Shown here one piece after another: positions 1-64,000 of a stretch of DNA of 64,000 nucleotides (positions are counted from its first letter, which is position 1; every line of letters begins with the position of its first letter). The position numbers were made by a program, and so were the translations under genes. This DNA is from Opitutales bacterium (lineage in GTDB: Bacteria > Verrucomicrobiota > Verrucomicrobiia > Opitutales > UBA2987), in the NCBI GenBank assembly GCA_965226885.1, contig CBDDEL010000017.1, positions 831,739-895,738 of the forward strand. Direction: 5' to 3'. The notes below the pieces were generated by a model that worked only from the letters and a program-made list of their open reading frames with translations, was not told the origin of the DNA and did no database searches.

Positions 1-286
1 CGGGACGGTGGAGGAAGTTCCTCAAAACTACATCGATGCCAGCCCGGTGAATTTTATCGGCAAATCTTCCCCGCCCGTCCTTTTGATCACCGGTGAAGAG
101 GATATACTTTTTAAGCAATCCCAAATACTGCAGGACAAAAGCCTGCAAATGGGAGCCGATTTGCGGCTGCTGAAAGTGAAAAATGCCGGGGAGGCGGTCT
201 ATGTTGTTGAGGATTATCCTGAAAGATCGCCGGATTTGTGCGAATTGACTAAAATCGCAAACTTATTCATACTAGACCATTTTTAA
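1..286 (+). CDS. Alpha/beta hydrolase (esterase/lipase-like), C-terminal part
   Basis: DASPVNF..PPVLLITGEED motif typical of a/b hydrolase C-termini; 5' end lies outside the window. Confidence 0.65.
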   Translation, partial: GTVEEVPQNYIDASPVNFIGKSSPPVLLITGEEDILFKQSQILQDKSLQMGADLRLLKVKNAGEAVYVVEDYPERSPDLCELTKIANLFILDHF

Positions 287-291
287 CTAGG

Positions 292-1242
292 ATGATAAAT
301 CGACTGATGCCTAACTACCTAACTTTCAGAGCGTTTACCGCCTGTCTGCTGCTGACCAATCTATACGTCTTGGCCATTGAAACCGACCAAATTGATGATT
401 TTAACACGGGCGGCGCCAACGGCTGGGACAGCAGGAATATTCACACGGTTCGCACTGAAGGGGGCCCCGATGGTCCGACGGACGGTTATCTGGAAATCCG
501 GCTCGATGTCATTCCATTTCATATAGGGACTAGAAACACCTCCCGTTGGGCCGGCAATTACCTGGCCAATAACGTAACTGCCATTGAAATGGATTTAAAT
601 CGATTCGATCTCCGCAACAATAATTCCCGCATCAGGCTGCTGATATTTGGTCCGGGCGGAACATTTGCGACAAAAGCACAAACCCCGCCGTTGGCCGTAA
701 ATCTTTGGGAACACTATGTTTTCCCTCTTTTCGCCAATGATCTTTTGTTCGTAGATGGAGCAGTCAACGACCTGCAGCTAACATTATCCAACGTCACCAC
801 CCTGCTCATCCGCAATGATGCCATTGAGCCTGCGCTCCCCGGCGCCCATCCGCCCCATGTTCTGGCCACGGTTGGCATCGATAACATACGCGCCTTAACC
901 GTGGATATTTTCTTCGGGACCGCTATTGAGGGCTTTCCCGGCTGGAAGGCTTCTCCCTGGTACCTCAACTATTACACCGGCTTTTGGCCCTGAATTTACC
1001 ACGACGAACACGGCTGGCAGTTTGTCCTCGAGAAGAGCGCCAGCAATGCCATATTTCTCTTCGATCTCGGCCTTGGGGAAATTATTTTCCTCAATGAAAA
1101 TACCTACCGCTGGATATATATATTCGGAGAGGCTCCCGGCTGGATTTTTACTTTCAATGACAACCGTCCTGGCCGCCGGTTTTTTCAGCGGGGCGACGAT
1201 GAAAGCCTTTTCAGCGTTCCAGCGGATTTGCCGATGGAATGA
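292..1242 (+). pseudogene. Secreted protein with Trp-rich C-terminal domain, interrupted by in-frame TGA at 991-993
   Basis: Signal-peptide-like N-terminus; frame continues after TGA as IYHDEHGWQF...FSVPADLPME* (stop 1240-1242) and aligns with the C-terminus of 15913..18678. Confidence 0.8.
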
Positions 1243-1332
1243 GATGGCTGAGGCTGAATTCGATTTAAGCGTCGAAAATCAGCGTTCCACCCTAGACATA
1301 GGCCGAGTAAGCTCGTTATTATTTCTGTTATT

Positions 1333-2114
1333 ATGAATACCCTCGATCTTTTTAAACTGGATGGGCGCGTGGCACTCGTCACTGGCGGGAACCGCGGGCT
1401 CGGTTTTGAAATGGCCTCGGCCCTGGCCGATGCGGGGGCCTCGGTGGCCCTTTTGAGCCGTGATGAAGGACGCACCCTGGACGCCGCTGAAAAAATTCAA
1501 CAGCGCACCGGCCAAAAATGCATCGGACTCAAAGGCGATGTGGTTAGCGAGGAGCAGGTGCAAGCCGCAATTGTTAAAAAAAAAAAAGAACGGTCGGGGA
1601 ATTTGGGGAAATCGATATTTTAATCAACAGCGCCGGCATCAATATACGGGGCGCCATCGAAGACCTTTCGGTGGATGATTTTCGGCGAGTGCAGGAGGTC
1701 AATGTGACCGGTTCCTGGCTGGCTTGCCGGGCCGTGGCGCCCATCATGAAAGCCAACAACTACGGCCGGGTAATCAACATCAGCTCCATGATCGGGGTGA
1801 CCTCCATTCCCGAACGCACCCCTTATTCCACCAGCAAGGGCGCGGTTTTGCAATTGACGCGGGCGTTGGCCCTGGAATGGGCCGCCACCGGCATCACCGT
1901 CAACGCCATTTTGCCCGGCCCCTTCGCCACCGAGATGAATCTCCCGCTTATGAATGATCCTGAAAAATATCAGGCATTTATCTCCAAAATTCCTATGGGA
2001 CGCTGGGGGGAACTGCGCGAGATCGGCGGAATCGCCATCTTTTTAGCCAGCAATGCCTCCAGCTACGTCACCGGCGGCGCCTTCTCCATCGACGGCGGCT
2101 GGACCGCGCAGTAA
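1333..2114 (+). pseudogene. SDR oxidoreductase (gluconate 5-dehydrogenase/FabG-like), frameshifted at an A12 tract
   Basis: TGGNRGLG, NISS and YSTSK motifs split over two frames; A run at 1576-1587. Confidence 0.85.
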
Positions 2115-2156
2115 AGTCTCGAATGGTTTCAATCATTCTCTGAACAACGAGTCAAC

Positions 2157-2471
2157 TCACGCATGGCGAGCTTTTGCCGTGGCCTGAAGCGGTTGCAGTT
2201 CTATCTTTATACGCTTTCCCAACGCTTTGGCCGCCCCGTGCAGGGTATGCAGAGTAATGGATGCATTCTCGGGGTCCATCAAACGATTTAACGCTGCCCG
2301 GCTGGTGTGCATCCTCTCGGCCATGGCGGATTTGCTAAGGTTTTGTTCGCGCATCAATTCCTGAATTTGATAGGCTACCGCTCTCTTTACGGCCACCGCT
2401 TCGGCTTCTTCCAGAATCCCTTCTTCTTCCAGAAATTCGTCGAACCCACTTCCTATATGCTTATTCTTCAT
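2157..2471 (-). CDS. XRE-family HTH antitoxin
   Basis: HIGSGFDEFLEEEG...MHTSRAALNRLMDP...TLHTL signature; overlaps the toxin gene. Confidence 0.85.
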   Translation of the reverse strand: MKNKHIGSGFDEFLEEEGILEEAEAVAVKRAVAYQIQELMREQNLSKSAMAERMHTSRAALNRLMDPENASITLHTLHGAAKALGKRIKIELQPLQATAKARHA

Positions 2472-2790
2472 AACCTTGTTCCAACTGTTTCATGCGTTGC
2501 CTTGCTAAAATCAGATCTTTCTTCGGTATTCTTGGCGTCTTCTTTATGAAACCGTGCAATAGAACGATCTGATCCTTCGATGTTGTGAAAATCACACGCG
2601 CGATTCGATTCTTTAATGTCGATCGCACTTCCCAAAGCCCCGTTTCCACTTTGCGAATTAATGGCATCCCCAATGGCCAACCATACTGAACCGTTTTTAT
2701 GTCTTCCCCAATGCACTTTCTATCTAATTTCGGCAAACACCTTAACCATTCTCTGACCGGCTCATTACCGCCTCCGGAACGAAAAAACAC
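2461..2790 (-). CDS. RelE/ParE-superfamily (Gp49/HigB-like) toxin
   Basis: GNEPVREWL...GWPLGMPLIRK...LWEVR...LLHGFIKKT; toxin-first order. Confidence 0.85.
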   Translation of the reverse strand: MFFRSGGGNEPVREWLRCLPKLDRKCIGEDIKTVQYGWPLGMPLIRKVETGLWEVRSTLKNRIARVIFTTSKDQIVLLHGFIKKTPRIPKKDLILARQRMKQLEQGYEE

Positions 2791-2825
2791 GACCCCAAGC
2801 GGCGATCCTGAATTCCTAATGCAAA

Positions 2826-2843
2826 TGTATCATTTTTGATACA
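2826..2843. promoter_or_regulatory. Palindromic operator upstream of the TA operon
   Basis: TGTATCA-TTTT-TGATACA perfect inverted repeat, next to a minus-strand TTGACT -35-like hexamer. Confidence 0.6.
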
Positions 2844-2882
2844 CAAGTCAAGCTTATTCAAATGTATTAATAACCCAAACCT

Positions 2883-3836
2883 CTAAACCGGCCGATTGAC
2901 GGCGTTGGGCGGGTTTTCTCCTTTGAGGATGGCGGCTATGTTTTGGGCGCACATTTTCAGGGCTTCGAGGCGGCTTTCCGTCGCGCTTCCTCCCAGGTGG
3001 GGGAGAAGTATGACGTTCTCCCGCCCGAATAATCCGGGGTTGATGGCTGGCTCGCGCTCAAACACATCCAGGACCGCGCCTCCCAAGTGGCCACTTTCGA
3101 GCGCCACCACGAGAGCCTCCTCGTCCACCACGGGGCCGCGTCCGGTGTTGATGAGAAAAGCGCCCTTTTTCATCTGCCCAAGGCGTTCGGCGTCAATTAA
3201 ATGATGCGTTTTCGTGGTCAATGGCGTGTGCAATGAGATGAAGTCGGCTTCCGACAGGAGCGCTTCGAGGTCTCGGCTCTCGCTGTCATCGGTGGTTTTC
3301 TGCCGGTGGTGAACCACACTCATACCGAATGCCCGGGCCCGTTTGGCAACGGCATGGCCGATTTTGCCGTAGCCTATCAACCCCAGGGTTTTACCCGAAA
3401 GGAGGACTCCATTCCAGCGGCCGTGCTGGGTGCGTTTCCACTGGTCCGCCCGCACGAATCGCTCGGCTTCGCCCAGCCTGCGGGCCAGGCTGATGATGAG
3501 CCCCAAGGCGCAATCGGCGGTGGGATCGACCAGCGGCTCGTGCGCATTGGTCGCCCAAACGCCGCGCGAGGCCATAAAATCCAGGTCGAAGTTGTCCGTG
3601 CCGATGGCCACGTTGGCGGCAATTTTCAGCTTTGGAGCCCGGTCGAGCAATTCAGCGTCGATGCGCAATTCACTTTGGCTGACGACACCCACACAATCGG
3701 TAATTTTCTCCAGCGCCTCCTCTCTGGCCATCTGAAACCCGCCACCGGGGCCGGGCACGATTTCCGCCAATCCCTGCAGCGGGGCGACCCCTTCGTCCTG
3801 GGGCAAAAAAGTCGTCAATACCTTGGGCAAGCTCAC
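2883..3836 (-). CDS. D-isomer-specific 2-hydroxyacid dehydrogenase (glyoxylate/D-glycerate reductase-like)
   Basis: GLIGYGKIG, INTGRG, LDVFEREP, LPHLGG motifs; probable GTG start at 3836 overlapping the upstream stop (GTGA). Confidence 0.9.
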   Translation of the reverse strand: MSLPKVLTTFLPQDEGVAPLQGLAEIVPGPGGGFQMAREEALEKITDCVGVVSQSELRIDAELLDRAPKLKIAANVAIGTDNFDLDFMASRGVWATNAHEPLVDPTADCALGLIISLARRLGEAERFVRADQWKRTQHGRWNGVLLSGKTLGLIGYGKIGHAVAKRARAFGMSVVHHRQKTTDDSESRDLEALLSEADFISLHTPLTTKTHHLIDAERLGQMKKGAFLINTGRGPVVDEEALVVALESGHLGGAVLDVFEREPAINPGLFGRENVILLPHLGGSATESRLEALKMCAQNIAAILKGENPPNAVNRPV

Positions 3837-5431
3837 GATAGCTGTTTTTCCGAAACGTCGCGGCAGGTCCATTGGCCGTCGATGGAGCGCCAGGTTTGGC
3901 CGGTGGGGTTGGCGTTTTGCAGTTCCGGGGGAAGGCGGTCTGGCCGCACATTGTCGTAGCAATGGAGGACCGCGAAACGAATCAATGAGGCGGGGATGCC
4001 GACGGCGGTAAATCCCGGATGCCCCGTGGCCGGATAGGGCCCACCGTGGTTCATGGCCGGTGAAACAAGGACGCCGGTTGGCATTTTGTCGTTCAGGAGG
4101 CGACCCACTTTTCCTCTCAAAACCGGTTCTACTTGTCCGTAAAGGACATCGTCCCGGCCATCGGAATGGCTGTAGATGCAGCCGGTCAAATTTCCTTCCA
4201 GGCAATTGAGAATGTGGATCATTTTTTCGGTGTCAGCGGCTGTCACGATGAGGCTGGCATTGCCGAAGGCTTCTTCCTGAAGCGCTTCGGGATTGGCCAG
4301 AAAACGGTCGCCATCCACCTTGAGCAAGGTGTTTTCAACACTGCATCGAGCCTCTCCCTTTGAGTTTCCCCCCACGACTACCTCGGCCCCCGCGTTTTTC
4401 AAAGCCTCGATGCCCCCGAGCAAAGATTTCTCCACCCCGCTGCCCAGCAGGGTGCCAGCGGGCGCGGTCGAAAACCGGGAACGCAAATCCTCCAATAAGG
4501 CGCTTGTTTGCTCGTTCTCAAGTAAAAGGATAAGACCGGGATTTGTGCAGAACTGGCCCGTTCCCATGAGAACGGAACCCACAAATTCTTCCGCCAGGGC
4601 TTCTGTCCGTTCCTCCAGCGCGCCGGGCAAAATAACCACCGGATTGATACTGCTGAGTTCCAGGTAAATGGGTTTTCCCGCCTTGTCCGCCGCCTCCTTG
4701 AGGGCAAGTCCCGCGCGCCGCGAGCCGGTGTAGCCGGTGGCTCCGATGAGTGGGTGCGCGACCAGGCGGGCACCATCGGCATGGCTGGCGCGGTAGAGCA
4801 ATTGCACCATGGCCGTGGGCAAACCCGTCTCCTTGGCCGCTTCCAGGGCCTCCTCGGCAAAAAGCCGGGTGGTTCCGGGATGGGACGTGTTGGCTTTGGC
4901 GATGACCGGGTTTCCGGCTGCGATGGCGGCGGCGAAATCTCCCCCGGCGGCGCTGTTGAATGCGAAGGGAAAGTTGTTGGGACCGAACACGCAAACCGGC
5001 CCGATGGCCTTGTAAAAGGAACGGATATTGTTACCAGAATCGATCACCGGCTGGCTCCAGGATCGCTCGCGGGCCGCTTTTGCCGCCAGGCGTAATTGGT
5101 TGGTGGTGCGGGGAAGTTCCACCGAGTTGAGGCGAGGCTCGGCGGGGAGGGCGGTCTCCTGGTTGGCCCTTTGCACAAATTCTTCCCGGCGGTTCTCGAT
5201 CCGGACGGCCAATTTATCCAGGAACGCCGCGATAGCATCGGGCGAAACCTGGCGTAGTTGCTGGAAGGCATCCGCGGCGGCCTCAATCGCCTCCTCGATT
5301 TCCGGCCAGGGGCTGACCGGATAATTTTCCGGCTGCGTTACCCCGGTTTGCGGATTGGCCGATTGAAAGTAATCCGCCCCGGCAGATGGCCGCCATTTCC
5401 CCGCGATTAAAACTGGTTGTGAGTTTTCCAT
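3833..5431 (-). CDS. NADP-dependent aldehyde dehydrogenase, alpha-ketoglutaric semialdehyde dehydrogenase type
   Basis: FGPNNFPFAF, GGDFAAA, ELSSINPV, GQFCTNPG, HGGPYPAT motifs. Confidence 0.9.
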   Translation of the reverse strand: MENSQPVLIAGKWRPSAGADYFQSANPQTGVTQPENYPVSPWPEIEEAIEAAADAFQQLRQVSPDAIAAFLDKLAVRIENRREEFVQRANQETALPAEPRLNSVELPRTTNQLRLAAKAARERSWSQPVIDSGNNIRSFYKAIGPVCVFGPNNFPFAFNSAAGGDFAAAIAAGNPVIAKANTSHPGTTRLFAEEALEAAKETGLPTAMVQLLYRASHADGARLVAHPLIGATGYTGSRRAGLALKEAADKAGKPIYLELSSINPVVILPGALEERTEALAEEFVGSVLMGTGQFCTNPGLILLLENEQTSALLEDLRSRFSTAPAGTLLGSGVEKSLLGGIEALKNAGAEVVVGGNSKGEARCSVENTLLKVDGDRFLANPEALQEEAFGNASLIVTAADTEKMIHILNCLEGNLTGCIYSHSDGRDDVLYGQVEPVLRGKVGRLLNDKMPTGVLVSPAMNHGGPYPATGHPGFTAVGIPASLIRFAVLHCYDNVRPDRLPPELQNANPTGQTWRSIDGQWTCRDVSEKQLS

Positions 5432-5490
5432 GGTTTATTAATTTTTAGAACAGCCACTGAAAATGTGGTTAATGATTCTACAATAATTCA

Positions 5491-5518
5491 ACCACGGATT
5501 ACACAGATGAACACGGAT
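5491..5518 (+). repeat. Short intergenic CACGGAT-type tandem repeat (about 9-10 nt period)
   Basis: ACCACGGATT-ACACAGATGA-ACACGGAT; reverse-complement relative at 44484-44512. Confidence 0.55.
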
Positions 5519-5526
5519 AATAATTA

Positions 5527-7089
5527 GTCGATCTTGAAAAAGTGGGTTTTCGGCTCAATTCAAGGTAATTGGAGGCAATTAAATTGAAAGAGTAAACCGT
5601 TGCTTGATGTTTGGCAAAGCCGTTTACGCATATTAAGACCCTTTGAACGCCATTCGGCCCTGTTGGCCCTGTTGGCCCTGTTGGCCAATACCATAGAGCT
5701 CCATAAACAGCGCAAAAAAATGAGCAATGTGAGGATTTTGCTCAGATTCATGCCAGCCGCTGCCAATATTGCATTGAACTTGTCGCCTTCTATTCCTTTG
5801 AGGTAATTGCATCCCATGCGATGCTCTTTCTTTGCGTGACCGATTATCGGTTCAATCGCACTGCGACGTTTCATCCAGTAACGCAACGCTTTGGGGATTT
5901 TCTTGCGATAGCGGTTGGCCACCACAATCTGGCACGGGCCGCCGTAATCGTTTCCACGATAGCCCAAGTCCACGGTGGCCTGAAGCGGGCTTATCCCGCT
6001 TCAGGCGCTCGACTTGATCAAGGGTCTTCCCCAGGGTGTGCCCATCCCAGGGATTCTGATGCAATGCCAGCGAACCGATGACCCAGTTGCCCTTGGCTGT
6101 CGTGGCCAAACTTACCTTACACCCAAACTCGTAAGGTTTATGCGGCTTGCCCTTGGCAATGCATTCTACCAGCGGTTGGTGGATACTGTAGAGTTTATTT
6201 TTGTCGTGGCGCTGTTGGACCAGCAAGCGTTCGGCCAACTCCAGCAACCCCTTCATCTTTTCACTTATGCTGGACCCCTTACGCTGGATATCCCGCACCA
6301 CTCGGCCCAATATCCCCTTCAGTTTTTTGGTTTCTTTACGAGCTCGTTTCATCTGCTTGGCCCGTGCGTATCCACTCTGGCGGTGAAGGTGTTTCTTCGC
6401 TACCCGATTATAACCTTGGCGCAAAGCGATCCCTTCCTTTTTGGCCTCCTTGACTAATCTCTCTCGCATCCGCTCATACAAACGCGCATCGGTCGGAAAG
6501 CGGATGTTCTTGGGCTGCACCGTAGTGTCCACATTGACCCGTTTCAATTGATGGGCCCCAATCATCTTCAACCTCATCCCGCTTTTGATACTCTCACTGA
6601 GCATCCGTTCGGCTCCGGCCTCCTTCACCCGCTTGCGCCAGTAACTCATTGAAGAGGGATCGAAGGGAAGCTCATGCTCAAAATACCTTCCTCCACAAAA
6701 ATACTGCCAATAAGGATTCTCGGTGTAGCCCCTAACGATCTGTTCATCGCTTAAATCATAGGTGTATTTGAGGTAATGCAACCCCACCATCAAGCGGGTT
6801 GCAATAGCGGGCCGACCCATCCGGGGGTCGAACAACGGTTCAAAAGTGTGATCAAACTGTTCCCAGTCAATCACCGCCGACAACTTGACCAGTGGATGTT
6901 TGGCATCCACGATACGATCGAGATCTACTTTAAAGAGATCTCCCTGAGGATATTCATTGGAGGGTCTAATAGGTTTCATAATTTGCAAGGTTTCGGCTAC
7001 ATTCATAGCGTTATCTTGCAAATATGTCAACCATTAATTCAACTTAATTCATTAATATCCAAAGGTTTAAGGTGTTTTTCAAGGCCGTC
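5527..7089 (-). mobile_element. IS5-family insertion sequence, copy 1
   Basis: Imperfect TIRs GTCGATCTTGAAAAA / GACGGCCTTGAAAAA; near-identical copy starts at 63057. Confidence 0.85.
5560..7030 (-). pseudogene. IS5 transposase with a +1 frameshift near 5990
   Basis: NPYWQYFCG, VDTTVQPKNIRFPTD, KGKPHKPYEFG in one frame; VDLGYRG and RRSAIEPIIGH in another. Confidence 0.85.
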
Positions 7090-7091
7090 TA

Positions 7092-7262
7092 AGTCGACAG
7101 GCACATTTTCCTTAATGGTCTGTAAAAATCGAAAGAACGCTTGATGGCGATGACGGAGGGTACGGCGACTGATAACCCTTCCTGAAGCTACCTCCAGAGC
7201 GGCAAACAATGTGAGCTTACCATGTCGGATATATCCGTGCGTAACACCTTCAAGGTAGCCTA
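7092..7262 (-). pseudogene. IS630-family transposase remnant
   Basis: GYLEGVTHGYIRHGKLTLFAALEVASG...RHRHQAFFRFL. Confidence 0.75.
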
Positions 7263-9086
7263 GAGGCTGTCCCAAAAATATAAAGATTTTGTAGTCAACT
7301 GGATGACGTTTATAAAAATAGCCAGAAAGAGCATTTTTTTGCTCGCTCCGGCTAAAAAAGGGTTCTATAATTGCGTTAGCGAAAATCAATATAGCCCTTT
7401 CTATGAAAAATATAGCCATCCAATGCCTCCTGCGTCCAGCTTTAACTGTGGTCGACCGTTGCCTCGATTACGATAACTTTCGCGCCACCATCGAGCGTAT
7501 CGACCGGCTGCTGATCGATTCGGAGGTGGAATCGCAGGGCGTTGATCTGGCCTTGGAAAGAGGCCAGCCAATGAGTGTAAAGGCCCGGCAAAAGCGGGCT
7601 AATTTTGCCCTCAAGGCGTTGCGTATGGAAACGCTGCGTTATCTGCTCGGTGGGATTTCGTTTCGGCATTTGTCGAGGGCTCTGGGCAGCAGCGATCTGT
7701 TGGCTGACTTTTGTCGTGTCCGCCATATCGACGGCATAAGGGGCATCTCCAAGAGCACCCTGGAACGGGCCTCGAAGTTTTTCAGCGAAGAGCAGTTGAG
7801 GGCCTTGCACCGGACCTTGACTGAGGTTGTGGGCGATGCCGATCTGGCCCGGCAGGTGGTGGGATTGGACAAGCCGATAGACACCACCATTTGCCTGATC
7901 GACGGCACCTGTTTGGAGGTCAACATTCATTGGCCGACGGACTGGGTGCTGCTCAAGGATGTAGCGGGCACGCTGCTCAAAGCGATCCGGCTGATCCGTG
8001 AGAAGGCCGGTTTGCGCCATCGCATGCCGATCGAACCGGAGCCCTTGGCTCGGCAGATGAATCGGCTGTGCATACAGATGACCCACAGCCGGCGGCGAAA
8101 GGACAGCGCGCGGCAACGCAAGGGTATCTTGAGGCAGATGAAAAAGCTGCTCAAACGGATCGGGGAGCATGCCCGCAGTCACCGGGAATTATTGCAAGCC
8201 TGCTGGGAGCAAAGCGATTACAGCGAAAAACAGGTCCAACAGATCCTTACCCGGATGGAGCGCATGAGCGAGCTAATCCCGGTGGTCATCAAGCAAGCGC
8301 ACGAGCGAATCATTGGCGGCCGCCAGGTGAAAAACGCAGAGAAAGTTTTGAGTGTTTACGAACCCGATGCGCAGGTGATTGTGCGAGGCAAAGCGGGCCA
8401 AGAGGTTGAGTTTGGCAACACCCTGTTTTTGGGTGAAAGCGTTGAAGGATACCTGCTGGACTGGAAACTCTACGGCAGCCGGACGCCAAGCGAAAATGAA
8501 CAAATGCAAGAGAGTTTGCAAAGACAGAACCGCTTCAACCTAGCCGAACCCATAGCGGCCATGTGCGCGGACCGGGGATTCGCCTCCCAGCGGGCCCGCC
8601 GGCAGTTAGCCCAGGAGGGCATCTACGATGCGCTCTGTCCACGCGATCCGAAGCAGTTGAAAAAACGGATGGAGGAACCACACTTCAGGCAATTGCAAAA
8701 GCGCCGGGCCAGCACCGAAGGGCGGATCGGGGTATTGAAGAATCGCTGGCAGGCCGGGCGATTGCGCAGCAAAGGCTTTGCCAACCGCTCGATCAGCGTA
8801 GCCTGGTCGGTCCTCTCGCACAATCTATGGAAAGTGGCCAAGATGCTGGCCCAGCAAGATGAACTAAAAACCAAAGCGGCGGCCTAAATAAAGAGCGGAA
8901 AAGCAAGGACAATACTTTTTCACAGGCCTACTGTCGGCCCATACAAAGAAAACCAGGCAAACGGACCCCAAAACCAGAATCCTAACGTCATAGGAGAGCA
9001 AAGTCACCCCCTCCCAAAAGAAAATACCTCTAAAATGAACACTCTTCAAAATCCCCTCGCAAAAATCACCCTTTTGGGACAGCCTC
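7263..9086 (+). mobile_element. 1824-bp DDE insertion sequence (ISNCY/IS5-like), copy 1
   Basis: TIR GAGGCTGTCCCAAAA; 7-bp TSD TAGCCTA; four near-identical copies in the window. Confidence 0.92.
7403..8887 (+). CDS. DDE transposase, 494 aa
   Basis: DGTC..NIHWPTD, GKAGQEVEFGN, ADRGF, RASTEGRIG motifs. Confidence 0.9.
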   Translation: MKNIAIQCLLRPALTVVDRCLDYDNFRATIERIDRLLIDSEVESQGVDLALERGQPMSVKARQKRANFALKALRMETLRYLLGGISFRHLSRALGSSDLLADFCRVRHIDGIRGISKSTLERASKFFSEEQLRALHRTLTEVVGDADLARQVVGLDKPIDTTICLIDGTCLEVNIHWPTDWVLLKDVAGTLLKAIRLIREKAGLRHRMPIEPEPLARQMNRLCIQMTHSRRRKDSARQRKGILRQMKKLLKRIGEHARSHRELLQACWEQSDYSEKQVQQILTRMERMSELIPVVIKQAHERIIGGRQVKNAEKVLSVYEPDAQVIVRGKAGQEVEFGNTLFLGESVEGYLLDWKLYGSRTPSENEQMQESLQRQNRFNLAEPIAAMCADRGFASQRARRQLAQEGIYDALCPRDPKQLKKRMEEPHFRQLQKRRASTEGRIGVLKNRWQAGRLRSKGFANRSISVAWSVLSHNLWKVAKMLAQQDELKTKAAA

Positions 9087-9094
9087 TAGCCTAA

Positions 9095-9171
9095 CAGGTT
9101 GTTGTAAAACGCACTATTGAGTCGTCAACAGGCCGTTATGGGCCGAAGGTGGTGTGTTTTTCAACAACCTG
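9095..9171. mobile_element. 77-bp miniature inverted-repeat element
   Basis: TIR CAGGTTGTTG(T/A)AAAAC; CTAA direct repeat on both sides. Confidence 0.7.
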
Positions 9172-9227
9172 CTAATGAGAGGACGACCACTAACAGCGAC
9201 CGTTTTGCCTTCTCGATTATGGACAAT

Positions 9228-9467
9228 TGAAGTGGACGGGGTTGTTTGGACAATTTTGACGTGGGATTAAGGTGGAAATCGTGTTCATATTATTTTTTAA
9301 AAATATATTTTGTCCTTAGCCAAAGACGGGCACGCAGGTGCCCGCAAGCTGTATTGGCGGGGAGGTTGGTTTTGCTCCGATTGCATGGACTTCGGCCGGG
9401 GTCCGGTAGCCCAGGGCTTGGTGGGGGCGCAGGTGGTTGTAGAAGTCCAGGTAGCGGGCTATCCCTT
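9228..9467 (-). mobile_element. Truncated end of an IS3-family element
   Basis: Identical to 53516-53755; cut by the adjacent IS3. Confidence 0.85.
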
Positions 9468-9494
9468 TGATCGGACCCCATCTTTGCTACCACT

Positions 9495-10424
9495 TTAAGT
9501 GAGAGTATTTCCGTAGGTTTGATATCGTAGGTTTTGTAGGGGGTGGCGGAATGAGGCCGTAGGCCGAATGGAGCCAGCCGCTGCTTTGTTGATTGTTCGC
9601 CAGAGTCTGGCAAATGTATCGGGGGATAGAAAGCCTAATCGGCTGTGGGGATGTCCCGCGTTATATCGCTGTCGCCATTGTTCGATCACCACACGCGCTT
9701 CGGTCACGCTCAGGAACAGTTCCTGGTTGAGGCATTCATCGCGCAGACGATTGTGAAAGGACTCTATATGTCCATTTTGCCAAGGGCTTCCTGGGTCAAT
9801 GTATACGATGTCAATCTTCTGGCGCTGCAGTTTCCCTTTGACTTTTGGGGCTATAAACTCCGATCCGTTGTCCGAGCGGATGCACTGGGGTTTGCCGTTG
9901 TCCTTTATGGCTTCGTTCAAGACCTCCACCACGTCGGCACTTTTCAGTGAGCGCGCAACCTTAATGGCCAGGCATTGACGGGTATGCTCGTCGATCAATG
10001 TCATGAGCCTGAGCGGACCACCCCGATCGGTGCGATCCGCCACGAAGTCCCAACTCCATACATGGTTGGGCCGCACAGCCCGTGTCGGGGAAGCCGTAGA
10101 TTGACCCTGCCTACGGCGGCGCTTGCGTGGCGGGCGCACACCTAATCCTTCGACACGACGCATTTTCTGGACAAATTTGCGACTCACTTTCCAACCTTCA
10201 TGGCTCAACAAAGCGCGGATTCGACGATAGCCATAGCGAGGATGTTTCTTCGAAAAGGCAATGATGCGTGCCACCAGTTGATGCCTATACTCAGTAGCTT
10301 CCTTGGGTTCATACTGGTAGGTTGAGCGGTGCAACTCGAAATATTTACAGGCCCGACGCAGCGAGCACAGCCCTCGGGCCCATACATGCTTCACCGCTTC
10401 CTTCTTCTGCCTCGGGCCTACCAT
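9495..10424 (-). CDS. IS3 transposase OrfB (rve integrase domain)
   Basis: YGYRRI, WSWDF, SDNGSEF, PGSPWQNGHIESF. Confidence 0.9.
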   Translation of the reverse strand: MVGPRQKKEAVKHVWARGLCSLRRACKYFELHRSTYQYEPKEATEYRHQLVARIIAFSKKHPRYGYRRIRALLSHEGWKVSRKFVQKMRRVEGLGVRPPRKRRRRQGQSTASPTRAVRPNHVWSWDFVADRTDRGGPLRLMTLIDEHTRQCLAIKVARSLKSADVVEVLNEAIKDNGKPQCIRSDNGSEFIAPKVKGKLQRQKIDIVYIDPGSPWQNGHIESFHNRLRDECLNQELFLSVTEARVVIEQWRQRYNAGHPHSRLGFLSPDTFARLWRTINKAAAGSIRPTASFRHPLQNLRYQTYGNTLT

Positions 10425-10684
10425 TTTTTTGCGTTCACCTCCTTGAGCACCCGATTTTCCAGCATCTGCTCGGCTACTATCTTTTTTAACTGCGTGTTCT
10501 CGCGCTCCAGCTCCTTCAGTCGCTTAGCATCACGCAACTCCATGCGACCATACTTTTTTCGCCAACGATGGTAGCTTTGAGGACTGATATTGTGGGACCG
10601 ACAGACATCCTGGATGCCTTTACCTGCGTCCACTTCGCGCAGTATCGTTATGATTTGTTCAGGTGTGTATCTTTTTTGTTTCAT
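10418..10684 (-). CDS. IS3 transposase OrfA
   Basis: KRYTPEQIITILRE...RLKELERENTQLKK. Confidence 0.9.
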   Translation of the reverse strand: MKQKRYTPEQIITILREVDAGKGIQDVCRSHNISPQSYHRWRKKYGRMELRDAKRLKELERENTQLKKIVAEQMLENRVLKEVNAKKW

Positions 10685-10752
10685 ATGTCTTTCCGGTAAT
10701 TTTCACAGAAAGACTCTCACTGGCAATGGCCGTGTTTTTGGCGGTCACATCA

Positions 10753-11018
10753 CCTCGGCACCTGTGCGCGGCAAGTGTTGCACGAACTGGAAAATCTACG
10801 CTCAATGGACGTGGTGGCGCCGCTGCGAGGGGGACGCGAAGCGCGTTTACGGCTGGTAGGCAAACCGGAAAAACTCTGTGCCGACCTCCTCAAGAAAATG
10901 GGCCTAAAACTGCCCACCCGCCCAAGAATCATCTAGAATGTAGTGCAGACTAACGGCAAAAATTAATCCCGAATCCGCATAGATAAGCCCTTTAACTTTT
11001 TGAACTGTCGAAGATGGG
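10753..11018 (+). pseudogene. IS1634-like transposase C-terminal remnant with terminal sequence
   Basis: LGTCARQVLHELENLRSMDVVAP...RLRLVGKPE...LGLKLP; ends AACTGTCGAAGATGGG. Confidence 0.6.
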
Positions 11019-11299
11019 TTAACGTACTATTATCGTCAAGCCGCTTAAAAACAATGGTTTACAGATGTGGGCTGATTTTTTTGACCCTACACACCTTTCG
11101 TGGTCCGGGCGAACGAATTCGTCAATGGGATCAAATCCTGGCCTGAGAAAATGGTGAAGCCGCGAACAATTATCCATTTGCCCAGACACAGAGTTGCATA
11201 AGAAATACTTATGCTGCGCATGTATATAATTAGAACAGCAATAAATAATAATTTAATGTTGACATAGCGTGATGCGAAACCAACGTATATAATAATTAT

Positions 11300-12623
11300 C
11301 GCAGTTGTCCGGTTAACCTGAATTTAAAACTTTGTAAATCGTTAATTTTTATAAACTTGTGAGTTATTTTTAGTGTGACGCATTTGAACTTCCATCAATT
11401 TCACTATATTTTGGGGTATAAATTCTGTATCTTGTTGATCATGAATCAACAACGTATGGTTTTCTCCCAAATTTTTGACCTTTTGCATCGTGAACAGTTT
11501 CAACGATGCGTCAAACGCTATAGTGGGGACAAGCGTGTCCGTTCCTTTTCCTGCCGGGATCAATTCTTGTGCATGGCCTTCGCTCAATTGACTCGACGTG
11601 AAAGTCTCAACGATATCGTTACCTGTTTGTGTGCCCATAGTGACAAACTCTTTTCTATGGGCATTCGCAGTAATATCGCCAAGAGTACTTTGGCCGATGC
11701 CAATGAACAACGCAACTGGCGCATCTATGCGGACTTGGCATACGTGCTCATTAAAAAGGCTCGCAGGCTCTATGCCGATGAAGCGTTGGACTTTGAACTC
11801 GAAGAGACCGTTTATGCTTTAGACGCCACGACCATTGACTTGTGTTTGAGCCTCTTTCCATGGGCCCATTTTCGTACAACCAAAGCGGCGGTAAAGCTGC
11901 ACACGCAGATCGATTTGCGCGGTTCGATTCCGACCTTTATCGAGATCACTCCGGGAAAAGTTCACGACGTAAACATGCTTGATGCCCTTGTTCTTGAGCC
12001 TGGAGCCTATTATGTGCTTGATCACGGCTATGTCGATTTTGCCCGCTTGTTTCTCTTTAGCGAAGCGATGGCCTACTTTGTCATCCGCGCCAAAAGCCAT
12101 TTGAATTATATACGTTTGCGTTCCCTCAAAGTAGTCCACGGCAGTGGTGTTTGCAGTGACCAAGTAATTCACTTTAGAGGATTCTATGCCTCCAAAGATT
12201 ATCCCCAGAAGCTCAGGCGTATACGCTTTTACGATGCAGATAACGGTAGGCATTTCATCTATTTGACCAATAATTTTACCCTTCCAGCCTTGATTATCTG
12301 CCAGATGTATAAAGGGCGTTGGAAAATCGAATTGTTTTTCAAGTGGATTAAGCAGCACTTACGGATCAAAAAATTCTTTGGCACTTCGCCCAACGCAGTA
12401 AAGACGCAAGTATGGATTGCCATCAGTGCTTACGTGTTGATGGCGATCCTAAAAAAACAGTGGCAATTGGAATTGAGTCTTCACCGAATATCACAGGTAT
12501 TGAGCTTGAGCGTTTTTGAAAAAGTCCCTCTCTATGAACTACTTACAAAACCGGATCACAGCAGTGCGAGCAGCGATCACTCTAACCAGTTGACCTTCAA
12601 CTACTTTTAACCGGACACTACTG
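11300..12623 (+). mobile_element. IS4-family element
   Basis: 17-bp imperfect TIR ending TGTCCGGTTAA; 9-bp TSD AATAATTAT. Confidence 0.9.
11441..12610 (+). CDS. IS4 transposase (DUF4372 + DDE)
   Basis: QFLCMAFAQLT, DATTIDLCL, YKGRWKIELFFKWIKQHL. Confidence 0.9.
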   Translation: MNQQRMVFSQIFDLLHREQFQRCVKRYSGDKRVRSFSCRDQFLCMAFAQLTRRESLNDIVTCLCAHSDKLFSMGIRSNIAKSTLADANEQRNWRIYADLAYVLIKKARRLYADEALDFELEETVYALDATTIDLCLSLFPWAHFRTTKAAVKLHTQIDLRGSIPTFIEITPGKVHDVNMLDALVLEPGAYYVLDHGYVDFARLFLFSEAMAYFVIRAKSHLNYIRLRSLKVVHGSGVCSDQVIHFRGFYASKDYPQKLRRIRFYDADNGRHFIYLTNNFTLPALIICQMYKGRWKIELFFKWIKQHLRIKKFFGTSPNAVKTQVWIAISAYVLMAILKKQWQLELSLHRISQVLSLSVFEKVPLYELLTKPDHSSASSDHSNQLTFNYF

Positions 12624-12676
12624 AATAATTATAATTATTTATTACCTAATGTGATATCTAGATATGTATATTAAAT

Positions 12677-15600
12677 ATGTATATTAAATTTTTATTTGTA
12701 TTTATCGCAGGAATATTGGGGATGTGGAGTGTTTCCGGTGCCGCAGAGATACGCGGACGGGTGATGGATCCTGACGGGAAGAGCTACCTGCAGGGAGCGG
12801 AAGTAAGATTGGGGGAGATTGGGAGAACCGTACAAACTCAGAGAGGGGGTAGTTTTGTTTTTAGAGGTATAGATCCGGGGAAATACCTACTGGTAGTGAA
12901 ATACATAGGATATTCGAACCACACCCAATGGGTGGAGATCAGCGCTGAAGAAGAGAAATTGTCGGTTTTCGTGACTATGCCGAAGGAGCAGATACTTGAA
13001 TTGGAAGGGTTTGAGGTAACAGGAACAAGGACTGGCCAAGCGAAAGCCTTCAATCAGAGGAAGTCCGCTTCCAATTTAACAGAGATTATTGCTTCGGATG
13101 CATTCGGCCAATTCGTCGACCGCAACCCGGCAGAAGCTCTTCAACGAGTCGTTGGTATTTCGGTGCAGGAGGACCAGGGAGAGGGCAAATTTATCATTAT
13201 GCGTGGAGCCGATCCGTCCCTCAATACAATCGCTGTGGACGGTGTGGTCTCGGCGACACCTGAAGAAGATGGACGATCCACCGGATTGAATATCATATCA
13301 ATCGATCAGTTGGAAAAAATCGTAGTTCAGAAAACCTGGCTGCCCGATAATTGGGCGCATTTTATAGGCGGTTCGGTCAATCTGGTCACCCGGAGCGCCC
13401 TAGACCGGGAGGGATCATACATCGGGTTTGAATACGCGGGGGGGCAATATGAGGCTTCTGAAGAGAGCAGCCGCCGGTTGAGCGCCACCTATAGCAATTC
13501 GTGGGGGGAGAAGAAGAGAATCGGTCTTTCGCTTTCGTTTGACTGGAGCGAAGATAATCGAGGTTCGGACACTCTCAATGTGGATGGCTGGAATCCTGAT
13601 GCCAACCCGGAATTGAAATCGCCGAAACAGGGATTTGTGCTCGAGGGGATGCAACTTGAAGACTTCCTTATCAAACGAGAGCGGATAGGAATCAGTTCCA
13701 AATTTGAATTTGAACTCAATGAAAACCACCGCTGGTTTGCCTCGGTTTCGTATAATCAGTTTGATGATGACGAGGTATTACAGGAAACCCACCTCAACCC
13801 GACCAACTCAGGGGAAGCCTACACCGGAGCGGCCACTCTGACGGAGGAGCGCGCGCTGGCCCTGGGCTATGACTTGAACGATCCTGAAATCAAGGCCCGG
13901 GTAGAGGGGGGCAGTCTTGAAGAGCGCCGACTGTCCCTTGATGAAGCCATTCAACTGGGGACGATTGCCTACGATGAAGAATCCCAGACTTACACTTCAA
14001 TTGACCAGGAGAGCGATGCCCAGAAGACCCTGCAAACGACGGTGACCGAAGACAGTATCCTGACCTACCAGGCTGGAGGCGAGCATCAGCTTTCGGACGC
14101 TCTATCGATCGATTATATGGTTTATCGATCGGAGGCTGATAAGAACTGGAATGAGCGCCAGCTTCAACTTGAAGCAGAAGATTTTGATTTAAGAATGATG
14201 GTTGTGGACGGGCGGCCGGTCATAAGAGATAAAGGTGATAAACTGAGCAAAACTGAAATATACCGCATTTCGGATAATGAGGGCTTCAATTCGAATCTGG
14301 GCTCAATTGAGAACAACTTCTTCATGAGCGACGATAAACGGTCGGGGGCGAAAATCAATGTCGAACTGGAAAGTAACTGGTTCGGGCTGCAATGGAAAAC
14401 GAAAGCGGGTTGGGCGGTCGATATTCGCGACAAGGCATTCATTAGAGACTTCAATCAATTCAGCCGGGTGGATACAGGTGGCCAGGGCGTTCTCACGCTT
14501 GCCGATGAGCCTTTTTTCGGGGGGGAGCTTTCCGGATTTCTTCCTGATTATGGCGATGCTGAGGATTACCCGTTCGGCCCCCAGTTCGATGCGGCGGCAA
14601 CACAGGCCTTTATTGGCGACTCCGGTGATATTAAGTTTGTTCAAACCGACGATGACCTGACCCTGGCTATAACCGATGCGATCCTGAAAAATTTTGAAGC
14701 CGAAGAAAATATTACGGCCGCCTATCTGATGCAGACGCTGAACTGGAAAGACTGGGAATTCATCGTCGGCTTTCGCTGGGAACAAACGAAAAACACATTC
14801 ACCACGAATAGAGTCAATACGCAGCGGGATGAACTCCCCGAGGATGTTCAAGCGGTTTTGCCGGCTTCATTCCAGTTTATCCAACCGAGATTCTGGAGTA
14901 GTTTATTCAATAATTTTGGAGAGGAATCCGTAATCCGAAGCATTAAGAGCGAGCGCACCTATGATAATGCGCTGTATGCCTTTCACGTTAACCGTCGAAT
15001 TGGAGACAACTGGGTAGCCCGGGCAGCTATTACGAAGACGATTGCGCGCCCCAAATACACGGATCTGGTTCCGCGGGAAATCGTCGATATTTCGGGCGCC
15101 CGGTTCACAGACAACGCGGAGCTTCCCGCCTTTGAATTGAAACCGATGACATCGGTTAATTTTGATGCTTCGGTCAGTTACTATTTCAAGAGTTTCGGCC
15201 TGGTCAGCGTGGCCGTTTTTCATAAGAAACTCGACGGCCCCGTCTACGATGAGATCCGGACTCTGGGTCCGGCTGATCCTCTTGCCCAGGAGTTGACCGC
15301 ACGCTATTTCTCAAACCCGTTGGAGTCGCCTGAATGGAATACCGAGCGCAAGACCAATGCAGGTTCCGGCACGCTTACGGGGATGGAGATCAGCTTCGAA
15401 AAACGTTTCACCAAACTACCCTCCCCCTTCGATGGGCTGGGGCTGCAAGCAAACGCCACCTTTATTGATTCCGAGGTTGAACTGTTGGCGGAGCAAAGAG
15501 AGGGAGAAAAAGTCCCTCTCTTCCTCCAGTCCGATAAAATAGCCAACGTCTCCCTGTCCTATGAGAAGTATAAGTTTTTTGTCAGATTAAGCTGGGTCTT

Positions 15601-15883
15601 CCGCGGAAAATACCTGGATGATTCGATTGTGGCCGGTGATTTAATAGTGGATCTTGAAAACAAACTGAAACTTCCGGCCAACAGCCTGGATACCTGGGTT
15701 AACGATTTCTCGCGTTTGGACCTCCTGGTGGAATACCGCCCCTTCGACTGGATGGTACTGTTTCTTGAGGGTGCCAATATTTTGAACGAGCCTTTGGAAA
15801 AATTCCATGGCGTTCCTTCGCGGCTTGCTTCCATCCAATTCACCGAGCCCTTGTACTTTATCGGAGTAAAATTTTCTCTCTAG
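12677..15883 (+). CDS. TonB-dependent receptor with N-terminal carboxypeptidase-regulatory-like domain
   Basis: Signal peptide; plug motifs NPAEALQRVVGIS, GEGKFIIMRG, IGGSVNL; barrel motifs GFRWEQT, TIARP; terminal YFIGVKFSL. Confidence 0.92.
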   Translation: MYIKFLFVFIAGILGMWSVSGAAEIRGRVMDPDGKSYLQGAEVRLGEIGRTVQTQRGGSFVFRGIDPGKYLLVVKYIGYSNHTQWVEISAEEEKLSVFVTMPKEQILELEGFEVTGTRTGQAKAFNQRKSASNLTEIIASDAFGQFVDRNPAEALQRVVGISVQEDQGEGKFIIMRGADPSLNTIAVDGVVSATPEEDGRSTGLNIISIDQLEKIVVQKTWLPDNWAHFIGGSVNLVTRSALDREGSYIGFEYAGGQYEASEESSRRLSATYSNSWGEKKRIGLSLSFDWSEDNRGSDTLNVDGWNPDANPELKSPKQGFVLEGMQLEDFLIKRERIGISSKFEFELNENHRWFASVSYNQFDDDEVLQETHLNPTNSGEAYTGAATLTEERALALGYDLNDPEIKARVEGGSLEERRLSLDEAIQLGTIAYDEESQTYTSIDQESDAQKTLQTTVTEDSILTYQAGGEHQLSDALSIDYMVYRSEADKNWNERQLQLEAEDFDLRMMVVDGRPVIRDKGDKLSKTEIYRISDNEGFNSNLGSIENNFFMSDDKRSGAKINVELESNWFGLQWKTKAGWAVDIRDKAFIRDFNQFSRVDTGGQGVLTLADEPFFGGELSGFLPDYGDAEDYPFGPQFDAAATQAFIGDSGDIKFVQTDDDLTLAITDAILKNFEAEENITAAYLMQTLNWKDWEFIVGFRWEQTKNTFTTNRVNTQRDELPEDVQAVLPASFQFIQPRFWSSLFNNFGEESVIRSIKSERTYDNALYAFHVNRRIGDNWVARAAITKTIARPKYTDLVPREIVDISGARFTDNAELPAFELKPMTSVNFDASVSYYFKSFGLVSVAVFHKKLDGPVYDEIRTLGPADPLAQELTARYFSNPLESPEWNTERKTNAGSGTLTGMEISFEKRFTKLPSPFDGLGLQANATFIDSEVELLAEQREGEKVPLFLQSDKIANVSLSYEKYKFFVRLSWVFRGKYLDDSIVAGDLIVDLENKLKLPANSLDTWVNDFSRLDLLVEYRPFDWMVLFLEGANILNEPLEKFHGVPSRLASIQFTEPLYFIGVKFSL

Positions 15884-15912
15884 CCTAAACTTAATCTAAA
15901 CCCAAAATCATC

Positions 15913-18678
15913 ATGAAGCAAAAAAAGTTAAAAATTAATCATCTGCTTGGTCTCGCCGCCATGCTGATCAGTCTTGGATTCAATCCGAATCTAATTGCAC
16001 AAGTAGTAGTCTTCTCGGAAAGCTTTGAAACCGACGGAAGCGCGGCCACCGGCGATGGCCGCTACACGGTTGAAAACCCAAGTGACGATGGAGAAAACGA
16101 CTATTTTAATCGCCGCGAGGAAACTTCCATCGGGAACCTTGTCCGCGGAGGCGCCATCGACGGAGATTGGTTCTGGGGCGCCAGGGATATGGATGGCGAC
16201 GGCACCGCCGTTGGTGACCTGCAAGCGGACGAAGGACGGGTCACCTGGGAGCCATTCAGTATTTCCGGTGTTGCAAATTTTGTGCTCACAGCGGCCTTCG
16301 GTCAGATGGCCAATGAAGTCGAGTTTGATAACGTAATAGCGCTGCAGTATAGAGTAGATGGAGGAGAATGGCTGACGATGGGAGGTTTTCGCGGGACTTA
16401 CACGAACTCCCCGGGACGGTTTTTTGTCGGGGATTTGCGCACCTTGCCTCCGAACACAAACCCTCGCGTGACGCGGACATTCGTCGAGTACTCGTGGGAT
16501 ATCTTTGCCATCGGCGATACGATGCAGTTCCGCATCTTCGTCAATGCCAACGGAAGTACTGAAAATTATGCTATCGATAATATCGTTATCACCGGCCAAT
16601 CCGGTTTGGCCTCCCTCGGTCTTTCGACCAGTTCGCCTACCTTGCTGGAGACTTCCGGAGCCGGCGGATTTACGATCGATTTCAACTTGGACCAGGCGGC
16701 CCCCGCCGGGGGATTAACCGTGAGCTTATCCGATTCGGATGCCGATGACAGCGAGTTGGATATCCCTTCCGAAATCGTTATACCTGAAGGGCAGACCAGT
16801 TTCAGCCTTCCTGTCGATGTTATAAATGATGGACGATTCGATGGCGACGAACTGGTTTTCATCTTTGTTGCTGCCCCCGGCTTTGCCCGCGAAGCGCCGC
16901 AGGTAACCATACTCAATTTTGGGAACAAGCCCAACCTTGTTATGACCGAGGTTTATCCCACGCCGAATCGGGATTTTCCGGAAACCGATTCCAACCAGGA
17001 CGGCGTTGCGCATAACACCAATGACGAGTTTGTTGAAATTGTTAACCTGGAGGATTTCGCGGTCGATGTCTCGGGATGGCCCGTGACGGACAATCTGGGC
17101 CCCCGTCACATTATGCCCGAGGGCACGGTCCTGAACCCAGGACAGGCGGTTGTCGTCTTTGGCGGCGGTGACCCCACGGGTGTTTTCGGAGGCGCCATTG
17201 TGTTGACTGCCTCCACCGGCAATATCGGCCCGAGTACTGAGGGAGATACGATGACTCTGGTGGCCGGCGGAGTTGGCGGCGCTCCCGTTACCAGCTTTAC
17301 TTACGAGGGTGAAGTCGGGACGAGTGAACGCTCCGGGGTCCTCGCCAACGAGGTAGACGGCGCCGTCGTGGATATCCAAACCATTACCGGTGAAGGAGGC
17401 GCGATCTTCACCCCGGGGGTTCGCAACGATGGATCGACCTGGGAAGACTTCACGAATAAAGTAATCCTCAATGTCCTCGAAGTTACCGTCACTGAAGATG
17501 GCGACGCCATCACCGCGACGTTGACCTTGGAAAGTGCTGGTAGCGAGCTGATCAACATCTTTGTCAGTGGGAAAAATGCTGATGAAGTGACTATCGAACC
17601 ATCATCCCTTACGGTAACAGAAGCGGGAGCGACGATCACCATTACGCCAGTCAATGATGGTGTTCTCGACGGCGATCGCCTAGTGCGTCTGTTTGCCGGC
17701 GCCTCAGGGATATTCCCGGATGTGGCGCGTCTGACCGTTACCGATGTGAGCGAGGACACTTTCGACCTAGTGATCAATGAGGCTCTCTCCTCTGTGGTCG
17801 GAACCGGCGCGGACCCCAATAACAATGGTATCATTGAAGAACCGGTCGCGGATTTATTCATCGAAATCGTCAATGCGTCCGATAGCCAGGTCAACTTGGG
17901 CGACTGGCAATTGGACGCCTATTATGATGTAAATCTTAGAGGCGCTGAACTCGTGCACGTCTTCCCCAATCCCACTGTGCTTGCGCCCAATGGATCGATT
18001 GTTATTTTTGGCGACGGAGATGTCGCCGCGATGAACGCAGCCCCCCCTGAGATTTTTGGGAACGCGCTCATTCAACTCGCCAACCGTGGAGGAAATGGTG
18101 TCAACCTTCCCACCGGTGACGGAGGAATCATTGCCTTGAAAACGCCGTTTGGCTTCGAAGAGGACACTGTATCCTACAATATTGATATTGCCGATCAAAG
18201 CATGAGTATAACGCGCGATCCGGATATTACGGGTGATTTCGGCGCTTTGCATTTTGATGTTTCTACTGCATTCGAGTTCTTTTCTCCTGGACGCAGGCTC
18301 GATGGCACAGCCTTCCCGGGCAATGGAGCCATCGCACTGGACGTGTTCGGCGGCGTCGATATTACCGGGTTCCCGGGATGGAAGGCCTCCTCCTGGTATC
18401 TGAACTACAATGTGGATTTCCTGCCCTGGATTTTCCACGACGAGCACAGCTGGCAGTTTCTCGATTCAGGCAGTACTGTGGATGTGATATTCTTATTTGA
18501 TCTGGGCTTAAACAACTGGATATTTGTAAATGAGGCCGCTTATCGGTGGATATACCTTTTCGGGCCCGAAATAGGCTGGATCTTTACCTTCAGCGACAAC
18601 ACGCCCGGCAGTCGTTTTTTCCAAAGGCTCGACGATGGCAGTCTGTTCAGCGTCCCTGCTGGACTGCCAACAAATTAA
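15913..18678 (+). CDS. Secreted acidic protein: two lamin-tail-like domains, Calx-beta-like repeats, Trp-rich C-terminal domain
   Basis: LVMTEVY..DEFVEIVN..VDVSGW and LVINE..FIEIVN..VNLGDW; VINDGRFDGD / VNDGVLDGD; signal peptide. Confidence 0.8.
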   Translation: MKQKKLKINHLLGLAAMLISLGFNPNLIAQVVVFSESFETDGSAATGDGRYTVENPSDDGENDYFNRREETSIGNLVRGGAIDGDWFWGARDMDGDGTAVGDLQADEGRVTWEPFSISGVANFVLTAAFGQMANEVEFDNVIALQYRVDGGEWLTMGGFRGTYTNSPGRFFVGDLRTLPPNTNPRVTRTFVEYSWDIFAIGDTMQFRIFVNANGSTENYAIDNIVITGQSGLASLGLSTSSPTLLETSGAGGFTIDFNLDQAAPAGGLTVSLSDSDADDSELDIPSEIVIPEGQTSFSLPVDVINDGRFDGDELVFIFVAAPGFAREAPQVTILNFGNKPNLVMTEVYPTPNRDFPETDSNQDGVAHNTNDEFVEIVNLEDFAVDVSGWPVTDNLGPRHIMPEGTVLNPGQAVVVFGGGDPTGVFGGAIVLTASTGNIGPSTEGDTMTLVAGGVGGAPVTSFTYEGEVGTSERSGVLANEVDGAVVDIQTITGEGGAIFTPGVRNDGSTWEDFTNKVILNVLEVTVTEDGDAITATLTLESAGSELINIFVSGKNADEVTIEPSSLTVTEAGATITITPVNDGVLDGDRLVRLFAGASGIFPDVARLTVTDVSEDTFDLVINEALSSVVGTGADPNNNGIIEEPVADLFIEIVNASDSQVNLGDWQLDAYYDVNLRGAELVHVFPNPTVLAPNGSIVIFGDGDVAAMNAAPPEIFGNALIQLANRGGNGVNLPTGDGGIIALKTPFGFEEDTVSYNIDIADQSMSITRDPDITGDFGALHFDVSTAFEFFSPGRRLDGTAFPGNGAIALDVFGGVDITGFPGWKASSWYLNYNVDFLPWIFHDEHSWQFLDSGSTVDVIFLFDLGLNNWIFVNEAAYRWIYLFGPEIGWIFTFSDNTPGSRFFQRLDDGSLFSVPAGLPTN

Positions 18679-18715
18679 ATTAAGTCTTGGGTTAGCATAT
18701 AGGTATGCACTGAAA

Positions 18716-18750
18716 AGGTGGGCACGCTACATGGCGTGCCCGCCTTCTCT
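18716..18750 (+). terminator. Rho-independent terminator-like hairpin
   Basis: AGGTGGGCACGC-loop-GCGTGCCCGCCT followed by a pyrimidine tract. Confidence 0.65.
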
Positions 18751-18874
18751 TCTGCATTAAATACAACTGTGTAGAATTATTATATTTAAGAAAACCACTC
18801 TCTTTCATTTATTCGTATTCCTCTACTTTGCCGCAGGAACCCAAATTCTGCTGCACGGGCAAGATGCAGACCTT

Positions 18875-21793
18875 GTGCCCGGCGCTTCCGATGGAAGTTA
18901 TCACTTTGTTATATTGCCTGACACACAATATTACTACGGCGATCAGGGCCCCGGAAATTTTGGCAAATGGCTCGCGCAGATGAATTGGATCCGTGATCAC
19001 GCCGAGTCGCATAACCTAAAATATGTCTTGCACCTCGGTGATATCACCGATCAAGCCGATCATTCATCAACGCATTTGACGCAATGGGGAAGGGCCACTA
19101 GCGCTGCCAACGGAATCATGGACAAAGTACCGATGTCTCTTGTCACGGGAAACCACGACGGCCTAGATAACAGCCGGACATCGCTCTTTTCGAATCCCGA
19201 GTATTTTGGCACAGGCAGCGTCTATGCAAATCAGCCGACATTGATCGAAACAATGGAGCCCGACAAGTGGGAAAACAGTGTCCATCGTATAGAAATCGAA
19301 GGGCGATTCTGGCTCATCATTTGCTTCGAATGGGGTCCCCGGGATGAGGTGATTGCCTGGGCAGACGATGTATTGAACCGGTTTCCCGATGATTACGCCA
19401 TTTTGACCACGCATGCTTATTTATTTCGAGATAGCAGCCGATTTGACTGGGATTTACTGGGCTCTCATGATAGGGAAGACAGGCAAAGGGGTAACCCGAT
19501 CGGTTACGAAGCGCTGAATGGAGACCCGGATGGCGCTAACGATGGGCAGTTGATATGGAACAAACTGATTCGAGATCATAGCAACGTAAAACTGGTGCTC
19601 AATGGACACGTCAGCCGCAGTGGGCACGGCAGGCGGGTATCGATCAATGATGACCGGCATTTTGTGCAACAACATCTGGTCAATTTTCAGCACTGGAGTG
19701 GTGATGGAAATGGCAGGATGCGCCTGATGGAGTTCAATCCGGCCAGCGATATGGTTCAGGTAAAAAGTTTTTCACCGTTTTCCGGTGAAATTCTCAAAGG
19801 GCCGGATCTGGAATTTGCCTTTATCTTTTCTCTATCCACCCGGCCGCTCAAGACCCACTACCGCGAGGCTTTGCAGGAACTCAATCCGGTGGCCGCATTC
19901 AGACTACTGGGAGAGGATGCGCGCCGACCTTTGATCAGCCAATTCCCAACATGGGAATTGGCACAGACAGAGGGCTTCGCCGCCGATGATGCCTCCCACT
20001 TTCAATCTGACAGTCGCATCCATTATCAAAGCAGTCAAACAACCACAGATGCCTGGACTGCGCTCTTTTGGTTTCGTTCAGATAGTGCGGAAGAAATGAT
20101 TCCGCTTCTGCGCATTGGCGGGGAATCCGGGGAGACCTTGTCAGTTCTGGCCGACACCAGCCCGTTCATGCTTATCCCTTTGGATACCAGCTATTCGCAG
20201 TCAGAATTCGAGGAAAGCTCTAATCGATTGACGGTGAAGATGGAGCCTTCTCAGTGGCATCACCTCGCCCTCAAATATGAAGAAGGACAATTGATGCCAA
20301 TCCTCGACGGTGAAGTCCTGTCCACCATCGATTTTCCAGTTGCCGAAGTCAGTAGTTTTACTCTTGGAGATTTCGCTGATGACTCGGTTGAAACGGATGC
20401 CGAGTGGAATATGGTGGATTTCTCCTACCATGCACGGGCACTTTCGACCTCGGATATCGAATGGCTATGGCGTAGCGCTTTCTGCCAGACGATTTCCGGT
20501 GAAGTAATCCTTAATGAAGGGTTGAACCCTGTGCCTTTGATAGAGGTTCAACAGGATGGCTATCCTGGTTTTGCATTGCGCTCGGAAACTGGTGGCGAAA
20601 TCTTATTTGGCACCGCGGAAACGAGCATTTATCGAATACAGGACGAACCAGGCGCATCGCGCGATCCCCATAGTCGCTATTTGCGTATGCCGCGAACTCT
20701 GGAATACAGTGAGGGCATTTTGCTGACCACGCCTCAGGTCTCCGATTCCTCCAATCCTGGCGTAGCGCCTCCCCCGGTACAATTGAAAACAAGCAACCGA
20801 ATCGAGGGAAAGTATTTCGGAAGCAGTTATGCGACGACGCAAATGAGCGTCCTGAACGTTCCCTTACCTTTTCCAAATAATGGGTCGTTCGTGAAGCTGA
20901 ATTCAACGTTCTTCCCTTTTGCCAGTGATCGGAAAGGCGGTTACATCAACGAGTCAGCTCAATATCTCTATGGACAGGAAGATGTGATCGAAGAAGTCGC
21001 AGTAAGCAGGCTTGGAGGGGGAAGATATCGTCTCACTCCGCCGGAAGCCTGGAACCCCTTGACGCTGCTCGGCCAGTCCTCCGAGCAAAATACCCGGATG
21101 ACTGTTCAACCTGTCGAAAGCGGATGGGAAGTGACCATCCACGAGACAGACCAGCAACCGTCTTCCGGCAGAGTGCCTTTTGCCTTTGTCTTCCTTCCTA
21201 AAGATGTCCCAGGAGTTCGATCCGGTTGGTTTGACCCCGCCGATTCCGCCGGCCAAGGCTCCCCTTGGGAAAAGACGGGTACCGGATCCTATCGGTTCAC
21301 GGTGCCATTGGAAAACGGGCCGCGCGGTGTGCTCCAGATTACTCCTGGCGCTACCGCTGGAGGCGAGGCGCCCCTTTTTAAATTATATTCATCGGATGAA
21401 GGGGTTTGGGAATTAACATTCGAGATAAATGGCGAGACGATTGACGTTCCATTTGCCTGGGCTTGGATTTCATTGGAGGCGGGCTATCCAGTCAAGGCAG
21501 CGCCTGCGGACGCCCGCGTTTTGGAAGCCCTCGAAGACGCCGCGTATGGGGATTTGGGATGGTATTTTAGTGAACGTTTATCCTGGATATTCGTAGATTC
21601 AGATTTCTGGCCCTGGGTATGGAGCCCTGGTTCCGGCTGGCTCTTTCTTTTTTTGGAAACGGCCCCTGCGGATGACTTCTGGTTCTTCGAGTGGGCAAGT
21701 GGCGCATTTCTCTATGTCGACCGAGCAGTTCCCTCCTGGGCCTGGTCAACGAAGGATGGTTGGATTCCCTGGCCCCTGGAATCCTTAAACTAA
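18875..21793 (+). CDS. Calcineurin-like metallophosphoesterase with LamG-like domain and Trp-rich C-terminal domain
   Basis: LPDTQ, HLGDITD, TGNHD, TTHAY, LNGHV motifs; QWHHLAL LamG-like motif; true start may be upstream (about 18782). Confidence 0.85.
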   Translation: MPGASDGSYHFVILPDTQYYYGDQGPGNFGKWLAQMNWIRDHAESHNLKYVLHLGDITDQADHSSTHLTQWGRATSAANGIMDKVPMSLVTGNHDGLDNSRTSLFSNPEYFGTGSVYANQPTLIETMEPDKWENSVHRIEIEGRFWLIICFEWGPRDEVIAWADDVLNRFPDDYAILTTHAYLFRDSSRFDWDLLGSHDREDRQRGNPIGYEALNGDPDGANDGQLIWNKLIRDHSNVKLVLNGHVSRSGHGRRVSINDDRHFVQQHLVNFQHWSGDGNGRMRLMEFNPASDMVQVKSFSPFSGEILKGPDLEFAFIFSLSTRPLKTHYREALQELNPVAAFRLLGEDARRPLISQFPTWELAQTEGFAADDASHFQSDSRIHYQSSQTTTDAWTALFWFRSDSAEEMIPLLRIGGESGETLSVLADTSPFMLIPLDTSYSQSEFEESSNRLTVKMEPSQWHHLALKYEEGQLMPILDGEVLSTIDFPVAEVSSFTLGDFADDSVETDAEWNMVDFSYHARALSTSDIEWLWRSAFCQTISGEVILNEGLNPVPLIEVQQDGYPGFALRSETGGEILFGTAETSIYRIQDEPGASRDPHSRYLRMPRTLEYSEGILLTTPQVSDSSNPGVAPPPVQLKTSNRIEGKYFGSSYATTQMSVLNVPLPFPNNGSFVKLNSTFFPFASDRKGGYINESAQYLYGQEDVIEEVAVSRLGGGRYRLTPPEAWNPLTLLGQSSEQNTRMTVQPVESGWEVTIHETDQQPSSGRVPFAFVFLPKDVPGVRSGWFDPADSAGQGSPWEKTGTGSYRFTVPLENGPRGVLQITPGATAGGEAPLFKLYSSDEGVWELTFEINGETIDVPFAWAWISLEAGYPVKAAPADARVLEALEDAAYGDLGWYFSERLSWIFVDSDFWPWVWSPGSGWLFLFLETAPADDFWFFEWASGAFLYVDRAVPSWAWSTKDGWIPWPLESLN

Positions 21794-21821
21794 TTATATG
21801 AAGCATAGTTATATTTAAATT

Positions 21822-23162
21822 ATGAACGCACATTTCATTGGGAGGACCACGCTCCTTATCCTGTGGTATATTTTCCCGATGCTCGTGATCGGAGCGGGGA
21901 GGGAAATCTCTTCCGATCCTCAACCGCAGTGGTGGAAGGGTAATCTTCACACCCACACTTTCTGGTCCGACGGTAATGATTTTCCTGAAATGGTGGCTGA
22001 GTGGTATCTTGACCATGGATATAATTTTCTGGCCTTATCCGATCACAATATACTCAGCCAGGGACAGAAGTGGGTTTCTCTGGAAAAGGCGGATCAAAGT
22101 TCAAACGGAGACGCCTATCCAAAGTATCTGAAACGCTTTGGTCATCATTGGGTGGAAACCCGCGGTTCGAGGGAAGAAGGCAATCTTGAAATTCGACTGA
22201 AGCCGTTAAGTGAATACCGGGCTCTGGTCGAGCAGCGTAACCGTTTTATCATGATTCAGGGCGAGGAGATCACGGATGGAGCCGATAATGGAATGTCGAT
22301 TCATATGAACGCAACCCATCTCAGTGAGCTGATCCCTCCGCCCGGCGGCAAAACGGTCAAAGAAGTCATCGCAAACAGTTTGCGTCTGGTTCGGGAACAG
22401 AGTCATCGCCTTGGCCGGCCCATACTTATCCATGTCAATCACCTGAACTACAAATGGGGCGTCACGGCCGAGGACTTGGCCGGCATTATCGACAACCGTT
22501 TTTTCGAAGTCTGGAACGGAGTGGATGGTGATCATGATCCGGGCGATGACGAACATCCCTCATCCGAAGAAATCTGGGATATCGCCAATACCTTGCGCAT
22601 GGTAACATTCAGTGCGCCACCCCTTTATGGGCTGGCCACGGATGATTCACATGATTATCACGGACACAAGGAGCGAGCGAAATCCGGCCGCGGCTGGGTC
22701 ATGGTGCGCGCCCGCCACCTCACGCCGGAATCCCTCATCAAGGCTTTTCATCGCGGTGATTTTTACTCCTCCACGGGTGTAGTGCTGAAAAACATCGATT
22801 TCGATGGGGAGCGGCTGGCAATCGAAATTGAATCGGTCGAGGGCGAGACGTATACAACTCGTTTTGTCGGGTCTCGCCGGGGCGTTAATGTGGAGGGTGT
22901 TTCCAGGAGAGATGACGAGGGAAACATTATACTCACAACCCTTGATTACACCAGCAGCGAAGGGACGCAGATAGGAGAGGTATTCTCCGAGGTGACTGGA
23001 AATCTGGCGACCTATCGCATGGAAGGGGACGAGCTCTATGTGCGCGCAATCATTACTTCAGATGCTGAACCCGCTGTCCCAAGCAAGGAATTTCCGTATA
23101 AACGCGCGTGGACCCAGCCCGTCGGTCGGACGCGTTGGATCGAATCTGATTCGGGAAACTAA
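21822..23162 (+). CDS. PHP-domain metallohydrolase (histidinol-phosphatase/CehA-McbA-like), secreted
   Basis: WWKGNLHTHTFWSDG, LSDHN, NHLN, ATDDSH, GDFYSSTG. Confidence 0.85.
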   Translation: MNAHFIGRTTLLILWYIFPMLVIGAGREISSDPQPQWWKGNLHTHTFWSDGNDFPEMVAEWYLDHGYNFLALSDHNILSQGQKWVSLEKADQSSNGDAYPKYLKRFGHHWVETRGSREEGNLEIRLKPLSEYRALVEQRNRFIMIQGEEITDGADNGMSIHMNATHLSELIPPPGGKTVKEVIANSLRLVREQSHRLGRPILIHVNHLNYKWGVTAEDLAGIIDNRFFEVWNGVDGDHDPGDDEHPSSEEIWDIANTLRMVTFSAPPLYGLATDDSHDYHGHKERAKSGRGWVMVRARHLTPESLIKAFHRGDFYSSTGVVLKNIDFDGERLAIEIESVEGETYTTRFVGSRRGVNVEGVSRRDDEGNIILTTLDYTSSEGTQIGEVFSEVTGNLATYRMEGDELYVRAIITSDAEPAVPSKEFPYKRAWTQPVGRTRWIESDSGN

Positions 23163-23216
23163 ATGGAGGCAAACCGTCCGCCGAGAAAGAAATTCAATTA
23201 TTATGGAGCTTACGTG

Positions 23217-24209
23217 ATGAAGTTATTTTTAATAAGTTTGGTGCTCAGTCTGAGCCTTACGGCCATGGCTGTTGTTGATGCTGCTAATAATAAAAAAGTA
23301 AAAAGCGTGGAATTGCCAGATATGAAACCGGTGAAGCTTAAGGCCTACGGGCAATTGGAAGAGAATGCGCATCTCGAGCCTTCGGGCATGGTCAAGAGCC
23401 GGACGCATCCCAATCTCTATTGGACACTGAACGATTCGGGCGACGGAGCCCGCATTTTTCCGCATGACCGTAATGGAAAGCTCTATAATGAGAGAACCGA
23501 AGGGGTGCCTATATATGGCGCCTACAATGTCGATTGGGAAGATATGACGATTGATAATTACGGGCACATCATCGTCGGCGATATTGGTAACAATTCACAG
23601 GCCCGCCGCGATTTTACGCTTTATTGGGTGCTGGAGCCGAATCCGGTAACTACGCGGATCAACTTTTTGAAGAAGGTTTTCTTCACCTATCCGGATTATC
23701 CCGTCCCTTCAGAACTCCCGGCGAAAATGAGGAATTACGACAGTGAGGGAATCTGGTGGGCGAATGGAAAAGTCTATGTCGTAACAAAGAATCGGAGCGA
23801 CTCATTGACGAGCCTGTATCGCCTGGACTCGGAAAAGCCTTTTGAGGTGAACACGCTGACTTATCTGGACTCGTTTGATGTCGGTGGAAGAACCACCGCG
23901 GCCGATACCACGCCGGATGGAACAAAGGTGGTGATTACCACGTACACGGCAATTTGGCTGTTCGAGGTCGAGCCGGGCAAGGACAACTACTTCGAGGGAA
24001 AGATTTCATGGCTTCCTATCGATACTTGGGTTCCGGGAGAAAGAATGCCATACGGTCAGAATGAGACCGTATGCTTTGATGGCGACAAGCTCATAATATC
24101 TTCCGGAGAAGGTGCGGAGGTGCCCATTGGAGGGACTTTGTATGAAGTGCCGTTGAGCGATCTCATCGTCGTGCAGGAATGGTCGTCCATTGGTGTCCTA
24201 GATAACTGA
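23217..24209 (+). CDS. Secreted beta-propeller-like protein (phytase-like/unknown function)
   Basis: EPSG, WTLNDSG, DWEDM, GDIGNN, YDSEG motifs; signal peptide MKLFLIS... Confidence 0.65.
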   Translation: MKLFLISLVLSLSLTAMAVVDAANNKKVKSVELPDMKPVKLKAYGQLEENAHLEPSGMVKSRTHPNLYWTLNDSGDGARIFPHDRNGKLYNERTEGVPIYGAYNVDWEDMTIDNYGHIIVGDIGNNSQARRDFTLYWVLEPNPVTTRINFLKKVFFTYPDYPVPSELPAKMRNYDSEGIWWANGKVYVVTKNRSDSLTSLYRLDSEKPFEVNTLTYLDSFDVGGRTTAADTTPDGTKVVITTYTAIWLFEVEPGKDNYFEGKISWLPIDTWVPGERMPYGQNETVCFDGDKLIISSGEGAEVPIGGTLYEVPLSDLIVVQEWSSIGVLDN

Positions 24210-24210
24210 A

Positions 24211-24771
24211 ATGCGGTATGATTTCGAATTTCGCATATTTAAATTAATTAAAAATTTGGTATCAATAAACGCCATGAGTCATTTAGCGGCAACAAGCATG
24301 GAACGGGAAACTCTCGAAATGACGGGTAGTTTGCAAGCGTTCATTGGAACGGACGAGGGAAGCATTCAAGCAATCGAAAATGATGCAAGATACCTTGACC
24401 ATGTGTTGAACCTGACACTAAAAATCGATTCCTGCCGAAAGCTGCGCGATCACTCAAATTATCTTGGAGGGAGGGATCGGTTTAAGGATGTTATTGACAC
24501 CTTTCTAGTACCAAAGGGGGAAACTCCCGCTGGTTTCCGCTTGAATTACGTTCTTGATAAAGACCGCGTTGTCCGCGTCGATCTGATCCGGGATATTTCC
24601 TACAATAAGAATGGCGAGAAGAGGCCAAGCAAGACCCTCTTCTCGGCGGATAGCGCGAATCCCTGCGAAGTAGCCACTGATTCCCTTTTCGCCATTTCCT
24701 CTATTACGCGGAGTCGGTTATTTCGCAAGTTGAAAACCATTCCGCAAAATAGGGTCAATTGTTTATATTGA
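24211..24771 (+). pseudogene. Truncated transaldolase-family protein (N-terminal part)
   Basis: DLIRDISY..GEKRP..LFSADSANP then abrupt loss of similarity; located next to an aldolase. Confidence 0.55.
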
Positions 24772-24897
24772 AAGCGCTCTTTACGAAGATCCGATTCCGT
24801 ATTATTTTATAGCTACCCAAATAGTAATTCGTAAACAATTGTTTTACATAAAATCTCGCCTTTTAAAAATAATTCAACCCAACTGGAGATTAAAGAA

Positions 24898-25776
24898 ATG
24901 CCACTTTTAAGTTTAACACCCATGCTGTTGGAAGCGAGGCGCGGCGGTTACGCTGTGGGTGCCTTCAACCCCGTCGATTATGCCTCCATGAAGGCAATGG
25001 TGGAGGCCGCTGAAGAACTCGACGCCCCCGTCATCGTCCAGACATCCGCCAAAACGATCGTTTATTACAGCCACGAAACGCTGGTCGGATGGATGCGTGA
25101 ACTGGCAGAAAGTTCACCTGTCCCCGTCGCCCTGCATCTGGATCATGGCAAGGACCTTGAAATGATCAAAAAATGCATCAAAACCGGATGGACCTCGGTC
25201 ATGATCGACGCCTCCAATCTTCCTTTTGAGGAAAACCTGGCCCGTTCCCGGCAGGTGATTGAATGGGCGGCGGCCGTCGGTGTCGGGGTGGAGGCCGAAC
25301 TGGGGGAGATCGTCGGAGTGGAGGAGGATATAGTCGTGGCCGAGGAGGACTCCCATCTGGCCGACCCGGATAAAGCGGAACGGTTCTGCCGGGAACTCGA
25401 CCTGGGTGTTTTTGCCCCTGCCATCGGGACCGCTCACGGCTATTACAAGGGCGAACCCGATGTAAGGTTCGACCTCATCGAAGAAATATTCCGGCGTACG
25501 CAGACTCCGCTGGCCCTCCATGGCGGCACTGGCCTGCCGGATGAAACCATTCAGCGTTGCATAAAGCTTGGATGCGCAAAGGTAAACATATCGACCAACC
25601 TGAAGCACGCATTCATCGACGGATTCTGCGATTATCACCGGGACAATCCCAACGATTATGAGCCGCTGCGCGTCCTCAAGGGCCAATACGATGCCATGAA
25701 AGATCTGTTGAAAGCAAAAATTAAACAATTCGGCGGTGTCGGCAAGGCTGCGGATGTCAAAATCTCCGCCCAATGA
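24898..25776 (+). CDS. fba: Class II fructose/tagatose-bisphosphate aldolase
   Basis: VGAFN, LHLDHG, SVMIDAS, GTAHG, LHGGTG, KVNIST. Confidence 0.9.
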   Translation: MPLLSLTPMLLEARRGGYAVGAFNPVDYASMKAMVEAAEELDAPVIVQTSAKTIVYYSHETLVGWMRELAESSPVPVALHLDHGKDLEMIKKCIKTGWTSVMIDASNLPFEENLARSRQVIEWAAAVGVGVEAELGEIVGVEEDIVVAEEDSHLADPDKAERFCRELDLGVFAPAIGTAHGYYKGEPDVRFDLIEEIFRRTQTPLALHGGTGLPDETIQRCIKLGCAKVNISTNLKHAFIDGFCDYHRDNPNDYEPLRVLKGQYDAMKDLLKAKIKQFGGVGKAADVKISAQ

Positions 25777-26498
25777 AAGCGCTCATTTTCGATTGTGATG
25801 GTGTATTGGTCGATACCGAGCGCGATGGCCATCGCATCGCTTTCAACCGTGCCTTTTTTCATTTCGGCCTCAATATTGAATGGAGCGTCGATCTATATGG
25901 CGAACTCTTGAAAATATCCGGTGGAAAGGAGCGCATGCGCTATTTTTTCCAGGAAAATGGCTGGCCGGAAAATGCGACCGACCATGATCCTTACGTCAAA
26001 GATCTCCATAATGTGAAAACGGATCTTTTTATGCAAATCATAGAATCGGGGGAACTTCCCTTGCGGAGCGGTATTGCCCGATTGATCGACGAAGCGATTG
26101 AGGCAGGTCTCAAGCTGGCCATCTGTTCAACCTCGAATGAGCGTTCTGTTAATTTAATTGCCCAAAAGATGCTGGGCCGCGCCCGTTATGAAAGATTTGA
26201 CCATATTCTGGCCGGGGACGTTGTCTCCCGAAAAAAACCCGATCCTGAAATTTACAATCTGGCCAAAGAGCGCCTGGGATTGCGCGGAGAGGAATGCCTG
26301 GTTGTGGAGGACAGTCGCAATGGCCTCCTCGCGGTCAAAGGCGCCGGCTTACGTTGCCTCATAACCACCAGCGCCTACACCGCCAAGGAAGATTTTTCCG
26401 AAGCCGATCTAGTCGTCGAGGAATTAGGCGATCCGCCAGAAAGAACGCTTTCCCTGAGTGAGATCAAAGAGAAATTATTCGGCCGATATAAGGCTTAA
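25773..26498 (+). CDS. HAD-IA hydrolase, CbbY-like sugar phosphatase
   Basis: FDCDGVLVDTERDGHRIAFN, GGKERM, KKPDP, EDS. Confidence 0.9.
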   Translation: MKALIFDCDGVLVDTERDGHRIAFNRAFFHFGLNIEWSVDLYGELLKISGGKERMRYFFQENGWPENATDHDPYVKDLHNVKTDLFMQIIESGELPLRSGIARLIDEAIEAGLKLAICSTSNERSVNLIAQKMLGRARYERFDHILAGDVVSRKKPDPEIYNLAKERLGLRGEECLVVEDSRNGLLAVKGAGLRCLITTSAYTAKEDFSEADLVVEELGDPPERTLSLSEIKEKLFGRYKA

Positions 26499-26746
26499 AA
26501 GTCCCCACATATGGCGTATGATCAATAGAGTGCAATTACTGGTTTTAATCCCATATTCGGTTATTGAATCAGTATCTGAAAATTTCACATAATATCCGGA
26601 TTTAGACAACAGTTTGACTGCGAAAGGAATTTAAGTAAGTAAATGATTTTTATGGGAATTAGAGCAGTTTCTACGTGAACACCGGGGGAGAAATAAGAAG
26701 CGTGAATGAGTTAAAGTTAGCCGACGTAAAACTCGCATCTAAACTA

Positions 26747-28570
26747 GAGGCTGTCCCAAAAATATAAAGATTTTGTAGTCAACTGGATGACGTTTATAAA
26801 AATAGCCGGAAAGAGCATTTTTTTGCTCGCTCCGGCTAAAAAAGGGTTCTATAATTGCGTTAGCGAAAATCAATATAGCCCTTTCTATGAAAAATATAGC
26901 CATCCAATGCCTCCTGCGTCCAGCTTTAACTGTGGTCGACCGTTGCCTCGATTACGATAACTTTCGCGCCACCATCGAGCGTATCGACCGGCTGCTGATC
27001 GATTCGGAGGTGGAATCGCAGGGCGTTGATCTGGCCTTGGAAAGAGGCCAGCCAATGAGTGTAAAGGCCCGGCAAAAGCGGGCTAATTTTGCCCTCAAGG
27101 CGTTGCGTATGGAAACGCTGCGTTATCTGCTCGGTGGGATTTCGTTTCGGCATTTGTCGAGGGCTCTGGGCAGCAGCGATCTGTTGGCTGACTTTTGTCG
27201 TGTCCGCCATATCGACGGCATAAGGGGCATCTCCAAGAGCACCCTGGAACGGGCCTCGAAGTTTTTCAGCGAAGAGCAGTTGAGGGCCTTGCACCGGACC
27301 TTGACTGAGGTTGTGGGCGATGCCGATCTGGCCCGGCAGGTGGTGGGATTGGACAAGCCGATAGACACTACCATTTGCCTGCTCGACGGCACCTGTTTGG
27401 AGGTCAACATTCATTGGCCGACGGACTGGGTGCTGCTCAAGGATGTAGCGGGCACGCTGCTCAAAGCGATCCGGCTGATCCGTGAGAAGGCCGGTTTGCG
27501 CCATCGCATGCCGATCGAACCGGAGCCCTTGGCTCGGCAGATGAATCGGCTGTGCATACAGATGACCCACAGCCGGCGGCGAAAGGACAGCGCGCGGCAA
27601 CGCAAGGGTATCTTGAGGCAGATGAAAAAGCTGCTCAAACGGATCGGGGAGCATGCCCGCAGTCACCGGGAATTATTGCAAGCCTGCTGGGAGCAAAGCG
27701 ATTACAGCGAAAAACAGGTCCAACAGATCCTTACCCGGATGGAGCGCATGAGCGAGCTAATCCCGGTGGTCATCAAGCAAGCGCACGAGCGAATCATTGG
27801 CGGGCGCCAGGTGAAAAACGCAGAGAAAGTTTTGAGTGTTTACGAACCCGATGCGCAGGTGATTGTGCGAGGCAAAGCGGGCCAAGAGGTTGAGTTTGGC
27901 AACACCCTGTTTTTGGGTGAAAGCGTTGAAGGATACCTGCTGGACTGGAAACTCTACGGCAGCCGGACGCCAAGCGAAAATGAACAAATGCAAGAGAGTT
28001 TGCAAAGACAGAACCGCTTCAACCTAGCCGAACCCATAGCGGCCATGTGCGCGGACCGGGGATTCGCCTCCCAGCGGGCCCGCCGGCAGTTAGCCCAGGA
28101 GGGCATCTACGATGCGCTCTGTCCACGCGATCCGAAGCAGTTGAAAAAACGGATGGAGGAACCACACTTCAGGCAATTGCAAAAGCGCCGGGCCAGCACC
28201 GAAGGGCGGATCGGGGTATTGAAGAATCGCTGGCAGGCCGGGCGATTGCGCAGCAAAGGCTTTGCCAACCGCTCGATCAGCGTAGCCTGGTCGGTCCTCT
28301 CGCACAATCTATGGAAAGTGGCCAAGATGCTGGCCCAGCAAGATGAACTAAAAACCAAAGCGGCGGCCTAAATAAAGAGCGGAAAAGCAAGGACAATACT
28401 TTTTCACAGGCCTACTGTCGGCCCATACAAAGAAAACCAGGCAAACGGACCCCAAAACCAGAATCCTAACGTCATAGGAGAGCAAAGTCACCCCCTCCCA
28501 AAAGAAAATACCACTAAAATGAACACTCTTCAAAATCCCCTCGCAAAAATCACCCTTTTGGGACAGCCTC
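26747..28570 (+). mobile_element. 1824-bp DDE IS, copy 2 (transposase 26887..28371)
   Basis: Same TIRs and ORF as copy 1; flanks do not form a TSD. Confidence 0.92.
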
Positions 28571-28716
28571 CAGTTACAGAGCCACTACCTGTTCGAGGAA
28601 CACTTCTGTCTGCCCGCCCGGCCCAACGAAAACGGCGTGGTCGAGGGGATCGTGCGCTATGCCCGAGCCAACTTCCTGGTACCGGTGCCGCAGGTTCGGG
28701 ACCTGGAGGAACTCAA
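28571..28716 (+). pseudogene. IS21 istA internal fragment
   Basis: HFCLPARPNENGVVEGIVRYARANFLVP. Confidence 0.7.
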
Positions 28717-30213
28717 CCCCAATCTCCTCTTCCAGTGTTCCCACACTATCACCATGGCCATTGTATCGAGTTCACAATATTGTAACAAAAGTTGCTCCCA
28801 TACCTTTTTGATTTTTTCATCGTGGCTACTCTCTCCATAAAGCATCTCGGCGTATGCGGTCATTGCTTCTGTGCCCTCTTTTACGACTTCGGCCTCCTCA
28901 AAAATGTCGATGCTTTCAAGAGTCGCGTATGGGTCTAGCACTTGGCCATTCTCCTCGCGGTGATAACGACGAAACCAGGGAATTTCGTATAGCTCCGGGT
29001 TATTCTTCCAAATGGCCGGCAACACCATTTTAAGTGATGTGGAACCCTTCATTATTGGATGAAAATAATTGCCCAAGGTTAATTTGCAAAGTTCGAGCAC
29101 GGGACGTTGCCCGTTCACCTGCATTTGAAGCCAGTTGCGCAGATCATGCCCTCCAACGGCATTTTGGATACACTGCTCAAGAATTTGCTTCAATGTTGTG
29201 GTCTCATAGTCAGACCAAATAAGTAGCGTGCCGTTATCTCCAACAAAGTTGCGTAATGATTCCGCAAATTCGAGGTTGGGAACCTTTTTTTCCAAATTGA
29301 GCCACTCCCTCATGAATCGGTTCCTCTCCCGGTCTTGGCACGGTATGACAGCTCCACTGAAATGCCATCAACTCGAACGGTCGCATCCCCCTATGATAGG
29401 GAACGGCCGTCCGGAACGTTTCGAAGTCAATGAAGTGGAGTGGATATTCAATATCCATCATCACTTCCCTCAGCGCTGGATTAATCCACTCTTGATTCAG
29501 CCCTGTGTATTCGACCTGGATTGCTCTGCGAGCCCCCATTGTTCCCATGAAATAGTTTTTCGGCAGATCGTCGAAGGATACAAATCCATCAGCGATTCTT
29601 TGATCGACAAGCCGTTCTCCGTCCTGCTTCAACCGCCCCGCCTGATAGAGATCGAGAAGCCTCGGGTGCACATCCGCCAACTTCCCCCAACAGTCGCGAT
29701 ACCCACATCGCCCATCCATGCTGATTTTAGAATACTCGCAATCCCGGCATTTATAACCTAACTTGACAGATGGTTTGGTCAGCTTCTCACCCACATATTG
29801 CAACAGCCTATCGGCAAAAACAACTACCTCATCCCAAAGCTCGGCTACTTCATTGTTTACCTTGAACAGGATTAAAAATTCGTCATCCCGGACCAAGCTT
29901 TCATCCTCCAAGAAATCAACCTCTACGATTCTATCATTTTCTGGGGCCCTTCGGACCTTGAATTGGGTCAGGAGGCCCTCGATATCCGTCGTCTTCGCTT
30001 TGTCCGGCAACAAGAGGTAGGAGTCCACAGACGAATTCGGATAGGCTGTTTTCAAAACATATGTTTGAAACGCCACGTCTTCAATATACTCCCGCCATCC
30101 CGTTTCAATACCCCCTCTTTTACCACGGAACAAATGCCCATTTTGGTAGGCACTGGAGTCCCCGGATTTCGATTTCACTTCGATCAGATCAAAATGACTG
30201 CCCCTTTTAATTA
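28657..30213 (-). pseudogene. DUF2779-domain protein (PD-(D/E)XK-like N-terminus, RNase H-like C-terminus); 5' truncated and frameshifted near 29310
   Basis: LIEVKSKS, DVAFQTYV, YPLHFIDFET, FQWSCH, GSTSLKMVLPA, YCELDT. Confidence 0.8.
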
Positions 30214-30511
30214 GAGGCTGTCCCAAAGTTATAACCATTTGTTTTACAGTAAGTTAACTTGTTTATAAAGCTGTCATAAAGACCGTTTTTAGGGGATTTT
30301 GGGCAATTTCGATGTCTATAACACCGTCAGCCTTTCTCTTGTTTTGCATATTCAAATACAATTCTACCATAGACCTCTGTCTGACGCGATTATATTTATA
30401 ACGAATAGAGGCCTTATACAGCGTTTTTGACGGAATTGAATGACTTACGTTCCCTTACAGTTCGGAGTCGAATATCTCAATTCGCAAAATTCGGGTTTTT
30501 GGGACAGCCTC
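30214..30511. mobile_element. 298-bp MITE, copy A
   Basis: TIR GAGGCTGTCCCAAA shared with the 1824-bp IS; no transposase. Confidence 0.9.
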
Positions 30512-30517
30512 TAACTA

Positions 30518-32341
30518 GAGGCTGTCCCAAAAATATAAAGATTTTGTAGTCAACTGGATGACGTTTATAAAAATAGCCGGAAAGAGCATTTTTTTGCTCG
30601 ATCCGGCTAAAAAAGGGTTCTATAATTGCGTTAGCGAAAATCAATATAGCCCTTTCTATGAAAAATATAGCCATCCAATGCCTCCTGCGTCCAGCTTTAA
30701 CTGTGGTCGACCGTTGCCTCGATTACGATAACTTTCGCGCCATCATCGAGCGTATCGACCGGCTGCTGATCGATTCGGAGGTGGAATCGCAGGGCGTTGA
30801 TCTGGCCTTGGAAAGAGGCCAGCCAATGAGTGTAAAGGCCCGGCAAAAGCGGGCTAATTTTGCCCTCAAGGCGTTGCGTATGGAAACGCTGCGTTATCTG
30901 CTCGGTGGGATTTCGTTTCGGCATTTGTCGAGGGCTCTGGGCAGCAGCGATCTGTTGGCTGACTTTTGTCGTGTCCGCCATATCGACGGCATAAGGGGCA
31001 TCTCCAAGAGCACCCTGGAACGGGCCTCGAAGTTTTTCAGCGAAGAGCAGTTGAGGGCCTTGCACCGGACCTTGACTGAGGTTGTGGGCGATGCCGATCT
31101 GGCCCGGCAGGTGGTGGGATTGGACAAGCCGATAGACACCACCATTTGCCTGATCGACGGCACCTGTTTGGAGGTCAACATTCATTGGCCGACGGACTGG
31201 GTGCTGCTCAAGGATGTAGCGGGCACGCTGCTCAAAGCGATCCGGCTGATCCGTGAGAAGGCCGGTTTGCGCCATCGCATGCCGATCGAACCGGAGCCCT
31301 TGGCTCGGCAGATGAATCGGCTGTGCATACAGATGACCCACAGCCGGCGGCGAAAGGACAGCGCGCGGCAACGCAAGGGTATCTTGAGGCAGATGAAAAA
31401 GCTGCTCAAACGGATCGGGGAGCATGCCCGCAGTCACCGGGAATTATTGCAAGCCTGCTGGGAGCAAAGCGATTACAGCGAAAAACAGGTCCAACAGATC
31501 CTTACCCGGATGGAGCGCATGAGCGAGCTAATCCCGGTGGTCATCAAGCAAGCGCACGAGCGAATCATTGGCGGCCGCCAGGTGAAAAACGCAGAGAAAG
31601 TTTTGAGTGTTTACGAACCCGATGCGCAGGTGATTGTGCGAGGCAAAGCGGGCCAAGAGGTTGAGTTTGGCAACACCCTGTTTTTGGGTGAAAGCGTTGA
31701 AGGATACCTGCTGGACTGGAAACTCTACGGCAGCCGGACGCCAAGCGAAAATGAACAAATGCAAGAGAGTTTGCAAAGACAGAACCGCTTCAACCTAGCC
31801 GAACCCATAGCGGCCATGTGCGCGGACCGGGGATTCGCCTCCCAGCGGGCCCGCCGGCAGTTAGCCCAGGAGGGCATCTACGATGCGCTCTGTCCACGCG
31901 ATCCGAAGCAGTTGAAAAAACGGATGGAGGAACCACACTTCAGGCAATTGCAAAAGCGCCGAGCCAGCACCGAAGGGCGGATCGGGGTATTGAAGAATCG
32001 CTGGCAGGCCGGGCGATTGCGCAGCAAAGGCTTTGCCAACCGCTCGATCAGCGTAGCCTGGTCGGTCCTCTCGCACAATCTATGGAAAGTGGCCAAGATG
32101 CTGGCCCAGCAAGATGAACTAAAAACCAAAGCGGCGGCCTAAATAAAGAGCGGAAAAGCAAGGACAATACTTTTTCACAGGCCTACTGTCGGCCCATACA
32201 AAGAAAACCAGGCAAACGGACCCCAAAACCAGAATCCTAACGTCATAGGAGAGCAAAGTCACCCCCTCCCAAAAGAAAATACCACTAAAATGAACACTCT
32301 TCAAAATCCCCTCGCAAAAATCACCCTTTTGGGACAGCCTC
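30518..32341 (+). mobile_element. 1824-bp DDE IS, copy 3 (transposase 30658..32142)
   Basis: Same TIRs; separated from the MITE by TAACTA. Confidence 0.92.
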
Positions 32342-32673
32342 TATTATAGTGAAGTATGAACTTCCATTCTCACCAGTATGGGAGCCAAACTCAATTTTAC
32401 CTTTTATATGTTTTTTCACTATCATTATTTTTTGGGTTCGATTGATTGCATTGGAAAAACTTTTCCCCTGGGCGGAGGGAAAGCGTTGTTTCTGTCTATT
32501 CTTTGTTGCCGCCTCTTTATTGCCGACTGGTCTCCGGCAAGCCGTTTACAAGATGATTTTCCCGGCCACTTCATTATTCATTGAGTTTCGGTATTAAAAA
32601 CCTTGTTCGTTTATAAGCAGAAGTTGAAAAATAAATTCATATCGGTATAACCGAAGCATAGGGAAACGGCTCA

Positions 32674-34587
32674 TTAACTTGCTCCACCTGCCAATGCATC
32701 ATCCAGCGCCGCTTGCACCGCGGGCAGGAGTTCGATCATCTTGCGCAGACCTGCGGCGCGGATGAGTTCCCAGCGCGCGAATTTGCCGTTTGTCCCGTTG
32801 AATTGCTGAACGGCGCGATGAATCCGCCTGAGGGCGAATGTCTCCGAGGTTTCGGTGACTATTTCAATCATCGTTTTGGTGAGCGGCATTTTGTGCAGGG
32901 CATTTGAGAGGATGGCGCAATCTCCCATTTCTCGCCCAATGACGTTACGGGTGATACGGCAGAGTTTGCCGGGGCAAATGCTTAGTTGACGGGCAATTTC
33001 TTCAACCTGAATGACGAGTTTTTCGTCGCGCACGGCCCAGTCGACCATGGACCGAGGAGAGAAGGTCTGAGCGTGCGGGGGCAGGTGGTTTTTCAGCCAC
33101 GAGCGGTCATGCTGGTATAACCAAGAGTAGATCCCGCGGTCGATGGTTCGAAGTTGTTTCGTACCCTTGTCCGGATATGCTTTGCGTAGGTTTAACCAAG
33201 CGGCCCGCTGGAATTTTACCGTATAAGTTTTCTTTCGCGCCCGAGGCGTATAGATTCCCTCTCTCTTGGTCGGGCGAACCCCCGGGCGTGGAAAGGACAA
33301 TTCTTGGAAGTGCGCGTGCTGTTTTACTGTTTTCGGGTCAACGCCGAGGGTGGCGGCGATCTGACGCAGCGTGAGGCGCTCGTCGAGCCATAATTTCTTC
33401 AACCGTAATTCCCACTTTTTCCCGCGAGTGCGGACAAAATCTGGTTTGACTGCCGGTTTCTCCCAATGGTGCAGGCCATAAGTGTATGCGCATTCAGGAC
33501 ATGTGAAAATGCCGATGTCAATGCGCCGTTTGCGATCGTATTGGAGCTCATATTTCGTGATGGCCGGTTGCTTGAAATGCGGACAGACGGGATTCAAGCA
33601 TAGCCATGGACCCTTTTTTTCTCGCCTCGCCGTTCCCAATGAACGGGCGCGGTCGTGGTAAAAGAAATGTTCTGGGGAGACCTGCAGAAAATTCATTAAT
33701 AGCAAATGGCGTAATGGGGCCATCATGTTTCTCGAAGGTCTCAGCATGCGGGCGAGCCAGACATTTGATTTGTCCTCGTGAACGGGTGATTGGAACACAT
33801 TTAGGATTTCGGCGGAAAAATGCTCCCGGAATTGTGAAATCAACTCACGGAGGCGGACGTATCCACTCTTTGTCGCCAGTGATCGCTGTTGCAACAGTTC
33901 GACGTAGCGATTACGAATGGATTCCAGGTCGGAACCCAAATCGGGATGAGACAAAATCCATTCGATGTCTTTGGCTAACTGCAGAAAGATATTGTCGGTT
34001 AAATTGTGGCGGTCGATCGGCTTCGTCGCGGTTATCAGTCCAGCGGTTTCCGCCGAAAAGAACCGGTGCCGAGTGGTTTGGGGATGAAAGCGGATGTCGG
34101 AGGTATTGAGAATGATCTCGTGTCTCGGACAGATCTCGACACCAGTCAATTGAAAGTGTCGGTGCCAATACGTTTCATCGTATTTTTCCAGGTTTTCGGT
34201 ATTGCATATGGGACAAAACCGAAAATATCGGGGCGGTTTTACGCGGTTGGTACAGATACCGCACCGTGTGCGTACGGAGGCATCATCACTTGTTCGCATG
34301 AACCCTCGAATGGACTCCCTCGCGTTCGAATCGATGAATGGCGCGTAATACGGAAAGAGGGTATGATCGGAGATTATGCCATCCACGGTGTAGGCGTTTC
34401 CAGGGGGTAAGGCGCTGACGATTCTCTCTAGGTGATTGGGCAGGTCTACCACAGCGATAGCATGGCGGCGGCCGAACAGCGCACGCATTACCCCGCCTGT
34501 GGTGGGATATCGCATCCGATTGCTGAAGCGGACGCAGATGCTGTAGAAAAGCTCGTCCTGATAGGATGTTGGTAAATGCCCGATCAT
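32674..34587 (-). CDS. tnsD: Tn7-family target selector TnsD (TniQ domain), 637 aa
   Basis: YQDELFYS, HTLFPYY, RFCPIC, YWHRHFQ..CPRH, YSWLYQHDRSWL, VDWAVRD. Confidence 0.9.
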   Translation of the reverse strand: MIGHLPTSYQDELFYSICVRFSNRMRYPTTGGVMRALFGRRHAIAVVDLPNHLERIVSALPPGNAYTVDGIISDHTLFPYYAPFIDSNARESIRGFMRTSDDASVRTRCGICTNRVKPPRYFRFCPICNTENLEKYDETYWHRHFQLTGVEICPRHEIILNTSDIRFHPQTTRHRFFSAETAGLITATKPIDRHNLTDNIFLQLAKDIEWILSHPDLGSDLESIRNRYVELLQQRSLATKSGYVRLRELISQFREHFSAEILNVFQSPVHEDKSNVWLARMLRPSRNMMAPLRHLLLMNFLQVSPEHFFYHDRARSLGTARREKKGPWLCLNPVCPHFKQPAITKYELQYDRKRRIDIGIFTCPECAYTYGLHHWEKPAVKPDFVRTRGKKWELRLKKLWLDERLTLRQIAATLGVDPKTVKQHAHFQELSFPRPGVRPTKREGIYTPRARKKTYTVKFQRAAWLNLRKAYPDKGTKQLRTIDRGIYSWLYQHDRSWLKNHLPPHAQTFSPRSMVDWAVRDEKLVIQVEEIARQLSICPGKLCRITRNVIGREMGDCAILSNALHKMPLTKTMIEIVTETSETFALRRIHRAVQQFNGTNGKFARWELIRAAGLRKMIELLPAVQAALDDALAGGAS

Positions 34588-37500
34588 GCCACATCGTCGA
34601 GGAATTCTGCCGCTGATTTGATAAAACCTTTTGCCTTCAAGGCATCGAATGGAGAAAGCCCTTCCGCCTCACCATGAGCGACAACTTCCATCAGACTATC
34701 AGGCGGGAAGGTTCCCTTTTTTCGCTTGGCACGTTTGGAAATGCGTCGAGGCTTTTTGGGAGAACGTTTGACCGATGATTCGGGGCGAGCACTTGAGGTT
34801 TCGGTTTGAACCCGGTTTCTGGCTGCATGCGGACCGTTTGGACTGGCTGATGCTATTACTCTACCGGCCGCTACATTCCGTTGTTCCCTTTGAATTTCAC
34901 GGTCGATTTCAACCGGGTAAACATCATTCAAAGAGCGCAGGGCCATGGTGTCTCCGGTTCTGAGGGCTCTCAAAACCGGTTGAGCCATTTTAAATGAGTC
35001 GACCGCTACCGAGCGGATTATTCCGGGCGTAATACATTTTTTGCCAATAGCATCCCATAGGAAATAACGCAAAACGGCTGGAATTGCTCTTGTTCGCCTG
35101 TTTCACTAGAAGCAGGTTACTATGAAAAAACAAAAAGCAAATCCAGCCAAATGCAAGGTGTGCGTTCTGCGACAGCTTTGCAATTTTATTCCGGGACATC
35201 TGGTGGCCAAGTTGGCCCGCCAGTATGGTGTCGATAAGAAAGCTCGCAGTTTCAGTCCATGGAGCCATATCGTTAGTTTGCTCTATGCTCAGATCACTCA
35301 TGCTATTGGGCTTAATGATGTCTGTGACGGACTCGCTCATCACAGAGGGTTGCTGGCCAGTATCCGGGGGGCCAGCGCTCCCAGTCGCAACGGGCTTTCC
35401 TACGCCAACAAGCATCGCGATGCCGCGATGTCGGGAGAACTGTTTTGGTCGGTGCTCAAGCACTTGCAGTCGTTGTCTCCGGGGTTTGCGGGTGGTAATT
35501 TCAAGGGGTTTCCCCGACGTTTCAAACGTGTTATCAACATCGTCGATTCGTCCACTATCGGTTTGGTCGCCAACTGCATGGATTGGGCTAAACATCGTCG
35601 ACGAAAGGCGGCCGCCAAATGTCACTTGCGCCTGGATTTGAAAAGTTTTCTGCCCCGGTTTGCCATCATCGACACGGCCAGGGACAATGACGCCAAACGA
35701 GCCCGTGAAATGTGCGCCGCCCTCAAAGCCGGTGAAATCGTATTGTTTGACAAGGCCTACATCGATTTGACCCACCTCTTTGACTTGTCATCGAGGGGCA
35801 TTTACTTTGTCACCCGGGCCAAAAAGAACATGGCCTTGCGCTGTGTCAAGAGGCTGCTCAAGAAGCCCAAGGGCAATATTTTGCGCGATGATCTGGTGGT
35901 CCTTAAGAACAAAAAATCCCGTCAGGATTATCCCCAGCCGATGCGCCGGGTAACGGCATGGGTGGAGATTGATGGCCAGTGGCGAGTGATGGAATTTTTG
36001 ACTAATAATTTGCAATGGTCGCCCCATACGATCAGCGAACTGTATCGCTGCCGCTGGTCCATTGAAACCTTCTTCCGCCAAATCAAACAAACGCTCAACT
36101 TGTGCGATTTCCTCGGCCATAGCGCCAATGCCGTGCGCTGGCAGATTTGGAGCGCTTTGCTGCTCTATGTGCTGCTCCGCTTCCAGGCCTGGTTGAGCCG
36201 CTGGGAGCATAGTTTTGTCCGCCTGTTCACACTTGTCAGAGGCGTGCTTTGGGATCGCTTTAACCTGCGGGACTTGCTCGATTTCTATGGGACAGCCGGT
36301 GGACGCTTTAGAATGCGAGCGACTCCCCAGCAGGCTTATTTCCCTGGGTTTGGTTGAAAACCTATGGGACAGCACAAGGTGGCAAAAGCAATAAAAGAGA
36401 AACATGTGATAAAATTTCAAAAATTCGATTCCCCCAAAAGTCAAAAACTCACATTGATTATCAATGTGTTACGAAGCTTGCCTCGCCCCTATGGGATGGT
36501 ATTGATTTTTTGCCAGTAGTTATGGCTCGGACCTGTGCCAGCATAAACATTTTAACCGCGAAATCCAAAACACCTTGGGACTCGTCATAAAGAGTGCGGT
36601 TGAAATCATCGGTTAATGGAACTACATCTTGAGTGTACTGGTACCGCCATAAGGCCTTTAGAAAATACCGCCACTCCTCGTCATTACGCATCCTATCCCA
36701 GCGCATTTCTCCCTGGCCCGAACCGCGTCGGATCTGACGAAATTTAGCGGACAGCATGGGCTCGGCCTTATATGTGCCGATAAGAACGACGGGCAATCCG
36801 ATGGTGTTGATCAGCTGGACGAAGAAATTCAGCATCTTCTCCGCACCGCCAGACTTGCTTACGCACAAATGTTGTATTTCGTCGATCACGAGCACTCCAA
36901 TCGAATGAATTGAGGCAATTCGTGACATGGCGGGAAGAAGCTCATCTACGGTTTTCCTACGGCTACTAGAATATTCGTGATAATAGTCGGTTCCGAGAAC
37001 GTGGTCCAAAGATTGAAAGAAATTCAGGCAAAGACCTTTTATCGAACCATCGAATGGACACGCTAGTTTCAGCCACACAACTTGGGTGCGATTGAAGGGG
37101 ATTCCACGGTAAAGGCTGTGGTCGATGACCTGAGGATAAAGATCTAAGGTTTCCTCCGCGGCGGTCGTTTTGCCCCCGCCTGATATTCCGATTATTGTAA
37201 AACCATTGGCAGTAGATCGATAGACAGGTTTTGTGATCGAGGACTGGCGAGTTGCCTGAACACGACCCTCCAACTCCTTCCAATGATTCCTTGCCAATGG
37301 ATTACGGGCCAGATAACCAGAACGGATCATGCGCGAGAATCTCTGTTCCAGCTCAATATGGATGGACATCGGAGCGAAGAATTGGAGCGTATTTGAAATC
37401 ATGTGTAGACGCAAATGTCCCGGATAACTTCGATCTGCATCCGAATACTCAGGATAACTTGCCAGAGCGCGGCAGATCTCGTCCGGACTGAGGATTGGTG

Positions 37501-37618
37501 GTAGCGCTTCAATCAGCGGATTATCTCTATACATAGTGAGAATAGGATCACAGTAGGAGGCCAGTTCGCGCCTACCAGCAAATACTTCAAAAGGCGGAGG
37601 ATCTTTCGGCATATTCAT
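34584..37618 (-). pseudogene. tnsC: Tn7 TnsC AAA+ ATPase, split by an IS4 element
   Basis: NPLIEALP, GISGGGKT, VIDEIQHL; removing the IS rejoins ITTGKK|CITPGII. Confidence 0.9.
35045..36504 (+). mobile_element. IS4-family element (transposase 35122..36357)
   Basis: TIR CAATA(G/C)CATCCCATAGG; 9-bp TSD ATTTTTTGC; YRCRWSIETFFRQIKQ. Confidence 0.92.
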
Positions 37619-39793
37619 GAATTTTTCCACTGTTGTTCCTGATGAGTTACCAGCAGTTTCAGTTGCGACGGAGGCGGGGTATAAGATTCGACGTCAGGCT
37701 CATGCGACTTTCCTGGGTCAATATCTTCCATCAGTTTCTCTTCCTCTAACGGTTTTGTTAAAACAGCGAGTCGGCGTTCATGTTCACGCTCAAGTTTCCG
37801 ATTGGCGCGAATTCCAGTGACACGAGCCCTATTGCTCTGTCCTGTTTGCGCGGTTTTTGTCTGTTCTGCGGCCGAAGAGACGATGGCGTCGGCCTTTGCT
37901 CGAAAATCGGTTTTGGATTGGCGGTCGCTCGTTGCTGCGAGTTCCTTTTGCATTTTTTGCACCTGAGCTTGCGCATGGAGTTCGACCCAGGCGCGTCCAT
38001 GGAAGCGCTGGTCAGGATCCACAAGTTTGCATGCTTCGGGAGGTGTGTTGCCGTCCGGGCGAAGATAGATAAAATCCACGCTCCTAGGATCATAGGCGAT
38101 GTCGATTTTCCATGTACCAGTGGTACGAGCGCGAACGAACCACCGTTCTTTAATAGCCCTTTCGCAGGCGTAGAAAACTTTTTTGAAGCAAATACCCTTT
38201 GATGTGACGGTGGCTTTTGCCGGGGGTAACAGGTTCATCCGCAGAAGGCTTGGATCCATTTGACGCAGATGCCCGGAAAGGTTATTGATGCCCCACTCCC
38301 AGAGGTTGATCGGCCGTGGTTCCAATTGGTCCGCCATCATTGATTCGTCCAATCGATAGTTTGTTAATAGCGACTGATTGTGTTCCAAGATAAAGTGGAT
38401 GATGAGTTTAGTAAATTGGTGAAGGTCAAGAACAGCATCGAGGCGGTAATCCCGGTCTCCTCGCTCACGGTCTTTCTTTACGTGACCGGGAAGCCAATGA
38501 ATGACGCAATCATTAACGGTTCGAAAGCTTCTCTCAACCAAACCTTTAAGATCGGCTCTGTAAGGGGGTGTATTATCCAATTTTATATTCAGACTGTTTA
38601 TCAGAGTATCGGCCTTGGGACCCTCTAATTCGCCCCGGTCGGCAACGATGCACTCCGGGATGTGCCGACAGGGCCAATCCTCCCGCGAAATCGTGATGCC
38701 GTAATGTTCACAAAATTCGACTTTGTCCGAAGCTGCATTTTCGATGGCCAAAGCCGCCGCCTGGTAGCTTGCATTCTCAGTGGTAACATTGAATCCGACA
38801 ATCATCCTAGAAAAAACATCCACGAGAAAGTAAAGAGTCGGGCGACCAATAATTCGGCTTCGGTTCAGGGAACTGACGAGGTAAATATCCGCAGTGGTGG
38901 CATCGATTTGGTAAACGCAACCGGGACCGAACACAGTCTTAGAGGAATCGCCAATGACGGCTCGATTACGTAGATGGAAGTGTCGTTGGCCTTTTCGCGC
39001 TTTCAAAGTATTCGAAAGGTCCCTGTCCTTGTAATAGACATACTTAAACTGCCGGAACGAGGGAAGCTCATGGACAGGTGGTAATACTGGGACCATTCGA
39101 TCATCGATTAAATCGTAACGAATATGAAAAAGTCTTCCAATGTCCGATCGTAAGCTTCTTCCAACGTGTATTTCCCTCTTAATCTGGGATTGTCATGGAA
39201 CCGTTTGATGCCTTGACGAATTTTGTCCTTTTCTTCTGGGCCAATATTAATCCCATCCTGAACTCCCATGACCCTTCGCGTTTGGTTCGGCCGCCCCCGT
39301 TTTTTTGCACCGGGAGCCCGTAATTTCCCTTTGCCTCCACATTTGTGGAAACATGGAAGCAAAGCGTTTTCGCGCAACCGTAGCGCCAGTATTTCCTAAG
39401 GTAGTTGTAAATATATTTCTTCTTTTTACCGGTGCGCACCATTGTTTCCAGAATCAGCTTTCCACGAATTTTGGAGTCGAACGCACCGTGGTCGGGAACC
39501 TCTATGATCGATTTAATTACTGCCCATGCGCAATCGCGACGTTTTCGGTGATATTCCGGGATAGATTTCTCTTGCCGGTGTAATTGGGGAGACGAAACGG
39601 GGGGTAGAAGCGTGCAATCCTTACGCTCAAGTGCATCAAGAATCTCGGATTTTGGATGAGATATCGGGAGAGCGTTTGGATCAGAGATTGTGAATAGAAC
39701 AACACAATCGGGCGTCATCGCGAGTATCCGATCGATACGTTTCTCGCTCCCTAAATCGGACCATTCGAGTGTCATGTTTACAGTGAGATTCAT
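37615..39793 (-). pseudogene. tnsB: Tn7 TnsB DDE transposase, with frameshifts near 39380 and 39110
   Basis: YLRKYWRYG, GPGCVYQIDAT, VDVFSRMIVG, ADRGE, KGLVER across three ORFs. Confidence 0.9.
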
Positions 39794-39800
39794 GGGCTGA

Positions 39801-40637
39801 TTACGCTGCGTCCACGGTTTGGGCCGTCGACGCGGGCGTTTTGGTGAAAATCAGTGGAGAGGTCGGATCGATGCGCCGGGTCATCTTCACAGCCCAGCGA
39901 CGCGTCGCGATGAAATGCCTGACTAATGAGAGGGCCGTTCCCGGCTCCAAACCGAGTCTGTCGTCGCATTCTGAAGTAGCTCGTGAAGGTGCCGTTTTAG
40001 AAGATATCAATGGAATGAGGAAGGTTTCGATTTGCTCGAGCCCTTTTTCAGCCAGAGACAGGCCTTCTGGAAGATCGCGAAAATTGTGCACCCATTCAAT
40101 ATTCCGGGCGACCGTCTTGGTTACCCGATCTTCACAAATGATGCCCCAATTGGTCTTTCTGGCCTTCCAATACTCCAGTTCGATGGCAAACTTTTCAATG
40201 CCCCGAGAGGACGCGAGCTCATTGGAAGGTTTCACGGTGCGCGCCACTTCAGTCTCATTTAGTCCATTCCTGATCGTTAGCAGAAAATCCGTAGTCATCA
40301 CCACCGGGCTTCGAGTTTTTGGGTCGGATGGGTGTCGAACCCCCAATCGTTCAGCGATGGCAATCGTTTTTTCAATTGGTAAAAGGGGAAATTGCTCCCG
40401 AATGTCGACAACTTGCTTCGCGTAGTCGAAAACATAAAAGTTTGCAGTTTCCCCCCGACTGAGGAGATGGTGGATCCGGGACGTCGTCCAGCCGTTGATT
40501 CGACTAGACACTCCATTGGAGCCGACATCGTGGATATTGAGCCACGGCGTGTAAGCGGCTCCCCGACCTTGCCCGCGCCCCTCGGAAATCCGTTTCTCTA
40601 TAGTCGTAGCGGTGGTCTCTCTTTTGCGTTTGGGCAT
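39801..40637 (-). CDS. tnsA: Tn7 TnsA endonuclease
   Basis: EGRGQGRG..YTPWL, HHLLS, DIREQFPLL, VMTTDFL, ARTVKP. Confidence 0.95.
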   Translation of the reverse strand: MPKRKRETTATTIEKRISEGRGQGRGAAYTPWLNIHDVGSNGVSSRINGWTTSRIHHLLSRGETANFYVFDYAKQVVDIREQFPLLPIEKTIAIAERLGVRHPSDPKTRSPVVMTTDFLLTIRNGLNETEVARTVKPSNELASSRGIEKFAIELEYWKARKTNWGIICEDRVTKTVARNIEWVHNFRDLPEGLSLAEKGLEQIETFLIPLISSKTAPSRATSECDDRLGLEPGTALSLVRHFIATRRWAVKMTRRIDPTSPLIFTKTPASTAQTVDAA

Positions 40638-40774
40638 GGGGTTTAAAATTTGGATGATTAAAAATTAAGCTCGTAAAAGTCCTATAATAGCTACAGAATA
40701 TATATAAATTAGTATAAATTTACCCGTTATAAGCTGTATAAAACTATATATTATAGCTATTGTCAAATAAAAAG

Positions 40775-41422
40775 ATGGAAATACGGAAAAAAAATCCCTC
40801 CAACCATTCCGAGCGATTGAGGCGACTTAAGAAAACGGAAGAACTAACATGGCCTCAAATGGCGAGGAAACTGAGGGTCAGCACATCCTTACTTATGTTG
40901 GTAAACAGAGGCGATCGCCAGCTAACGGAAAAGGTTATGGTGCGATTGGAGTGGGCAGAAGTGGAAGCCGGGTTCAGAGATGAGTCCGAGATCAGCGAGG
41001 CAGCCAGAGAACTAGGGCGTAAGTTGCGCCCGATTCGCCCAGAGATTACCATCGATGACGTGGAGAAGGGGTCATTTCAGCTTCAGCCAGATTACGTTCC
41101 GGATGCACCGAAAGGAGAACTTCCAAAAAACGTCAAATTGAGGAAACCGCAGCCCGAGGCAATCCGTCGGTTGGGTGTCATCGTGGCGAAATCGTTCGAT
41201 TTCGATATCGTATTGCTGGCTTGTTTGGAACCGAAGCTGCGCAGCAGGAAGTATTTGAAGCGACTAGACATCGGATCGCAGGAATCTCTCCGCGATGCGG
41301 CGATGGCCCTTGTCTTCGGGATGGAATGGCAGACGGCGGTTGCAAACTTGGCCGTTGACTACCGAGTCGGGGATTCCTCAGAGGTTGAACGTATCCTGGG
41401 AGATCATCGGAATCCTTTATGA
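40775..41422 (+). CDS. XRE-like HTH protein divergent from tnsA, inside the Tn7 right end
   Basis: RLRRLKKTEELTWPQMARKLRVSTSLLMLVNRG HTH-like N-terminus; C-terminal domain not recognised. Confidence 0.6.
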   Translation: MEIRKKNPSNHSERLRRLKKTEELTWPQMARKLRVSTSLLMLVNRGDRQLTEKVMVRLEWAEVEAGFRDESEISEAARELGRKLRPIRPEITIDDVEKGSFQLQPDYVPDAPKGELPKNVKLRKPQPEAIRRLGVIVAKSFDFDIVLLACLEPKLRSRKYLKRLDIGSQESLRDAAMALVFGMEWQTAVANLAVDYRVGDSSEVERILGDHRNPL

Positions 41423-41468
41423 TTCAACAAGTTGCGTTCATTCCGCGATTTGGCGAGGACGGGGGCAG

Positions 41469-41561
41469 ACTTTATTGTCCGGCGCAGAGCGGCCAGTTTC
41501 CAAGTTTATTGTCCAGGTTACATTTATATTGTCCAGGATATTACCTTATTGTCCGTCTACA
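41469..41561 (-). mobile_element. Tn7-like right end (element 1)
   Basis: Minus strand TGTAGACGGACAATAAGG followed by closely spaced GGACAATA repeats, resembling Tn7R TGTGGGCGGACAATAAAG. Confidence 0.85.
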
Positions 41562-41571
41562 ACAAAACTAC

Positions 41572-41731
41572 TGTACTCGAACAATAAAGTTTGATACCGG
41601 ACAGATTCATAATTCGTTGATGATCAACGCATGTAAAGTGGAGCATATAGAGACTGAAAACAATAAACTTTGATACTGAAAGGCCATTTCCACTTATTTC
41701 CCGAAAATCAAGAACAATATAGTTTGATACC
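41572..41731 (+). mobile_element. Tn7-like left end (element 2)
   Basis: TGTACTCGAACAATAAAGTTTGATAC plus two more spaced ACAATAWASTTTGATAC sites at about 41660 and 41714. Confidence 0.75.
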
Positions 41732-41755
41732 AGCGGTCATGGAAAGGACTGTGAA

Positions 41756-42001
41756 CTATGGAAAGGACTGTGAACTGGATATCGCCATTTCCAAGGCGAT
41801 GCAGGTGGACTTTCTTCGTCCCAGCTTTTTCGCTTTCTGAGCAAGCCTTATTCTCTGGGAATTATTGAAGGCTTTGGGTTTTCCACCGAGTTGCTCGATC
41901 AAGATATGCCTTTCCTCAGTCAGATACTCAATAACAGCCTGTTGATGCCGGTTCACCCAGCCCGCGACCAGATTTACCATGAAGTGAAATGGTAGATTCA
42001 T
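41756..42001 (-). pseudogene. N-terminal remnant of a PVC-type rve integrase/transposase
   Basis: VAGWVNRHQQAVIEYL..E..IL..QLG...RIRLAQKAKKLGR. Confidence 0.65.
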
Positions 42002-42380
42002 AAGCTAGACTAACCATTAGCTTAACTTGCACATACTCAATGCCTTATTTGGATGGGCTGATTTTTTTGGCCCTACACCCCTTTTTTGGCAAGAAAGTGG
42101 CAAGAAAAAACTCAGGTGACCGGGCATATCATTCTACCTGCCGTTCCATACCCAGAATCATGAGGTCCGCATCATGGTTCGCGAGATACGAAGTCGCATC
42201 CACAACCCAGCCGTCGTCTCATTCCTCTCCGTCTTCCTCCACCTCCTCCTCTCCCCGCATGTTCGTCCACAACAGAAGGCACTTTCCGGCGGAGAATGCG
42301 CAGGAGAACTCCGTTCAGAAAGAGTTCTCCTACAGAGACTCAAGAAGATCACACGGATATCCCTGAAATCCTGATATTTA

Positions 42381-44465
42381 GAGGCTGTCCCAAAGTTATA
42401 ACCATTTGTTTTACAGTAAGTTAACTTGTTAATAAAGCTGTCATAAAGACCGTTTTTAGGGGATTTTGGGCAAATTCGATGTCTATAACACCGTCAGCCT
42501 TTCTCTTGTTTTGCATATTCAAATACAATTCTACCATAGACCTCTGTCTGACGCGATTATATTTATAACGAATAGAGGCCTTATACAGCGTTTTTGACGG
42601 AATTGAATGACTTACGTTCCCTGACAGTTCGGAGTCGAATATCTCAATTCCCAAAAATATAAAGATTTTGTAGTCAACTGGATGACGTTTATAAAAATAG
42701 CCGGAAAGAGCATTTTTTTGCTCGATCCGGCTAAAAAAGGGTTCTATAATTGCGTTAGCGAAAATCAATATAGCCCTTTCTATGAAAAATATAGCCATCC
42801 AATGCCTCCTGCGTCCAGCTTTAACTGTGGTCGACCGTTGCCTCGATTACGATAACTTTCGCGCCACCATCGAGCGTATCGACCGGCTGCTGATCGATTC
42901 GGAGGTGGAATCGCAGGGCGTTGATCTGGCCTTGGAAAGAGGCCAGCCAATGAGTGTAAAGGCCCGGCAAAAGCGGGCTAATTTTGCCCTCAAGGCGTTG
43001 CGTATGGAAACGCTGCGTTATCTGCTCGGTGGGATTTCGTTTCGGCATTTGTCGAGGGCTCTGGGCAGCAGCGATCTGTTGGCTGACTTTTGTCGTGTCC
43101 GCCATATCGACGGCATAAGGGGCATCTCCAAGAGCACCCTGGAACGGGCCTCGAAGTTTTTCAGCGAAGAGCAGTTGAGGGCCTTGCACCGGACCTTGAC
43201 TGAGGTTGTGGGCGATGCCGATCTGGCCCGGCAGGTGGTGGGATTGGACAAGCCGATAGACACCACCATTTGCCTGATCGACGGCACCTGTTTGGAGGTC
43301 AACATTCATTGGCCGACGGACTGGGTGCTGCTCAAGGATGTAGCGGGCACGCTGCTCAAAGCGATCCGGCTGATCCGTGAGAAGGCCGGTTTGCGCCATC
43401 GCATGCCGATCGAACCGGAGCCCTTGGCTCGGCAGATGAATCGGCTGTGCATACAGATGACCCACAGCCGGCGGCGAAAGGACAGCGCGCGGCAACGCAA
43501 GGGTATCTTGAGGCAGATGAAAAAGCTGCTCAAACGGATCGGGGAGCATGCCCGCAGTCACCGGGAATTATTGCAAGCCTGCTGGGAGCAAAGCGATTAC
43601 AGCGAAAAACAGGTCCAACAGATCCTTACCCGGATGGAGCGCATGAGCGAGCTAATCCCGGTGGTCATCAAGCAAGCGCACGAGCGAATCATTGGCGGCC
43701 GCCAGGTGAAAAACGCAGAGAAAGTTTTGAGTGTTTACGAACCCGATGCGCAGGTGATTGTGCGAGGCAAAGCGGGCCAAGAGGTTGAGTTTGGCAACAC
43801 CCTGTTTTTGGGTGAAAGCGTTGAAGGATACCTGCTGGACTGGAAACTCTACGGCAGCCGGACGCCAAGCGAAAATGAACAAATGCAAGAGAGTTTGCAA
43901 AGACAGAACCGCTTCAACCTAGCCGAACCCATAGCGGCCATGTGCGCGGACCGGGGATTCGCCTCCCAGCGGGCCCGCCGGCAGTTAGCCCAGGAGGGCA
44001 TCTACGATGCGCTCTGTCCACGCGATCCGAAGCAGTTGAAAAAACGGATGGGGGAACCACACTTCAGGCAATTGCAAAAGCGCCGGGCCAGCACCGAAGG
44101 GCGGATCGGGGTATTGAAGAATCGCTGGCAGGCCGGGCGATTGCGCAGCAAAGGCTTTGCCAACCGCTCGATCAGCGTAGCCTGGTCGGTCCTCTCGCAC
44201 AATCTATGGAAAGTGGCCAAGATGCTGGCCCAGCAAGATGAACTAAAAACCAAAGCGGCGGCCTAAATAAAGAGCGGAAAAGCAAGGACAATACTTTTTC
44301 ACAGGCGTACTGTCGGCCCATACAAAGAAAATCAGGCAAACGGACCCCAAAACCAGAATCCTAACGTCATAGGAGAGCAAAGTCACCCCCTCCCAAAAGA
44401 AAATACCACTAAAATGAACACTCTTCAAAATCCCCTCGCAAAAATCACCCTTTTGGGACAGCCTC
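42381..44465 (+). mobile_element. Fused MITE + 1824-bp IS composite (transposase 42782..44266)
   Basis: MITE left part joined at about 42650 to an IS lacking its first bases; whole unit flanked by TSD TATTTA. Confidence 0.88.
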
Positions 44466-44527
44466 TATTTACGGTCAACACCCATCCGTGTTGATCCGTG
44501 CGATCCGTGGTTCCTACGATATTGGGA

Positions 44528-46297
44528 CTACCTGGCCGGGACCAGGCTTGCCCCTGCCAGCACGATCCCCACCGGTGCCTTGGGATTGATCTTCAGCGCC
44601 CGCACCTTCAGCTCATGTTCACCGGTGGAGTCGAGCGCAACCACACCAAGATCGGTAACCGACTCCTTGAAGTATCGCGTGCGCACACTCTCCACCAGGT
44701 TGCTTTTGGTCAGCGTTCCGGTGAACTTGCTCTTACCGACCGTCGCTTGCACCCGATGGCCCGAAACCAGCGTTCGTGATCCACGAGAGGTTCCCAGGAT
44801 CACCTGCACTCGGAACCGACCTGGGGTAATCGTCCGGAATTTCCAGCTCACCCAGTTCTGCTTGTTGGTCCAGTGCTCGATCGCCCCGCTTTGTCCCAAA
44901 ATTGCCGGTGCGTTCCTGGAGGCGTTATGAATTTCTGCCAAGTGCGCCGGTAGTTCAACGGTTCCACCCGGTTGCTGTAGGGGAGTCTGCACCGCGTCCG
45001 ACTTTCCGCTGAGCGTTAGTTCAATCACCGTTACATGCTTGTCCGGGCGTTTAGTGGGCAGTTTCAGGACCAGTTCGTGAGTATCGAGAGCAGCATCGTG
45101 CGACTGCGACATCGCGACATCAGCATCGGGATTGGCCAGCAGCCGCGCCTTGCGCACCTTGTTGCGCAACCCGACCAGTCGAAACCGTCCGCGCGGCCAA
45201 TCGAAGAAGTGGAGGTACAGTCGGGATCCTTTGCGGGTCATGCGTCCCCATGAGAATTCATAGGGAAACGGGCTCGCCTCGGAACCATAGATCGCGGCTC
45301 CGTTAGTCGACAGCCACTGACCGATCGCCTCGAGGCGCGTGACGCTGGGTTTGGGTATGATGCCCTCCGCCGTCGGCCCGACATTGAGCATATAGTTGAT
45401 CCCTTTGCTCGCAAGATCGACCAGCAACCTAAGCAGTATTCTATCGGATTTCCACTCTCTGTCGTCTGTTTTGAAGGCCCAGGTATCGTTGAGGGTGGCC
45501 GGAGTTTCCCACGCTTCACCTGAGGGAACCGGTCCGCGCGGTATCTGGTTGTCTCCCAGGCTTCCGTAATCACCGATATCGTTACCAATCCTCCCGCTGA
45601 CGATGCACTTGGGTTGTATGGAATGCACGAACCTCTGGAGGTCACGACTCTCCCGGAGGGTCATATCCTGCGGCGTGTCGAACCAGATGATGCCGATGGG
45701 TCCGTACTGGGTAAGCAACTCCTTGAGCTGCGGCTTCACTTTCCTCCGAAGGTAGCGGCCGAATTCGCGGCGCGTGGGCGGCGTGTAGTCCCACGTGTTC
45801 CCGGCTGCATCCCGCTCGTACCAATCCTGCGTCTGGCTGTAATAGAAACAGAGCTTGATGCGGAACTTCCTGCATGCCTTGGCCAGGGTCGTCATGGGAT
45901 CCTTGCCGAAGGGGGTGACGTCGACGATGTCGAACTCCGTGCACGGCGAGTCGAACATGGCAAAGCCGTCGTGGTGTTTAGCGGTGATTGTGAGGTACTT
46001 CATGCCCGCGCGCCTGGCCAGGCCTACCCATTGGTCGGCATTGAACTTCACCGGGTTGAACTGCCCGGCGAGTTTTGCGTACTCCTTGGCCGGTATCCTC
46101 GCCGAGTGCATGATCCACTCGCCGATCCGGGAATAATATTTCCCTTTCCAGCGTCCCGCCGGGATGGCATAGAGCCCCCAGTGAATAAACATCCCGAATC
46201 GGGCTTCCCTCCACCATTTGAGCCGCTTCTGCGCTTCCGCCTCGTTTTTCTTGCTCGGCCCCATGGCCCCTCTCGGTTGTGCTTTCTTCGTCGCCAT
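44528..46297 (-). CDS. Alpha-L-fucosidase (GH29) with C-terminal carbohydrate-binding-like domain
   Basis: WWREARFGMFIHWGLY, TAKHHDGF, IIWFD, LNVGP. Confidence 0.92.
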   Translation of the reverse strand: MATKKAQPRGAMGPSKKNEAEAQKRLKWWREARFGMFIHWGLYAIPAGRWKGKYYSRIGEWIMHSARIPAKEYAKLAGQFNPVKFNADQWVGLARRAGMKYLTITAKHHDGFAMFDSPCTEFDIVDVTPFGKDPMTTLAKACRKFRIKLCFYYSQTQDWYERDAAGNTWDYTPPTRREFGRYLRRKVKPQLKELLTQYGPIGIIWFDTPQDMTLRESRDLQRFVHSIQPKCIVSGRIGNDIGDYGSLGDNQIPRGPVPSGEAWETPATLNDTWAFKTDDREWKSDRILLRLLVDLASKGINYMLNVGPTAEGIIPKPSVTRLEAIGQWLSTNGAAIYGSEASPFPYEFSWGRMTRKGSRLYLHFFDWPRGRFRLVGLRNKVRKARLLANPDADVAMSQSHDAALDTHELVLKLPTKRPDKHVTVIELTLSGKSDAVQTPLQQPGGTVELPAHLAEIHNASRNAPAILGQSGAIEHWTNKQNWVSWKFRTITPGRFRVQVILGTSRGSRTLVSGHRVQATVGKSKFTGTLTKSNLVESVRTRYFKESVTDLGVVALDSTGEHELKVRALKINPKAPVGIVLAGASLVPAR

Positions 46298-46440
46298 AAT
46301 GACATCTCCTCTCCAAGTCGCTATCGCTATCGTTGTCGCTCTGATGATCGTTGTCGAACTCGAACACCAGCGGGATTTATTCAGGAGGCACGGATTCTAT
46401 TGCTAAGATTCGTCGCTTCGCTTCGAGAATAACGGGGAGG

Positions 46441-47905
46441 TGATCGGAACCCATCTTTGCTACCACTTTAAGTGAGAGTATTTCCGTAGGTTTTGTATTG
46501 TAGGCTATGCAGCGGGTGGCGGAATTAGGCCGTAGGCCGAATGGAGCCAGCCGCTGCTTTGTTGATTGTTCGCCAGAGTCTGGCAAATGTATTTGGGGAG
46601 AGAAAGCCTAATCGGCTGTGGGGGTGTTACGCGTTGTATTTGTGTCGCCATCGTTCAATCACTACACGCGCTTCGGTCACGCTCAGGAACAGTTTCTGAT
46701 TGAGGCATTCATCGCGCAGGCGGTTATGAAAGGATTCGATGTGGCCATTTTGCCATGGGCTTCCCGGATCAATGTATACGATATCGATCTTCTGTCGCTG
46801 CAGTTCTTCTTTAACCTGGTGGGCTATAAACTCTGATCCGTTGTCCGAGCGGATGCACTGGGGTTTACCGTTTTCCTGTATGGCTTCATTCAATACCTCC
46901 ACCACATCGGCACTTTTCAGTGAACGCGCAATCTTAATGGCCAGGCATTGTCGGGTATGTTCGTCGATCAATGTCAAGAGCCTGAGCGGACCACCCCGGT
47001 CAGTGCGATCGGCCACGAAGTCCCAACTCCACACATGGTTGGGCTGCACGGCCCGTGTAGGGAAAGCCGTAGAGTGGCCCTGCCGGCGACGGCGCTTGCC
47101 AGGCGACCGCACACCCAGTACTTCGACACGCCGCACTTTCTGGATAAATTTGCGACTCATGGACCAACAAAGCGCGGATTCGCCGATAGCCATAGCGAGG
47201 ATGCTTCTTCGAAAAGGCAATGATGCGTGCCACCAGCTTATGCCTATACTTAGTAGCTTCTTTGGGTTCATACTGGTAGGTTGAGCGGTGCAACCCAAAA
47301 TACTTACAGGCCCGACGCAGCGAGCACGACCCTTGGGCCAATACATGCTTCACCGCTTCCTTTTTCTGCTTCGGGCCTACCATTTTTTTTCGTTCACCTC
47401 CTTGAGCACACGGTTTTCCAGCATCTGCTCGGCTACTATCTTCTTAAGCTGCGTGTTCTCCCGCTCCAGCTCCTTTAGCCGCTTGGCGTCACGTAATTTC
47501 ATGCGGCCATACTTTTTACGCCAGCGATGGTAGCTTTGTGGGCTGATATTGTGAGACCGACAAACATCCTGGATGCCTTTGCCTGAGTCTACCCCATTGT
47601 TTCATAAATATTGAGTAAAAACCTTCTGAATGCGGCATAAACAACCATAATAACGCTCTATCAATCCATTTTTGTATCTTCACTTTTTGTGAAGTTCAGC
47701 AATATACCTTTTTTGCACGTTAGTCCCTTTGTTTATGCGGATCACAGTCTTGAATCTGATTGAATTTATGAAACAATGGGGTCTACTTCGCGCAGTATCG
47801 TTATGATTTGTTCTGGTGTGTATCTTTTTTGCTTCATATGTCTTTCCGGTAATTTTCCCAGAAAGACTCTCACTGGCAATAGTAGTGTTTTCGGCGGTCA
47901 CATCA
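46441..47905 (-). mobile_element. Degenerate IS3 (IS407-like) element, relative of 9468..10752
   Basis: Same TIR type; TSD AGG; frameshifted orfB; orfA interrupted. Confidence 0.85.
47593..47780. mobile_element. 188-bp MITE inserted in IS3 orfA
   Basis: 17-bp TIR CCCATTGTTTCATAAAT; TSD GTCTAC. Confidence 0.85.
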
Positions 47906-48170
47906 AGGAACGCGTTTTTTTTGTCTAAAAAATTAATCACCAACCAAAGAAAATAACATGAATGATAGTCATATTGAAAGGGGCGGGTTAAAAGTGATCC
48001 ACTATGGGCGGTTTAGATTTGACCCACTTGAGGGGCTGTTTGGCTGCTGGCTGTGGAGCGGAGGCCGGAGGCCGAAGCGGAGCAGCCAGCAGCCAGCAAC
48101 CGGCGGGTTGGATAATCTTCTCAAACCAGCTATGCGGTGGTCTTTTGAACTTTTTCAAAGGATCGCCGCG

Positions 48171-49391
48171 ATGCTCAATCTGGATCAACACATGGATATT
48201 CGTCTGTTACATAAACAAGGTCACTCGATTCGCGCCATTGCGCGGATGACGGGCCATTCTCGAAACACCGTGCGCAAGGTTCTGGCGGCAAAGGGGCCGC
48301 CGGTCTTCCAAACGTCCAAGCGCAAAAGCAAACTCGATCCCTTCAAGGACTATCTGCGGGGCCGGATCGAGCAATGCAATCTGTCCGGGAGACGGCTTTT
48401 CGATGAGATTAGCGCCATGGGTTTCGACGGAAGCTACACCATCGTCAAGGACTTCGCGCGCACGTTGCGGCCTCGCCATAGCGGGAAGCTGACCGTGCGC
48501 TTCGAGACCCCGCCCGGGGAGCAGTCCCAGTGTGACTGGAGCCACTGCGGCCGTTACGAGGATACCGGGGGTCGCCGCCACAGCATCTATGCCTTTATTC
48601 TGGTGCTCGCTTACTCGCGCTTCATGTATGTGTGTTTTACCACCCGGATGCACTTGAAAACGCTGGTGCGCTGTCATCAGCAGGCTTTTGCCTATTGCGG
48701 TGGATGGACCCGTTCGATCCTCTATGACAACATGAAGCAGGTGCGCCTGGACTGGCATAGCTGGAACCCTCAGTTCATGGATTTTGCCGACTATTACGGT
48801 TTCATCTCCAAGACCCACCGACCGTATCGGCCCCGGACCAAGGGCAAGGTCGAGCGGATGGTCCATTACGTGAAGGATAATTGGCTCAACGGGCGCTCCT
48901 TCGCCGATCTCGAAGATCTCAACAGGCAAACGCGCACCTGGCTGGAGTAAACCGCCAACTGCCGGGTGCATCAAACCACCGGCCAGCGCCCCTGTGATCT
49001 GCTCAAGCACGAACAGTTGAGCGGGCTCGATTTGATCCGTCCCTACCAGTGGATAGATCGGGAGCCGCGCGTGGTCATTTCCGAGGCCATGGTCTTGTAT
49101 CACAAGAGCCACTACTCGGTTCCAGCCATTGCCGTCGGGCAGAAGGTGGTGGTCGAGGCCCAGGGGCAGCGTATTGCCATCCGTTTGGCAGATACCATCA
49201 TCGCCGAACACCGCAGGGCCGAAAAGCAAGGTCAGCGCATCGAACTCGAAGCCCACACCCGCGAGCGCTGGGACAGTGTCTTAACCGAGGCGGCCCAGGC
49301 CCGCACGGCATCTCCCACCTGGTACATCGGCCGGGCAGCGCCCTCGGTGCAGACCCGCCCCCTGACCCAATACGAGGAGGTGGCTCCATGA
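48171..49391 (+). pseudogene. istA: IS21 transposase IstA with in-frame TAA at 48948-48950
   Basis: RFETPPGEQSQCDW, YDNMK, RPRTKGKVER; the frame continues after the stop. Confidence 0.85.
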
Positions 49392-50182
49392 GCATCCTCT
49401 ACGAAGCCAAGGCGGCCGAAGCGCTGGGCGAACTGGGGCTCGCCACCGCCGCCGATCAACTCGACAGCATCGCCCAGCAAGCCGCCGCCTCAAAGTGGTC
49501 CTATTCGCACTTCCTGGGCTACCTGCTCTCGGGCGAACTGTCCAGCCGCCAGCAACGCACTATGGTCATGAACACGCGCTTTGCCCACTTCCCCTATCGC
49601 AAGCGCCTGGAAGACTTTGATTTTAAGGCCCAACCCTCGGTCGATCCCAAACTTATCGAGGAACTCTCCACCCTGCGCTTCCTCGCCGAAGGGCGCAACG
49701 TGGTCCTGCTGGGACCGCCAGGGGTGGGCAAAACGCACCTGGCCATCGCTCTGGCCGTCAAGGTCATCGAGGCTGGCAACCGCGTCTACTTTATCAACGC
49801 CATGGACATTGCCCGCAAACTGGCCGAAGCGACCGAGCGAAACCACCTGCCCAGACTGATCCGAAACCTGACCAAGATTCGTCTGCTCATCCTCGATGAA
49901 ATCGGTTACCTCGAACTATCCAAAGCACAGGTCAATCTGCTCTTTCAGATTATCTCCCTTCGCTACGAAGCCCATTTGCCCATCGTCCTGACTTCCAACA
50001 AGGCCTTCGGCGACTGGGCCAGCGTCTTCGCCGGCGATCCGGTCATGGCCTCTGCCGCTCTGGACCGGCTCCTGCACAAATCAACCATTATCAACATCCG
50101 AGGAGATTCCTACAGGCTCAAAGAAAAACGCCTGGCCGGACTCTCCACCACCATCAACCCCCAAACCTTAACCCATTCCTGA
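49388..50182 (+). CDS. istB: IS21 helper ATPase IstB
   Basis: GPPGVGKTHLA, LILDEIGY, LTSNK, LDRLLH, GDSYR. Confidence 0.92.
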   Translation: MSILYEAKAAEALGELGLATAADQLDSIAQQAAASKWSYSHFLGYLLSGELSSRQQRTMVMNTRFAHFPYRKRLEDFDFKAQPSVDPKLIEELSTLRFLAEGRNVVLLGPPGVGKTHLAIALAVKVIEAGNRVYFINAMDIARKLAEATERNHLPRLIRNLTKIRLLILDEIGYLELSKAQVNLLFQIISLRYEAHLPIVLTSNKAFGDWASVFAGDPVMASAALDRLLHKSTIINIRGDSYRLKEKRLAGLSTTINPQTLTHS

Positions 50183-50465
50183 CTGATGCCTTTTTTTCCC
50201 TCAAGTGGGTCATTTTTGTTCCGCCCAAAGTGGATCACTTTTAAACCGCCCTTGACAATATACTCGATGTGCTCACCCGTGAGGGTGTGCTTCTTAACGT
50301 CTCGGTTCGCTACTGGCGGGCCACGAAAAAGCTCAAGCCGGAAGACTTGGGCTTGAACCCCGATAATGTCTCAAACCGTTTGATCAGTCTGGGACATAAG
50401 AAACTGCTGCCCAAGGACCGCCTCAAAGAGTTTGCGCGCATCGAAAGCAGGGCGCATGCGCTGGT

Positions 50466-50929
50466 ATACCATCCGGTGGAAAATCGAAGTCTATCACAAA
50501 GTGCTCAAAAGCGGCTGTCGCACGGAAGATCGACAACTCAAAAGCCGCGCCCAACTGAAAGCGTGCCTGGCGATCGACATGGTGGTGGCGTGGCGCATCT
50601 ACTATCTGACGCATCGCAGCCGCCACGAGCCGCACCAACCCTGTAGCGTAAACTTCGAAGAGCATGAATGGAAGGCGCTGTATTTTTTCGTCCATCGCAC
50701 ACCGCAAGTACCCCAAAAGGCTCCACCCTTACGGGAGGCGGTACGGATGGTGGCGCAACTGGGAGGCTTCCTGGGGCGAAAGTGCGATGGAGAACCGGGA
50801 CCGCAGACATTATGGCGAGGGTTGCAGCGACTCAAAGACATTGCAAACTGCTATAAGATCATGACTTCAGGTGAACCGAGCTTTAATTTGATATCACTCA
50901 TGGTGTTACCCTATAGGGAGTTTTCGTGA
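50466..50929 (+). pseudogene. IS4 (IS50-like) transposase C-terminal fragment
   Basis: YTIRWKIEVYHKVLKSGC, LGGFLGRKCDGEPG..TLWRG. Confidence 0.8.
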
Positions 50930-51240
50930 GATTGCGCATTGAATTGTCTTAAACCGGTTCCTCTGCCACACCGAGAGACTCCGACCAGCCAAACCAAGCT
51001 GGGTTCATTCCCCGTTTGTGGTGGTCTGCACCATCGGTACGAGCGGTTAGCCGCGTAGGATCTCAGACCTCAAGCCAGGCTGTTCTCAACGTCGCGACCA
51101 TTCTACCCCGTGCCGACGCTTCCGACCCGATAGCCCGGCCCTCTCCGGCCTCGACAGGCTAAGGTTCTAATCGAATGGATTCCCCGGGAGATCCGAGATT
51201 CGGGGCTCCTGCTCGGACGAGGCTTTTCGGGGAGACAACC

Positions 51241-52722
51241 TTACGACCCATAAAAATTCGGATACTCCGGCGCGATATGCAGGATCTGGTTTTTCACCTT
51301 CATATATTCGCGGATCCCCATCGTGCCGTACTCGCGTCCCATACCACTGTTTTTGTTGCCACCGAACGGCGCTTCCATGGTAGACATGATGTTGGTATTC
51401 ATCCAAACTGTGCCAGCGTCGAGTTTGCGAGCGGCCTTGAACAGCGTCTTCGGATTATTGCTCCAGATGGCTGCACCGAGCCCGAAAGGAGAATCGTTGG
51501 CCATGAGAAGAGCTTCATCAAGATCCCGATACCTGAGCACCGATAATACCGGGCCGAATATCTCTTCCTGGACACAAGTCATTTTATTGTCGTTTACCTC
51601 GAGGACAGTCGGTCGATAGAACCAGCCACGGTCACAGGGCGGTTCGGTAATTTTCTCGCCGCCGATCAGTAGCTAGGCGCCGTCATCGGTTGCCTGCTTC
51701 ACGTAGCGATCAACTCGTTCGAGCTGCTCGGGATTCATCATCGCACCAAACTGCGTATCGGGATCCATCGGATCGCCAATCCTGATTTTCTCGACGCGAT
51801 CCAATATCAGCTTAATAAAATCGTCATAGATATCGTTATGCAAGTATAGACGGCTCGATGCACAACAGACCTGTCCCTGGGCCAGACAGAAACCGACCAG
51901 GACCGAATTCACAGCCCCATCGAGGTCACAGTCCGGTTCAGCGATCAAGGGACCTTTGCCGCCGAGCTCGAGGATCATCTTTTTGATGATTGGAGAACGT
52001 GCCGAGGCTTCCATGATCCGTCGTCCCACCGCTTCGCTGCCGGTAAATGCGATCATGTGCACGTCAGGATGAGATACGAGCGCCGAACCCGGTTCGGCAC
52101 CCCCATGAACGATATTGATCACGCCCGGCGGGAAGCCTGCCTCAGAGAATATCTCACCCATCAATCCAGACGTCATGGGAGTCATCGGTGATGTTTTCGC
52201 CACAACAGAATTGCCGGCCGCAAGTGCCGGACAGGTTGATCGCGTAAACAGATGCAACGGAAAATTCCAGGGTGTGATCACCGCAACGACTCCGTGCGGT
52301 TCGTAGGTCTGAAAATCGAAGACCTGTTTACCGGGCACGGGAATCACTTCACCTTTAATCTCGCGGGAGATATTGCCGAAATATTCGAGGGCCCGGGCTG
52401 AATACGGAATATCGATGAGCTTGGTTTCCCGGATTGGCTTGCCGCTGTCGAGACATTCCCATTCGGCGAATTCATCGGCGCGGCGTCTGAGAATTTCTGC
52501 TGCCCTCAACAGGTACCCGGCCCGCTCATCCGGCTCGATTTCGGACCAGACACCCGATTCAAAGGCGGCCTGGGCCGCAGCAACCGCCCGGTTCACGTCA
52601 TCGGCCGTTGCTTCGGCAACCTTGGCGACTAGCTCCTTCGTAGCCGGATTGACGGTTTCAAAAGTCGCACCACTGCTCGAATTACAGAATTGGTTGTTGA
52701 TGAATAACTGAAGGTCTTTCAT
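51241..52722 (-). pseudogene. NAD-dependent aldehyde dehydrogenase with in-frame TAG at 51673-51675
   Basis: PWNFP, FTGS, ELGGK, GQVC, EEIFGPV, PFGG; both halves share one frame. Confidence 0.88.
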
Positions 52723-53515
52723 CCGAGATTTCCCATATGAACATTCATAATCATTGAAAATAACTACTTTCTAATATTTCGATCCAATTATCTACTTTCA
52801 TTGTGATTTGGCAATCCTTTCCTTGGTTATTTGATGATCAAATCGGTAGTATTTAACAATTATTGCTGATTTTCCTTTTGTTCGGTCAAACATGGGAAAG
52901 GTCTTTCCTTCTGTTGGAGGTTTCCACAGCACTGGTTCCTTTTGTATCGAAAAATCTTCTTACTCACCCCGTATCAGGTGCGAGTCGCAGTCGCTCTACT
53001 CGCTTCAGCATGGTTCGAAACATTTCTCTTGGGATGGCCACCTCAGCCATCTGGAAAGTGATATACTTGGCATGGTGGACCACCTTTGCTCCGATTTTGA
53101 TGAGTATCTTCCGCAAAGAGCTCAGCATCCAGTGCTTCACCTTTGGGGGAAGGATCAACCGGCGCATGAAGTTACCCAGATTGTAGGCTAAGCCGAAGAG
53201 TTGAAGCCGAACGGCGTTGTCCTCAAAGTCATGGCAGGACAAGCGGGTCCAGTGAATGGCGTGTTTGCCCTCTTTGATCCACTGCTCTGCGGTGCCCCGG
53301 TGGTTGTAAAATTTCACTACCTTCCTGGGTGGCCAGTTCAGATTTGTCACGATGAAACCGACTCGTGCAAATAACTCTCCGGCCTGCCACTCGACCTTGG
53401 CCACCACCCGGCGAGGTCTTTGCCAACTGGCGGCTTGATACGGAAAACTGGCATAAAACACCTTGGGTGCCCGCGAGGGTCGCCCCACTGGCCGAGTGAG
53501 TAAAGGGGCGATATG

Positions 53516-54872
53516 TGAAGTGGACGGGGTTGTTTGGACAATTTTGACGTGGGATTAAGGTGGAAATCGTGTTCATATTATTTTTTAAAAATATATTTTG
53601 TCCTTAGCCAAAGACGGGCACGCAGGTGCCCGCAAGCTGTATTGGCGGGGAGGTTGGTTTTGCTCCGATTGCATGGACTTCGGCCGGGGTCCGGTAGCCC
53701 AGGGCTTGGTGGGGGCGCAGGTGGTTGTAGAAGTCCAGGTAGCGGGCTATCCCTTCGCTGGCTTCCTTTGCCGTGGCGTATTCGCGCAGGTAAATGTCTT
53801 CATACTTGAGGGTTCTCCAAAAGCGTTCAACAAATATGTTGTCCAGGTAGCGGCCACGCCCGTCCATGCTGATGCGCACCCCGGCTTGCCCCAGCACCGA
53901 GGTGAACTCGCTGCCGGTAAACTGGCTGCCTTGATCGGTGTTGAAGATTTGAGGTTGGGCCCGCCTCAGAGCTTCCTCCAGGGCGAGCACACAGAAGCGG
54001 CTCTCCAGGGTGTTGGAAAGCTGCCAGCTCAACACGTAGCGGCTGAACCAGTCCAACACGTAGCGGCTGAACCAGTCCAACACCACGGTCAAGAAAAGGA
54101 ATCCTCGGCTCAGCCGCAGGTAAGTGATGTCGCTGCACCATACCTGGTCGGGCCGCTCGACCGCCAAACCCCGCAGCAGATAAGGGAAAATGCGGTGCTG
54201 CCGGTGCCCCTGGCTCAAGTTTCGACGCGGATAAATAGCCTCCAGGCCCATTTGGCGCATGAGCCGCTGGATGCGGCCTCGTCCCACTGCATGGCCCTCT
54301 CGACGCAGCCACTGGGTCATCCGGCGAGAACCAAAAAACGGATATTGGGTGTAGAGCTCATCCATGCGATGCATGTAGAGAACGTTCTGCTCGCACTGGG
54401 CACGGGCCCGATAGTAATAGCTGCCGCGGGCCAGCCCCAGCAACTGACATTGCCTGCCGATACTGATTTTTCCTTGAAGTGGTTGCACCATCTTGCGCCT
54501 CTCACCAACCGAGTTGTTCAGACTTTTTTTTTAGCCAATCGCATTCTACTTTCAGCTTTCCAATCTCCTGGTAAAGGTGATCTTTTTCCGTCTCGTTGTC
54601 CTTGCTGAGAGTCTGCCGCTGGCGCGAAAACAGCTCCGTTGCTCCCTGCAAAAGCTGCTTCTTCCATTGGGTCACCTGGTTGGGATGCACCTCAAAACGA
54701 CCGGCGATCTCGTTGATGGTATGAGCGCCCCTGATGGCTTCCAGGGCCACCCGGGCTTTAAACTCAGCACTGTATTGTCTTCTCTTTCGTGATTTAATAA
54801 CATTCATAGGTTAGCGGATTTAGTGGTTCAAGACCACCTTATTCCACTGTCCAGTTTTCCCCGTCCATTTCA
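53516..54872 (-). mobile_element. IS3-family element (orfA 54502..54807, orfB 53604..54491)
   Basis: TIR TGAA(G/A)TGGACGGGG; TSD ATG; A-run slippery site; WCSDITY, TDQGSQF, DNIFVERFWR. Confidence 0.9.
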
Positions 54873-55444
54873 ATGTTTTTGTAAAATCGCGTTGCTCTGC
54901 AGCCTGATGGCGTAGGAAAAGTTCTCTTGCTCAAGGTAACTGTAGAGGTCCGAATTGGCGAAGGCGGCGTCACCTCGGAAAAATTGTTTCAGGGGACAGT
55001 CACGATAGCGGGTAACGACCGGTTGGAGCACCGACCACCAATCGTCGGCACTGTGCACGTTGCCTTTACGCAGGTTGGCCCGTTCCAGATCACCAAATTG
55101 GTTGAAGCAGAACAGGGGATGGTAGCAGGTGCAGCCGAAATGACCGTTGAAGGCCGAGCCTTCCTGCTTTCCGTAAGTCGGGCTTTCCGAACTATCCATA
55201 TCGAGAATCAGTTTCTTCATCCCCACTCGCCTATTCACCTGGTCAATCCACTGACCGTTCATGTCCGTCAGTACGTTCAGATTCTCAGGCTTGGTTAACA
55301 TCTGTGTTTCAAAGCGGCTCATTTCACTGGGCGAAGCGGCCGGTTGCCAATCGGCACGACCCCCCACAATCTGCCTCATGACGGGATCAAATCGCAGTCG
55401 CTCCGCATCGTTCGTATCTTGTAGGTTGCCCCAGTATGATTGCC

Positions 55445-55724
55445 CAGCTTTTTGAGTCCTTCCGAGAATGGGTCCATATAACTCGTCGGAGGAAGGACTC
55501 GAAAAAGCTGTTGATCTGTGACAGCGTTAAAAATGCCAGGAGTATCCGGGTTGGTGATGGCCAACTCAGATATGCTTCAGATGAGATCAATTCGTGTCTT
55601 GAACCGATAGGTATCGAGTTCATTACAAAGCAGCGATCCTCCGAAGCTTCCTGGCTTAATATCAAACAGTTGACAGAGCCTCATGCAAGCATGTTGAGCT
55701 CACCTCTACAAGATCGATATAAGC
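55445..55724 (+). ncRNA. Predicted IS110 bridge RNA (5' hairpin, target-binding loop, donor-binding loop); ends approximate
   Basis: Stems CAGCTTTTTGAGTCCTTCC/GGAAGGACTCGAAAAAGCTG, GCCAGGA/TCCTGGC and GCTTAATATC/GATATAAGC; loop segments match the flanking target and donor. Confidence 0.8.
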
Positions 55725-55725
55725 C

Positions 55726-56959
55726 ATGAACCAAAAAAACAACAACATTATTGCCATTGACATCGCAAAACAGGATCTGGAAGTGCGCACGGATTTTGAA
55801 CGCTTCAAAGTATCCAACAATGTTCAAGGATTTGCTCAATTACTTAAACGCACGAGCAAACTCAATCATCCATTTGTAGTTTGTGAAGCTACAGGTGGAT
55901 ACGAACGCAACCTGATGGATTATCTTTATCAAAAAGATATTTCAGTAGCCTTGGTTAATCCCTCTCGTATTCGAGCCTTTGCTAAAAGTGAAGGGGTCAA
56001 AGCCAAAACGGACCCTATTGATTCCAAAATGATTCTTCTCTTTGCCCAGGAAAAGAACCTCAAGTCCACACCTCCTCCACCTCCTAAGCGCCAGCAAATG
56101 GCAGCTTTTATGGATCGCAGAAGTCATCTCACGGAGCAGCTCACTCGAGAGAAAAACCGAGCTCAAAACAGTTCCAAATGCATTGCAAAATCAATCCAAC
56201 GCATGATCGCCGCAATCCAAAAAGAACTCGCTCGCATTGAAACTCAAATTCGTGAGATCATCGAATCGGAGCCACAACTTAAAGATCAGGCCAACATCTT
56301 GCAATCAGTCCAAGGTATCGGAGAGGTGACCACATGGTCGATATTGTCCTACCTCAGTGAACTTGGACATCTCAAACGCAACCAGATTGTAGCTTTGGCT
56401 GGCATCGCGCCTTTCAACAAAGATACTGGTTCAATGAAGGGAAAACGATCTATCGAAGGAGGCCGCGCTAAGCTCAGAAAATGTCTCTATATGGAGGCTG
56501 TCCCAAAAACCCGAATTTTGCGAATTGAAATATTCGACTCCGAACTGTATGGGAACGTAAGTCATTCAATTCCGTCAAAAACGCTGTATAAGGCCTCTTT
56601 TCGTTATAAATATAATCGCGTCAGACAGAGGTCTATGGTAGAATTGTATTTGAATATGCAAAACAAGAGAAAGGCTGACGGTGTTATAGACATCGAAATT
56701 GCCCAAAATCCTCTAAAAACGGTCTTTATAACAGCTTTATAAACAAGTTAACTCACTGTAAAACAAATGGTTATAACTTTGGGACAGCCTCTATATGGCA
56801 GCTCAAAGTGCTGCCCGGCATAACCCGGTTATCAAGGAATATGTCCAAGGGCTGATTGATCGAGGAAAACCTTACAAATGCGCGATGGTAGCTGCCATGA
56901 GAAAACTACTCATACATTTACATATACTCATCAAAAACTATCAAATTTCCCTTGCATGA
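55726..56959 (+). pseudogene. IS110 DEDD recombinase interrupted by a MITE
   Basis: [49 protein letters not shown]...AAMRKLL. Confidence 0.9.
56494..56791. mobile_element. 298-bp MITE, inverted copy
   Basis: TIR GAGGCTGTCCCAAA; TSD TATATG. Confidence 0.92.
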
Positions 56960-57494
56960 AGACACAGTTGCTTGTAACCCGCCAGGCGGCTAAAGATAGA
57001 CTGGCGAAGCAGAGCGGCTCTGCCGTGCTGGATATTTTTGCCCGTGCGCTCCTCCACCACATTTTCGCTTCCAATCGCCGTCAGTCCCAAAACTTCATCG
57101 AGTTCCCGGTAGAGTAACAATCCTGCATCACTGGTAACCTTCGCACCGTGGAACTCCAACTTGATTCGGCGGTTAAATTGAACCCGAAAACTGCTCTTTT
57201 TTGCGTCACCCATTGGATTTTAAGAATTTGCTCGCTATAAGTATATTTAAGTAACTTATTATTAAACACATAGCGCTTATTTCAAGCCAATTTTCTTATG
57301 ATGAAATGGGAAATAAGGGTTGTAATTTGGTCATATTCATGAAATTGAACGATAGGAAACTTATTCTTATCGCAGTTTAATAGTTACCAGCCTGTCGAAA
57401 TGATCTCTCGCGAATCTACCCTCCCACAAACATAATTCACTCGTCACCAGGAAATTACAAATCGGCTTCGCCGTTAATCCTGAAATACCAGCGG

Positions 57495-58373
57495 ATGCCT
57501 CAAGCTCTTATTCTTTGCATCGGGGGCCTGCTCGCAGCGCCTCTCATCGGTAGCAACGAACCTTCGCAGCCTTCTGCCCTCCTCGCCGAACAGCACGAAG
57601 GCGAGCGTTACAAAGAAGAGCTTCAGCAGGGTTGGGTATTTTTCAAACAGAGCCAGATCGACCGGGCTATAGAGGCCTTCAAGCAAATCCTCGAGCAGCC
57701 GGATGCTACGGAAAAGGATCGAACCCAAGCACTTTTTGGATTGGGCCTTTCCTATCGTTTTGACCGCCCTGTCCCTCAAAAGGGCGAGGCCCGATCCGTA
57801 TTCCAAAAGCTGCGCCAGAATTACCCAACCCACCCCCTCGCTCCATGGGCGCTGATGGAGCTCGGAAGCCTGGAACATCAGCGTGTGTCCGGAGGCGAGG
57901 AAGAGGCTCGCCGCTATTTTCAAAGGGTCGTCGATGAATATCCGGAAAGCCTGGCGATCCATGAGGCGGTGTTAAGTATCGTAAACACCTATCTGTATGA
58001 GACGACGCAAGCCTCCGTCCGGAAGGCAATGGATATTCTGGAAGCGCACCTGAAGGCCTATCCCAATAACCCTCTGAATACCGTAAGGCATTTTCGAGCC
58101 GACTACACATGGTCGGACATTCTCTTGGATTACGAAAAAGCGCTTCCCCACGCCCTTGCCCTGGCAGAACAGAAGATGAGCGATCCCTTCCGGTGGAGCC
58201 GACACTACTGGCACGTCGCATCCATCTACCATCTCCGCCTTAAACAACCGGAAAAAGCCATCCCCTGGTATCAGTCGATTATCGAAGAAACCCCAGAGTC
58301 CCCCCATGTCTTCGCCGCGAAACAGATGGTGCAACAGCTGAAGCAGGAACACGCCTCGTCACCGGATCATTAA
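57495..58373 (+). CDS. Secreted tetratricopeptide-repeat protein
   Basis: Signal peptide; repeated A..F..L...YP....A helical motifs. Confidence 0.75.
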   Translation: MPQALILCIGGLLAAPLIGSNEPSQPSALLAEQHEGERYKEELQQGWVFFKQSQIDRAIEAFKQILEQPDATEKDRTQALFGLGLSYRFDRPVPQKGEARSVFQKLRQNYPTHPLAPWALMELGSLEHQRVSGGEEEARRYFQRVVDEYPESLAIHEAVLSIVNTYLYETTQASVRKAMDILEAHLKAYPNNPLNTVRHFRADYTWSDILLDYEKALPHALALAEQKMSDPFRWSRHYWHVASIYHLRLKQPEKAIPWYQSIIEETPESPHVFAAKQMVQQLKQEHASSPDH

Positions 58374-58422
58374 CGCGCGCGCTCCGAGATCGTCAATCAT
58401 CGCCAGGAAAACCCACATCGAC

Positions 58423-60116
58423 ATGGCAGAAAACACCAATTCGCAAAAGAAGGTCCGATTCCGGTGGGAAACCCTTTTTAAACGAGATCTGGCCGTTTGC
58501 ATTGTGCTCGGTCTCTATCTCATAAGTGTCTTCCATGTCGGCCGCCACGACCTCCGGGAAAAAGGTATCGGTTCTACGGCTTCCACAGTGGTTCGTGTAG
58601 CCCATAACCTCAGCGAAAAGAACGTCAATCGGGCCTTTCGCGAATTAGCCGCCCGCTATCACGAGCTCCACCCCGAAGTTGCCGTCTATATACAATCCAT
58701 TCCCCTGCGAGCCTACGAACAGTGGGTGACGACTCAACTGATGGGGGACACCGCCCCGGATCTCATCCTGCTCCTCGATCGGAGCGGAACCTGGTCCAAC
58801 CTGGCCCAGGAGCACCTGGTGGCACTCAGCCCGTACGTCCTTGCGCCCAACCCTTACAACCGGGATAACCCGCATAAGGGAACGCGGTGGAGGGAGACCT
58901 TTGTGGATAACATGGAAGGGGGCTACTTTTTGCACCTCATGGAGTTTTACGGCATACCGCTTACCCTGGATAGCGCCCGTGTATTTTATAATAAGGATTT
59001 GCTCAAATCCATTTACGGGAAGCGACCAACCTCCGGAAAACTTTCGAGAAATGATCCGCATGTTTCGCCAAATCGAGGCCTACGCAGAAGGAAGGGAGGA
59101 AACCCTGTACCCTATCGCCGTATCCCAAACCGATGTAAGGACCTTGTATGATCGGTATTTTCCGACGTTGAATGCGAAACATGATGGACAGGTTCAGCTC
59201 GTTGATGTGGGGAACCCCTGCCAATCCGCTCTACGAAACGTTTGGCGGGAAATTCGACTACAAAGAGCCAGGAATTCGCAAGGGATTCGAGCTCTTAAAG
59301 ACCCTCGCACAGTTTTTCCAGCCGAGTTTTATCATCGACCAGGGGGCACAGATTCGTTTCCTCTTCTTCCAGGGAAAGGCCGTGATGGTTATCGGAAATA
59401 CGCGGGACCAGGGGGTTTACGATGCCTATGCCGGATTTGAGGTGGGCGTCATGGAATTTCCGGAGGTGGACTATGACGATCCTGAATACGGGGAATACTA
59501 CGACGGTCCGGTGGCGGATAGTCTGCTTGCCACTTTTACTTTCGGGCTCACCCGCACCTCAAGAAACCAGGTGGAAGCGCTAGATTTTATGAGATTCTGC
59601 ACCTCCGTGGAACACAACGAGTGGTTTTGCAAGAGTCTGGGATGGTATCCCGCTGTCGAGTACGCCAAACGCGCACCTGGACTTGAGGTCTTTCGCCCGC
59701 GGGTCGAAGGGGTCACCGGCTACCCAGTACTTAGCACCAGCTCCGGATCAGTCAGCCTTTATTTCGAGCAAACACTTCCCCTCTACATCGATGGCCAGAT
59801 CGATTTCGACGCCTTCATGGACAACCTGAAATCCCTCGTTCTTTCCCATGGGGCCGAGGATCAAAAGCGCAAGATTCGGGGATGGGTAAAGAACCAACAT
59901 CTTACCGAGTTCAACGTGGCGCGGGCGAAGGCGAAGATGCTTTTTCAGGAAGCGGGCACGCTGGAGGCGGGTCGGCTCATGGGGCATCGGACACCCTATC
60001 ATCTTGGATTGGAAATCCTGCATCTCTTGGACCACGGTAATACGAGCAGACTCTTTAAGATAAAGGAATATGAACAGACAGGAACGCTGACGCTTCCTGA
60101 AGCCCCCAACCCATAA
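58423..60116 (+). pseudogene. ABC-type sugar-binding protein with N-terminal TM segment; frameshifts near 59015 and 59175
   Basis: TQLMGDTAPDL, YGIP...VFYNKDL, FFQGKAVM across three frames. Confidence 0.75.
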
Positions 60117-60130
60117 ATAGGATCCATCAC

Positions 60131-61502
60131 ATGGCTAATAGACCGAACATCGTTTTCATCCTTTCCGACGATCAGGGTTACGGTGATCTGGGGGTATACG
60201 GCAACCCCGACATCGACACGCCGCATCTGGACGAAATCGCCCGGCTGGGTATCCGTTTGGACCAGCACTACTCTGGGGCACCTCTGTGCGCGCCCGCCAG
60301 GGCGGCGCTCCTCACCGGCCGATATCACCACCGCACGGGTGCACTCAGCGTGGAACCGAATCGCGGCATGGACCGAATTGCCTTGCGGGAGACAACCATC
60401 GCAGATCTTTTCAAGGCCGCCGGGTACGCGACCGGCATGGTTGGCAAGTGGCACAATGGGCTCTTCGACCTGCGTTACCACCCACGGGCACGCGGGTTTG
60501 ACGAGTTCGTCGGCTTCCTTAACGGCGGTATGTACTACTGGAATTGGATCCTCGACCGAGGCGGGACGCCGTGGCGTTCTGACGGCAGGTATCTCACCGA
60601 CGTGTTCACCGACGAGGCCGTCGCCTTCTTGAGACGCCACCGCTCAGGAGCCGTTCTTTCTCTACTTGGCATATAACGCACCGCACCTCCCGCTCGAGGC
60701 TCCGCAGGAGGACGTCCGCCCCTTCGCGGAAAAAGGGACGTTCACCGAGACTGTGAGCATCCTCTACGGCATGATTCGGAAGATGGACGCCGGCGTCGGG
60801 CGCATCACGGAGACACTCGACGCGCTGGGGCTGGCAGAGAACACGATTCTCGTGTTCACCAGCGACAACGGGCCGCTGCTCAACGGAGACTTCCGGCGCT
60901 ATAACGGGCCGTTTCGCGGCATGAAGAACTTGGTGCTCGAGGGGGGCATCCGGGTACCCGCGATGGTCCGCTGGCCCGCCGGACTTCCCGGCGGCCGGGA
61001 GTTCGGCGGGATGGCACACTTCACCGACTGGCTGCCCACGCTGCTGGCAGCATGCGGTGTGGCGGAGCGGCCCGAGCTGCCCTTGGACGGGCTCGACCTC
61101 CTGCCGGCCCTTAGGGGCGACACCAAGGGCGACCTGCACACGAAGCTGTTCTGGCAGCACAACCGCAACCAGCCGGTACGTAACTGCAATGCAGCGATGC
61201 GAGACGGCGACTGGAAGCTGGCGTGGCCCTACCTGCCGGAGGCGCGCTACAAAACTGACGAGGACACCTGGTGGCATCAACGGATGTTCGACGAACCCCA
61301 TTTCACCATGGAGATCGAGCAGACCATGCTCCAGCGCGAGGTGCCGACTCCCGACCGGCCGGAGCTCTTCAACCTGGCCAATGATCCCTGCGAGGAGATC
61401 GACCTTTCCGAGCAGCATCCCGAGCGTCGCGCTCGCATGGAGCGCGAGCTGGAGAACTGGTTCGCCGCCGTCGAGGCGGACCGCCGCAGTATCGTATGGT
61501 GA
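60131..61502 (+). pseudogene. Cys-type sulfatase, frameshifted near 60645
   Basis: RPNIVFILSDDQGYGD, CAPARAALLTGR, GKWH, FTSDNG, EGGIRVP. Confidence 0.88.
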
Positions 61503-61523
61503 GCTCTATGGGCAGGAAAATCC

Positions 61524-62450
61524 ATGAATGAAATAACGACAAGGACTGCTATTGCATTCAATAATCAAATCGCGCGTGTGATACCGCAAGTTGATGCGAT
61601 ACAACTGAAAAACGTCCGGTTAATCTTGGATACGTTTAATATCCATCCGCAATTATTTAGAAGAGGTGAAAGACAAAGAACGCATTCACATAGGGAAACG
61701 CAGTATCAAATCATACTAAACGGAAAATTCGAGTTTAACACGGCCAACCAGAAAAACATACTGCAGCCACATGAAGTATTCATAACTGCTCCGCATGTAG
61801 AGCACTCCTGGTGCTGTTTAGAGAAAGGACGTCTATTGGGTGGAAAAATCTTCGTCGGAGGCGAAGACAGGACGAAATTCCTAGACCATTTGAGGGCAAA
61901 TGTTGACGGAGGTTATCTTAAAATAAAGCTGAGCTACTACAATGACATCATTCAGTTTTTGTTTGACGGAATGATGCCGGGCAAGTATATCAATAGTGAA
62001 GTCATTCCCCATATGCTTTACATGATAATGTGGGGAATGATCGTCAGTGTTCCCGGTATCAAGGTATTCAGAAATGAAGATGCTCCTTATGACCCGAGCA
62101 AATCAAGGCATTTCAGCATTATTGAGGAAGCGAAGAATTTCATCAATGATAATATATCTAAGAATTTGAGCGTCAGTGATCTATCAAAACACGTACATGT
62201 TGGTGAGAGACAACTGAATAGAATTTTTAGAGAGTTAGAAGATATACCTATTCACAGATTTATTCTCCAACATCGGCTCAAGATGGTTAAAAAGCTGATC
62301 ACAGAGGACCCTCATTGTTCTATCAAGACCATCGCTTACGAATCAGGTTTCTCAAGTGCGGCGCACCTGAGCCAAAGATTCAAGAAGGAATTTGATATAC
62401 GGCCAAGTGAATTTAGGAAACATGTAATAACACGCGGTAGTAGAGCATAG
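61524..62450 (+). CDS. AraC-family regulator with cupin sensor domain
   Basis: HSH cupin motif; RQLNRIF...IAYESGFSSAAHLSQRFKK. Confidence 0.9.
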   Translation: MNEITTRTAIAFNNQIARVIPQVDAIQLKNVRLILDTFNIHPQLFRRGERQRTHSHRETQYQIILNGKFEFNTANQKNILQPHEVFITAPHVEHSWCCLEKGRLLGGKIFVGGEDRTKFLDHLRANVDGGYLKIKLSYYNDIIQFLFDGMMPGKYINSEVIPHMLYMIMWGMIVSVPGIKVFRNEDAPYDPSKSRHFSIIEEAKNFINDNISKNLSVSDLSKHVHVGERQLNRIFRELEDIPIHRFILQHRLKMVKKLITEDPHCSIKTIAYESGFSSAAHLSQRFKKEFDIRPSEFRKHVITRGSRA

Positions 62451-62751
62451 CTCTCTCAAACTTGAAGACACGCTTAACTGCCGACGGGATTTTTTGGGTT
62501 TTCTTACAATTGCACTGGTTCATCCCCTGTCCCGGCAGGCAGGGACAGGGTTTCGAAAAAACACCTCGTAGGACGACAGGCGATCCTGAAGGGCGAAAAG
62601 CCGTAGATTCCCCGCAGTCCCGGCGCGCCGGGACGGGCAGTAGGCTTTTTGAGGCTGTCGTTCAGTTCCGGTGACAATGTCTGGAAATTGCAACAATCTG
62701 TCTGATCGCTCGCCTTTGTGGTGCGCGGTCGGGTGGCAGGATGGTAATGTA

Positions 62752-63049
62752 GAGGCTGTCCCAAAGTTATAACCATTTGTTTTAAAGTAAGTTAACTTGT
62801 TTATAAAGCTGTCATAAAGACCGTTTTTAGGGGATTTTGGGCAATTTCGATGTCTATAACACCGTCAGCCTTTCTCTTGTTTTGCATATTCAAATACAAT
62901 TCTACCATAGACCTCTGTCTGACGCGATTATATTTATAACGAATAGAGGCCTTATACAGCGTTTTTGACGGAATTGAATGACTTACGTTCCCTTACAGTT
63001 CGGAGTCGAATATCTCAATTCGCAAAATTCGGGTTTTTGGGACAGCCTC
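62752..63049. mobile_element. 298-bp MITE
   Basis: Same TIRs; TSD TAATGTA. Confidence 0.92.
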
Positions 63050-63056
63050 TAATGTA

Positions 63057-64000
63057 GTCGATCTTGAAAAAGTGGGTTTTCGGCTCAATTCAAGATAATT
63101 GGAGGCAATTAAATTGAAAGAGTAAACCGTTGCTTGATGTTTGGCAAAGCCGTTTACGCATATTAAGACCCTTTGAACGCCATTCGGCCCTGTTGGCCCT
63201 GTTGGCCAATACCATAGAGCTCCATAAACAGCGCAAAAAAATGAGCAATGTGAGGATTTTGCTCAGATTCATGCCAGCCGCTGCCAATATTGCATTGAAC
63301 TTGTCGCCTTCTATTCCTTTGAGGTAATTGCATCCCATGCGATGCTCTTTCTTTGCGTGACCGATTATCGGTTCAATCGCACTGCGACGTTTCATCCAGT
63401 AACGCAACGCTTTGGGGATTTTCTTGCGATAGCGGTTGGCCACCACAATCTGGCACGGGCCGCCGTAATCGTTTCCACGATAGCCCAAGTCCACGGTGGC
63501 CTGAAGCGGGCTTATCCCGCTTCAGGCGCTCGACTTGATCAAGGGTCTTCCCCAGGGTGTGCCCATCCCAGGGATTCTGATGCAATGCCAGCGAACCGAT
63601 GACCCAGTTGCCCTTGGCTGTCGTGGCCAAACTTACCTTACACCCAAACTCGTAAGGTTTATGCGGCTTGCCCTTGGCAATGCATTCTACCAGCGGTTGG
63701 TGGATACTGTAGAGTTTATTTTTGTCGTGGCGCTGTTGGACCAGCAAGCGTTCGGCCAACTCCAGCAACCCCTTCATCTTTTCACTTATGCTGGACCCCT
63801 TACGCTGGATATCCCGCACCACTCGGCCCAATATCCCCTTCAGTTTTTTGGTTTCTTTACGAGCTCGTTTCATCTGCTTGGCCCGTGCGTATCCACTCTG
63901 GCGGTGAAGGTGTTTCTTCGCTACCCGATTATAACCTTGGCGCAAAGCGATCCCTTCCTTTTTGGCCTCCTTGACTAATCTCTCTCGCATCCGCTCATAC
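63057..64000 (-). mobile_element. IS5-family element, copy 2 (continues beyond the window)
   Basis: Near-identical to 5527 onward, including the same frameshift. Confidence 0.88.

Follow-up and report, generated by a model that had tools for sequence, protein, structure and literature searches.

A MITE-split IS110-group element encoding an IS621-type bridge RNA within an IS1380 transposase gene of an Opitutales bacterium

The element, its insertion site and its recombinase

The window, by which we mean the whole 64,000-nucleotide stretch of Opitutales DNA analysed here, carries an IS110-family element on its forward strand (55420..56972) that runs from the left end TGTAGG to the right end ACAGTTG plus the core CT. 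Its length is 1553 bp with the MITE that it contains and 1249 bp without the MITE and its 6-bp duplication. One copy of the CT core (55418..55419) adjoins the left target TTCGTAT (55411-55417), and the other (56971..56972) is followed by the right flank TGTAAC. An earlier note on this DNA had reported the junctions TTCGTAT-CT-TGTAG and ACAGTTG-CT-TGTAA, both of which are present (55411-55424 and 56964-56977). The boundaries are fixed independently: the same genome has empty IS1380 paralogues that are joined at the left CT core across the interval from 55420 to 56972. These paralogues have a single CT, the element-bearing site has a CT on each side, and nothing beyond this 2-nt core is duplicated. 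The ends lack terminal inverted repeats and are bounded by the 2-nt CT core, as in bridge-RNA-guided insertion sequences of the IS110 group. The same ends (CT-TGTAGG...ACA(G/A)TTG-CT) recur in 27 of 27 copies fetched from five multi-copy genomes and in 20 of the 22 aligned elements, namely the 20 for which a right end was found. Only 13 nt of right end follow the recombinase stop codon. A 1253-nt contig from sequencing run X2, made up of 55417-56484 plus 56789-56973, shows zero differences to the window. Runs X10-X19 contain 0.18-0.48 of the sequence words, and the contig evidence comes from other runs.

The ORF pieces on either side of the element belong to an IS1380-family transposase, as had been proposed. 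This host gene occupies the minus strand (52964..57213) in three pieces, 56941-57213, 54870-55379 and 52964-53488, which correspond to positions 1-65, 82-246 and 271-417 of profile NF033539. Two insertions interrupt it, the IS110 element and one of the IS3 family (ORFs 53604-54491 and 54502-54807).

The recombinase gene is itself split. Its first part (55726..56493, forward strand) encodes residues 1-256, comprising the DEDD RuvC-like domain and most of the Tnp domain, and its second part (56798..56959, forward strand) encodes residues 257-309 and the stop TGA. The intervening DNA (56494..56797) consists of a 298-bp MITE (56494-56791) with terminal inverted repeats GAGGCTGTCCCAAA, followed by the second copy of a flanking TATATG duplication (56488-56493 and 56792-56797). 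This MITE has 19 full-length copies in the genome. A joint that skips the 304 nt of MITE and one TATATG was seen in four sequencing runs. The earlier suggestion that deleting the MITE and one copy of its target-site duplication restores the ORF is substantiated by natural MITE-free copies, in the 309-aa ORF of the sister-genome copy L004 and in contigs of three runs. Judged from its divided reading frame, the window copy is inactive. PF01548 has a single match in the genome (assembly 96.3% complete), and there is no second IS110-family gene in the assembly to supply the enzyme.

The ORF at 55726-56742 matches PF01548 (1.8e-22) and PF02371 (2.2e-11), its N-terminal DEDD RuvC-like and C-terminal Tnp domains, and the MITE-free copy scores 190.8 bits against NF033542, 'IS110 family RNA-guided transposase' (cut-off 140). 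The recombinase matches the IS621 transposase (PDB 8wt6) with an E-value of 1.5e-37; its four DEDD residues (D12, E, D, D) align with those of 8wt6 and are invariant across 22 orthologues. Thr234 (codon ACT, 56425-56427) aligns with the IS621 nucleophile S241, a Thr and not a Ser. The residue at this position is T in 7 and S in 14 of the 21 orthologues in which the motif was found. Intact 310-aa copies of the Thr type number 17 and occupy different sites in three genomes, which suggests that Thr at the nucleophile position works. A literature search for a Thr variant of the bridge-recombinase nucleophile, limited in extent and no proof that the variant is unpublished, returned no relevant paper. 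When the intact recombinase was used to scan metagenome contigs at the protein level, 124 pattern matches came back, none of them a relative.

Fold and guides of the bridge RNA

The 5' region of the IS110 element, 306 nt long, encodes an IS621-type bridge RNA on the forward strand, in a gene that is still intact although the recombinase gene is not. Its target-binding domain (55535..55655) is closed by the stem GCCAGG (55535-55540) / CCUGGC (55650-55655) and contains the 5' stem loop (55543-55572), the TBL stem (55574-55588 with 55635-55647) and the TBL stem loop (55601-55621). The donor-binding domain (55656..55722) has an outer stem pairing 55656-55663 with 55716-55722 and an inner stem loop (55676-55701) between its two guides, LDG and RDG. 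Upstream of the bridge RNA proper lie two further hairpins, the long HP1 (55450..55504, forward strand) with a nearly invariant apical sequence, and HP2 (55509..55532, forward strand), which is variable in sequence and conserved in structure. The order of 5' stem loop, target-binding loop and donor-binding loop agrees with the IS621 descriptions in the parts of the two papers available (PMC11208160, PMC11208158). On the same sources, what the earlier note took for an 'extra hairpin' in the target arm (about 55531-55575) is the canonical bridge-RNA 5' stem loop, as in IS621 and its orthologues (PMC11208160, PMC11208158).

Consensus folding of the 22 Opitutales orthologues (RNAalifold) gave 78 pairs, 54 of them with compensatory change. 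The proposed 79-pair structure is 91.3% paired across the same orthologues, against 37.9-46.8% with partners slid; 54 of its pairs are compensatory, and 0 of 500 shuffles reached its values on all five measures. HP1 (helices 1-2) has compensatory change in 12 of 20 pairs, and HP2 (helix 3) in 8 of 8 pairs, with 82.4% of cells paired. The single sequence 55535-55725 adopts the same fold with a z-score of -3.31. No bridge-RNA family was returned by an Rfam search of 55300-57100 (E up to 10); its seven matches (E 2.2 to 9.4), to models of miRNAs, snoRNAs or lncRNAs, score 13-18 bits where the gathering scores are 48-97. The HP1 3' arm (UCGGAGGA) is complementary in the window to the 3' strand of the target stem (UCCUCCGA), but pairing of the two was rejected, as one of three informative orthologues supports it and two break it. 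In the C12 remnant, as in a contig of run X5, HP1 has the inverted orientation.

The four guide motifs recognised earlier, TTCGTGTCT (55591-55599), TTACAA (55623-55628), ACAGTTG (55666-55672) and CTACAAG (55706-55712), are all present. As RNA, the left target guide (LTG, 55591..55599, forward strand) reads UUCGUGUCU, in the same sense as the left target plus core. The stretch of the right target guide (RTG; 55623..55632, forward strand) comprises UUACAA, the core complement AG (55629-55630) and, behind them, the handshake dinucleotide CA (55631-55632), in a register fixed in the orthologues. The LDG, ACAGUUG (55666-55672, forward strand), matches the right end ACAGTTG, and the RDG, CUACAAG (55706-55712, forward strand), is the complement of CT-TGTAG and is followed by the handshake AU (55713-55714, forward strand). 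Consensus folding, covariation, guide-flank covariation in the 22 orthologues and protein homology to IS621 and NF033542 together uphold the LTG/RTG/LDG/RDG layout with its guides in loops.

The guides vary with the flanks of each element. Left target plus core agrees with the 5' loop at 168 of 198 positions (22 elements; mean 98.3 with shuffled flanks) and core plus right target with the 3' loop at 121 of 133 positions (19 elements; shuffled mean 77.2), and in neither case did any of 2000 shuffles reach the observed value, although these counts overstate independence because the orthologues are mutually related. Of the nine LTG positions, eight match the window flank, the mismatch still permitting a G-T pair, and all nine match the flank of L004. 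Flanks fit poorly in L009 (6/9), L022 (6/9), L023 (5/9) and, for the right target, L016 (4/7); the 3/9 of L020 reflects a left end placed 22 nt too far outward. Both donor guides, LDG and RDG, agree with the conserved element ends in all orthologues. In 16 of 22 elements, target position 7 can pair with the handshake base that follows the RDG core, a score reached by 3 of 5000 shuffles. Behind the RTG core stands an invariant C, which faces the right-end G in 20 of 20 elements; the second handshake position gave no signal (8/22). TTCGTRTCT occurs three times in the 64-kb window against 0.76 expected, two of the occurrences being the left flank and the guide. The third, TTCGTATCT at 42184, was rejected as a target look-alike, its right side being unrelated. 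A 20-nt guide-region pattern had one match in metagenome contigs, a chance one in unrelated DNA.

Target sites and alternative readings of the left end

Two sister-genome copies bear out the expectation that the flanks of other copies follow the target. L004 sits at an intergenic site, with TTCGTGT-CT as its left and CT-TCGTAA as its right flank, and L005 lies inside IS1380 with CT-TTGTAT on the right. The C12 remnant, also inside IS1380, has TTCGTAT-CT on its left. Six IS1380 copies with the site TTCGTAT-CT-TTGTA are still empty. There is also a truncated copy, which is broken exactly at the DNA encoding the left target guide. A loose end in run X2 after 55599, at which other sequence stands behind the guide-coding DNA, was absent from the element's own genome and from all fetched loci.

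At the right flank of the window copy, guide and target are out of step. The RTG predicts CT-TTGTAA, which the CT-TTGTAT and CT-TCGTAA of the sister copies fit; the window has CT-TGTAAC, so that in register 2 of 5 non-core positions match and a fit needs a 1-nt slip. Reading TTACAA as the reverse complement of the right target, as the earlier note did, holds only if the core T is counted and fails in the orthologue register (UUACAA plus AG). The target consensus given there, TTCGTRTCTTGTAA, is one base shorter than the consensus TTCGTRT-CT-TYGTA, of which the window's right flank is a -1 variant. It is possible, though on the whole doubtful, that RNA guidance did not bring about the window insertion at exactly this site, the element having arrived by recombination between IS1380 copies or its right junction having been altered later; either event would explain the one-base misfit of the RTG. 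The right flank is one base shorter than in in-frame IS1380 paralogues (CT-TTGTAT or CT-TCGTAA), which shifts the transposase frame, the same -1 state is found in two other IS1380 copies (C17:723735 and C15:382565), and the 85-97% similarity of IS1380 copies around the site would suffice for exchange. However, the left junction of the window element is exact, and three sequencing runs show no insertion or deletion within the element, their contigs branching right after CT-T, short of the window's right flank. A -1 target could also be tolerated, natural mismatches being common among the orthologues. A slip of the assembly at the right junction would have its own signature, CTTTGTAA in reads across 56960-56990.

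Other readings assign the 5' region a different role. Were it mainly protein-coding, the functional product would be a leader ORF of about 100 codons (55436-55729, 97 aa), with the agreement between loops and flanks a secondary matter. One frame through the entire left end does contain a single stop or none in 20 of 22 orthologues, the average for the other two frames being 5.7 stops; the ATG at left-end nucleotide 17 is conserved, and 24 predicted proteins of 77-149 aa resemble the leader ORF. We nevertheless consider this reading highly improbable. The compensatory changes preserve helices and not residues, single-base gaps inside HP1 (L018, L020 and L026) alter the peptide with the downstream nucleotides still conserved, and the leader frame used at the 3' end varies among orthologues. 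The idea is weakened further by the minus strand as control, where 13 of 22 also have a frame containing one stop or none, and the 24 leader-like proteins contain no Pfam domain. It is unlikely, too, that members of this Opitutales clade use the bridge-RNA gene as a translated leader as well. Some 105 codons long, the stop-free frame begins with an ATG or GTG overlapping the recombinase stop, crosses the circle junction and the whole bridge-RNA gene, and ends at the recombinase start (ATGA overlap or TAA-GCC-ATG). If such a leader were translated, ribosomes would melt the donor-loop stem that hides the recombinase start codon, and recombinase synthesis would be coupled to circle formation, each transcript acting either as guide or as messenger. 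The extra hairpins and the Thr nucleophile would then be part of the same variant design.

We give almost no credence to a purely regulatory role of the structured leader, in which it would control recombinase expression (by masking the start codon, for instance), the protein would pick the target and the guide-flank matches would reflect target-site duplication or shared ancestry. The outer stem of the donor domain does end at the recombinase ATG, but duplication beyond the 2-nt core is absent, and in 22 elements the loops vary along with unrelated flanks as the stems stay. The layout is, moreover, that of the experimentally solved IS621 RNA, position by position and handshake base included, as far as the available parts of its descriptions go (PMC11208160, PMC11208158). 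Regarding expression itself, no promoter-like site was found in the integrated left end. At modelled circle junctions the best promoter matches reach 6-8 of 12 consensus positions and are weak candidates; TTGC(A/T)T, 17 nt and TAGGT(T/C) are positionally conserved across the modelled junction, the first hexamer overlapping the last codons of the gene. The RNA run X20 covers only 56417-56915, at a depth of about 2.5 and possibly through DNA carry-over, with none over 55420-55725.

Proposed mode of action and relation to known systems

We conclude that 55420-56972 is very probably an IS110-group insertion sequence that works like IS621. The anatomy of the element, the conserved fold, the covariation of guides and flanks and the protein family membership were observed directly. 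In the model we propose, a bridge RNA from the element's own left end would guide the DEDD/Tnp recombinase. Of the guides in the target-binding loop, the LTG would recognise TTCGTGT-CT on its bottom strand and the RTG, UUACAA-AG, CT-TTGTAA on its top strand. Those of the donor-binding loop, LDG (ACAGUUG) and RDG (CUACA-AG), would recognise the joined ends ACAGTTG-CT-TGTAG of the excised circle, and one handshake position would follow each right guide. The natural target would be a 14-15 nt site in the 5' part of the multi-copy IS1380 transposase gene, with an intergenic chance look-alike also used. The window copy would have inserted into such an IS1380 site; the MITE split its recombinase gene afterwards and left it inactive. 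That the RNA is transcribed, binds the protein and directs recombination chemistry of the IS621 kind is what we infer by homology with that element.

The main finding is an ordinary one, in that this bridge-RNA element adds one natural guide-target pair to a family catalogued in thousands. Such catalogues comprise, as far as the accessible part of the source describes them, structured motifs upstream of PF01548+PF02371 genes that covary with target and donor, in thousands of clusters (bioRxiv 10.64898/2026.10.21.760802). The clade is more useful, offering 22 orthologues with readable guides and known flanks. Its natural Ser-to-Thr change at the nucleophile position, in elements that have clearly moved, bears on bridge-recombinase chemistry, and its leader, with about 100 extra nucleotides and the almost invariant HP1, is of further interest. 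A copy truncated at the LTG-coding DNA is what 'half-match' recombination, as the accessible part of one report presents it (bioRxiv 10.64898/2026.08.31.748434), would be expected to yield if the guide gene of the element itself served as a decoy target.

The best-described relative is IS621 of Escherichia coli, which combines a recombinase with a 177-nt bridge RNA; this and the following points of likeness draw on the available parts of its two descriptions (PMC11208160, PMC11208158). Both elements have a two-domain recombinase, a CT core and, upstream of the gene, a left end that encodes the RNA. In both, a 9-nt LTG has the same sense as the left target plus core, the RTG is antisense to core plus right target, LDG and RDG read the joined ends, and a handshake base stands behind the right guides. 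The order of 5' stem loop, target-binding loop and donor-binding loop is shared, and in each the donor domain spans about 70 nt and stops close to the start codon. Unlike IS621, the left end here is 306 nt long, with about 100 extra nt (HP1 and HP2) before the 5' stem loop, and HP1 is not described for IS621 in those parts of the two papers. The present element differs also in its 13-nt right end after the stop codon and in the Thr at the S241 position. Its target is a site in an IS1380 transposase gene, whereas IS621 targets REP sequences.

The ISCro4 transposase (PDB 9t56) belongs to the same protein family (E 2.5e-35 over residues 7-294). A blastn search of 55420-56493 against 5,426 E. coli genomes gave no match, so the comparison with IS621 was made through its papers and the PDB sequence only. 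IS1111-group elements with their seekRNA belong to the same superfamily of RNA-guided DEDD recombinases, and their guide RNA lies downstream of the gene. Unlike that group, the present element carries its RNA upstream and has only 13 nt behind the stop codon. It is a member of the known RNA-guided IS110 family and not a new kind, nested in one jumping gene and disabled by a third, small one.

Nested insertions and the state of the element

The IS110 element extends from 55420 to 56972 of the window (C17:831739-895738, in a 5.48 Mb assembly of 17 contigs), between two CT dinucleotides; these limits are fixed by nine insert-free IS1380 paralogues elsewhere in the genome, which join exactly these two points. 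Every motif listed in the earlier note was found at its position. The ORF at 55726-56742 has both IS110-recombinase domains, and the minus-strand ORF pieces on either side belong to an IS1380-family transposase. The recombinase gene is broken after codon 256 by a 298-bp MITE and a 6-bp duplication (56494-56797). An IS3-family element also interrupts the IS1380 host gene, which makes the locus a stack of nested insertions.

The neighbourhood of the element is rich in mobile elements. An IS21-like pair (integrase-core transposase and IstB ATPase, 47958-50182) lies upstream of the nested insertions. Full-length MITE copies number 19 in the genome: 15 on C17, three on C4 (a small contig) and a single one on C16 with 70% identity. 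The C17 copies, one of which is at 56494-56791 of the window, fall within the last 166 kb of that contig (G000:C17:729175-894787), and several are adjacent or nested. MITE duplications are 6-7 bp long, mostly with TA first.

The broken recombinase gene is the only PF01548 gene in the genome (completeness 96.3%), and the site TTCGTAT-CT-TTGTA is still empty in six IS1380 copies. One copy of the element in a sister genome (L004) has a whole recombinase (309 aa) and a broken guide RNA gene; an IS200/IS605-family element (L004:807-1361; TnpA of 149 aa, CCCCGTAGCAAGCTACGGGG hairpins at its sides) lies there upstream of the left target guide (LTG), at a distance of 5 nt. The proposal that removing the MITE restores the ORF is borne out by a natural MITE-free element with both parts intact and otherwise equal to the window, recovered in three runs from three studies; these contigs suggest that a functional form is present in nature. 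The MITE-free gene was also found over 56417-56915 in an RNA-library contig at a depth of 2.5, which is not proof of transcription.

Bridge RNA fold, guides and leader frame

Of 401 genomes sampled in the order, 47 have recombinase homologues with an E-value of 1e-20 or better. Our comparison set comprised 21 orthologues (protein identity 44-63%) and 27 copies from five multi-copy genomes. All 27 copies begin CT-TGTAGG and end ACA(G/A)TTG-CT, and element flanks are the same within one genome and different between elements. The alignment of 22 left ends (365 columns, mean identity 63%) gave 78 pairs in RNAalifold, with compensatory change in 54. We edited this structure: the pairs between the 5' TGTAGG and the right donor guide (RDG), which are trivial, were taken out, and the donor domain was given its outer stem. 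The resulting 11 helices and 79 pairs were 91.3% paired, compared with 37.9-46.8% when partners were slid by 1-3 columns, and the observed values were reached by none of 500 shuffles, counts that are not probabilities since the sequences are kin. The window's own RNA (55535-55725), folded alone, takes the consensus shape (-60.5 kcal/mol, z -3.31), in agreement with the stem-flanked loops described previously.

A closing stem (55535-40 with 55650-55) encloses the 5' stem loop (55543-72) and the target stem (55574-88 with 55635-47). Within the latter lie the LTG (55591-99), the target stem loop (55601-21), the right target guide (RTG) plus core complement (55623-30) and the handshake CA (55631-32). 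The donor outer stem (55656-63 with 55716-22) contains the left donor guide (55666-72), the donor stem loop (55676-701), the RDG plus core complement (55706-12) and the handshake AU (55713-14). This guide layout, which had been equated with that of IS621, is supported by the kept fold together with guide-flank agreement in the orthologues. Across 22 elements, 168 of the 198 positions of left target with its core (9 nt each) match the 5' loop (9/9 in seven, 8/9 in eight); shuffling flanks among elements gave a mean of 98.3 and reached 168 in 0 of 2000 trials. Poor matches are confined to loci L009 (6), L022 (6), L023 (5) and L020 (3), the last of these with its left end placed 22 nt too far out. 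The RTG matches the right flank at 121 of 133 positions in 19 elements (shuffled mean 77.2; 121 reached in 0/2000), and the donor guides agree with the conserved ends in every element. Among the 22 elements, 16 have pairing between target position 7 and the base 3' of the RDG, a count equalled by 3 of 5000 shuffles, and the base 3' of the RTG is a C facing the last right-end G in 20 of 20.

The hairpin described in the earlier note as an extra feature proved to be the 5' stem loop (55543-55572), which according to both IS621 papers is structurally conserved among orthologues. Two hairpins do lie upstream of the bridge RNA proper. The top of HP1 (55450-55504) is almost invariant among orthologues, while the sequence of HP2 (55509-55532) is free to vary with its pairing kept (compensatory change in 8 of 8 pairs).

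A single reading frame covers the whole left end (55421-55729, about 100 codons) and ends at the recombinase start. Its near freedom from stops, with at most one in 20 of 22 orthologues against an average of 5.7 in other frames, favours a coding role, which we nonetheless consider unlikely: single-base gaps alter the peptide and not the nucleotides, the 3' frame changes from one orthologue to another, and a similar but weaker pattern is seen on the minus strand (13/22). In 11 of the 20 modelled circle junctions that were scored, the frame begins with an ATG that overlaps the recombinase stop codon, and the window fits this opening when judged by eye, its scripted row being wrong owing to the MITE. 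The leader is fused in frame to the recombinase at locus L021 and in database protein P0036, and 24 database 'hypothetical proteins' match it.

Right target register and altered IS1380 copies

The RTG of every orthologue has 5-6 nt and then the core complement AG. The window's UUACAA-AG predicts the target CT-TTGTAA, and the actual flank is CT-TGTAAC; the six-base complementarity of TTACAA pointed out in the earlier note takes in the core T and is one position out of register, and in register only 2 of 5 non-core positions pair. Flanks of the sister-genome copies fit the RTG: CT-TTGTAT at L005, in an IS1380 gene, and CT-TCGTAA at L004, an intergenic site whose left flank TTCGTGT-CT matches the LTG at 9/9. 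Intact IS1380 paralogues have either CT-TTGTAT or CT-TCGTAA here and stay in frame through the site, with 392-401 open codons. One base is missing right after the CT core, with a frameshift, in the window flanks (55419/56973), C17:723735 and C15:382565. The gap in these three IS1380 copies coincides exactly with the point at which the IS110 element crosses over. The misfit at the window's right flank reflects either a tolerated -1 site, a later base loss, or an assembly one T short.

Two IS1380 copies, C15:382565 and L005:2770-2850 (reverse strand), read TTCGTRTCT-TGTAGGTTGCC-AGGCG, so that 11 nt of IS1380 have given way to the initial 11 nt of the left end of IS110. This replacement is probably a scar left when the element was lost imprecisely.

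An IS1380 copy on contig C12 (G000:C12:156907-157291, minus strand) has kept no more of the element than its first 182 nt. The remnant stops exactly after the guide-coding TTCGTGTCT, where IS1380 DNA resumes, and may be the product of recombination at guide-coding DNA used as a half target; it may also be a deletion at the 4-nt microhomology CTTG. Contigs from sequencing run X5 carry the same break (loose end at 55601) and, like the remnant, an inverted HP1. In run X2, 55599, the end of the guide-coding TTCGTGTCT, is followed by a different, unrelated sequence with no match in the genome itself or the fetched loci. HP1, whose arms are inverted repeats of about 20 bp, is found in nature in both orientations, being inverted in the C12 remnant and an X5 contig (joint 55453/55501).

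Catalytic threonine and comparison with IS621

Thr234 (codon ACT, 56425-56427) aligns with the catalytic S241 of IS621. Thr occupies this position in 7 of 21 orthologues with a readable motif, other Thr-bearing loci being L008-L010, L012, L016 and L021; the nearest 150 cluster representatives (50% identity) have Ser in 147 and Thr in 3. The Thr form seems to be active, because all 17 intact copies from three multi-copy genomes carry Thr and sit at different sites.

By sequence-based tests of membership the element belongs with IS621, and would work like it. IS110 bridge RNAs were described in 2024 (PMC11208160, PMC11208158) and have since been catalogued on a large scale (bioRxiv 10.64898/2026.10.21.760802). 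The element is therefore of a known type, a fresh case of an existing bridge-RNA system that the earlier note read correctly, and its interest rests mostly on the side observations. The handshake arrangement described for IS621 is that seen in these elements, which go beyond the IS621 description in having about 100 nt more upstream, with two further conserved hairpins.
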